DNA of 64,000 nucleotides from Octopus vulgaris. Taxonomy: Eukaryota. The notes below the pieces were generated by a model, which was not told where the DNA came from, did no database searches, and saw only the letters and a program-made list of their open reading frames with translations. Of the stretch, positions 1 through 64,000 are shown in pieces. Both the position numbers and the translations under genes were made by a program. How positions within the stretch are numbered: the stretch's first letter is position 1; each line of letters opens with the position of its first letter. The stretch spans positions 71,982,001 to 72,046,000 of the forward strand of contig OX597818.1 in assembly GCA_951406725.2 (NCBI GenBank), written 5' to 3'.

Positions 1-110
1 TTTTGTAAAGCTAGGTACGTATTTTGTCAGTCTCTTTTATTGAATCGCTAGGTTACGGGGACGTAAATACACCAACACCGACCGTCAAGGGGAAAACTGA
101 GACACAACGA
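1..110 (-). mobile_element. SINE family A, partial 3' body
   Basis: Matches the 3' half of the complete copies at 411-826 and 49774-50187 (GGGGACGTAAAYACACC). Confidence 0.7.
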
Positions 111-206
111 CATACACGTAAATACATGCAAAATTATATATACATACGTATACATAAACATATACATACGTATACACACACACACACACATGTATATAGG
201 CGCTAG

Positions 207-358
207 GGTGGTTGTGTGGTAAGGAGCTTCCTTCCCAACCACATAGTTTAGGTTTCAGTCCCACTGCTTGGCACATTGTCTTCTACTGTAGCTTCGGGCC
301 TACTAAAGCCTTGTGAGAGGATTTGGTAGATGGGAACTGAAAGAAGCCCGTCGTCGTA
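207..358 (+). mobile_element. SINE family A, 5' half (tRNA-like head)
   Basis: GGTGGTTGTGTGGTAAG...GGTTTCAGTCCCACTGC...GAACTGAAAGAAGCCCGTCG followed by (TA)n; diverged copy of the 49774 head. Confidence 0.8.
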
Positions 359-410
359 TATATATATATATATATATGTATGTATATATTCATATATACA
401 CACATACATA

Positions 411-826
411 CTCTTTTACTCTTTACTCTTTTACTTGTTTCAGTCATTTGACTGCGGCCATGCTGGAGCACCGCCTTTAATCGAGCAAATCGCCCCCGGG
501 ACTTATTCTTTGTAAGCCCAGTACTTATTCTACAGGTCTCTTTTGCCGACCGCTAAGTGACGGGGAGGTAAACACACCAGCATCGGTTGTCAAGCAATGC
601 TAGGGGGACAAACACAGACACACAAACATATACACACACACTTATATATATATACATATATACGACAGGCTTCTTTCAGTTTCCGTCTACCAAATCCACT
701 CACAAGGCATTGGTCAGCCCGGGGCTATAGCAGAAGACATTTGCCCAAGATGTCACGCAGTGGGACTGAACCCGGAACCATGTGGTTGGTTAGCAAGCTA
801 CTTACCACACAGCCACTCCTGCGCCT
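411..826 (-). mobile_element. SINE family A, full length
   Basis: Head GGCGCAGGAGTGGCTGTGTGG (A-box-like) and GGTTCAGTCCC (B-box-like), internal (TA)/(TG) microsatellite, tail ...GAAACAAGTAAAAGAGTAAAAGAG; near-identical to 49774-50187. Confidence 0.9.
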
Positions 827-832
827 ATGTAC

Positions 833-1601
<769 letters not shown>

Positions 1602-1602
<1 letters not shown>

Positions 1603-1847
1603 GGAGGTGCAATGGCCCAGTGGTTAGGGCAGCGGACTCGCGGTTGTAGGATCGCGGTTTCGATTCCCAGACCGGGCGTTGTGAGTGTTTATTGAGCGAA
1701 AAAACCTAAAGCCCCACGAGGCTCACTCTTTCTTCTGTTGGCCTGCTAGCTTAGCCAGCGGGGTGGCGTCATTTGAAGGCTAAAACAATGCGAAACGCAT
1801 TGTGACCAGCGATGTGTAGCAACATCTGATAGCCTGGTCGGTCACGG

Positions 1848-1852
<5 letters not shown>
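1602..1852 (+). mobile_element. SINE family B, internally deleted
   Basis: tRNA-like head TGGCCCAGTGG...GGTTTCGATTCCC; same head as the minus-strand copy at 9172-9419. Confidence 0.8.
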
Positions 1853-1884
<32 letters not shown>

Positions 1885-1891
<7 letters not shown>

Positions 1892-2350
1892 CTCAACTTG
1901 TGTGTCTATGTGTGTATCTGTGTGTGTGTCTGTGCGTTTAACTTCCCGGCACATCTCCTCCTAGCCAACAAATTGTAGAACCACCAAAAATGGGACGCTT
2001 AAAGTTTAGGCGAATGAAAATTGAACTGCGCTATTTCTGTTCCGAAAAATCGATAATGTGTTTGTTTAGGCCTTATCCCATGCATTGAATAGTGAACTTT
2101 ACTCACTACTGTGTTCACCACGCATGCATGCATGCGTAAATTGCATGAAAAATAAAAAATCAAGATATAAAAACGAATCGCCGTAAACATTGTAGAAATT
2201 CGCCAAAGAAATGAATTTTCGGGATGTAGCCTGGAGGGTTTTTTCGTATTAATCGTTTGGACTTTGTGAACACCTACCAATTGTTTTCATAACATTTTTA
2301 ACGCTTTGAATTAAATGTGACCATTTTGCAAAGCCGGGCGATACTGCTAG
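1885..2350 (+). mobile_element. non-autonomous Helitron
   Basis: Ends GCAAAGCCGGGCGATACTGCTAG|T like the 1024 and 19522 copies; 5' end merges into (TA)n. Confidence 0.7.
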
Positions 2351-2453
2351 TATATATATATATATATATATACATACACTTATACATGTCTAGCCTGCCT
2401 GTATGTATGTATATATGTTTGTATGTATGTATGCATGTATGTATGTATGTATG

Positions 2454-2484
<31 letters not shown>

Positions 2485-2553
2485 ATATATATATGATTTT
2501 GATTTTGATTTTTCCAGTTTCAGCTCATGAGCTGTGGCCATGCTGGGGCACCG

Positions 2554-4677
<2,124 letters not shown>

Positions 4678-4719
4678 TCCATATATATTTCCTCTCGTGC
4701 GGTACCTTACTTTACTTTG

Positions 4720-4855
<136 letters not shown>

Positions 4856-4876
4856 TTGTGCACACATATATATGTA

Positions 4877-4922
<46 letters not shown>

Positions 4923-4923
<1 letters not shown>

Positions 4924-6218
4924 GAGGGGCGTTCAATAAGTAATGCCTCTGGCCCACTTGCAGTTTTTGGATCTAGCTGAAATTTTGCACGTGCAATTAT
5001 TGATATCTCTATAGATTAAGTGGCAAATTACAGCTCTGAACTAATTGTGGTTTCTGATTGAACTGAGGTGTTTGAACTGAGTCAAGGGTGAAATGGAGCC
5101 TGTTGAGTGTCGAACAGTGATCCGGTTTTTGTATTTTGAAAGGACGCACACCACGGGATACTTTTGCTGAAATGAAAGTAACTTATGGTGATGAAGCCCC
5201 ATCATATGACCTTGTAAAATACTGGCATCGTGAATTCAAACATGGTCGGAACTCTGTGGAAACAGCTCCCAGATCTGGTCGCCCCACTTCTGCCATTGAT
5301 GAGGTATCTGTCCGTCAAGTTGAGGCTGCCATTTTGGAAGATCGACGCATAACTATTCGCCAAATAGTCCATGAGGTCAAGATTAGTACCGGGTCTGTGG
5401 AAACTATCATTCATGACTATTTGCATATGCAAAAGGTGTCTGCCAGATGGATTCCCAGGTTGCTCACACCTTTCCAGAAGCAAGAACGCGTCGAGTGCTC
5501 GAGGATGAATTTTGAGATGTGCCAAGAAGATGAGTCAAACTTTTTCAAAAGACTGATTACACAGGATGAAACCTGGGTCCATCACTATGATTCATAGACC
5601 AAAGCCCAGTCAATGCAGTGGAAGCACCGTCACTCACCTCCTCAAAAGAAGGCAAGGGTGCAGCCCTCCACTGGCAAGATCATGCTCACAATCTTCTGGG
5701 ACCAGGACGGAGTAATGATGACAGATTTCCTGGCAAAGGGTACCACAATTACAGGAGCCTATTATGCTTCACTTTTGAGGAAATTAAGAGAAGCTATCAA
5801 AATCAAGAGGCGGGGCAAGATCAGCAAAAGCATCCTCCTCTTGCAGGACAACGCTCCGGTCCACAACTCGCGTGTCGCCAGATCAGAAGCACAGGCGTGC
5901 GGCTATGAACTCCTCCCTCATCCCCCTACTCTCCTGACCTTGCACCCTCTGATTTTCATCTCTTCCCAGCCATGAAGTTGTTTTTGAAAGGAAAGCGTTT
6001 CCCAGATGATGCAGCCTTGATTTCTGAAGTTACGTCGTGGTTGGAGGACCAAGCTGGTGTCTTCTACAAAAACGGTCTCCAGAGCTGCATCAAGTGATGG
6101 GAGAAAGACGTAACTCTGGGTGGTTCCTATGTAGAAAAGGACTAATAACTGCGCCAAGTTTCGTTGCTCTACTGCTATGGGAAGTGGGTCAGGGGTATTA
6201 CTTATTGAACGCCCCTCG
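4923..6218 (+). mobile_element. mariner (DD34D) DNA transposon, full length, 1296 bp
   Basis: TIRs CGAGGGGCGTTCAATAAGTAAT / ATTACTTATTGAACGCCCCTCG flanked by TA. Confidence 0.95.
5092..6146 (+). pseudogene. mariner transposase pseudogene
   Basis: Motifs WIPRLL, ITQDETWVHHYD, LQDNAPVH, YSPDLAPSDFHLF; frameshifts near 5135 and 5925, stops at 5595 and ~6095. Confidence 0.92.
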
Positions 6219-6455
6219 TATATATAGGCCAATATGTCCCTCTATATGTGGATGTATATATGAAACCCACACTTATATAGACATCCACATATTGATACGA
6301 TTTTGTATTTCTCTGTGTGTGCAAGATTATACGTGGGTATGCAAATGAATTTTATTTTTACATGGCTACAATATTTCTTTGTTTTTGTCAACAATAAGTT
6401 GCTAATCAACAACACTACACACACAAACACAGACACAGACACAGACAGACAGACA

Positions 6456-6510
<55 letters not shown>

Positions 6511-6894
6511 ACACACTCATACATAATTATAGAGCCACATCAAATTAATGAATCCTTATAAACTACTTGAGTCTTGCTTCTGGTTCCACATTAAATGTTT
6601 AAGCATGTTTTAATTACATACTGCTCTCTGTTCCATAATTACAGAACATTTATGTAAAAGTGATACTAATTATTTTCTTTTTTTATGTTCTTTTTTTTTC
6701 TTTCTACATTCGTGTTCATTAACAATTTACTTGAACTTGGTGGACGGAGTGTCAAACCCCACTGGAAATCTTGTAGTCAGTGTCACATGTGAGGAAGAAT
6801 ATTTTAGCTTGATTAGGCTTTGATTCTCTGATTCTTACATGCCAAATAATTTTTAGATAGAATGCATCCATCTCATCCCCTCTTCTTCCTCCTC

Positions 6895-7073
6895 CACCTC
6901 TTCTCAAGGACATCTTCCTGTCTGACCATTTCTGGGTAAGACAAGCCACCCTATTCGCCACATCGTCTCAGTTTTTATTCACCTGGAGATCAGGACAGAA
7001 CCAGATTCCGAGCAGTTTGACTGGCCCGCCAGTCCAGCGTCCGACGGCATGGCACTACCTCTCCAAGTGTCCA
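6895..7073 (-). mobile_element. Tx1-type LINE ORF2 fragment
   Basis: Translates GRWTGGPVKLLGIWFCPDLQVNKN*DDVANRVACLTQKWSDRKMSL, homologous to the ORFs at 15788-16786 and 25568-27028. Confidence 0.8.
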
Positions 7074-8329
7074 TTATCATAGGGTTTGGTTCTGGTTTCA
7101 CTCACCGCATAAAGATTATCTTTCCTCAGTCATATATTTGCATAATTTTGTCATTCTTTCGAGTTATTATCGTCTGATGGATCCAGATATTTTCATCCAG
7201 AAATGTTTTATTTTTCGTCTTTTATAACAATATCCGGCGTTTAGCATTAACTGTCTGTTTGTGTGAAACCGCATATTTGCGTTTTTGTAAACACAGGTTT
7301 TACTGATCATTTGTGCATTTTATGAAATTTATGTAATCCCATAACTATAAATATCCTTGCTCAAAATTAATCTTGAGGTACGACAAGGTCAGCTTAGCAA
7401 CTTACCACCTCAATTAATATTACCTTCCTTATTAAAATATTCTTTCTAATTGTTCCCTTAGCAAATTCCTCTAACCCACTACAACCTACCTCCCTCATAG
7501 CCCTCCCACCCTCACAAGTGATCTTCTTTCATTTCTTCTCTTCAACCAAAAGCGCTTTATACTACCCCCACTTATTTTGATACTAACTAGTCAGCCCTTC
7601 TCTCTCTCTATTCAGGTCCCTTTATTCAATTTCATACACCTTTACATCTACTGTTCTCCCCTTCCAATACTAACTCACATTCATTATCCCACTAACCACT
7701 GTTATCTTGACCACCAATTCACCCCCACAGTGTCCACTCCCTCTGTCTTCTCTCATACTTTCCTACATACCTTACTAACCTTCCTCTGCTACTGAACTAA
7801 ACACTTCGCTTCCCTCAAATAATTGTCATTCCTTTTCTCACTATCTCAGCCAATAATTCTATCGTTTTTATTCCTATGTTAAATGCATCCATACAGCCGC
7901 ATTTTGTGATGAACTAAATCTAACAGGATTATAGTGGATCACCGAGTCCCCAGAAACAGCTGTTGGACCTATTATACCTTTCTTTATTTTTTTCTGTCGT
8001 TTCTATGCTGTGTAAGATGGACCTATTAATATAAATATGTATATATAAAATCATCATCTGAAACTTTCCACCTTTTGCATGTATACATGTATACATATTT
8101 TGTATTTGATGTATTTAATATATTCAATATATTTGATGTTTCTAATTTGTTTTTCTGCATAATTGCCACTATACCCACTCAACTTAATCCCTCTTGTAGC
8201 CTTTCTTTATAATGTGCAATGATCCCCTGTAAAGACATCGGAATCTAAGTTTGAATCTTTTGAGTACTACTGTCTTCTATATGGAGAATATCTAGATCTC
8301 ATCTGGGAACTATATATATATACATAATT

Positions 8330-8530
8330 TTATTCTTTTACTTGGTACAATCATTTGACTGCGGCCATGCTGGGGCACCGCCTTTAGTCGAGAAAATTGA
8401 CTCCAGGACTGATTCTTTGTAAGCCTAGTACATATTCTTTCGGTCTCTTTTGCCGAACCACTAAGTTACGGGGACGTAAACACACCAGCATCGGTTGTCA
8501 AGCGCTGTTGGGGGGACAAACACAGACACA
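8330..8530 (-). mobile_element. SINE family A, 3' half
   Basis: Matches 420-620. Confidence 0.85.
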
Positions 8531-8584
8531 CACACACAGACACACACACACAGACACACAAACTCACACACACACACACACACA

Positions 8585-8647
<63 letters not shown>

Positions 8648-9171
8648 GTATTGTTACGCCGTGCCGTGCTCAACTCAGGACCCTAAGACCCTAGGCCTTC
8701 CGGGTCGATAACTGGCTCTAAGTCGGCAACGACGACTACGCGCTCAGTCAAACGGAAGTCCACCACAGAAAGCTGATGTGTTCAGCGAACGCGAGCCAGT
8801 AACCGAAGACAACAACAACAAAGTGAGACAGCGGGAGGCAGTTGCATACAATTTAACAATTTATATACTTCACAAAATCAATCAAAACATTTAAAATACA
8901 TTTAACTACAAGGTTAACAGACATTTAACAGACCCCGCACATAGTTAAAAAAAACAATCAATGGCATTTAGCAAAATACAACGTCCGACAACAATCAAAA
9001 CAAATACAGAATTTGGAAAACAATCGAAACAAATAGTCTGTCTCTTTCTTTTCCCAGTTTAAAATCTCTTTCTCTTTCCTTTCCTCCTCCTTCCAACTCA
9101 ATGTTCTTTTTCTTTAAGAAACACATCTTTTACAGTTCTTTTAAAATTTCTTAACGTAGTTCTCGAGGAGA

Positions 9172-9417
9172 TTTAGCATGACACAGAGTATGACAAGGCT
9201 AGCTCTTTGAAATACAGGTATAACAGAAACAGGAAGAAAGAGTGAGAGAATGTTATGCTGAAAGAGTACAGCAGGGTTCACCACCAACCCCTGCCGGGGC
9301 CTCGTGGAGCTTTAGGTGTTTTCGCTCAATAAACACTCACAATTCCCGGTCTGGGAATTGAAACCACGATCCTACGACCGCGAGTCCGGTGCCCTAACCA
9401 CTGGCCCATTGCGCCTC

Positions 9418-9419
<2 letters not shown>
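9172..9419 (-). mobile_element. SINE family B
   Basis: Reverse complement begins TGGAGGCGCAATGGGCCAGTGGTTAGGG; matches the 1602 copy. Confidence 0.8.
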
Positions 9420-9451
<32 letters not shown>

Positions 9452-9479
9452 TACATATATATATATAAATTGCTGCTTG

Positions 9480-10620
9480 GACAGCTAAGTTCCTTTTCAG
9501 AATTTACCGTTAGATCTACCTTATTTTTTAACACTTACCTTTAGTTCAAGAATTAATCAATTTGCCTGTATTCCGTTCGAACCTTCACTTTTCTATTCCT
9601 ATATGTTATACTCTATTTACTTCATTGATTCCTAACTTTCCTCTGTCTGGTGTAATTATCTTATTTCAGTTTCTTTATCTAACATGGTATTAAGATTCTT
9701 GATTAATTTCTCTGTTTTCAATGCCTTGCCCCATTTCCTCAGTCCTCATCTAATATTAATTGCTCCAGTAAGTCAGTGCACTCTGTAATGCTGCGTTTAG
9801 CTGCTTATTATCTTCAGCTCATAATCTCAGTTTGTCTATATAGCAAAGATGGTTGATTGTGCTGTCATAGCATTTGTATCCAAGTGCAGTCTGGTTTATC
9901 ATGGCGGTTAAAGATATTAAGCACCAGACAGACAACAAATGGTAGGAGAGACTCCCTAGCGTGCCACGTACTCAATGTATATTACATGGATCCCATTATC
10001 ATTGGTGTTATTATATTTATGGTTAATGGATACATGCGTGTGACAAGATTGAAACCCTTCTGATTATCATTCCACAGATTTCTCAGAACCTTCTTCCTAT
10101 TTCTGTAATCTTTAGTTATGGTATTGGTTTCAAATTTTGGCACAAGGCCAGCGATTTCGGAAGAGGGACCAAGTCTATTACATCGACCCTAGTTTTCAAC
10201 TCGTACTTATTTTTCGACCCCGAAAGGATGAAAATTAAAGTCGACCTCGGCAGAATTTGAATTCAGAACATAAGGACGGTCGAAATGCCGCTAAGCGTTT
10301 TGTCCGGTGTACTAAGCGATTCTGCCGCCTCGCTGCTTTATCTTTAGTTATGGTATTGTAGGCCAATAACTCATCTTTACAACCATAAGAACTATTGCAG
10401 CATTTCTTTCAAAGTTCTGCAAACAAGTTGTTTCTTTTCTCTCACAGTTGTCTGTCATATTAATCTAATTAAAGCTAAGCTGTACGAAGGTAAAATATGG
10501 TTCTGTGGGTTTTAGCGTATGTCGTTCATCATTTTGGAGATGAGGTTCTCTTCAGTGAAGTGCTATCTTCGGTTTCTTTATTATCGTAGAAATTCCTGTA
10601 TCTCTGATAAGACATTCTGT
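9480..10620 (-). mobile_element. old degenerate R4/Dong-like RLE LINE RT fragment
   Basis: Around 9825-9895 the minus strand reads TALGYKCYDSTINHLCYIDKLRL, aligning to RTGYGYKCYGKTISHLLYMDDLKL of the 45893-46333 ORF; boundaries approximate. Confidence 0.6.
10127..10339 (-). mobile_element. SINE family C with a 19-bp target-site duplication
   Basis: Core GCCGAGGTCGACTTT...TTCATCCTTTCGGGGTCG; direct repeat ATCTTTAGTTATGGTATTG at ~10108 and ~10340. Confidence 0.85.
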
Positions 10621-10624
10621 GTCA

Positions 10625-10660
10625 TCTTTATATATATAAAACTGAGAATGTGTGTCTGCC

Positions 10661-10711
<51 letters not shown>

Positions 10712-11396
10712 GTGTTTCCCTAAAACTTGAGAACTACACTACCAATTTCATTCAAATTTTACACATGCCTTACTTAGGGTCCATGTAGTTTCATGAACAA
10801 AAAAAAATGTTCAACTTCTTGCCTAGAGCGAGCCCATAGCAATATCATATCTTCTCCACTATTTCAGTATTACGTGTTAAAAGTGAAACAAAAATATTTC
10901 TCTATTTTATGTCAGATGCTTTCATTTTAACAATAAAAATAATAATAACAATTGAATTATATGTAGTAAGTAATAATTAAAATCAAACTAAAGTATAATA
11001 TAATCGTAACATACAAAAGTAAAAATAGCAATTGGTATAAAATTGCATCAATGATTTGAACTTGAATAAGTAGTTTCACATGAATGGGAATAAATTAAAT
11101 ATATAAAATTAGCGTGCAGAAATGGAATAGTCCAGATGGATAATAAAAAATTAAATTAAAGAAAAGACTATTGTCTATAAAGTATACAATGAAGAGAAAA
11201 AAGAAGAGCTAACAATTCCAGTCTGTTATATATTTTGAGTATTGTTATCACTAGCGATATCAAGATATAACTTTGTATTTTGCATTTTATGTGTAGATGT
11301 ATATATATAGATGTACATGTAATATGTACACATATATATACACATATATACATGCACTAGCACTATGACCCGGCAACGACGGGTCTTTAATGCTAG
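10625..11396 (+). mobile_element. non-autonomous Helitron
   Basis: A|TCTTTATATATATAAAA start, internal (GTCT)n, 3' hairpin GACCCGGCAACGACGGGTC then CTAG|T. Confidence 0.8.
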
Positions 11397-11582
11397 TTGT
11401 TATATATTTTATTTATTATTATTTCATTTACGCACAACAGATTAGACTGTTAGAAAAATTCCTGAAATCCGGCTTTCAACAAGTAACCTTAGATGCCAAG
11501 AACCTTTCTATCATCATCATCATCATCACCATCACCACCACCATCACCACCATCACCACCACCGCCACCGCCACCGCCGCCG

Positions 11583-11676
<94 letters not shown>

Positions 11677-11689
11677 CATTAGTACTTTC

Positions 11690-12534
11690 ATTATCATTTT
11701 CTTTCAATTCTGTTTCCATTTCTTGCCGAGTGTCTTCCAGACACTGAGAGCAGAGAAACGCACCGTATATATTTGTAGGCCATTAAAATAAACTCACTAG
11801 ATTGAACATTTACGAAGTCATGTGATAGAGAAAAAAGGGAAGAAAGACAGAGAGAAAAATTAATATTAAAAAATAAAAAAGCAAACAAAGAAAATGAAGG
11901 GGAAAAGGGGAAAATTAGGAAAGTAAAGGGAAAAATTCACAGCGACAGTGCTCTTCTCAGTACGTCTGACGTACCAGTTGCACTTCCTGCATGGATGGTA
12001 AGTCAGAGATCATTCTTAGCTAATTTTCAGTTCCTTTTTTTTTTTTTGATCATTCCAAGTATTCCTACAATCATTGGTATTGTAACTGTCTTAAGATGCC
12101 ATATCATTTCGATTTCGATTAGTAAATCTTTATATTTTCTGAGCTTATCAAATTCTTTTGCCGAGATATCGCGGTCATGGGGTATGTTTATGTCAATCAA
12201 TAAACAGACTTTATTGTTTTGGTCTTTCACAACAATATCTGGTTTATTTGCTTTGATGGTCCGGTCTGTACATACTGGAAAGTCCCAAAGAATCGTTGCA
12301 TTTTCTCCTTCAGTTACAGCCCCATGTCTTGATTTGTACTCTACAAGTGCTAAAGCCTTACACACAAAGATTAGGTGGTCCAATGTTTTAATCCCATCGT
12401 TGCAGTATCGGCACTTTGGGTGAACAGCATTTTTCATCACATTGGCATGATAGTTCCGGGTCAATAAGCTCTGGTCTTGAGCAGCCAAGATAAAGCCTTC
12501 ACTCTCTGCCTTTAGCCCTGAGCTCTGTAGCCAC
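11690..12534 (-). mobile_element. R4/Dong-like RLE LINE, 5'-truncated (zinc knuckle + restriction-like endonuclease + 3'UTR)
   Basis: ORF 12027-12488: AAQDQ, CRYC..H..C, KPDIV..IDI..K..KY; 3' end abuts (TAA)n. Confidence 0.88.
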
Positions 12535-12551
12535 TATTATTATTATTATTC

Positions 12552-13419
12552 AGTAGTTTTATTTTTATTTTTATAGCGTGCTTTCACTTCACTACCGAGC
12601 GCAGCTCTGTGTGCCTTGGGTATGTGCTGTGATTTGTCGTGATGCTCTGATGGTTATTGTATGGAAAGTGTTCTGCGTAGGATGTGTGCAGTGCCTAGTA
12701 GTGCAATTTTCTGTATGTTATATGTGTTTGTAAGTCCTGGTGTTTTTGTTATGTATTTGTCTGAATATTTTTTTATCATGCCTAATGCACCTACTATGAT
12801 AGGAATTGTTTCTGTTTTCAGATTCCACATTCTAGTTACCTCTATTTCCAGGTCTTTGTATTTTGAGAGTTTCTCCATTTCTTTTAGAGACACGTTGTCA
12901 TCTGCCGGTACTGATACATCAATTAGAAAGCATTTTTTTTCTTCATGGTCTCTGACAACTATATCTGGTCTGTTGGCCTTAATTTCTCTATCTGTGTGTA
13001 TCGGCATATCCCAGAGTATGGTTGCTTTCTCGTTTTCTGTGACCTTTTCTGGTGTGTGCCTATACCATCTTTTTTCTGTTGTTATTCCATAATGTTGGCA
13101 TAGCTTCCAATGTATGTAAGTTCCAACTCTGTCATGTCTGTGAATATATTCCTTCTTAGCCAAGACTGGGCAGCTAGAGATAATATGATTTATTGTTTCT
13201 TGTCCATCTCCACATATTCTGCAGTTACTTGTAATATTTCTTTTCATTACATGTTTTTGGTAATTTCTGGTGGGGAGGCTTTGGTCTTGTGCTGCAATTA
13301 AAAATCCCTCTGTTTCTGCTTTGAGTCCTGAGCTTCTCAACCATTGCTGGGATTTTTCTTTGTCTATTTCTTTTGCGTTTAGTTTAGTCCAGTATTTACC
13401 ATGAAGGGGCTTTTCTTGC

Positions 13420-13420
<1 letters not shown>
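12552..13420 (-). mobile_element. R4/Dong-like RLE LINE, 5'-truncated, young
   Basis: Open 228-aa frame 12654-13340 with CCHC knuckle, RHD and RPDIV...IDV...EK..KY nuclease motifs; (TAA)n on both sides; same family as 44180-48665. Confidence 0.93.
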
Positions 13421-13456
<36 letters not shown>

Positions 13457-13492
13457 GCTATTGTTGTTGTTGTTGTTGTTATTATTATTATT

Positions 13493-14056
13493 GAGTGAGA
13501 GAGCAGTGCATGCCATCAAAGTGATACTGGGGTAAAATATCAAAGTGATACTGGGGTAAAAGCCCAGTATACCCACCATGACTACCCGTCTGATAAGGGT
13601 ACACCAGGCACTCGTATCACAACCATATGTGCGCGACATGGTGATTTCATCAAGATAAACAACGCATGACCTTGCAGGTGGGGCCCAGTTAGAATTTTCT
13701 TCTGGTCAGGTAACCCATCCCACTCAAAAAGTGCCCGAATAAGGATTGTTTAAGGATGTTGAACGAACCACAACCACCCATGTTTCCAAAGGTGAATTAT
13801 CCAAACCTCCAAGAATTCCTTTCAACATACGGCTATGATGCTCTCCCACTACTTCTGCTCGTGATCAGAGATGCACATCTCGTCAGCCACTAAGGAACAT
13901 GATCAACTGGTTAAGGTCAAACAACTGACAAGCAAATCTATGGTATTAAGCAGATTATTTGCTGTAGCCCATCTTTTATACCAAGACAAAACAATGTACA
14001 TGATAACACTTTCAATCAGTTAAGATCAGAAGCCATGAGAGCCACTGTCTGGTACT
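13493..14056 (-). mobile_element. non-coding retroposon or LINE 3'UTR associated with (TAA)n
   Basis: Second copy at 58940-59373; both end ...CTCTCACT(C/G) followed by (AAT)n. Confidence 0.7.
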
Positions 14057-14058
14057 TA

Positions 14059-14123
<65 letters not shown>

Positions 14124-14125
<2 letters not shown>

Positions 14126-14328
14126 GGCAGTGAGCCGGCAGAATCGCTAGCACGCCAGGCAAAGTGGTTAGCGACATTTTCCTCCGCTCAAATTCTGCCG
14201 AGGTGGTCTTTGCCTTTCACCTTTAGTGATCGATGAAATACGTATCAGTTGAGCACTGGCGTCGATGTATGCGACTAACCCCCTCCTTCCATCAAAATTT
14301 CAGGCCTTTTGTCTATAATAGAAAGGCT
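14124..14328 (+). mobile_element. SINE family C, diverged
   Basis: Head AAGGCAGTGAGCCGGCAGAATCG and the shared central core. Confidence 0.75.
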
Positions 14329-14729
14329 TAAGCATTGGTAGAAAGTATCTAAAACCAGTTCATCTCTTCCATTTGCTAATTCAGAGCTTTTGGGAATAAG
14401 TTAGTCATCATTGTGTCATATTTCTCTCGATGGAATCGTGCGGGTTATTGCACGAAGATTGGCTGTTTTAACTCCATTTTCTTCATTCGTATATTTTGCC
14501 ACTCCGGTCTCAGTGTACCGTTTACATTAAAAAATACTAACGTTTCTTTTGTTAACTCAGTAAGTATTGTAATGTAACTAAACAAAGTAAGGCATTTTTG
14601 TCTAGTTCTCTAGTCTGCCAATTTTCAGAGGAAGTAGGTAATGATGAAATGAATTGGAGTCAACATTTCTTCAGTTCGTGTCCTCAGAGGAGCGGATATT
14701 TGCGCAACAGAGCCCGGACACGCACGCAT

Positions 14730-14781
<52 letters not shown>

Positions 14782-14844
14782 GTACACACGCACACACATA
14801 CGCACCCGCGCACATATATATATATATACAGACACACACATATA

Positions 14845-14893
<49 letters not shown>

Positions 14894-14914
14894 GTATGTA
14901 TATACCTGTGTCTG

Positions 14915-14947
<33 letters not shown>

Positions 14948-14958
14948 ATGCGTGTGTC

Positions 14959-14999
<41 letters not shown>

Positions 15000-15237
15000 G
15001 TATGTGTACATATATGTATATATTTCTTTTTATATATATATACATATATATATATGCGTATGTGTGTGTATACATACACACACACACACATATATATATA
15101 TAGATATATATTCATACGCAACACTGACAGCAACAAAGTTTGAACTCGGACTGGCGGAAGGAATGTAATAGTTCAATGATTCCAGAATGGAGTTTTTATG
15201 TCTAGGACGAAACAGCAACAACAACAACAACAACAAC

Positions 15238-15297
<60 letters not shown>

Positions 15298-15861
15298 CAT
15301 AGCAACAGTAAAATATTTACTTTGTTACAAAAGTAGCTGAGCTTGAGAAAAAATGTTGGTTACAGCGCCAGATAAATGTGAGGTTAAAAAATAGTTGAGA
15401 AGTGAAGTGTGAAAATTTGTAGATCGTGACCAATATCAAAGTGATGATGGAACGGAACGTTTTCTATCATAAAGAAAGGTTTCCATCAAAAACAAACATT
15501 TCGAGACAAAAAAAAAGAAGAAAAGCTATGAAAAGAGAGAGGTAAGAACAAAATCGATGGCGATTTCGACAATGAGAATATAATAAAGGTATATTGTATC
15601 ATGTAAAATAATGATCCATTGAACACAAGAAAAAGAAACAGAAAGAAAGAATTATTGGTACTACATCATTGTTTCCAGATTGCTTCTGTAATGACTTCTT
15701 TATTTACTGTGAGAACTGCAAAATCTACGTTTTAAGGGAGTATATGAGGCCTTGTAGTTCACAAGTTCACTTCACAACCCCACAATATCAGTTTGTTTCC
15801 AGAACGCGCATTTGAGCATAGTTCCAAGTGAGAGAAATTTGTAAGGTCTGTGTTTGTGTAT

Positions 15862-17185
15862 TCTCTTTTACTCTTTTACTTGTTTCAGTCATTTGACTGC
15901 GGCCATGCTGGAGCACCGCCTTTAATGTCGGCGAGACGGCACTTCCGTGCCTTGACAGCTTGTCGCGAACAGGTAACGCCGCACGGAAACACTGCCAGGC
16001 CAAGAATTTCTGGTAATTATCCAGGTACCCCGGCCGGAACGTTCTCCGGAACTGGTTGATCAATTGGTTTTCATCGTAGCCCAGGGTCTCCCCCAAGGCG
16101 TCTTCGGACTTAACCTCTACTAACTCGCTATAGAAATCCGTGGTGGAACTCCTGTTGCCGGCATTGCCCGCTCGAGAGAGTAGCTGAAGTGCCTGACGGC
16201 ACTCCAATTGCCAGTCCCCCAGCCTAGGTCTCTGCTTGATCCAATTACCAATGTACGTTAACTGCGGAAGGTAGAACCGAACGTGCGGTAACCATCCAAG
16301 TTCTCCATCCAAGTAAAGCCAGAGGTGCCTCAACCTTAATGCGAATTTTCGCATCTTCAGCCAAGGCATCCCTAGCCCACCCTTTAGCGGTTTCTGGCAG
16401 CAGACAGAGCGCTTTACAAGTGGCTTTCCTCCTTTCCACAAAAAATGGAAAAGGATTCTCTCCAAATTGTTCAACCACAAATCGGGGCAAGGCACCACGG
16501 TCAGGCGGTAGGTGACTACTGATGCTATGAACATCTGCACCACCTCCGCCCTCCCTAGCAGGGATAACGCCCGTCCAGACCAGGTCTGGGTTACAGCGGT
16601 CACCTTGCCGGCCACCTCACTCCAATTTTTCTCTATCTGGAGGTCTGGCCCGAACCAGACTCCGAGCAGCTTAACAGGACCTTCCGTCCAACGCCCCACG
16701 ACGTTATTGGACGGTATCGGCTTGCCTCTCCAGGTGCCGAGTTGCAAACCGACCGACTTGTCCTTGTTCACCTTTGCTCCTGCCACCGCCTCGTAGCTTT
16801 AGATGGCCTCTTCCACCACTGGAAGCTGGCCTTCATCTCCCACGATGATGGAGATGTCATCCGCGTACGCTCCTCTTCCACACCATTGATCCTGCGGTGC
16901 GCCCCCTAGTGTCTCCAACTTCCGCAGCAAAGGCTCAAGAGCCAAAACACATAGAAGCGGGGACTGGGGGCACCCCTGACGAACTGAACCCTCGATCCTG
17001 AACGGCTTCGAAAGGAAGCCGTTCATCTTGACCACAGAATCGATGTCGCTGTACAAAGCAGCGATCCAACCTCGAAAGGTCGGGCCCAGGCCAGCCTCCC
17101 CGAGGACCGCCGCCAAGTACCGATGGTCGACCCTATCAAATGCCTTAGACTGGTCTAAATGTACCACACAGCCACTCCTGCGCCT
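15862..17185 (-). mobile_element. Tx1-type LINE RT fragment (~15924-17163) bracketed by SINE A head (17164-17185) and SINE A tail (15862-15923)
   Basis: ORFs 16799-17167 ([20 protein letters not shown]) and 15788-16786 (GGLGMP, zf-RVT-like start); flanks match the SINE A termini. Confidence 0.9.
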
Positions 17186-17238
17186 ATATGTGCGTGTGTG
17201 ACTGCAGGAATATATCCTTTATGGTATTTACTTTCATC

Positions 17239-17674
17239 AAGGCGGCGAGCTGGCAGAAACGTTAGCACGCCGGGCGAAATGTATAGCCGTATTTCGTCTG
17301 CCGTTACGTTCTGAGTTCAAATTCCGCCGAAGTCGACTTTGCCTTTCATCTTTTCGGGGTCGATAAATTAAGTACCAGTTACGCACTGGGGTCGATATAA
17401 TCGACTTAATCAGTTTGTCTGTCCTTGTTTGTCCTCTCTGTGATTAGCCCCTTGTGGGTAATAAAGAAATAGGTAGTAAAGAAATAGGTATTTCGTCTGC
17501 CGCTACGTTCTGAGTTCAAATTCCGCCGAGGTCGACTTTGCCTTTCATCCTTTCGGGGTCGATTAAATAAATACCAGTTACGCACTGGGGTCGATAAATC
17601 AACTTAATCCGTTTGTCTGTCCTTGTTTGTGCTCTCTGTGTTTAGCCCTTGTGGGCAGTAAAGAAATAGGTATT
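17239..17674 (+). mobile_element. SINE family C subtype with tandemly duplicated body and Tx1-like 3' tail
   Basis: Head AAGGCGGCGAGCTGGCAGAA; ~190-bp unit repeated at ~17289-17473 and ~17489-17674. Confidence 0.85.
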
Positions 17675-19521
17675 TACTTTAATCTTAAAGGAATGTGATT
17701 TAAAAAGTTCAAAACACACACACATCCACACACACGCACGCACACGCACACGCACGCACACAGGCACGCACACGCACAATAGGTTACCAAACAGTGTCTG
17801 TCTCTGCTATTGAACAAAGCAATGTGCTGCGCAAAGGGACTGAACTCGAAACCACTTGATTGCAAAGTGTGGTTCTTAACCAGGCAGTCATGTCTGCGCC
17901 TGCACATACATGTACAACAATGCAGACGAATTGGTGAGCTGTATATGTATGCGCGCTTGTGTATGTGTGTGTATATGTATGCGTGCATGTATATGTACAT
18001 ATTATGTTCATGCACGTGTACATGTGTGTATGTGTGTGTGCGTGCACTATAATGCCGACAAATAGGCGCGAAAATAACACATTGAGTGAGAAAAATTACC
18101 GAGGGATGTTACCAACATGGAAAATTATAAGTGTATTTATATAAACTTACTATAGAAAATAACACATTTTGATTTAAAAGAAGAAATCCAACAGTAATTA
18201 AATTAGTTAAAAATGTTAAGTTACTTGAAAGAGATTCATTTTAAATACACCCATGTTGGATTATGTTTATAAACAAAGAAAAATTGGCACTAAATAAGGA
18301 GTGGGGAGTCACTAGAAGGCTCCAATGAAAGCAGAGCAAAAGTATTAGGAAATGTTATGTTAAATGTGTAATATTATTGTAAGGATATTGATGTCAATTA
18401 CTGGCACCTTAAAGTCTAGCATATCTGGGTACATAAAGTAATTTTCTCTGAGACTCCATTGAATGGATGGTTTTGGTGTTGTGCGTCTAGGGCAAGTTAA
18501 CTTGGGTGAACCTTACCTTCGTCATGCTAAACCCACAGGAAGTGTTACGCTATAACTCACATTACAGCCATTAGTTAGTGTTGAATGGTTCCTCAGTTGT
18601 GAAGCAAAAATCCTTAAAGCCTGGAGTCAAAGTAACTTTTAACGTCCCTATCTTCATAAGCGTGATAAGCCAGGAGAAATTTTGATCTCTTCATGCCTGA
18701 GTTCAGGATCGACTGCCTTTTAGCCTTGTTTTCTTCCAGCTACTCTTCTATAGTTTCTAAATTATAGTACGTATATTGCTCATTAGTCCCCCCCTTAGCC
18801 CTTCTTCAGAAGTCATATGATTAAAGAAGTTCAAGTCGTGCTCATTCCATTGTTTTCTAAGATATAGTGTAACTAAGATTACAGTAGTCAATGATTCATT
18901 CCCTTTTTATGACAGGAGGGATTTAAGGGGCATTTGGTTACTATTTCTAATAGAACAAGTTCACTCGTTGGCTTAACTACCTACCCCTCTGCCCATGTGT
19001 GTATACATACGCACACGCACACACACACACATATATAAAACGAAGATGTACAGGTGTCAATTCATTACGGCCGTTTCAAGCGACTCCTTTAATTGATTAA
19101 TGAAAACATTACATCATTTGAAAGAAACCGTTCTCATCAGATAACCGTTTAGACTTCAAACATAAAGAACAACAAATCCACATCAATAATGTAATTCAAA
19201 ATATTTACATTGTTTCTGTCGTCATATCTCTGGCAGAATCTATACATCTTCGTTACTCACTTATGTTTTATTTACCTGCCTTGGAATCTGCACTACGGAA
19301 ATACTATTGAAAGTACCTTTATATAAAGTACATGTCTGAACTACCAAGAGCGGATATCTTGATTCAGCTGGGTTGCGTTGTCTGCACACACGGCAGAAAT
19401 ATCGGGTGCAAACACTCATGTACAGTGTTTTGATACCCAATATTCAATTAACAAGGTGCTCCAAATTAAGTATGCAAATCAACGGAATCTTAATTATATC
19501 ACGCACCTCCCCACTCACATA

Positions 19522-19904
19522 TCTCTCTCTATATAAACGGCAGTTTGTCTGTGCGTTTTCTGTGTGTCTGTTTTCTCGTACCCTCACCTTGACCACGGCT
19601 TTCAACCGATTCTGATGAAACTTGACACACACATAGCCCAATGTCATAATTCAAAACTAACGCAGCGAAAATTTTGAAAAGTTCCCCCAGTTCTGAAAAA
19701 AATCGATAAATTCGACATGGGGTCGAGAATCAGAAACCCAAACCACAGACCGTCTAGGGGACGCAACTCCACCTTTTTTAACTCTCAAAAAAATTTACCA
19801 TCATTTTTTTTCCATTTTTTTGCTATTTTTTGGCTATAACTCTCTAAAAATGCTTTATAGTTATTTCCCTTACAAACCTGAGCAACGCCGGGCGATACTG
19901 CTAG
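19522..19904 (+). mobile_element. non-autonomous Helitron
   Basis: A|TC start; 3' end ...GAGCAACGCCGGGCGATACTGCTAG|T shared with 1024-1535. Confidence 0.8.
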
Positions 19905-19914
19905 TATATAATAA

Positions 19915-20082
19915 AGACATAAAGACACACACACACACATACAACGGATTTCTTTCAGTTTCTGTCCACTAAATCTACTCACAAGGCTTTGGTAGGTTCG
20001 AGGGTATAGTAGAAGATACTTGCCCAAGGTACCACGCAGTGGAACTGAACCCAGAACCATGTGCTTGGAAAGCAAGCTTCTT
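19915..20082 (-). mobile_element. SINE family A, downstream part of a split head
   Basis: Minus strand starts AAGAAGCTTGCTTTCCAAGCACATGGTTCTGGGTTCAG; the missing first ~37 nt lie at 23418-23454. Confidence 0.9.
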
Positions 20083-22406
20083 TATTTCATAAATTGGCTA
20101 TGGAAGCCGAACATAGATGGGACAAACAAGGACAGACAGATATAGCGGGTGAAGAAGTTGCTTATTACAAATGAAACAGTTTCGAATGATAAAATATAAA
20201 TGTCATGCTGTTAAAAATTAGGTCTTTTTTTCCTTTTAAAAATTTCTATATAAACTTGATGACCATTGCAAATTTTGCAATGTGTGACTGAAGGAAAGGC
20301 GTCCAACAGCCAGCTTCGAACCTTTACTTTTCCTTCTGGCCCCACTTACCTGGTTCCAGTAAGTCGCAGCTTGTTCACTACCAGCTTCTCCAGCCTGATC
20401 TTGCTATCGAGGTGGTAACTAAAGAAGATAACTAGCCTCTGGTCGGAGACGAAGCTACCCGTCACTATGACTCTTACATGTGTCTTCCATACTGTTTCTT
20501 TCAGTATGGCTACTTCACAGAAAAAACAAGCCTTTCTTTCCCTGTTAAGGGAAGAAGGCGACACAATTTTGATAATAGACTCAACCGATATCTGTACTCT
20601 ACTCATCGTTGACAACAATTGCTCGACAAAAGCTATCAGTCCCGATAATTCCGGACACTTCAGTTTCTCTGTCCCGCCCGCACCACGGGCATGTTGGCGA
20701 GACGGCACTTCCGTGCCTTGAAAGCTTGTCTCGAACAGGCAAAACCGAACGGTAGCACTGCCAAGCCAGGGATCACTGGTAATTATCCAGATGCCCCAGC
20801 CCGAAAGTCCTCCTGAACAGGTTTATCAACTTATTTCCATCGAAGCCCAGGGTCTCCCCCAGGACATCGTCTGACATAAATTCCACTAACCCGCTATAGA
20901 AATCCGCAGCGAAACTCCTGTTGCTAATATTTCCCGCCCAAGAGAGTACTGGAGTCCTATCAGGCAGAATCCCCCAGCTTAGGTCTTCGTTTGAACCATG
21001 GCCCAGTGTCCGTTAAGGACGTCAACTGTAGAAGGTAGAACCCTACGTGTAGTGACCACATCTGCTCTCCATCAAGGTAAAGCCAGAGGCGCCTCAACCT
21101 TAACGCGAATTTTCGCATCCTCAGCCAAGGCATCCCTAGCCCACCCTTTAGCAGTTTTTGGCAGCAGACAGAGCGCTTCACAAGTGACTTTCCTTCCTTT
21201 CACAAAAAGCGAAAAAGGATTCTTTCCAACTTGTTCAACCACAAATCGGTGCAAGGCACAACGGTCCTAATTAGTTTGGCAGAATCCCCACTTCTTTCAT
21301 CTCAAGGGATTGACAGCATGCTCGAGGGCCATCTCTATTGTTCTGAATCTGGCTTCTATTGTACCAAATTTTCTTCCTCTTGTTATATAGCTGATATCTT
21401 TTCATACGGATGCCAGGCATTTTTCAATTTTATTTTGTTCCATATGCTTCATTCTTTTTTCTTCTGGGCAGAACCCTTTGAATATAATTGTTTTTTGTTT
21501 GATCTCTTCTGTTGTGTTGTTGGGAGGTGATATTTTTACTTCACCCTCCTCCTCCGTCATTTTTAAAAAATATTTCCTGGAGTATCCCCACTGGGACCTC
21601 CAGACTTTCCATTTGTACAGCGGCGACTACCGCAAAGCCTTCGGAGACTTGTTTTGGAGGTTGGTTAGCCTCCAAAGCCTCGCACTCTTATAAGAGACCA
21701 TTTTTCTCTTATTATATCCACCGACATTTCGGTCGAGATAAATTAGAAAACGCACGAACACAGTTCCAAGAGTTTTTTTGTTTTGTTTTTTTTGCAATCA
21801 AATAAATTTAAATCCCAGCCGCTGTCAGGGGAGGGGCATAGTTCAATGAAGCCCCAAAACGGCTGAAAAACAGTTCTTTTTTCCCAAAGGAAAAGTTATA
21901 GGATTCCGTTCCTTTCCTTTTCTGTTAAAAAAAAATTACTTCCACTCAAGAGGAACAACAGTTCAAATCTCACCCTCGTCGGTGGGAGGGGCGCAGCTCA
22001 AATAAAGAGCCTAAAACGACTGAATTAAGTTTTTTATCGAAATTGTAGGTTTCCTCAGTTCAAAAAATAAATTCCTCGCAGCAGGAACAACAGTTCAAAT
22101 ACTACCCCCGTTTGGGGGTGGGGTGCAGTTCAACAATGCTTACAAAGGCTAAATTTAAAAAAATGCAGTCTGTTGAAGAATCCAATCGAATAAACAATTG
22201 CTAAATGGCCACAGAATTTTCACTATTCCCCGGAATACCGGGAAATATTATTGTCCAACACAGCCTGCAAACAGGCAACAGTTCACAATAACAATTTTCT
22301 ATGAATTTTCAACAACAGTTTACAATAAATAACAGTTTTAACAATAAAAAAATGACAACTCACAGAGCGCAAAAAGAAAAAAAAACACGACCGAAGTCTT
22401 CAACCA
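20083..22406 (-). mobile_element. Tx1-type LINE, internally deleted (5'UTR with tandem monomers, then ORF2 C-terminus 21268-20346 and 3'UTR)
   Basis: Degenerate frames KRSVCCQKLLKGGLGMPWL and VESIIKIV...KETVWKT; 3'UTR ends AATAAA and matches 52810-53034. Confidence 0.82.
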
Positions 22407-22419
22407 GAAGCAAGCTTCT

Positions 22420-23417
22420 ATTATTCATGAAATTGACCATGAAGGCCGTACATAGAAGGGACAGCACAAGGTGAGGATAAAAAAAAACGAAACGAATGGA
22501 AAAGATGAATTGAATATAATGAAAAAATGGAATGAAGCCGTTCGGCCCCACCTTCGAGCGACTTCATTGAACCTGTTAATACAAGCTCATTTTTTTAATT
22601 TAAACTACCATGGATAATGCCTTTGTGACAGCTAGTTTCCCCTTTTTTGGAAAATGTCTATGTCAAGTTCCTTTAAAATGTAAGCATAACTTACCCTTTT
22701 AGGTATTTTGCTGGGTTAATCTGTACCATCATGTCCAGGCTCTGCCCTTGCCAGTTTCCATGCCTAGCAGTATGGCAGCCACCACCAGCCAGGCTACATT
22801 TACTTCTGGGGATATGTCTTCTACCCTAACCCTGGAAGCACGTCTCCCAACGTATACAGGTAAAAGCCCCACTTCTTCAGTTTTTAATGGTGTGGCTGAT
22901 TGCAGTCTGGCGGTAGCTATCTCCCGAAACTGCACTTCCACCGTTCCGTACTTTCTTCCCCTGGCAAGGTAGGATATCTCTTGCCAGACTGGCATCAATG
23001 CCTTTTCAACTTGTGCCTCCGACACCACTTCTATTTTTCTTGTTGCCACCATGTATGTCCTGTAAACGATCGTTCTCTCTTCCTTATCCTTTAACACTTC
23101 TTTGGTGGGGAATACATTCACGTTGTTCCCCTCCCTTTTAAGTATTTCCTTGAACTTGCTCAGCTCTTCCAGACTTATGCCTTCAATTTCTCTCTTTGCC
23201 GCTGCAGCGTAATTCCTTGTTTCTATTACTGTTCAAACATTTCACCACTTCTTCCTCAGACAACACAAATTCTGAAGAAGAATAACTTAAATCCTCACCA
23301 CTCATCACACGATGCCCCTCCATTAAACAAGAGGGAAAACGTCTCACCGCCAAGACAACCAAAAAGCATGTGTGTTAGTCACAAAGACAGTAATTGAACT
23401 AAACAAAACGCTATACC
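22420..23417 (-). mobile_element. Tx1-type LINE, internally deleted (5'UTR + ORF1 N-terminus + 3'UTR)
   Basis: ORF1-like NYAAAAKRE...IVYRTY...YGTVEVQF (22729-23215); 3' end CCTTGTGCTGTCCC...AATTTCATGAATAAT resembles the other Tx1 3'UTRs; bounded by target copies on both sides. Confidence 0.65.
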
Positions 23418-23454
23418 GGAAGCAAGCTTCTTACTACACAGCTACACCTGCGCC
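23418..23454 (-). mobile_element. SINE family A, 5' 37 nt of the split head
   Basis: Reverse complement is GGCGCAGGTGTAGCTGTGTAGTAAGAAGCTTGCTTCC. Confidence 0.85.
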
Positions 23455-24105
23455 TATTTTTCTGATGTTCTTAAAAATTTGCATGGATTTCTCAGTTGTG
23501 GCAGAAAGAGGTAGTGTACGCGCCACTGGTCGATCAGAAGAACTCTTAGGTAAACTTTTATATTAGAACACCTCATTGCATGTGCCGTTCGTTTTCATTT
23601 ATTGGCCCAACACATGTCACAAATTTTGGACATGAAACCAAATGAAACTAATTTTTCAGAAGCATAAATCTTGTCCATGGCCATTCCTGAAGGTACCTCT
23701 ATTCCACAGCTCATGTGTATGGCCAGGTTATAGCCTCTGGGTATATATTAGCAGTAGAGGCAATAGTAATACCGAGATATAATATTTATCCCCACTTAAA
23801 CATGGATGTTCTATTAGTACAAACTATACTGCGGTAGTTACCATAAGCGAAAGTCCATATTGACTTTCTGATGTAAAATGCACTCTTCTTTTCATCGCTA
23901 GCGGGGAAATAAATCCGAGCGACCTCCAGCGCCGAGACTACCTGATCACATGATTTCAACCTTGTTTGGTCTTTTCAATGATGGACACTCGACCGCTATA
24001 GGCAGCAGGGATTCATTTTCCTGCCAGTGATATGGCAAAGTCAGAACATGCACTGGTGTCGCGATTAGCCAGTTAGCTTTAAATATATATGTTAATATAT
24101 ATATG

Positions 24106-24165
<60 letters not shown>

Positions 24166-24990
24166 TAGCGACAGGGGCAGTATTAATACCGAAAAGGTTG
24201 TCTTGCTCATTCAGCATTCTGCCTGGCCTGTTGTGAGATTTTATAGTGTCTATGTGCAGCCTGTCTGACAGCAGGCTATGGAGGGCGAGCCTGTCATTCG
24301 TCTGGCATCTCCAGTTGTTAATGGATGGCCTATCTGGAAGTATTTGTCTACGGAGGGTGTCATTTTCATTATCAGTTTCAAATTTTCAGCGAGCTGCATT
24401 CCTGGCAGCGTTTGCTGGAATCTTTCTAGACGCTGTTCCATTTGCTTCTGCTGCTCTTAAATCACAGCTACTTTTCGCAGTAGAAGTTAAACGTGGAGAA
24501 CGTCTTTCCTGGCATTATTGATAGAAACAAATTATTAAAAAAGCAAATGAAAAAAAAAAGGAACAATCAAGATATACAAATAATGAAGAGGCAAAACGAA
24601 ATTATTACTGTCTCATTCTGGTTTAGAAGATTGAAAAGAAATTCTGAAAATATAATTTCGAGAAATGTAATACATTTTACGATCCGAGTGACAAAATATA
24701 TGGAAATGTAAACAAAGACATTGTTTTGCAGCTGATATTTTTATTGAAGAAAATAAATTTTGATGTCACACCTTCAAAGACACTGACAAATTTCTATGTG
24801 GAGCAGTGTTGAGAGAGAGAGGGAGAGAGAGAGAGAGAGAGAGAGAGACTAATCACATTGTTCGTAACAATTAGCAATCAATAAGGAAAACGAAATAAAT
24901 TCGTAAGAGAGATAAATATATATTTATATTTATATATATATTTATATATATATATATATTCAAGAGAAAAACAGAAATATAGCGATAAAA

Positions 24991-25053
<63 letters not shown>

Positions 25054-25054
<1 letters not shown>

Positions 25055-27028
25055 GTTTCTTTATTGGCCACACAGGGCTGCACACAGATGGGACAAGTTA
25101 CAAGGTAGAGCTTTTCTTTTGGGGGATGAAGAGAACAAAAAATAAAAGAAAAAAAAAAGGGGTGGCGTAGGTTTTCGATCAAGAGGGATCGTAAAAGGGA
25201 AGAAAAGAACAAAAAAAAATTTGAATAAAATAAAAGGAATAAAAAGAAAAAAAAGAAAAGGAAAAGGAACAAAAGGAAAGAGAAATGAAAAAAGAAGAAA
25301 AAAGGGGAAAAAAGGGGGAAGAGGAAAAAAAAAACGATCAATAGGGATCGTGTATCACAGTGTTATGATATATGGTGTAAAGGGAAAGCAAGTAAGGTTT
25401 ATCCGTGGGAAGAAAAGCCTACGAAAAAGACCACGGTAACCTTGGTCAATATTGTTATATGTTACCACATTTGTTTGCAAGTGGGTAACCCTCTGTTTTC
25501 AATTTCTGGGTTCATAGGATTATGCTCAAGGTGGCTTCGTCATTCATACGTGCCATCCTTGCTACATTCACCCATCTTTTTTAAAACATTCGCTAGACAA
25601 AATTTGCCTCTCTACTCTCACTTTCCTTTTCAAGTGGTACTTGAAGAAGTTGATGAGAGATTGACCAGAGAGGAAAGTATTTGTCTCCAATCCTTTCAGA
25701 CGCGTCCACCAGATACATTCTTTCGCCATAGCCACAAGGATGATGAAAATAGCTCTTCCTTCCCGTTTGAAGGAAGGAGGCGTGACAATATTGACGATAG
25801 ACTCAGCTGATAAACCGACTCGTCCCACACGTGACAGCAGTTGTTCGACATAAGCCCACAGGTCGGAAATTGTTGGACACTGCACGAGTGCGTGCAGAAC
25901 GGTTTCGTCGCTCTGACCGCATCTCGGGCAGGTCGGCCCCGTGTTTCTCGAGCCGTGTCTGTAGAGCTTATCCCGAACGGGTAGCGCTTCTCGGTAGCAC
26001 TGCCAGGCCAGGGATCTCTGGAAGTTGTCCATGGGCCCTGGCCCGAAAGTCGTCCTGAACAGGCGGGTCAGGTACTCCTCGTCGACGTCCAGGTTCGCCC
26101 CGAGCTCGTCGTCGTACCTCCCCTCCACTAATCCCCTATAGAATGCTTTGGTTGTGTTGAAGTCACTCAAGGTCGACGCGGGACGGCAGAGTTGCTTGAG
26201 AGCAACGCGACACTCGCGGTGCCAATCGCCCTTCCTCGGCCTCTTTTTGATCCACGACTGCAGTTCGGTCATGGAGACGAGCTGCGGGAAAGCGTGCCTC
26301 ACAAACGGCGACCACACCTGTTCACCGTCGTCTACATAGAGCCAGAGATGTCGCAGTCTCAGCGCGTGTCTGCGCATCATCAACCACGGCATGCCCAGCC
26401 CTCCTTTTAACGGGTGTTGACAGCAAATGGATCGCCTGACCATCGGGACGCATCCTTTCCACAAGAAGCGAAAGAGAATGTGTTGTAGTTTGGTGATGGT
26501 AGGGTCGGGACAAGGTACGACGGTCAGGCGGTAGTAGATGACGGACGCGATGTACGTGTTCGCCACCTCCGCCCGACCTTTTAGGGACAGTTTCCTCTCG
26601 GCCCATTGCCGGGCGAGAGTGACCACCCTACTCGTTATCTCGTTCCAGTTCTTCTCCACTTGGAGGTCCGGACCAAACCAGACCCCGAGCAACTCAACCG
26701 GGCCGTCGGTCCAGCGTCCCACGACGGAGGCGCTGGTGGACGGCATGGGCTTGCTTCTCCAGGTGCCTAGTCGCAAGCCCACTGACTTTTCCCGGTTGAT
26801 TTTCGCTCCTGTCACCGCTTCGTAGTTTTTCAGTGTCTCACCGACCTGCTCGATGTGCTCGTGGCTTGACACTATGACGGTGACGTCGTCCGCGTATGCA
26901 GACACGCTCGTCCCGCATCCCAGTTCTTGCGGGATGCCCCTCAAAGTTGCCAGCTTCCGCAATAATGGCTCGAGAGTCAATACGTATAGAAGCGACGAGA
27001 GGGGGCATCCCTGACGGACCGAACGTGC
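25054..27028 (-). mobile_element. Tx1-type LINE (second family), 5'-truncated, inside (GATA)n
   Basis: Open frame 27028-25568: [22 protein letters not shown]...HALVQC; 3'UTR ends GGCCAATAAAGAAACT(TATC)n. The N-terminal part of the 612-aa track ORF is microsatellite read-through. Confidence 0.95.
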
Positions 27029-27098
<70 letters not shown>

Positions 27099-27119
27099 CA
27101 GAGAGACAGACAGACAGAC

Positions 27120-27154
<35 letters not shown>

Positions 27155-27567
27155 TAGATAGATATATAGATAGATAGATAGATAGATAGATAGGGAGATT
27201 GTGCGCGCGTGTGTGTGTGTGTGGGTGTGTGTGTGTGTGAGAGAGAGGGATAGAATGAGAGAGAAAGTGAGAGAGGGAGAAAGGAAATGAAATAGAATGA
27301 GAAATAGGAAGAGAAGTAAAACAGAGAGTCTGAAACGAAGCGATACTGGAGGGGGAACAAACAAATGTCTCATATAAATAGAGAGCAGGAGGAAGATCTG
27401 ACACACAGAATTTTAACTATACGTATTAGATATTAGATAGAGGTATATACTTATGTACAGTAATATATACTTATGCGTATGCACACGTATATACATAAAT
27501 ATGTGTATGCGTGTGTGTATATATACACTGTAACGTATTGATACCTGGACATACTTGTTACATTCTA

Positions 27568-27644
<77 letters not shown>

Positions 27645-27761
27645 GTCTATCTTCCGGGGATATTTTTCATTGCTCTTCGATTTAAAATTTAAACAGCTAA
27701 TGCTGCCATGACAGGTCTAACAGTGATTATCTCCCTTGCGTTAAAAAGCCGTTGGGGTATG

Positions 27762-27810
<49 letters not shown>

Positions 27811-28620
27811 GTTGAAAAATATCTTTATAGGTATAAATATACCATAAACAATTATATAAAAATGGACGAGAAATAGATGTTGCATTAAAATTAGATTTAA
27901 TACAAATTTGGATTCATGGATTCATTACATACGCGCGTTCAAAGGACAATACAAATATGTAAGAAAAAATTATAATCATAGTAAGTATAATTAAATTTAT
28001 GCATTGTCATTCTCATCAGTGTGAAGAATTTTTGGAAGAACATCAAAAAAGGTTTAATAAAATAAAGTAAATTAACAAAAGATACAATAAGGGAGAATAT
28101 AAATGAGGTAATAGGGAAAAATTGGATATTTACAAGCAAGTTGTAAAAGGGAAAAAATAACAGTAATAATAATAGTGAGAGAGACGAAAGAGAAAAAAAG
28201 ACAGACATATCAATGTGTATGCACGTCTATATGTGCAGTAAACTATAACATAAAAATAAGAATAAAAATCTAACGGATATGTTTTAAAAAAGGGTAACTG
28301 GTCGAGACGGAGTATAATGTAAACAGGGCCACGTGTGTAAGTAGAATATAACGTAACAGGTGTACTAGCAGAAAAACCATAGAGAGTTATACATATGCAT
28401 ATCAATATTGGAAAACGAAAAAAAAATATATATGTTACTCGAGGCTAAAAGTGATAGACAAGGCTATGATTTTTCTTACATATTTGTATTGTTCTTTGAA
28501 ACGTGCGTATGTAATGAATCCAAATTTCTATTAAATCTAATTTTGATGCAGCATCTTTTTCTCCTCCATTCTTATGTAATTGTTTATGATATATTTAAAC
28601 CCATAACGATATTTTTCAAC
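27811..28620. mobile_element. Element with ~160-bp imperfect terminal inverted repeats (possible Penelope-derived relic or MITE)
   Basis: 27811-27978 is approximately the reverse complement of 28468-28620. Confidence 0.65.
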
Positions 28621-28789
28621 GACTATTTTCATATTCTTATTACTTGCTCTGGTTGTTTTTTTTATGAATACGATTCCTAGTTTGCATTAGGAATCATTCT
28701 TTCTCTCTTTTTGGACCTCTTAAAAAGTTTGAATTGTTCTATTTTGAACTTATTTCCCATCCATATATATATATAATAGATGTATAAGG

Positions 28790-28950
28790 AGGGATTAAGA
28801 CGATCAAATCGAATCCAGTGCTCAACTGGTACTTATTTTTTCGACCCCGGCAGTTTGAAATGCAAGATCGACTGCGGTTACGTAAATAAGAACGAAATAC
28901 CGCTAAGAATTTTTCCCGGCATGTTCACGATTCTGCCAGCTCGCCGCCTT
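28790..28950 (-). mobile_element. SINE family C, diverged
   Basis: Ends ...GATTCTGCCAGCTCGCCGCCTT, the reverse complement of the family C head. Confidence 0.75.
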
Positions 28951-29549
28951 ATATCTACACCTTTATATTGGTTTCACGGCACATTCAGCAGATTTTGCGA
29001 CGGGAGCCTTTACATAGTCGTTCGATTTACAAGAAATAAGAAACAAATTCGCTTTATGGAAAAGTAGAGAACAAGTGGAAATAACGTAAAACTAGATAAA
29101 CTCTATCCAAGAAAAATGCAATTTACCACACACAAACACACACATACACACACACATGCATGCGCACACACCACGCACACACACAAAATACACTCATATG
29201 CACACACACAATATACCCACACGCAATCACATACTCATATGCAGGTACTCATACACATATACACACAAACATATAAATATATCCACAAACACATACATAC
29301 AGAAACACTCATGTATGAAAGAGAAACTGGGATAAGTGATTGACAAATTCGTTAGTTTTAAACTAATAGATATATTCTGACACATGTGTTGCAGACATTT
29401 TCTTTTTTTGTATATCTAACTTTGAAGTGCCTTAGGTTGGCAGTAGTACAATGAACGAGCACAGTAAATTATTACAAGAAAAATGATACTATAACAAACA
29501 ATTTTCATTGCATATATGTGAACAGGATAAAGATACCGTTTTTGTGGGG

Positions 29550-29770
29550 CGTGGGTCAGGATATCATTGTTTGTGACCCGGTCAATCTACAGGATGCATT
29601 TCAGGATGTTACGGTTTCGTCATTCACCGACAGTTTCCCCTTTTTCGTAGCGCTGTCAAACAGCCTTATTGGTGTTACCAAGACGTGCCTTGATTATTTT
29701 TATCTACCTGTCAGCAAGCTTATTCTCATCTCTGTACCCATGCAGTAGCCAACATTCCAGCCACTCCACG
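29550..29770 (-). mobile_element. ancient RTE-like LINE fragment
   Basis: Broken frames read IIKARLGNTNKAV and NILKCIL*IDRVTNNDIL, resembling the post-RT IKARL...DRVTN region of RTE elements. Confidence 0.45.
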
Positions 29771-29807
29771 ATTGATTTGATTTTTTGTTTGATATGTGTG
29801 TATGTCC

Positions 29808-29890
<83 letters not shown>

Positions 29891-29994
29891 GGTACTTTTT
29901 GGTTATCACGCCCCTATTAAAAAATTGCCATTAAAAGTACCGATATTTCTCGTAAAACGGGTAGACAACCCTGAGATAACTAAAAATACCTATA

Positions 29995-30062
<68 letters not shown>

Positions 30063-30177
30063 AAATAGTAAAAAGTGAAAAAACTACAGAAGGCTTAAAG
30101 GTTAAAAAATATATATATTTGCGTCAATATGTCTGAAGAATATTAAAAAAGTTTTTTCTTACAATGACATAGTTTAG

Positions 30178-30216
30178 AAGAAAGACCGGTTTCGCGTTTA
30201 GCTTTTCAAATTTCTT
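30178..30216 (-). ncRNA. minimal type I hammerhead ribozyme-like motif (U3-A8 core variant) in the Penelope 3' pLTR
   Basis: Minus strand reads AAGAAA-T-TTGAAAA-GC TAAAC GC-GAAA-CCGG-TC-TTTCTT: stem I AAGAAA/TTTCTT and palindromic ACCGGT stem III. Confidence 0.6.
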
Positions 30217-30431
30217 ACGACGTTATGTTTATGTTGAATAGAGTTATCGTTATGTTTATGTTTAAAAGATTTCTAAATGAGGGGAGGTAATGAGTGATTT
30301 CTTCCGGTGTAAGGGAGATAATCGCTTAAATTTTTTTTCCTTTCCCTTGGTGTGAATTTCTCTGTATCAGTATGTTGGCATGGTTAAGTCTGGGCTTGTA
30401 CTTTTCAATGAAGAATGTTTCCTTGTTTAGT

Positions 30432-32120
30432 CTAATTTGTGTTGATGATCCGATAGCCACATTGGTAAAATGGAAAGATTAAAAATTGTGGTAGTAGTTG
30501 CTTTGCGCATTTCTCAATGTGCTCACTAAAAGGTATCATTCTGTATTCTGGGAATGCAATCTGTTGTCGATGCAGTGTGCATCTACGTCTGAGTGATAGT
30601 CCCGTGGATCCCACGTAGTCTTGGTGGCAGCCCGAGCATTTTATGATATAAATTATGTTTTCAGAGGCACAAGTAAAGTTAGATTTGATCTTGAATTTCT
30701 GTCCCTCTTTAAAGAGGAATTCTGATCCTTCTAGCAGGTTTGGACATGTTGCACAGTTCGATCTACCACATTTTTTAACTTTTGCATCCGTAATTTCAGA
30801 AAACAATTTTGCCTTTCTGAGAATCTTTTTAAGTAATTTAGGTTGTTTGTAGCTTTTAATGATTTGGTGTATGTTTAGAATTTCCTTTAATTTGGGGTCC
30901 TTATGAAGTATTGGTAAATTCTGGGTGATGATGGTGAAGGCTTCTTTGTTTCTGGGGTTGTATGTAGATTTGTAAGGTAGTATTTTCGGGGAAGGTGTGT
31001 TGTTGTGTTGAACTTTTCTTAAAGTTTCTATGTTGATTTCTGTTGCACGTCTGATCCCATCCTCTATGAGTTGAGCTGGGTAATGTCTGTCAATTAGGGT
31101 GTTTTTGAGTTCTTGCAGTCTAAAGTTCCTGGTATTTTGTTCTGACACTATTGTGCATATCCTTCTTGCAAGGTTGAAGGGGATGTTTGTTTTAGTGTGT
31201 CTTGGGTGGCATGAATTAAAAAGAAGGTATTGTTTGGCGTCTGTGGCTTTGTAAAAAATGTCTGTTTCTATTTTAAGGTTAATTTTTTTAATTAGTATAT
31301 CCAAGAACGGGAGCTCCTTTTGGTTGTATTCCATTGTGAACTGTATATTAGGGTTTATGCTGTTCAATAGGTTTATGCTGTTCAATAAAGATTCCTGGTA
31401 AATGATTATTTCCATGTAGCCCATTGTTAAGTTCGCAATGACTGGTGCTGCCCTTCTACCCATAGCAATTCCGGATTTTTGACGGTAAAATGTATTGTCA
31501 AACATGAAGTGGTTATTATGTAGGATGAATTCAATTGATTTAGTAATGAATTCTTTACTGATCCTTTTTGGTATTTCTTCCGGAAATTGGTCCAGCCAGA
31601 ACTGTATTGCCTCTAGTCCATAATTATGAGGTATACTGGTATATAAGTTAACTACATCAAATGAAACCAGGATTGTTTCTTCCTTGGCTTTTTTTGGAAG
31701 GTGGTTTAACATATCTAAGTCATCTCTGATATGGCTATCGATATGTTTAAGGAAGGGTTTCAGGAGGATGTCCATAAATAGACTTAGTCTGTGTGTTTTA
31801 CAGGTTGGGCCAGCTACAATGGGTCGTAGTTTTAGGTCCCCCGGGTTAGGTGTGTGTATGTATGTCTTTGGGGATTTTTTAATGGTTTCATTTATAATTT
31901 GGCTTTTATGAATTTTTGGCAGACCATAGAAAATGCTAGGTTTGCATTTAAAGTTTGTTAGAAAGTCAATCTCTTTGGTTGTTAGTTCCTTTTCCTGGGT
32001 TTTAATTAGTGAAGATAGAGTTTTCATTATTTTTTGTGGGGTGTAGTTGGTAATTTTTTCAAAATGTAGGTCGTCATCAAGCAAGGAAATTACAAGATTT
32101 CTATAGTATGATGTATCCAT
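30432..32120 (-). pseudogene. Penelope RT/GIY-YIG ORF (562-aa open frame) lacking the catalytic YxDD segment
   Basis: The sequence passes from ANLTMGYME directly to LLNSINLLNSINPNIQFTME with no RYxDD motif. Confidence 0.85.
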
Positions 32121-32518
32121 TATTACAACTGCGTTTCCCTTGTCTGCTTCCTTAATGGTTATATCCTCATCATTTTGAAGTTCTATCAGTTCCTTCCATT
32201 GTGTAGTGTTAAAATTCGAGTTAACTTTCTGTTTATGTATAGTATGGTAGGGAAAGTTCTCAATGTGGTTACAGAATTCATCAAGATCTTTATTTCTTCC
32301 TCTGTGTGGGATGTGTTCACTTTTGTTCTTGACTAGTGATTCATCTTCAGTATTGAAACTGGTTGATGCTTCTGCTAGTCTTAATTTTCTGCAAAATTCT
32401 GTTATATTATCCTTGATTTCATTTAGGTTGGCTCTGCGTGGAGTTGGTGTAAATTTGAGCCCTTTTGAGAGGATGTTAATTTTTATGTTAGAAAGAGTTG
32501 AAAGGTTGAAAGGTATAT

Positions 32519-32720
32519 ATTATAATTATGAGTATTATTATAATTAAAGTTCAGCAAAAATTTGCTTCGCCTCATACCGAAATTTAGAAATAGTAGTTAA
32601 AAATAACTATTAAAAACTATGAAAACTAATAGTTAGTTTTAACTGCTATTTCTAAATTTCGCTATGTGGTGAACCAAATTTTTGCTGGACCTTAATTATA
32701 ATTATACTCATAATTATAAA
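32519..32720. repeat. foldback inverted repeat at the 5' junction of the Penelope element
   Basis: ~85-bp arms TTATAATTATGAGTAT...GAAATAGTAGTTAAAA / TTTTAACTGCTATTTC...ATACTCATAATTATAA. Confidence 0.85.
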
Positions 32721-32822
32721 ATTTTTGTGAAAGTTGACCGATAATGGTTCTTTTAACATACCGAACTACATGGTAAAATTATTAATTATTAATTAATTAA
32801 TTAATTAATTAATTTTACCCTT

Positions 32823-32860
<38 letters not shown>

Positions 32861-33087
32861 ACGCACACCCACAGTAACTATTAGGGTCTGAAGCAGCTGT
32901 AACGCATATTCATTAGCACATCAAACCTACTGTGGATATGTTGTTTACAACACCTTAGACTGCTGTAAACGCTCATAAAAATAATTTCTCGTGGTCAACT
33001 AAGGTAAAATAACAACGAAATTCTATTCAATAGTGTACATACATACATGCATACATAAATACATACATACATGCATAGATGCATGTA

Positions 33088-33118
<31 letters not shown>

Positions 33119-33169
33119 GCATATATACAGATACAGACGCAAACTCATGTGCTGTTAAGGATACACATC

Positions 33170-33380
33170 ACAAGGAGACAGAATGGACTAAACAAAACAG
33201 GAGGAAACATGTGGATGGAAGAGGTGCTGAAGAGGTCACAGATGTGTGACGAAAGATTTCCAGACAATGGACATAAGATAAAATAATAACAACAATAAAC
33301 GAGTGAAGAACGAATATATAGTGCGTGTGTTTATTTGGCAAGAAAAAAATGACCGTCCCGAAATATAACAATATAACAAT
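33170..33380 (+). mobile_element. short dispersed repeat with hammerhead-like core (second copy ~61930-62125)
   Basis: Both copies share CTGAAGAGGTCRCA.ATGTGTGACGAAAGATTTCC and AATAAACGAGTGAAGAACGAATATATAGTGC. Confidence 0.6.
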
Positions 33381-33383
33381 ATG

Positions 33384-33461
<78 letters not shown>

Positions 33462-33519
33462 TGTATATATATGTATATGTGTGTGTGTGTATACACCCAG
33501 AATCATGCCAATGGATTAA

Positions 33520-34068
33520 GAGTGATATTTAGGATTTCTCGGTTTTCTGAGAATCGATTTTGATAAAACCTTACCCAGCTGGTTTGCACACTATGGCAAC
33601 AAAATTGTTATGTTTCCATTATTCTGTGTAACATGCTTTCTTTTTTATTTCAAATACTTCAGTTTTTGGATGAACCACGCTAATAGCGTCTCTCTTCTCT
33701 AAGAACGATGGGTCGTGGGAAAGGCCTTAACGATGAAGAAAATCCCTCATCATCAAAGAAAGTACTAAAGGCATATCTCTTTATGTCATTGCGGAGAAGT
33801 TATGTCGTCATGTGGAGACGGTTAGACGATTTCTGAAGGACCCTTCGCCAAGGAAGAAACGATCCGTTTGTGGGTCCTCTATGACTTTGGCAGCTAGAGA
33901 TTAAAAGAATATTGGCTGCAAGTTACGTGGGAAACCTGGACAAACAAGCAAAGCCATTTTCACCGCCTCCGGACTGCCACATGTACTGAAAACCACCATA
34001 AATGGCATGCTCGGAACCATGGCTTCCGTGCAAGAACCCCTGAAACTGTCCCCTTTAACACCCTGTCA
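33520..34068 (+). mobile_element. Tc1-like transposon 5' fragment (degenerate HTH region)
   Basis: From 33708 reads MGRGKGLNDEE, then (shifted) IAEKLCRHVETVRRFLKDP; truncated by the 34069 element; left boundary uncertain. Confidence 0.6.
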
Positions 34069-34878
34069 CATATGCATATATGGGTACGGAACGTCACCAA
34101 CAGTAAACAACATGAAATACGAAAATAAATTAGTTCTATACGCAAACAACGAGAGAAACAAATGGAAAGCTGGACAGGTAACATAAAGAACGACCCTTCA
34201 TCAGTTGTTGGCTGTCTATCTACTCCACCTTTCGACCATTGAACGACGATATGAGTCTTCGAAGAAGTTTGCTCCTATAAGTACCAAAATGAAATTTGGG
34301 ATTTATGGAGGATCCATTTCCAAGTAAGTGTATCTTAAACTTTTTGATGCGATTCTGCTCCGTACTGTTTTCTCCTTCATCTTGTCTCCCCTTCACCGTT
34401 TTTTATCTCTCTCACTCTCTCTTCTTCTCTCTCTCTCGTTGCTCACACGCGACCATCGTCCATCTTTCTTTTCCTCGCGTGATCCTCTTTCTCCTCCTTC
34501 AGGACTGTCCTAAGGACTGGACGTATTCTACCTCTCTCTTCTATCTTTTCTCTTTTTAAAGAAAATATTTCTCCAGCGTTCGCTAGTTTACCCTCGTTCT
34601 GGTATAATGACCCTCCATGTTTGTTTTCGTCTTGTTCCCAACTTTGACCCTCCATAAATTCCCAATTTTATTTTGGTGCTTATGGGAGCAACTGTCTTCG
34701 GAAACTCATATTGTCGTTCACTGCTCGAAATGAGAAGTAGATAGACAGCCGACAACTGATGAAGGGTCGTTCTTTATATTACTTGTCCTGTTTTCCATTT
34801 GTTTCACTCGTTGTCGTATAGAACTCATCTTTTCGTATTTTATGTTGTTTACTGTTGGTGACGTCCTGTACCCATATA

Positions 34879-34885
<7 letters not shown>
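34069..34885. mobile_element. Element with ~240-bp imperfect terminal inverted repeats (probable Penelope-type inverted pLTR relic)
   Basis: 34069-34310 is approximately the reverse complement of 34648-34885. Confidence 0.7.
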
Positions 34886-34954
<69 letters not shown>

Positions 34955-35675
34955 AAACAGAGAGGGATTAATAAGGGATTTGTAATTAAAGCAATAAAGA
35001 AGATACATCAGGTTAACAAAAAAAATGTCTTGCTGCCATTTTTGTACTCCATGTAAAGTGTTCATTTTATGTGTGTTTTTACAGAGTGACACACAAAATA
35101 AACAGAAATAATGGGCTATAGACTTAGAGCTGTTTCAGATATGCGTTTCGGTACGTTCATGGTTCAGTCTTATCGATTGACTGAAAATAGGGAACCAGCA
35201 GCCAAAAGCTACCTTCCTCAGGTTTAAAATAATAAGTAGTATCTTAACTTCCGTTTGGCTTGTATATTTACGTAAATATCCATAATATTTTCCCAAAGAA
35301 TAGTAGTAAATGTCATTAGCATGTCACTGACTATAAGGAGGATGTCGGGCATCAGATTTCTTTACGGGATGTCAATGCTGTTCACCTGTGGTAAGAGTCA
35401 ACAATGGCTTTAGTTTAATGACTAAAAATACATGACCGAGTTCTATATAAAAAAATACGACAATCACCAAATTCTTTCCTTTCCCATTTGTTCTTTTTCT
35501 TTCGAAATAAATTCATTTTGGCTCTGAAGGAGAACTATAAACACATTCAAATGAATATCTGAAACAACTGTAGGCGTCTAATAAATGAATAAATAAAATT
35601 CAGTTATGAAATAATAACCCATTATTTCTATCTATTTTAAGTGTATATATGTGGTCTGTTTATTATATATATATA

Positions 35676-35792
<117 letters not shown>

Positions 35793-35889
35793 ACCCACTA
35801 ACTTACTTAGTGTTGCATATATATATAATATAGATTAAAGAAAAAACACTATTATGCAATTCAAATTTAGGTTTCGAGTTATACTCCCT

Positions 35890-35980
<91 letters not shown>

Positions 35981-35989
35981 GTGTGTGTG

Positions 35990-36202
35990 TGTGTTAGTGT
36001 TTGTATTCTATTACCGCCTGACAACTGGTATTGGTTTATTTACCACCCCGTAACTGAGCAGTTCGGGAAAAGAGTTCGATGGAATAAGTACGGGGCTGTA
36101 AAAAAGTAAGTACTGGGTCGATTCATGAGACTAAAATCCTATCCTCTTCAAGGCGTTGTCAGAACATGACTGCAGTTCAATGACTCACACAAGTAAAAGA
36201 GA
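35990..36202 (+). mobile_element. SINE family A, diverged 3' half
   Basis: Similar to 49990-50180. Confidence 0.7.
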
Positions 36203-36206
36203 AAGC

Positions 36207-36254
<48 letters not shown>

Positions 36255-36325
36255 GTCTGTCTGTGTGTATGTATGTGTGGATATATGCGTGTGTGTATGT
36301 ATGCATGTACATACATGCATACATG

Positions 36326-36358
<33 letters not shown>

Positions 36359-36440
36359 GTAAGTATACATCGTTACTAACATATGTACTTACACATATAC
36401 ATACATACATACATACATACATACATACATACACTATATC

Positions 36441-37889
36441 TAGTCATAGCCAATGATTTTGGAAGACAGTTTTTTTGCTATTTCATGTGAATGTTAATGA
36501 TTTAATATCATTTGAACACGTTATCTGTTATCTAATAAGATTTGAAAGAAAAGCTGTTGACAACCAATAGATATTGCAATTAATCATCAGTTTGCGGAAT
36601 TGGTCATTTTTCCTACATGAGGAAAGCACACTCTTCATCATGATTTCAAGTTGGAATCGCATGTAAACTAATAATTAATAACCAGAACAGCAAGTAAAGT
36701 TATGTATGATGTCATGAGCCTTTTATGATTGATTTTTAATCAATGAATGTTCTCTTTCTTGTTATTGGCACAAGGAAAAATGTCAAGATATTGTTGCTAA
36801 AGGTATTGCACTTGAAAGAACAGTGTACAGGATTATAAAATCTTTCGACGAGACAGGATCCATGACGGTGAAGAAGGCCTCTGGTCGTCAACGTATGTCC
36901 TCTGACCGCCAAGACAGGGCTTTAGGGAGAAATTCATTGAGGAATCGAAGTGCCGGCAGCAAACAACTTGCTAAAGAGTGGGAATAAGCAGGTGTCAGCG
37001 CTTCAGCTCAGATTGTCCGATGACGACTTTTTGACAATGGTCTCGCTTCACGGAGTGCTACAAGGAATCCTTTTTTGTCCAAGAAAAATGTGAAGGACAG
37101 GCTTGCCTTTTGCAGAAAATATAAAAATTGGTCTAGTGAACAATGGGACAAAGAGATTTTTTTTCTGATGAAGCACCATTTCAATTGTTTGGGACATCTG
37201 GAAAAAGACTTATCAGAAGGCGACAAGGTGAACACTATGATGAGGCCTGTATTATGACCACAGTCAAACTTCCAGAAACCATTCATGTGTGGAGTTATTT
37301 TTCATCCAAGGGCGTTGAATTACTGTCAGTTTTGCCGAAAAATACTTCTGTGAATGGTACTAAAATATCCTTGAAAACCATCTTCCAACCACTAAGAGGC
37401 AGTTTGATTAAAAAACCTGCATTTTCCAACAAGATGGAGCACCTTGCCACACTGCTAAAAAGATTAAAATGTATCTTGTAAATAAAGGTATTGAAATTTT
37501 GGAGCCTTGGTCGGGAATTTCTCCATATTTAAATCCCATTGAAAATTACTGGTCGATCCTTAAAATCCGAGTCGACAGAGAAAAGCCAACAAGTATTCAA
37601 CAGTTGAAAGCTCTCCTACAGTAAGAATGGAAGCCTGACTCAATCATTGGCTTCCAGCATGCCTAAACGAATCATGGACATCTCGAAAAATAGGGGTCAC
37701 CACTGAAAATATTGAGAGGAAAATGAATAACTGTGTATCACACCTTATTATTGTTCCTATGATTCAAGTGTGTTATTATTCTTCGTTAATATGCTCGTAT
37801 GCGCTCAAACAAATCAACCTTTTCTCTTAGGCATATTTATATATTTTGGCGCAAAATAGCGCTTTTACCAAAGTCATTGGCCACGACTG
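36441..37889 (+). mobile_element. Tc1-like (DD34E) transposon, degenerate
   Basis: Imperfect TIRs (T/C)AGTCRTRGCCAATGAYTTTGG; broken frames with FFSDE, FQQDGAPCH and SPYLNPIENYW. Confidence 0.88.
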
Positions 37890-37891
37890 TA

Positions 37892-39366
37892 TATACTATT
37901 AAAAATGAACTTCAATCTTACTTGCTTGCTTGGAATGTTACATAGCCAAGCCGGCGCATAATAGGAAAGTACTTTGAAAGTCAAGTGCCCCTGAAATATG
38001 AATATAAACGGAATAAAACAAGCTTCGCGTAAATCGGACCTCTGGTTCTTGAGATACCCAAAACGGTGCATAATGGGAAACTACTACGAAAATAACTTAA
38101 ACCTGGAAGGGAAGAAACTCTAACCTTTCGATTAGACATATTATGATGGGTAAAGATCATAGTGACTTTAATTTACCAACAAAAAAATACGAGTTGTTTT
38201 TATAGTGAATGTTTCTATTTTCGCTTTTGTTATGCACAATATTTTGATTATTTAGAAATATTTTTAAGTGTGATTTCAAAAATGTAAGTTGTTTTTATAG
38301 TAAATATTCATATTTTAGCCTACTTTAAACACACAATATTTTAATTTTAAAAAAAATATTTTCAAGTGAATATACCATTACAAAAATATTTTGGCATATT
38401 TAAAAAATATTGTAAAGTGAAAATGACTTTAATAATACGGTAAATATTTCGTAAAAGACCCGTTTGTAAACTCGATGGGGAATAATTTTTTTCCGTAGGT
38501 TTTTTTCGAGTGCATTCAACGTATCTCACCTCCAAAGATTTGGCTGCTATTTCTAGCACGTCCTGCTACCCTGTAACAGCTATTTGCAATAAAGGACCCG
38601 AAATAGCTGTTACGTGGTAGCAGAGCGTGCAACAAATAGCAGACAAATCTTTCGTTTTCTGGGGAAAGGAGCTGTTTTTGCGTGATTTCGATGTCACATT
38701 CGTTGAAAGCGTGCGACATAACCTGGAAAAGAATAAAAACACGAAGCAATACTCCATTGCTGAAAAACTCCGAGGTCCTCACCAGCCCTCCCCCATTTCT
38801 TTTCCAGAACGAAGTGATTTGCGGTGGGTTTGGAGGTGAGATACGTTGAATGCACTCGAAAAAACATGTGCAAAAAATTATTTCAGACCAAATTACGAAC
38901 GAGTCCCAGGATTGGGACAGGCATGCGAATAAAAGGATCGATGAGAGTGATAAGGAAAGGGCTGAGCGTCTGGTGGAACAGAGTGAAAGAAACAAAGGCA
39001 GGAGAGATCAGGAATCGGACGCTCGGAGAGCTGAGCGTCTGGCGAAACGGATGGAAAGAGATGTCATGAATAGGATGCTTATTTGAGCAGGAGATGACAT
39101 GAACCGGATGCTCATGTGAATACAAACGGAATAAAACAAGTTTTGCGTAAATCGGACCACGGGTTACGGAGATATGCTGTTTTTGGGGAATACCTTTATA
39201 AATAGCGAAACCGGCGTATAATGGTTTGAAAGTAAGGTACCATTGAAATGGGAATACACACAGAAGAACAGAAGATTCGCGTAAATCGGACCACAGATTC
39301 CCGAGATACACGGTTTTATCGGGTACCTTGAACTATTGGTGACCCAACGGGTCACGGGTAGTCTAG
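37892..39366 (+). mobile_element. non-autonomous Helitron with internal repeats
   Basis: Starts TATACTATTAAAA; ends GTGACCCAACGGGTCAC hairpin...CTAG|T; GCGTAAATCGGACC recurs at ~38027, ~39146 and ~39280. Confidence 0.6.
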
Positions 39367-39399
39367 TACATAATGTAAATGCACATAACTGTATATATA

Positions 39400-40265
39400 C
39401 AACGTTCGTTGAATAAACTGTCGTCTAAATTACGCAAAAATGAAAATAACACTGACATCTCATTTTAACAGATATAGCTACCAAAATTACCTAAAAATAT
39501 CTTAAAATACTAAAGAGTAAATGTATTCAATAAAATCCCCATTGGCTACAACCACGGCCTCCAGACGACTTTGGAATCTCCTGCAACTATTCTGGACGGT
39601 CTCCTTGGTGAATGGTGCTATAATCCTTGCCTTCAGTTCATCTTTGGTGTTACAAGGAGTTTTGTTGGTCTCTCGCTGAACTGCGCCCCCACACATAATA
39701 ATCAAGGCGGTTGCAGTCTGGAGAGTTAGGTGACCAGATGTTAGTAGTGATGTGGTCGCAGAAATTGTCTGACAGACGTGACTGGGTCCTCCTGCTTGCG
39801 TGGCTCGGTGCAGAGTCCTGTTGCCAAAAATAGGGTCTTCCAGCAGCCATCCTCTTGGCCCAGGGTAGCACTACCTCCAGGCAATTAATGTAGGTTTCCG
39901 TGTTGAGTGTAAGGCCGTGTAGGAAGATGAATGGAGGCCGAACGTTGCCATCACTAGTGATCACTCCAACACAATGATATTTGATTTTTATCCTTCTCGG
40001 TACATGTCCTCAGATTGCATTGTGCTTAGATTGATATCCAAACACTCTGAAATGTTCGTATTGGAGCATCCGGCGCGGGTGCCAAGCAGAACAACATGTC
40101 GTTTCCAAATTTCTGGCAGAGTGAATTCTGTCATAGCGCCGTTTTCCTCACAGACGGTGCCCAATTGACCCTACTATAGTGTGTAGTCGACAAAATAAAA
40201 AAGAAACAATGCACATGAGCGAAATTAAAAATATAAAATGGCTACAATTTACCCATTGCATCCTG
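39400..40265 (-). mobile_element. DD37D (maT-type) Tc1/mariner transposon, internally deleted
   Basis: ORF 39650-39964 WQQD-x37-DYYVW with WSPNSPDCN; TA-flanked imperfect TIRs; sister copy at 55384-56220. Confidence 0.88.
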
Positions 40266-40302
40266 TATGTGGGTACATATCTTTCTATCTATCTTTCATC
40301 TG

Positions 40303-40397
<95 letters not shown>

Positions 40398-41880
40398 CCG
40401 TGTTGTGTGGACGCCCCCAGATGATGAAGTAGTAGGACGCTGGACGGACGGGCCGGTCAAGTTGCCCGGGGTCTGGTTCGGTCCGGACTTCCAAACAAAG
40501 AAGAACTGGGACTAGATAACGAGTAGGGTGGCCACTCTCACCCGGCAATGAGCCGACAGGAAGCTGTCCCTAAAAGGTTGGGCGGAGGTGACGAATTCGT
40601 ACATCGCATCCGTCATCAACTACCGTCCGACCCTACCATCACTAAACTGGAACGCACCCTCTTCCGCTTCATGTGGAAAGGAAGCGTTCCGATGGTCAGG
40701 CGATCCGTTTGCTAGCAACACCCGCTGAAAGGGGGACTGGGCATGCCGTGGTTGATGATGCGGAGACATACGCTTAGACTGCGACATCTCCGGCTCTACG
40801 TAGACGACAGTGAGCAGATCTGGTCGCCGTTTGTGAGGCGCGCTTTCCCGCAGCTCGTCTCCATGACCGAGCTGCAGTCGTGGATCAAGAAGAGGCCGAG
40901 GAAGGGCAACTCTGCCGTCCAGGGTCAACCTTGAGCGACTGCATCACAACCAAAGCATTCTACAGGGGATTAGTGGAGGGGAGGTACGACGAAGATGTAG
41001 GGGCGAACCTGGGCGTCGACGAGGAATACCTGACCCGCTTGTTCAAGACGACTTTCGGGCCGGGACCTGTGGACAACTTCCAGAGATCTCTAGCCTGGCA
41101 GTGCTACCGAGAAGCGATACTCGTTCGGGATAAGCTCTACAGACACGGCTCGAAAATTACGGGTCCGGCCTACCCGAGATGCGGTCAGAGCAACGAAACC
41201 GTTCTGCACGCACTCGTGCAGTGTCCAACCATTTCCGACCTGTAGGCTTATGTCGAACGACTGCTGTCATGTGTGGGACGAGTCTGTTTATCAGCCGAGT
41301 CTATCGTCAATATTGTCACGCCTTCTTCCTTCAAGCGGGAAGGAAGGTTTATTTTCATTGTACTTGTGGCTATGGTGAAAGAATGTATCTGGTGGACGAG
41401 TCTGAAAGGATTAGAGACAAACACTTTCCTCTCTGGTCAATCTCTCATCAACTTTTTCAAGTATCACTTGAAAAGGAAGGCGAGAGTAGAGAGGCAAGTT
41501 TTGTCTAGCGAATGTTTCAAAAATATATATGTTAATGTAGCAAGGATGTCAAGTATGACTGACTTGAGCAGGATCCTATGAACCGGAAAAAAAATTTGAA
41601 ACAGAGTTACTTACTTAAATAAATGTAAATAAATGTGTTAATAGGTGACCATAGTCTTTTCGTAGGTTTTTCTTTCTACGGATAAACCTCCCCATTTCTT
41701 GGGAACTTTATGTACGATTTCGATTTTTTTTGTGCGTATATTCCAAACAATTTTGATCCCTTTTGATCGTTGTCCCTAATTTTGTTTCTTTTTATACTTT
41801 GTTTTAGCCACCACGAAAAGAAAAATTCTACTTTGTATTTGTCGCCTCTATGTTCAGCACTGTGTGGCCAATAAAGAAAG

Positions 41881-41881
<1 letters not shown>
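40398..41881 (+). mobile_element. Tx1-type LINE (second family), 5'-truncated, degenerate, inside (ATCT)n
   Basis: Frames 40743-41581 are closely similar to 25568-26700; 3' end GGCCAATAAAGAAAGT(TATC)n. Confidence 0.92.
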
Positions 41882-41968
<87 letters not shown>

Positions 41969-41969
41969 G

Positions 41970-42191
41970 TGTGTGTCTTTGTATTTGTGTTTGTTCTCCC
42001 ACTACCGTTTGACAACCGGTGTTGGTGTGTTTACGTCGCCGTAAATTAGCAGTTCGAAAAAATTCGATAGCATAAGTACCAGGTTTTATAAAATAAATCC
42101 TGGGGTCGATTTGGTCGACTAAAACACTTCTAAGAAGTACCCCAGCATGGCCGCAGTCAAGTAACTGAAACAAGTAAAAGATAAAAGATAA

Positions 42192-42192
<1 letters not shown>
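41970..42192 (+). mobile_element. SINE family A, 3' half
   Basis: Tail CAGCATGGCCGCAGTCAA...GAAACAAGTAAAAGATAAAAG. Confidence 0.8.
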
Positions 42193-42281
<89 letters not shown>

Positions 42282-42890
42282 GATGCTCCAGCATGATCGC
42301 AGCCGCATGGCTGAAACTAGTTAAATAATAAAAAAAATATATATATATAGGCACATGTAGAAATTATCTATAAATGCATGTGTACATACATTCACGAACG
42401 CATACAATTATTATACATCCCCCATATCCCCACTTTTACACACACACATATATAGATACATGCATGATGCATGCAAACCTCACCAGATTTCTCTCCACCC
42501 ACTCTTTCACAATATATATATATATATATATGAGATAAATGTATAGAATTCATTGAAAATACGTTGAAAGTTGGCAATGTTGTATCTGAACTGGTTACCA
42601 GAAAATGTATGTTTACTAAATGATAATCTAATGAAACAGAATTAACGTAAACAAGTTTTACAGGTTAATCGAGAGTTTACTGGAGGGAACTTCACTAAAA
42701 CAGCTGTTCCATGTCTCCAGTCTGGACTACTTCCTTAATATAGCGAAAGTTCTTACTTGTCAATTTTGTAGTGAAAACTGCGTTTAAAATTTTGAACCAT
42801 TACGTCATTACATCTCCAACTAATTTATGCCTTACGATGTGTCTTTTATTTTCAATTTTGGGTTAATTATCAAGTCACAGCACGGTCTAC

Positions 42891-42964
<74 letters not shown>

Positions 42965-43524
42965 TCCAAATGATTGATACGGAAGACAGAGTGTAACTAG
43001 ATGCTTTATTTTCGGCTACCTTCTGCATTGCTCCCTTATGGGTGGGGATCGATATAATGACATCAGATGCACCGTGCAGTGCGAAGGAGCCTCATCAGGT
43101 GACGAAATAGGCTTCAAATGTTATAAGATTTACAATTCGTTCCAAGCTAGATGGTGGTATTATAGTGTGTTGCTAGTAGTTCACACACATTGGTGAAGTA
43201 AGGACACTTGTGGTTAGTATACAGGAAGTGGCTGATAAAAACAAACACAAAAAATATAATGTAAAGGATGAGGAATTGTTAATAGCATTAGATCGAAAGG
43301 CCCTAAAGCGTGTGGAGATCTTTGTTATGGCAGTCAAGCACGGCGGCTTGGTCAAGAATTTAGAGTGGGTGTGATTCCAGCCTTTAGAATTGATGGCTGC
43401 TTAATTGCCCTATGGCCCATATTAATATTGCAACATTCACCAATTTACACTTACGCCTATATAGACGCATACAAGTACTCATAAACACACTCACATACGC
43501 ACGCACACACGTGCAAACACATAC

Positions 43525-43564
<40 letters not shown>

Positions 43565-43684
43565 GCATATACAGACACGTACAAGTTCACATTCACATAA
43601 ACTCGCACATATGCACGCATATATAGTTATGCAAAGGTACTTCATTTCCTAATTTTTGGAGGAACATTTTGGATATATATATAC

Positions 43685-43727
<43 letters not shown>

Positions 43728-43769
43728 TATGTGTGTGTGTGTGTTTGTGTGTGTGTGCATGTGAATTTA

Positions 43770-43965
43770 TATCTTTTATCATTTACATGTTATTTGTTTC
43801 AGTCATTAGACTGTGGCCATGCTAGGGCACCGCGTTGAAGAACTTTTAGTCGAATGAATCGACCCCAGTACTTATTTTTAAGCCTTGTACTTATTTTGAC
43901 GGTTTTTGCCAAACCGCTTACTTATGGGGTTATAAACACAACAACACTGGTAGAGGGGGGAAACA
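43770..43965 (-). mobile_element. SINE family A, diverged 3' half
   Basis: GTTTCAGTCATTAGACTGTGGCCATGCT motif. Confidence 0.7.
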
Positions 43966-43969
43966 CACA

Positions 43970-44005
<36 letters not shown>

Positions 44006-44088
44006 TATATATACATGTACATACATATATAAATAATCCTCTATTTCTCTAATATCGTGGTCTCATTCTTTTGTTGTTCCATTTTATT

Positions 44089-44177
<89 letters not shown>

Positions 44178-44179
44178 CA

Positions 44180-45518
44180 TTCAGCAGTTTTATTTTTATA
44201 ACGTGCTTTCACTTCACTACCGAGCGCAGCTCTGTGTGCCTTGGGTATATGCTGTGATTTGTTGTGATGCTCTGATGGTTACTGTATTGAAAGTGTTCTG
44301 CATAGGATGTGGGCAGTGCCTAGTAGTACAATTTTCTGTATGTTATATGTGTTTGCAAGTCCTGGTGTTTTTGTTACGTATTTGTCTGAATATTTTTTTC
44401 ATAGGAATTGTTTCTGTTTTTAGATTCCACATTCTAGTTACCTCTATTTCCAGGTCTTTGTATTTTGAAAGTTTCTCCATTTCTTTTAGAGACACGTTGT
44501 CATCTGCTGGTATTGATACATCAATTAGAAAGCATTTTTTTTCTTCATGATCTCTGACAACTATATCTGGTCTGTTGGCCTTAATTTCTCTACCTGTGTG
44601 TATTGGCATATCCCAGGGTATGGTTGCTTTCTCGTTTTCTGTGACCTTTTCTGGTGTGTGCCTATACCATCTTTTTTCTGTTGTTATTCCATAATATTGA
44701 CATAGCTTTCAGTGTATGTAGGTCCCAACTCTGTCGTGTCTGTGAATATATTCCTTCTTAGCCAGGACCGGGCAGCCAGAGATAATATGATTTATTGTTT
44801 CTTGTCCATCTCCACATATTCTGCAGTTACTTGTTATATTTCTTTTCATTACATGACATGTTTTTGGTAATTTCAGGTGGGGAGGCTTTGGTCTTGTGCT
44901 GCAATTAAAAAGCCCCCTGTCTCTGCTTTGAGTCCTGAGCTTCTCAACCATTGCTGGGGTTTTTCTTTGTCTATTTCTTTTGCATTTAGTTTAGTCCAGT
45001 ATTTGCCACGAAGGGGCTTTTCTTGCCATCGTTTATCATGGTTCGTTGCTGTTCAATTTTTAGTTTGGATTTCATTTGTTTTATAGCTTTTATTGTGTTT
45101 TCTTCTTCTTCTTCTTCTTCTTCTTCTTCTTCTTCTTCTTCTTCTTCTTCTTCTTCTTCTTCTTCTTCTTCTTCTTCTTCTTCTTCTTCTTCTTCTTCTT
45201 CTTCTTCTTCTTCTTCTTCTATTTGTTAGGTGGTATGATTTCTTGTTTGTATTTGTCAGCTTCCTTAAATACTAAGAACAATTTTTTGTTTTGCTCGTGT
45301 TTTGCCGCTATTTGTATCAGTTTTCCTTCCTTCTGAAGTAGGTATTTTTGTAGTCCTATGGTGGTTATTTTATAGTAGTTTTCCAGCTGTATAAGGCCTC
45401 TGCCACCTTCTATACGTTGTATATATAGCCTTTCTACGTCAGATTTTGGGTGATGCGTGCATCCTAGATCCTGTCATTATTTTTTCTTCTTCTTCTTCTT
45501 CTTCTTCTTCTTCTTCTT

Positions 45519-45549
<31 letters not shown>

Positions 45550-48500
45550 TTTGTTAGGTGGTATGATTTCTTGTTTGTATTTGTCAGCTTCCTTAAATAC
45601 TAAGAACAATTTTTTGTTTTGCTCGTGTTTTGCCGCTATTTGTATCAGTTTTCCTTCCTTCTGAAGTAGGTATTTTTGTAGTCCTATGGTGGTTATTTTA
45701 TAGTAGTTTTCCAGCTTTATAAGGCCTCTGCCACCTTCTATACGTTGTATATATAGCCTTTCTACGTCAGATTTTGGGTGATGCGTGCATCCTAGATCCT
45801 GTCATTATTTTTCTTGTTTTCCTATCTATTTTGGTTAGTTCATTTAGCGACCAGTTAAGGATATTGTAGCTGTAACTTATAACTGGGACGGCTCAAATGT
45901 TAATACCTATTATCTTGTTTTTAGCATTGAGCTCTGTTTTTGGTATTGATCTAACTCGTCTATAGTATTCTTTCTTTATTTTCTCTTTCATTTGTGTGTG
46001 TTGTGCCTTATCTAGTTCATGGATTCCTAAATATTTGTAAGTTTGGCTTTGGCCTAATTCTCTTATTTCATTGGCTTTATCTAGTGTGATGTTGCTATTC
46101 TTAACTAGTTTTCCTCTTTTCAGGGTTACTTTGGCGCATTTTTCTAATCCAAATTTCATATCTATTTCTTTGGTGAATCCATGAATTGTCTTTAATAGTG
46201 TTTCCAGCTGTTTGTCATTTGTAGCGTATAGTTTTAGGTCATCCATATATAAAAGGTGGCTGATCGTTTTGCCGTAACATTTATATCCGTATCCAGTTCT
46301 ATTTAGCATATCAGATAGAGGTGACAGTGCCAAGCAGAAAAGGAGTGGAGAGAGCGTATCTCCCTGGAATATTCCTCTTCAAATGGGGATGGCTCTGGTT
46401 TTCACGATTCCCTCTTTTGTTTGGAGCTGTAGCACTGTTTGCCATTTATTCATAGAGTGTGCATTTTATAATTGTTGGTGCTACTTTGTTAATGGCTAAT
46501 GTTTCGAGGATCCATATGTGGGGGATGCTATCAGACGCCTTTCTGTAGTCAATCCAGGCCATACTGAGGCCTTTCTTCTTTCTGTGGCTGTCTTCAGTTA
46601 TGGCTTTATTGATCATTAGTTGATCTTTACAGTCATATGAGCCTTTGCGGCATCCTTTCTTCTCTTCTGGAAACTGGTTGTTTTCGTCCAGGTGCTTGTT
46701 TAATCTTTGTGATATTACTGCAGTGAATGCTTTGTACATTGTAGGGAGACAGGTTATAGGTCTGTAGTTTTCTGGTTTTGCTGTCTCATTGGATTTGGGA
46801 ATTAAGATGGTTTTCCCCTTCGTGAGCCATTCAGGCACTGTTTCTGGCTCTGCCAGTATGTTGTTAAAGTTTTCAGCCAGCTTTTTGTGCATTCCTGTAA
46901 GATATTTCAACCAGAAGTTGGGGATCTTGTCCTGCCCAGGTGCCTTCCAATTGCTCAGTCTTTGCAGTGCCTGGGTGACCTCTTCAGTTGTTATGGGGGT
47001 CCAAAGTTGCTCAGATGCTGAGTTTTTTGTTTTAATACTCCTTTCTTTTGGTTGTTCTTTCGCCGACCATATTTCTTTCCAGAATTCTTCCACTTCTTCT
47101 GCCGTTGGTGCTGCAGTTATGTGTATTTTATTTTTGCCAAGTTCTTGGTAGAACTTTTGGGGGTCGGAGTTGAACTGTTTGTTTTGTTCAAAGAAACGTT
47201 GGCGTTTCTCTACCGGCGGATCCTTTGTGCTTTGGCAAGGATATCTTGCTTTAGCTTTTCTTTTATCTCAGGTAAATCTTTTTTCTGTGATGATGTATTT
47301 GCACAGTATTTTTGTTTTCTTTTTGTTGCTTAGTAGCATTGATTGTCTCCTGATTTCATTAAGAATCGACAGATCTTTTCTCATTTTTTGTATTTTTTGA
47401 TGTTATTTATCCACAGGGTTCGTTTGGGTGGTGGTACTCCTGTTTGGATGGGTTTGAGGGAGTATCCAGCTTGTTATGTGGCTGCAGTGGTTGCTGCATA
47501 TACTAAGTCATTTAGCTCAGTGATATCGCTATTTGTTTCAATGGCTATTAGTTCTGTGACGGCTAGGTTTATGCTGTTTATAATTGATGTTGTTTTTTTG
47601 TCTATTTTGATTTTTGGGCGGTATGGTCGGTGGTCCATTTTGAGATCTGTGTTTTTCAGTTCTTTGATTATTCTACTTTTTCTAGTATCATAATCATTAG
47701 GCTCCCCTTCGTTGTTTCCAGGTTTTAGATTTGTGTCACTTTCTTTCTCATTCGTATTTTTGTCTGTCGTGTTTTGACTTGCTGCTTGTCGTGCATTATT
47801 ATGTATCCTTACGGTCTGGGTTTGTTGTTTTTGTTTACATCGTTTTTGTTGGAAATGTTACGTTTGTCTTCGTGTTTTACTATCTCAGTGTTTATATTAT
47901 TTGGCATTGTTGTGTGGCTTCTATCTACATTTTCCTGATGTATTTTTTCTTTTAAAAGTTCTATTTCTATTTCTGATATTTTTTTGCGTTGAGAATATAT
48001 CCTCGTACGTTAGCTAGTTTATTAGGGTTCATTGCTGTATCCAAGTCTTTGTTTATGTTATTTTTCTTTCATATCTTATATGTATATGTTGTTGTGTTTT
48101 CGTTCTTTGGGTAGAGCACTGCTGTAAAGTAAGCGTGTAGGATTGAAATGTATTCCTCACGTGTCCATTTATGCATTTTTGGTTTTATTTGCGGGAAGTG
48201 AGGAACAACGTCCGGCCCATTATTTTGACGGTCGTCATTTTCGTTGGGTACCGGTCTGTTCATTTCTGTTGTCACATTGTTTTGCACGTGTAGTTTTTCG
48301 TACTTTTTGTGTAACAAATTTAAAGTACGTACTTCCCGATTGTTATTCTTGGGTTGAATAATACCGGTATTATTTAATTTGTTCGTAGTTTTTTTGTACA
48401 TGGCGTTTGGGGCCGGAGATGATCTGTTGTTGATGGATCGTAATGTATCAAGCATGTTTACATGGTTGGAGATGATATCGAGTTAAAATACATCATTTCA

Positions 48501-48665
48501 TTTGGAAAATAGCAATAAATTTCAATGAGTATTACTTACTCGGATATAGTCCAATCCTTTGTCAGTTATTTTTTGGCTCCATGCGATGTCTTTGTTTCCG
48601 ATGTTTGTGGATAGATTTCGGAGCACTGTTTTACCGCTCTCAGATGTTAAACGTCCCCCGGTGTT
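44180..48665 (-). mobile_element. R4/Dong-like RLE LINE, near full length, decayed
   Basis: Fragments: N-terminal KWTREEY (48069-48455), KAPGQD/ENYRPITCL/WIDY (46446-47093), LLYMDDLKLY (45893-46333), CCHC+RHD (44709-44951), RPDIV nuclease (44343-44609); 3' end abuts (TAA)n. Confidence 0.93.
45221..45812. repeat. internal tandem duplication (~264 bp x2) separated by (CTT)n
   Basis: 45221-45484 is near-identical to 45549-45812. Confidence 0.92.
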
Positions 48666-48777
48666 CTCTTCTTCTTCTTCTTCTTCTTCTTCTTCTTCTT
48701 CTTCTTCTTCTTCTTCTTCTTCTTCTTCTTCTTCTTCTTCTTCTTCTTCTTCTTCTTCTTCTTCTTCTTCTTCTTCA

Positions 48778-48808
<31 letters not shown>

Positions 48809-49224
48809 TGTATGTATGTATGTATGTATGTGTATATATACATATACACAAATATATACACATATGTGTGTGTGTGTGTGTGTGTGTACAGAGAGTGATG
48901 AGGTTAAATTTGAAGACTATGTCTACCCTTTTTTTCAGAAACAGTCGAAAATGCATTGGTGATCTGTCAACGGCGTTGGAGAGAGTAAAGATTAAAATTG
49001 AAGTTGAACAGTTAGTTGACATGGTGGACTGGAAGCCATCTGAATATATTAGAATCAAAGTACCGAAGCCACGACTGCTGCTCAGTGCTCTGTGAACAAT
49101 GTAAAGGCTGTCAAACACGACATAGACAACTGCAACAGAAACTAGGAGGAAGCGACGCAGCAGTTACTCTGACTGTGTCAACACTCCAGAATTTATCCCT
49201 ACAGCTTTCAGCAGGGCCTTAGGC

Positions 49225-49480
49225 TCAGTTCAGACGGTTATATGAATGTACTGGAGACTGTGGTCAATACCTGGCTACAGAGGTTCGCTACTGGAAAGTC
49301 ATATGTGTGGCAGCAGGATTCGAGTCCTTCCCATAACTCCGGAAAGAGTGAGAAGTGGTTGTCTGAACATTTCTACGATTTAACCCGGTTCAATTTCGAG
49401 ACTTCTGATTTCCCTGATTGTAATCCCATGAATTACTATGTGTGGGGTGCAGGTGAGAAATACTGGTCATTCTGTTTGCT
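49225..49480 (+). mobile_element. DD37D-type transposase fragment
   Basis: YVWQQDSSPSH...PDCNPMNYYVWG. Confidence 0.75.
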
Positions 49481-49692
49481 ATACAAAGGTCCAGCAGGTG
49501 ACTTGTGAATATATGATCAAATTCCACGTATGCTGGTCTTAAATTTATTTTCTCCAGTGTAAGGAACCTGTTACCTCCCAGCGACAGTCTAGTTGATATC
49601 TTTTGATTTTTAAACATACTCTTATTTTTGGAGTCTCTGCATGGCTGCAGTTCAGTGACCGAAACAAGTAAAAGACAAACGTGTATATATAT

Positions 49693-49767
<75 letters not shown>

Positions 49768-49773
49768 ATATAT

Positions 49774-49929
49774 GGAGTGGCTGTGTGGTAAGTAGCTTGC
49801 TAATCAACCACATGGTTCCGGGTTCAGTCCCACTGCGTGGCACCTTGGACAAGTGATTTCTGCTATAGCCCCGGACCGACCAATGCCTTGTGAGTGGATT
49901 TGGTAGATGGAAACTGAAAGAAGCCTGTC

Positions 49930-49977
<48 letters not shown>

Positions 49978-50187
49978 TTGTGTGTCTGTGTTTGTCCCCC
50001 TAGCATTTCTTGACAACCAACGCTGGTGTGTTTACGTCCCCGTCACTTAGCGGTTCGGCAACAGAGACCGATAGAATAAGTACTGGGCTTACAAAGAATA
50101 AGTCCCGGGGTCGATTTGCTCGACTAAAGGCGGTGCTCCAGCATGGCCGCAGTCAAATGACTGAAACAAGTAAAAGAGTAAAAGAGT
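49774..50187 (+). mobile_element. SINE family A, near full length
   Basis: Near-identical to the reverse complement of 411-826. Confidence 0.92.
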
Positions 50188-50505
50188 ATATATATATATA
50201 TATATTTTTAAAAGCAGCAGGAATGTAACAAATATACATACACACGTTTGTCTTTCACTTGTTTCAGTCATTAAACCGCGGCCATGCTGAGACTCCAAAA
50301 ATAAAGGTATATCTAAAAATCAAAAAAATATCAACTAGACTGTCAATGGGAGGCAACACTTTACTTATTATATGTGTATGTGTGTGTGTCATTATGTGTG
50401 CCATTTTCCCACACGTACAGTAAAACCTACCTTTTTTCTGTCGAGGCCTTATATGCCCCATTATTTAGACTATTTTCTGTAGTCATTGCTCGGTGATCGC
50501 TTTAT

Positions 50506-50641
50506 AAGCTTTAAACTTATAAAATATTATTATTATTATTTACAGAATTGTAAAAATCGACGCTGGTTAACAAAAAAACTATTGCGTCGATTTTTACAAT
50601 TCTGTAAATAATAATAATAGTATTTTATAAGTTTTAAGCTT
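50506..50641. repeat. near-perfect hairpin / MITE-like inverted repeat
   Basis: ~58-bp arms AAGCTT...GTAAAAATCGACGC / GCGTCGATTTTTAC...AAGCTT around a 20-bp loop. Confidence 0.88.
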
Positions 50642-50778
50642 ATATATATATATATATATATATATACTGGAAGCTAAAGAAGTCTGTTTTGACTTGCATA
50701 TCGTAGCCGGATTAAGGAACAAGTACAGAGTGCGTTAACCGGCTCTGTGGTTAATAACGGGTGGTGGTTCGCCCTCAA

Positions 50779-53034
50779 GAGTGCTGTGAAGGGCCAATCA
50801 CGGCCGAGGAGGTGATCGAAATGCTAGGCGAATGCCCTGGGGAGAAGTCGCCGGGTCTTGATGGTTTACCCTATGAATTTTATAAAAGTATGCCAGACTT
50901 GTTCGGGCACCTGCTGGCCAGCGTCTACACCAATTGGAAACAGAATGGGAGAATTCCCAAGTCTGCGAGTCAAGGGGTGGTGACGTTGATCAGGAAGGAC
51001 CCGAGTAAGGGGGACGAAATAGGAAATTTTAGGCCCATAACTCTGTTGAGCACAAAGTTAACGATTTTGGCCAAGGTGCTAGTGAAAAGGTTGGCGCGTT
51101 GCGTGGAGAGACTTGTAGGAGAAGCGCAAACGTGCGCTATCCCGGGCAGGTCGATCCACGACAATCTCCATTTTATACGCTACTCCATAGAGGGCACTGG
51201 TATATTTAGACCAGTCTAAAGCATTTGATAGGGTCGACCATCGGTACTTGGCGGCGGTCCTCCATGAGGCTGGCCTGGGCCCGATCTTCCGCGGTTGGAT
51301 TGCGTGTTGTATAGCGACATTGAGTCTGTCGTGAAAGTGAATGGTTTCTTTTCGAAGCCATTCAAGATCGAGCACTCAGTGAGTCATGAGTGTCCCCTGT
51401 CTCCGCTTTTGTATGTATTGGCTCTTGAGCTATTGCTGCGGACGTTGGAGGCACTGGAGAGCGTGCTGCATGATCTATGATGTGGAAGAGGAGTTACGAC
51501 TCATGCGGATGACATCTCCATCATCGTGGCGAATGAGATATAGCTTCAAGTGGTGGAAGAGGCCATCAAAATTTACGAGGCGGTGGCAGGAGCAAAAGTT
51601 AACAAGGGCAAGTCGGTCGGTTTGCAACTCGGCACCTGGATGGGCAAGCTGATGGCGTCCAAAATGTCGTGGGGCGTTGGACGGAAGGTCTTGTTAAGCT
51701 GCTCGGAGTCTGGGTTGGTCCAGACCTCCAGATAGAGAAAAATTGGAGTGAGGTCACCAGCAAGGTGACTGCTCTAACCCAGACCTGGTTTGGGTGGGCG
51801 TTATCCTTGCTAGGGAGGGCGAAGGTGGTGCAGATGTTTATAGCATCAGTAATCATCTACTGTCTGACCGTGGTACCTTCCCCGATTTGTGGCTGAACAA
51901 GTTGGATTCTTTTTGTGGAAGGGAGGCAAGCCATTTGTGAAGCGCTCTGTCTGTTGCCAGAAACTGCTAAAAGTTGGGCTAGGGATGCCTTGGCTGAAGA
52001 TGCGAAAATTCACGTTAAGGCTGAGGCACCTCTAGCTTTACCTGGATAGGGAGCAGGTGTGGTCACCGCATGTCCAGTTCTATCTTCCGCAATTAACGTC
52101 CTTAACATGGATCATGTAGAGACCTAGGCTGGGGGACTTGCAGCTGGAGTGCCGTCAGGCACTTCAGCTGCTCTCTCGGGCGGGAAATGCCGGCAGCAGG
52201 AGTTTATAGCGGGTTTGTGGAGTTTATGTCCTTAGACGCCTTGGGGGAGACCCTAGGCTACGATGAAAATCAGTTGATCAACCTGTTCAGGAGAGCTTTT
52301 AGGCTGGGGTATCTGAACAGTTATCAGAAATCCCTGGCTTGGCAGTGCTTCCGTGCGGCGTTACCTGTTCATGATAAACCGTCAAGGCACGGAAGTGCCG
52401 TCTCACCGACATCTCCGAGGTGCAGGCAGGACAGGGAAACCGTCTTACATGCATTTGTGGAGTGTCTGGAATTAACGTAACTGATAGCTTTCATAGAACA
52501 ACTGTTGTCATCGATTGGAAGAGTACAGCTATCGGCTGAGTCTATCATCGACATTGTGCCTCCTTCCCTTAACAGGGAGAGAAAAGCTTGCTTTTTCTGC
52601 GTAGTAGCCTTACTGAAAGAAACAGTATGGAAGACGCGTGTGAAAGGAATAGTGATGGGTGCCTTTGTATTTGGCCAGGGGTTAGTTAACTTTTTTAGTT
52701 ACCAACTCAGTAGTAATATCAGCCTGGAGAAGAGGTACCTGTCACGAGAAAGATTCGATAAAAGATGGAAGCTTTTGGGAAGAAAGCTGGTAGAAAGTGG
52801 CACCAGGTAAGTGGAGACCCAGAAGAAAAGCAAAGGTTCTACCCTGGTGACCGGATGTCTTTCCTTTAAGGAATACACTGCATGTTGTGGTGGGTATCAT
52901 AAAATTTTAAAACTGAATTTTTAAACGATTCATCATTCGATAAAATGAACATTTTAATCGTCACAGCTTCTTCATCCTTTTATGTTTGTCTGTCCTCGTT
53001 TGTCCCCTCCTGCATGACAAATTTTAATGAAATA
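50779..53034 (+). mobile_element. Tx1-type LINE (SINE-associated family), 5'-truncated, degenerate
   Basis: [31 protein letters not shown], zf-RVT-like region in broken frames; 3'UTR ends AATAAA and runs directly into the SINE A head remainder. Confidence 0.92.
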
Positions 53035-53150
53035 AAGAAGCTTGCTTCCCAACAACTGCATGACACTTTGAGTAAGTGTCTTCTACTGTAGCCTCAGGCC
53101 GACCAAAGCATTGTGAGTGAATTTGATAGGCAGAAGCTGAAAGAAGCCTG

Positions 53151-53209
<59 letters not shown>

Positions 53210-53418
53210 TGTGTGTGCCTGTGTCTGTGTTTGTCCACCATCGCTTAATAACCGATATTGGTGTGTTTACGTCCTCGTAATTTAACGGTTCGTCAAAAGT
53301 GACCGATAGAATAAATACTAGGTTTACAAAGAATAAGATCTGGGATCGATTTGTTCAACTAAAGGCGGTGCTCCAACATGACTACAGTCAAATCACCGAA
53401 ACAAGTAAAAGAATAAAA
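53035..53418 (+). mobile_element. SINE family A lacking its first ~22 nt
   Basis: Begins AAGAAGCTTGCTTCCCAAC immediately after the LINE 3' end. Confidence 0.85.
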
Positions 53419-53532
53419 GTATATATATATGTATGTATGTGTGTGTGTGTGTGTGTAAATATATATTATGTGTGTATATATCTATGTAAAGTATACACAA
53501 CCAAATCTCCCGACTCACCCGCGCAGTGTGTC

Positions 53533-53564
<32 letters not shown>

Positions 53565-54329
53565 TGTATGTATGTATGTATGTATGTATGTATGTGTGCA
53601 TGTATGTATGCATGTATGTGTTATGTATTTATGTATCTTTTATTTATTACTTGTTTGACTCAAGGAATGTACAAATTCCTTTAATTCTCTACGTGATTAA
53701 GATATGAGTTGACGCGGAGGAAATTAGGAGAATTGGCGTGAAGTCACGTCTTACCAGATCCTTCTGTGACAAACATAAATATGTAAACAAATACGAAACT
53801 TTTAATAAATATCAAGTCATGTTTTAAAAATGTGATGTGGTTTTATTTAACCCATGGTCAGTCCTAAATGAGTAAATTTGCTTTCTGTATCATTCAAGCA
53901 TGACCATTCTTTTCTTCCTAAATGGAAATTGTAACGAGTCCTTTTTTTTTTTTTTTGGCGTATTATGAAATTTGCAGATCATATAGCTGTTATTTCTACC
54001 AAATCAAATAACCACTCTGACTATCCCTGGCAGTCTGAAAGTGAGTTCTAACATTGACACATTTTGAAATAGGATTATTGTCAATTTGATTGACCCTCCT
54101 CTCTTCACTGCTTTTATCTACCAAGGGCGGGATTTTAATTCAGATCATCAAGCTGATTAACTAATTAGTGCAATACATTATGTTCGCTGCTCTGTTGAAT
54201 GCATCATTCTCCAAATAACTCGTGGGGCACGATATGGGCCAACATTAAAATGCCTCTTCACTGTTTAAGTTATCTCAGCTCGTAACCTGATAATAATAGT
54301 TCTCAATATTTAGTCCTCCCATCCCGCCG

Positions 54330-54683
54330 TCGTCGACTTTGCCTTTCATCATTTCAGGGATGATAAAATAAATGCCAATCGAACTCTTGGGTCGGTATAA
54401 TCGGCTTACTCCAGCACCAAAATTGCTGGCCTTGTGCCAAAATTTGAAATCAATATTTAGTCCTCCTAAGATGGTAAACTGACAGAATCGTTAACACACT
54501 GGGCAAAATGCTTACGGCGTCTCATCCGTCTTTACGTCCTGAGTTCAAGTCCCGCCGAGGTCAAGTTTACCCTTTATCCTTTCAGGGTGGGTAAAATCAG
54601 TACCAGTTCAACACTGGAGTCAATATAACCAACTTACCCCCTGCCCCCAAATTGCTGGCCTTGTGCAAAAATTTGAAACCAAT
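54330..54683 (+). mobile_element. two SINE family C copies in tandem
   Basis: Cores at ~54332 and ~54553; both end TTGCTGGCCTTGTGC.AAAATTTGAAA. Confidence 0.75.
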
Positions 54684-55266
54684 CTTTATGTCCCCTTCTC
54701 TTTCCCCCACCGATAAAGTAGGATGCTTAAAGGGTAAATTAATTTCAAATATATCTTGATGGAGCGATAATTTACAGTAACCTTAAGAGAAGGAAAATAG
54801 AAAGCAACAATAACAAGCACAAGTCATAGAAATTACTGAGAAGGCGACCCCAAACCCCTGATGACATTTGTTGCTAAACAGCCTCCGCCCACTATTTTTA
54901 GTGCGGGAGAAATAAACTCGCCTGAAACGTCATAAACACGAGTAAAAGCCTGAAACGTCATGTGTAGCTCTCGGAGGTCCGAGGTAGTTTTCTTCTCCCT
55001 TTTTTTTGCTTCTGTTATTATTTGCAGGGTTTTTTTTAATGTAAACCCACATCGTGGGTTTATGTAAACCCTTTCCCTTCAAAATTGCTGGCCTCTTAGA
55101 CATCTCTTTGTGGATTTTCGTACGGATTCTGTAAAAGGTTTTGAAGTAACAATATAATTAGGTGGGTGTTTCCAGTTAGCTTCTCCTATTGTACAGGAAA
55201 TTAGGAAATCGGTTTAAGAAGCTAACGAAATAGTCGTTATTTAAACACTGCTCCTACATATATGCA

Positions 55267-56287
<1,021 letters not shown>

Positions 56288-56292
56288 ATGTA

Positions 56293-56331
<39 letters not shown>

Positions 56332-56362
56332 ATGTATATATGTGTGTGTGTGTGTTTAAATA

Positions 56363-56602
56363 AATGCGCCCTTTTAAAGCTCATGGGCCCGGTTTCCCGG
56401 TTTCAATGGCGTATGTGTTCCCCAGCTGGACGGGACGACAGTCCATCGCAGCGTTACTCATTTTTGCCAGCTGAGTGGATTGGAGCAACGTGAAATGAAG
56501 TGTTTTGCTCAAGAACACGACGCGACGCCCGGTCCAGGAATCGAAACCACCATCTTACGATCATGATGTTGATACCCTAACCACTAAGCCACGCGCCTCC
56601 AC
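56363..56602 (-). mobile_element. SINE family D (tRNA-like head)
   Basis: Minus strand GGAGGCGCGTGGCTTAGTGGTTAGGG...GGTTTCGATTCC; related partial head at 56856. Confidence 0.8.
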
Positions 56603-57430
56603 TATATATAGTTATTTTAGCACAAGGCCAGCCCTATGGTATATAAGATTGTAATAATTACAGAATCATTAGCACGCTGAGCAAACTTCTTAGCGGCATT
56701 TTTCCGTCTTTATTTTCTGAGTTGAGATTCCGCGGAGGTCGCCTACTTTTAATCCTTTCGGGATTGATAAAATAAGCACCAGTTGAGCACTGGGGTCGAT
56801 ATTACCTTCATCCACGAAATTGCTGACTTTGTGCTAAAGTTATGTATATATAGTGAAGGTGCGTGGCTTAGTGGTTAGGGTATTTAGCAAAAATGAGTAG
56901 TACCTGTATTTCAAAGGTACTACTCATTCTGTGTCACGCTGAATCTCCCTGAGAACTACGTTAAGGGTACGCTTTTCTGTGGAGTGCTCAGCCACTTGCA
57001 GGATAATTTTACAAGAAGGCTGTTCCGGATCAACTGGAATTCTTGTCGTCGTAATTGACGGAGTGTATATGATTTATTTATAAATATATTCATACGTGCC
57101 TTGTGATTACTTTGGTTTTCTGAATCAGCGACAATTTGAGAGTTTTGTTAACGGGACCCACTACATTTCATTGATAGCCTAATATCCGATTTATCGTTAT
57201 ATTTTTATTTGTGTCTACATGCTACAGCTGCCCCAACTGGTTTTTAACACTAACTTCATGTATTTATTTCATCAATTATGTTTTACTTGCTAAAATATTC
57301 ATAACACTTCAGGTTTCACTTATAAAAAAAAAACCTTTTAAACATTAAAAAAGAAAAATAACACACACCCAAACAGTCAATAGAAACTTTTGAATATTTT
57401 GCAAGCTGCAAATATGTGTAGTCATCGGAG

Positions 57431-57530
57431 NNNNNNNNNNNNNNNNNNNNNNNNNNNNNNNNNNNNNNNNNNNNNNNNNNNNNNNNNNNNNNNNNNNNNN
57501 NNNNNNNNNNNNNNNNNNNNNNNNNNNNNN
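57431..57530. other. assembly gap (100 N)
   Basis: Run of N. Confidence 1.
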
Positions 57531-58267
57531 TTGAAATCATCCATCGACTAATATGTCCTTCAATTTTGTATAAAATAACGGATGGTTTGAGTGATATTTG
57601 GTTGCTATTTCTTGTATGGCATATCAATGTATTTTGCAATCCCCTTCCTCTTATTAGTTTCCTGTGATTTGAATGTCATTACATTGTTATTTCTAGCACC
57701 TCAGTGACATGACTATTTTGAGGTTACCACTTAGACCGAGCATATCCACTAGCCGCTAAAATTATCAGCTAAAACGAATATGTTTGCTATTAGAAATATA
57801 AAACAAGCAAAAAATATCGAAATAAAATTATTGAAAAACATTTACAGGTTAGATTTATTTTAAATATAGTTGATATCATTAATTGGAAATCCTGTTTCAT
57901 TACACGCAAAATTTATCGAAATGTATTTAATTGTCTCAGTAATTACAGTGTTAAAACAGATTATAGGTTTTAGCCGCTTGCAACAATCTAAAACGTAATA
58001 TAAATTAGCAATAGGACATTCACCAGGTGATTGTTTGGATTGTAATAGCTTGTTTCATTAACTGTGGATTATTTCTCTAATCTTTGATGACGTCATTACT
58101 GTCAGTAAAACGTAATTAGTCTAATATAATGCAATGACATATTTTATTAGTCCAGTGACCGAATACATCTATTTCACTTCCTTGCACCGATTTCACACAC
58201 TCAGCATTTCAAAACGATACCAGACAGCAGTGGCATATTTCCGAGGGTCGGCTAAAATGTTCATAGT

Positions 58268-59505
<1,238 letters not shown>

Positions 59506-59906
59506 GATTTCATTTATTTGTCATAAGGGCAAAGGATGAAAGGGACAATATAAAGACAGACATAAAGTGTGGGAGTTTACATAATACTTTTTTCTACTAT
59601 AAGTACAAGTTCTGAAATGTTGGTGGGCCTGACTAATCGATTATTTGCCCCAATGCTCGGCTGTTGAAAGACATTCGACCTCGGCGGAAGTTTTTACTTT
59701 GAGCTCATTTTTTCACTTCTTATAGAATAATAACAAAGTAAGTATTTTGACCTCGTGTTATTTCTGATCGATAAAATCTGTCTTTAGAAGCGTTCCACCC
59801 ACAAACATCTTGTCTTTTTATGTGAGTGTCTTCATTGTCCAATGAAATCAATCCTCTTTAAATATATATATAATGAGAAATATATATAGATGTGTGTGTG
59901 TTGTGC

Positions 59907-59963
<57 letters not shown>

Positions 59964-60400
59964 GTCGGTAGTGTGAAATTTCAGTATGGTTTTGCTGTTA
60001 ATTTCAGCATATTATACACTGCTTCGTCCACTCGACTGTATAAAAGGCAAATGGATTGAAAGGTAAAGGACTGGAATTTTAACTTTAGGTATTGTGTTTG
60101 TCTACCTACATACATTTTTGAGAAAATGTGGGAACATTTCCATTCTATCTATGACGTAGTTTATGATCATAGTAACCATCTGAATTATTAATACTTGTAA
60201 ATAATAATTGGCACTATTTATAGTAAGTTGTGATATCATACATGTTTATATATCACTTCCACTACGACGAAGATGGACACAACAATATACATTTCAGATT
60301 AATAGCTTTTCATAAAATTATACACGCATACTCATACACGTGTACATTGATATATAATACATGCATGCATACATACATACATACATACATACATACGTGA

Positions 60401-60440
<40 letters not shown>

Positions 60441-62152
60441 TCTATAGTCACAGCATCCTTCTAAGACAGGGATCCTCTGAAGTAAAGTACAAAGGACAAC
60501 AGGATAACGCCGTTAGTAGGAGAGATTGGGAAGGTGAAAGGAGAGAGTGAAGTGTAGTGTCGGAATGATACAGAGAAACTAAGGAGAAGTTAGTATAGGT
60601 ATACCTCCTATTCATAACAGGAGGAATTGACAGGCACAAGAAAGTAACAATTGAGAAATTAGCAATGAGCGACGGAGAAAGGAAAAGCGAATATTGATTA
60701 GTGAAAATTGAGAAAATTGAAAAAATGAGACAATGAAAAGGTGAGGCGGTGTGAACAGGTGAGATTTTAATAGATTACATGAACTGTACACGATCCTCTG
60801 AAGTGAAACTGCATTTCCGCGTGATTACTGAGTCGCCATCTCGCTTCGGCCTGCCACTCAGTACTAATCAAGGAGACTCAGAGTGGCACACTTGTTCTGC
60901 AAGCATTCATCACCATAATTCAGTGACGTATAGATGCTCCTCTATGGTGACCTCATTTGTCATTCGATTTAGTGTAAGTTCTACGTAGCTAGAAGAGTGG
61001 CGACGTTTACATACCTAACTAGTTGGGAGCAGATCTCACAGACCGCAGAACTTTTTATCGTACTTCCTTGTTCTGTGTTCCCGTGACATGCAGACAGGTA
61101 CCAGATCCTACAAAGTGACCCGATCAAACCAGAAACAATTACAGTCAGAAATGCTATTGACAACGAGGAAGTACAAAGACATGGCAATCGTCTATGAAGA
61201 TGATGCAATCAATACACACAAACGTACACACACATGTCCATGCCTAATATATAATAATAATATTTTTTCAAATGTCGGCACAAATTCGATAATTCTAAGT
61301 CAATGGTTTCTGTCAATTACTGCGACCTCTGCACTTCTCAGTATTTTTTATCGACTTCGAAAGGATGAGAGACGAAGTTCACCTCGGCTGTGTTTGAACG
61401 CAGAGCATAAAGTGTCAGGGGAAATGCTGCTAAGCGCTATTTCCAACACACCAGTATATCATAATATGAATAATAATAATTACTACTATATATGATTGCT
61501 ACCATATGTGTGTGTGCGTGAATGTGTGTGTGGATTGTATAAAGGGTACGAATACTAACAACATAGGAAGCAAACCCATATATACACACAGACACATATA
61601 TAGTAACTTCACAGACAGCCGTAACAATATCAATAACACGATCAACAAAGACAACAGGAACAGCAGTAACAACAATAGAAACAGTAACAACAACAACAAT
61701 AATCAATACCATAACAACTACCACGATGGCAGCAGCGTGAGGGAACACACAAACACTGAGGGATACAGGAACGGTACAAAAAGTAGGGTTCAAAGGCAGC
61801 AACAGCGGCAATGGAGGAGGGGACGGGGATGAAAAGTGGGTTAGAGTGCTATTAAGAACAGTGACAGACACACTCACATACACACACACAAACACAGACA
61901 CAAACGCATACAAAGATACCCGTAGAAGAACAGAATGGAATAAGCGGAGCAAGAGCACACACGAAGACGGAAAGTATCACTGAAGAGGTCGCAAATGTGT
62001 GACGAAAGATTTCCGGACATGACTTAGAAAGTGAACAGTAATAAACGAGTGAAGAACGAATATATAGTGCATGTATTTATTTGGCAACAACAACAACAAC
62101 AAAAAGATCATCCCGAAATACAACAATATATATACACACATTTATATGTATA

Positions 62153-62185
<33 letters not shown>

Positions 62186-62227
62186 GTTTGTGTGTGTGTA
62201 TGTGTGTGTATACACACACATACATGC

Positions 62228-62274
<47 letters not shown>

Positions 62275-62277
<3 letters not shown>

Positions 62278-63574
62278 GGGTTGGACAAAATAATGGAGAC
62301 ACCTTAAAATTTCAAACAAATTTATTTTAATAATGGAGTAGGACTACCTTTGGCAGTAATTACAGCTTGAATTCTACGAGCTATGGACTCTTACAAAGTT
62401 TGAATTGTTTCGAAAGGAATTTTTGTCCATTCTTCAGCTAAAACAGTCTGCAGTTCTTCCAGTGATGATTGTGCAGGATATCGACTCTTTAGTTGTTCTT
62501 CTGAAATGTTCAAAAATATTGAGATCGGGGGAGTGTGGTGGCCAGATAAGACGTTCAACTTCACTAGAATGTTCCTTGTGCCATTCAGTAAGAACTTTAG
62601 CAGTGTGAATTGGTGCGTTATCATCCTGAAAGATTGCGTTTCCCGCCGGAAACAGTTCCACAACCATAGGATGAATTTGATCAGATAAAATGATCAGATG
62701 AAATAGTCTTGATCAAATTAAATATTTGATCAGATTAAATAGTCTTGTCTATTAATTCTGCATTGAAAGGAAACCATTAGGCCGGTGGATTTCAGAGATA
62801 TAGTCCCCCACCCACCAGATCATCACAGATCTTTTTCCATGTTTAACAGTTGGAAGAAGGCAGTCTTAGTCAAATGCTTCTTTTGGCTGTCTCCACACGT
62901 ATACTCGGTCGGTGGTCGGAAATAAGGTAAAGGATGATTCATTCGAGAAAATAACATTCTTTCACTGCTCTAGGGACCAATTCTGTAGTTTTTTTTTACT
63001 CCACTCTAAACGCTTTGCAACGTTTGTTTTTGAAAGTAGCGGTTTTCTGGCTGAAGCCCTCCCGTGAAATCCGGCTTTGTGCAGCTCCTGGCGAACAGTT
63101 TTTGTGGAAACTGGGTTCTCGAGTTGGTCATTAAGCTCTGCAGTAATTTTGCGAGCTGTACTTTTGTGATCCTTTCTAACAATTCCCGTAAGAGTCCGAC
63201 GGTCCCTATCTCAAAGCTTTGGTCTTCTTCCGGAGTTTTACTTAGACGAAGAGGTTTTTTCAAAGGCTGTCATTACTTTTATAATAGTACTTCTTGATAC
63301 ATCATACATTTCGGCTGTTTTTATTACTCTAGCGCCTGCCATACGAGCACCAACAATTTGACCTCTTTGAAGTTCTGGTAGATCTGTCATTTTAATGAAT
63401 TTTAATTACCTTTTTCTGATGATATCTAAAAAGAATCAGCAATTTTAGAAAATATATTAAGCAACACTAATAATAACTAAAAAAACATAGAAATAAGCAT
63501 GCTTTTGACGGTTTTATAGATATTTCAAAATTATGATGCTATGACACCAGGTGTTTCCATTATTTTGTCCAACC

Positions 63575-63578
<4 letters not shown>
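62275..63578 (-). mobile_element. Tc1-like (DD34E) transposon, 1304 bp, degenerate transposase
   Basis: TIRs CAG(G/A)GGTTGGACAAAATAATGGA.ACACC flanked by TA; ATG at 63390 (MTDLPELQRGQIVGARMAG); FQDDNAPIH...WPPHSPDLNIFEH. Confidence 0.93.
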
Positions 63579-63611
<33 letters not shown>

Positions 63612-63624
63612 ATACAATAATAAT

Positions 63625-64000
63625 TCTTTCTACAGTAGCCATAAGGCCTGGAGTTTAGGGGAGCGGTATAGTCGATTACATCGACCCCAGTGTTTCATTG
63701 GTACTTAATCGACCCCGAAAGATAAAAGCCAAAGTCCATCTCAGCGAAATTTGATCTCAGAATGTAGCAACGGGCGAAATACCGCTAAGCATTTCGTCCA
63801 GTGTGCTAACGATTCTGCCAGTTCGCAGCCTTTGATTTCAATATAATAATAATGATCCTTTCTACCGTAAGCACAAGGCCTGAGATGTTGGGAAAGGGAT
63901 TAAATCGACTACATCGACCCCAGTGTGTAACTGGTACTTATTTAATTGACCCCGAAAGGATGAAAGGCAAAGTCGACCTAGGTGGAATTTGAACTCAGAA
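63625..64000 (-). mobile_element. two SINE family C copies (second runs off the window)
   Basis: ACATCGACCCCAGTG...GACCCCGAAAG...AAAGTC core at ~63680 and ~63912. Confidence 0.8.

Follow-up and report, generated by a model that had tools for sequence, protein, structure and literature searches.

L1/Tx1-group LINEs and ORF1-only relatives inserted at a fixed site within a SINE of Octopus vulgaris

Introduction

The window analyzed here, 64,000 nt of Octopus vulgaris contig OX597818.1 (assembly GCA_951406725.2, positions 71,982,001 to 72,046,000, forward strand), contains a SINE that is split by a tandem stack of two LINE-like elements, with a copy of the same short sequence at each of the three junctions. 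This locus raises the question of whether a lineage of LINEs uses the SINE as its landing site. LINEs of the Tx1 group are known to insert into U2 snRNA (Keno), 5S rRNA (Mutsu), the tRNA-Leu spacer (Dewa), and microsatellites (Kibi and Koshi) (PMC4494074, PMC3706591, PMC4640811), and Tx1 families of crocodilians target Mariner, Harbinger, and LTR elements (PMC4494074). For O. vulgaris, 13 recently active L1-Tx1 families have been reported, without target analysis (PMC13282606).

Results

Read from the letters of the minus strand, the order at 19915..23454 is SINE head, target, element A, target, element B, target, SINE remainder (Table 1), which is the arrangement with three target copies described in the first-pass annotation. 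The insertion site lies, as had also been read from the sequence, between two SINE motifs that resemble the A and B boxes of the Pol III consensus. The remainder was thought to be the rest of the same SINE; a remainder is indeed present, but it comprises the first ~150 nt only, with other sequence from near 19904. Compared with two intact SINE copies of the window (803-654 and 49790-49933), it is 81% identical, and the head of the stack agrees with theirs at 86-88%. Both interrupting elements had been called deleted Tx1-like copies, a description that suits B, which retains an ORF1 remnant (21569-21300) and ORF2 aa 823-1125 (21265-20385, 82% nucleotide identity to the autonomous element L063), but not A, which lacks an ORF2 remnant and has only an ORF1-like one (23208-22822, 40% amino acid identity to L063 ORF1). 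Element A is likely of an ORF1-only type, and B likely belongs to an older autonomous family.

Table 1. Positions of the stack and of related copies in the window.
Feature	Position	Strand	Remarks
SINE head, nt 1-22	23433..23454	-	A-box-like 11-mer at 23444-23434; resembles intact heads
Target copy 1, 15 nt, 5' junction	23418..23432	-	Sequence reading, 13-mer match
Element A, internally deleted, likely ORF1-only family, 3' end with AATAA	22421..23417	-	
Target copy 2, between A and B	22406..22420	-	First base T is 1 mismatch
Element B, internally deleted copy of autonomous family, 5' UTR and 3' UTR present	20083..22405	-	
Target copy 3, 3' junction, one extra T	20067..20082	-	Sequence reading, 13-mer match
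SINE remainder, (TG)n end, SINE tail absent	19915..20066	-	B-box-like 11-mer at 20051-20041
Third lineage copy, 5' part missing	50757..53034	+	No SINE head at 5' end
Target copy, then SINE remainder and tail, behind third copy	53035..53410	+	
SINE head joined directly to 5'-truncated copy inside ORF2	17163..17184	-	1 target base kept
Fourth copy, 5'-truncated in RT	15926..17162	-	3' end and SINE middle deleted

Exact sites for the 13-mer of the target are found in the window at 20070-20082, 23420-23432, and 53035-53047, and one at a single mismatch at 22408-22420; allowing up to two mismatches, the window holds 12 matches against 1.8 expected, a number reached in 0 of 100 shuffles. In independent DNA run X3, a single contig, accepted as bridging under a 31-letter rule, reads through the unique flank and the head into element A, covering 13 nt of it and differing at 1 position. 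Runs X2, X3, and X7 match the interiors of the elements with 0-2 differences. Head-to-remainder joints also occur in independent-DNA contigs, where they are indistinguishable from other SINE copies. Across the genome, the exact junction of element 3' end and target has 1,194 matches, compared with 0 for a reversed control. The shuffles, this junction count, and the independent DNA contig rule out chance or an assembly artefact.

The same association appears when the query contains no target sequence. A 3'-UTR query ending before the target has 40 matches, and the target came next in 26 of the 30 fetched, a count that includes one degenerate target and the window's own copy; the four exceptions (L008, L009, L028, and L030) have their 3' ends outside the SINE, and such off-target flanks have in common only AAGAAG-like starts. 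An exact target-free 30-mer, whose set of loci overlaps the former in part, occurs at 38 places, and all 30 fetched run into the target start, continuing as SINE remainder in 26, as another element in 3, and as a new SINE head after the target start in 1. For the family of element A, the target follows in 29/30, the remaining copy entering the SINE through a deletion, and the sequence beyond the 3' end is SINE in 25 and another element in 5. Among 18 young copies fetched, the target is present in all 16 whose 3' end falls inside the fetched stretch. At the other end, a target-free 5'-end pattern identifies 83 full-length young copies, and the target precedes 30/30 of those fetched, 26 behind a SINE head and 4 behind another element's 3' end, with unique flanks. 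The first-pass annotation had named heterogeneous 3' flanks as one outcome that would speak against it, and this is not what the target-free anchors show. A non-LTR family is considered target-specific when >20% of its flanks are of one sequence type (PMC4494074); the values here are 26/30, 30/30, and 29/30 (3') and 30/30 (5'), all in excess of that fraction.

The SINE itself is ~400 nt long with a simple-repeat tail, and it is short, non-coding, dispersed, and present in high copy, with at least 58,747 exact 33-mer matches to its free site in the genome versus 0 for the control. A tRNA origin of its head is weakly suggested by a best alignment to genomic tRNA-like genes that scores 54 against a maximum of 52 in 200 shuffles, the comparison set being an incomplete one of 40 aragorn calls from 30 loci; scanned against Rfam, the SINE gave (AT)n-driven noise and no tRNA hit. 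Another reading would have the elements aim at tRNA genes or at some short degenerate motif, with SINEs hit as by-catch, as Dewa, also of the Tx1 group, sits in tRNA-array spacers (PMC3706591) and the off-target ends agree in so little. We consider this very improbable, since none of the junctions examined ran on into a tRNA gene and, within the incomplete set of tRNA-like genes recovered, just one (Arg-TCG) comes within 2 mismatches of the 11-nt site, apparently at a non-equivalent position.

To establish which partner moved, the two sides of the junctions can be compared. In two young families (7 and 8 copies), the elements diverge by 1.6% and 1.4% over their final 130 nt, whereas the SINE remainders behind them differ by 6.7% and 9.9% and are of mixed subtypes. 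Because near-identical elements sit in divergent SINE remainders, the SINE is the target and not a fixed tail; the remainder, which the first-pass annotation had allowed might be a constant part of the LINE 3' end, varies like independent SINE copies. The 5' junctions, for which a check for the SINE head had been proposed, do carry it: at 80 junction loci taken in order along C1, with calls made by motif and by eye, the head is present in 48, absent in 30, ambiguous in 1, and off the stretch in 1. Heads meet the elements at many truncation points, some as close as 51 nt to the 3' end and others several hundred nt away from it, and the target bases kept at 5' junctions range from -3 to +17, several times 9-10.

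Two readings in which the SINE halves travel with the element must be weighed against these data. In one, the remainder is a fixed LINE 3' tail and the head a fixed 5' part, and the composite moves as a unit; SINE body is recognized by motif behind 74 of the 80 junctions and one SINE subtype dominates within a family, but with remainders 4-7 times more divergent than the elements and mixed in subtype, a head that joins at many points inside ORF2 and the 3' UTR, and the same head in front of many unrelated 5' UTRs, this is hardly credible. In the other, which would leave targeting real, part of the head-less copies would derive from transcripts that read through the LINE 3' end into the SINE remainder and that the SINE's partner LINE then copied elsewhere at random. 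The 30 head-less loci of the 80 are compatible with it, as are L061, L115, and L124, in which no more than a few tens of nt of element precede the SINE remainder. We nevertheless think it rather unlikely, as head loss is commoner among copies without close relatives in the sample (heads in 22/28 sampled junction loci at ≥95% nearest-neighbour identity vs 26/50 otherwise, p=0.03) and the target is kept at 30/30 young full-length 5' ends. Older EN-anchored copies, of which 7/16 keep the head, also argue against it: 12/16 have no 3' end within 8.5 kb, of which 4 enter the SINE tail, while the target follows in 4/4 of those that keep the 3' end. The missing 3' ends point to later deletions, since target-primed reverse transcription (TPRT) cannot produce them; the fourth copy in the window likewise runs into SINE tail, at 15925-15862. 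Head-less copies are thus best read as products of later deletion.

The SINE-associated elements show 5' truncation, a fixed 3' end, and target-site duplication or deletion. L063 is 5.44 kb long, and both its reading frames are open, ORF1 with a CCHC knuckle and ORF2 with APE, RT, and zf-RVT; Pfam reports Exo_endo_phos, RVT_1, and zf-RVT in ORF2 and zf-CCHC at the cut-off in ORF1, and no Transposase_22 in L063 ORF1. The best solved relative of ORF2 is human L1 ORF2p (E 7e-67, vs 6e-20 for R2), and the EN catalytic motifs align with those of solved relatives. Based on sequence, the SINE-associated LINEs belong to the L1/Tx1 group, with putative Tx1 membership read from the domain layout; no hit named Tx1 appeared in protein, atlas, and cluster searches with the element's proteins, and ORF1 of the Tx1 clade is described in PMC5203782 as having a CCHC knuckle rather than Transposase_22. 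The L063 family was recently active, as its full-length copies are 97-99.8% identical over aligned blocks and 14 of the 150 EN matches listed lie in frames of ≥1,133 aa. An Rfam scan found no self-cleaving ribozyme at a young element's 5' end.

Many inserts at the site are ~2 kb long, lack ORF2, and encode a protein of 400-420 aa that is 26-34% identical to ORF1 and mostly has the knuckle. The library contains 24 such entries of 1.2-4.2 kb without an ORF2 hit, in families that are 90-98% identical along their length; open frames of 398-421 aa occur in L116 and L119, the latter a stack of two ORF1-only elements with open frames. These ~2-kb elements are likely mobilized in trans through the shared 3' end and target.

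In an ORF2 tree of 40 rows (none dropped, LG+G4, no reference Tx1 included), 12 SINE-associated copies, with 3 more whose flank was not determined, split from all others with support of 98. Their sisters are the L296-L299 lineage, which has another target, and then a (TATC)n-flanked family, which groups with an Argonauta protein; among named proteins, the closest match comes from Argonauta hians (65%). The (TATC)n family has 2,390 exact 3' ends, and 0 of 20 fetched lie in the SINE. A histone stem-loop had been considered for the 3' flank of the sister lineage and was dropped after an Rfam scan of that flank found nothing. A search of metagenome contigs for the junction pattern gave 0 matches and is uninformative on other octopods.

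The combination of a fixed 3' and a loose 5' junction is the pattern of TPRT, and from it we infer site-specific TPRT just downstream of the SINE A box as the most likely route of insertion. Overall, we are highly confident that one L1/Tx1-group lineage and its ORF1-only derivatives occupy a fixed SINE site, likely by sequence-specific TPRT. Counting against this are the head-less junctions, the low share of heads among older EN-anchored copies, the four 3' ends outside the SINE, and an excess of stacks beyond what simple re-targeting explains. The apparent duplication has two parts. At 22 young full-length loci, 5 of them ascertained by their 3' junction, the 5' target copy ends CTAAC in 22/22, including all 7 in which the 3' copy has TTAC; an extra T is found in 7/7 TTAC loci, and a seamless joint in 0/7 of these vs 9/15 matching loci (p=0.017). 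The constancy of CTAAC and the extra T imply that the RNA itself brings in the distal part of what looks like a duplication, the true duplication being nearer 9-10 bp. The 13-bp repeat taken as a target-site duplication in the first-pass annotation is exact at both ends of the stack, but the 13-15 bp are not purely of that origin, their distal part being element-borne.

Occupied heads differ at positions -14..-1 by 2/364 mismatches, compared with 37/784 in unoccupied SINEs of comparable subtype (p=7e-5). No difference is seen downstream at +16..+51 (21/504 occupied vs 106/2016 unoccupied), a comparison from which 2 of 16 3' copies were dropped for indels, and +1..+10 is no better conserved when occupied (1/140 vs 5/560). 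This suggests a recognition sequence that likely extends ~14 nt upstream over the A-box region. Alternatively, donor cDNA could overwrite the head and so conserve it; against this, extra-T junctions still show the effect (2/253 vs 42/1288, p=0.04).

We propose that, in the short A-run with which the target opens, ORF2p would nick the bottom strand, and that the freed T-ended primer would pair with the AATAAA end of the element; sister families likewise end AATAAAGAA, so the nick is not placeable to the base. Second-strand cleavage would be loose, often ~9-10 nt downstream (range seen -3 to +17). The first 5-7 nt of full-length RNA would be target sequence picked up at the donor site; this leader would anneal seamlessly to matching SINE alleles and leave an extra T at mismatching ones. 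With its A and B boxes pulled apart, each SINE copy hit would fall silent. Stacks form repeatedly, most likely when a further copy inserts at a 5' junction already present, where head and target are kept, or through template jumping between RNAs.

How stacks form deserves separate consideration, as they are heterotypic (a full-length triple on C9, mixed triples, both orders) and frequent. Random site choice predicts ~2% stacks (1,194/58,747), whereas at 17 of 26 readable loci (30 fetched) an A-like 3' end precedes the B-family 5' end, and young 5' ends lie behind another element in 4/30. Re-targeting of the regenerated site, as put forward in the first-pass annotation, survives as one of three routes to a stack, but stacks are too frequent for random re-targeting. 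A single master A-B dimer was considered for the pair that recurs at L109, L125, and L294 and was not supported, as stacked and solo copies interleave and the A and B trees are incongruent. R2 elements are known for template jumping (cited in PMC4494074), and with this precedent the excess of stacked 5' ends would fit stacks made in one event, by template jumping or by copying of a read-through dimer RNA, with no second cut, a reading that rivals the stacking step only. We regard it as quite possible, although not the reading we favor: the trees of A and of B show no congruence (15 stacks, residual Mantel r=0.12, p=0.14; alignments noisy, power weak), solo copies are interleaved, partners vary, both orders occur, and each of the three junctions in the C9 triple bears the extra T expected if copies insert one after another at the 5' junction. 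Template jumping and preferred 5'-junction re-insertion are both plausible.

Discussion

The closest parallels to this system are found in PMC4494074, as far as the available part of that paper goes. Like Tx1-Mar, Tx1-9_AMi, Tx1-8_Crp, and Tx1-4_AMi, the octopus elements are Tx1-group LINEs that prefer another transposon, and they share with the crocodilian set both tandem insertions and non-autonomous passengers at the same target. The crocodilian elements, however, use preferred regions in Mariner-N4, Harbinger, or LTR elements, compared with one tRNA-like SINE site here, and their passengers are SINEU, unlike the ORF1-encoding ~2-kb elements of the octopus. Tx1L of Xenopus laevis, an APE-type LINE site-specific for the non-autonomous mobile element Tx1D, is similar in kind, but its target is a piggyBac-type DNA transposon instead of a retroposon with a putative internal Pol III promoter (PMC4494074). 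Keno, Mutsu, Dewa, Kibi, and Koshi likewise have a precise 3' junction, a variable 5' junction, and a multicopy target, and the (TATC)n sister family resembles Kibi and Koshi in microsatellite targeting; from what is available on them, their targets are host genes or simple repeats, in contrast to a dispersed mobile SINE with its tens of thousands of exact free sites. The passengers recall HAL1 (half-L1), a non-autonomous derivative with ORF1p only (PMC5753468); HAL1 is mammalian and L1-derived, and the part of that paper available to us makes no mention of target specificity, whereas here divergent CCHC ORF1-only families share one site.

In a full-text literature search, no LINE turned up that is described as site-specific for a SINE. 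No SINE target is mentioned in the available parts of PMC4640811, PMC3706591, PMC8869645, and PMC5753468, or in those of PMC5203782, PMC9115989, PMC8967140, and PMC3531059. The image of a "parasite of a parasite" is apt insofar as the LINE sits in a SINE, although the relationship has precedent with DNA-transposon and LTR targets (PMC4494074). As a mobile and dispersed target, the SINE appears to add a new class to the targets known for site-specific LINEs.

Taken as a whole, we lean toward the view that this is a hitherto undescribed, recently active octopod LINE lineage that evolved an endonuclease which reads the Pol III promoter region of the dominant SINE, for which SINE copies would be a self-renewing safe harbour, each disabled when hit; the LINE would track the turnover of SINE subfamilies, accompanied by a radiation of ORF1-only hitchhikers that stack with it, and would be the first LINE site-specific for a SINE. 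The result is a three-tier system of SINE, autonomous LINE, and ORF1-only passengers. Repeat libraries built for this genome are likely to merge LINE ends and SINE halves into single entries, and the split SINEs are ordered, nested markers for dating SINE subfamilies. Close sister lineages in one genome use three targets, the SINE, (TATC)n, and a third repeat; together with the intact copies, this makes the switching of APE specificity testable by domain or loop swaps, which bears on LINE-based targeted gene insertion.

Related lineages and their flanks

The 3' ends of a sister LINE family, with 2,390 exact matches to this 3' end across the genome, lie next to a different sequence: among the 20 that were fetched, most are followed by TATC-type repeats, and the two copies in the window carry such repeats on both sides (see table). 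Three further loci (L296, L298 and L299) represent a third lineage, with an endonuclease identity of 64-67%; behind two of their three 3' ends lies a common sequence containing a small palindrome, and the 5' flank of L296 includes CCAAT-like and TATA-like motifs.

Coordinates of related lineages, stacked copies and other mobile-element remnants (window positions unless a contig or locus is named)
Feature	Location	Strand	Remarks
Sister LINE family copy	27030-25054	-	(TATC)n on both sides
Sister LINE family copy	40400-41881	+	(TATC)n on both sides
Third-lineage 3' ends	L296, L298, L299, about 7050-7100		element orientation
Head-to-tail triple of full-length copies (L180, L181)	G000:C9:2663500-2682000		
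695-aa open frame	30432-32519	-	by eye, similar to a Penelope-like RT, with a GIY-YIG-type region at the C-terminus
Fragments of another non-LTR family	45893-48482, 12654-13421, 44343-44708	all -	RT and restriction-like endonuclease-type C-terminus; Dong/R4-like, by eye
Mariner-type transposase remnant	5121-5975	+	interrupted by stop; by eye

Stacks, 5' ends and targets

The copies of the triple on contig C9 are 99.0-99.4% identical, and since two of them have a private variant in common, local duplication is a possible origin of this array. At locus L328, upstream of the 5' end of a B element, the same target copy stands directly behind the 3' end of a different repeat, an arrangement that suggests a further passenger family. 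In the young L063 family, the 5' UTR preserves an older 5' junction as a fossil, some 40 nt in from the element's start, and this junction bears the same extra-T signature; the current 5' end was thus placed ahead of an older one.

Among the tRNA-like genes recovered, the SINE head aligns best with tRNA-Lys(TTT)-like loci (L224-L248), which are numerous, dispersed and slightly diverged, and possibly constitute a young tRNA-derived repeat. The SINE subtype that is hit varies with the element family (locus sets L024-L140): the A and B families of the window occupy the AAGAAG...TTCC type, and the young family occupies AAGTAG types. This difference may reflect either the timing of insertion or the specificity of each family.
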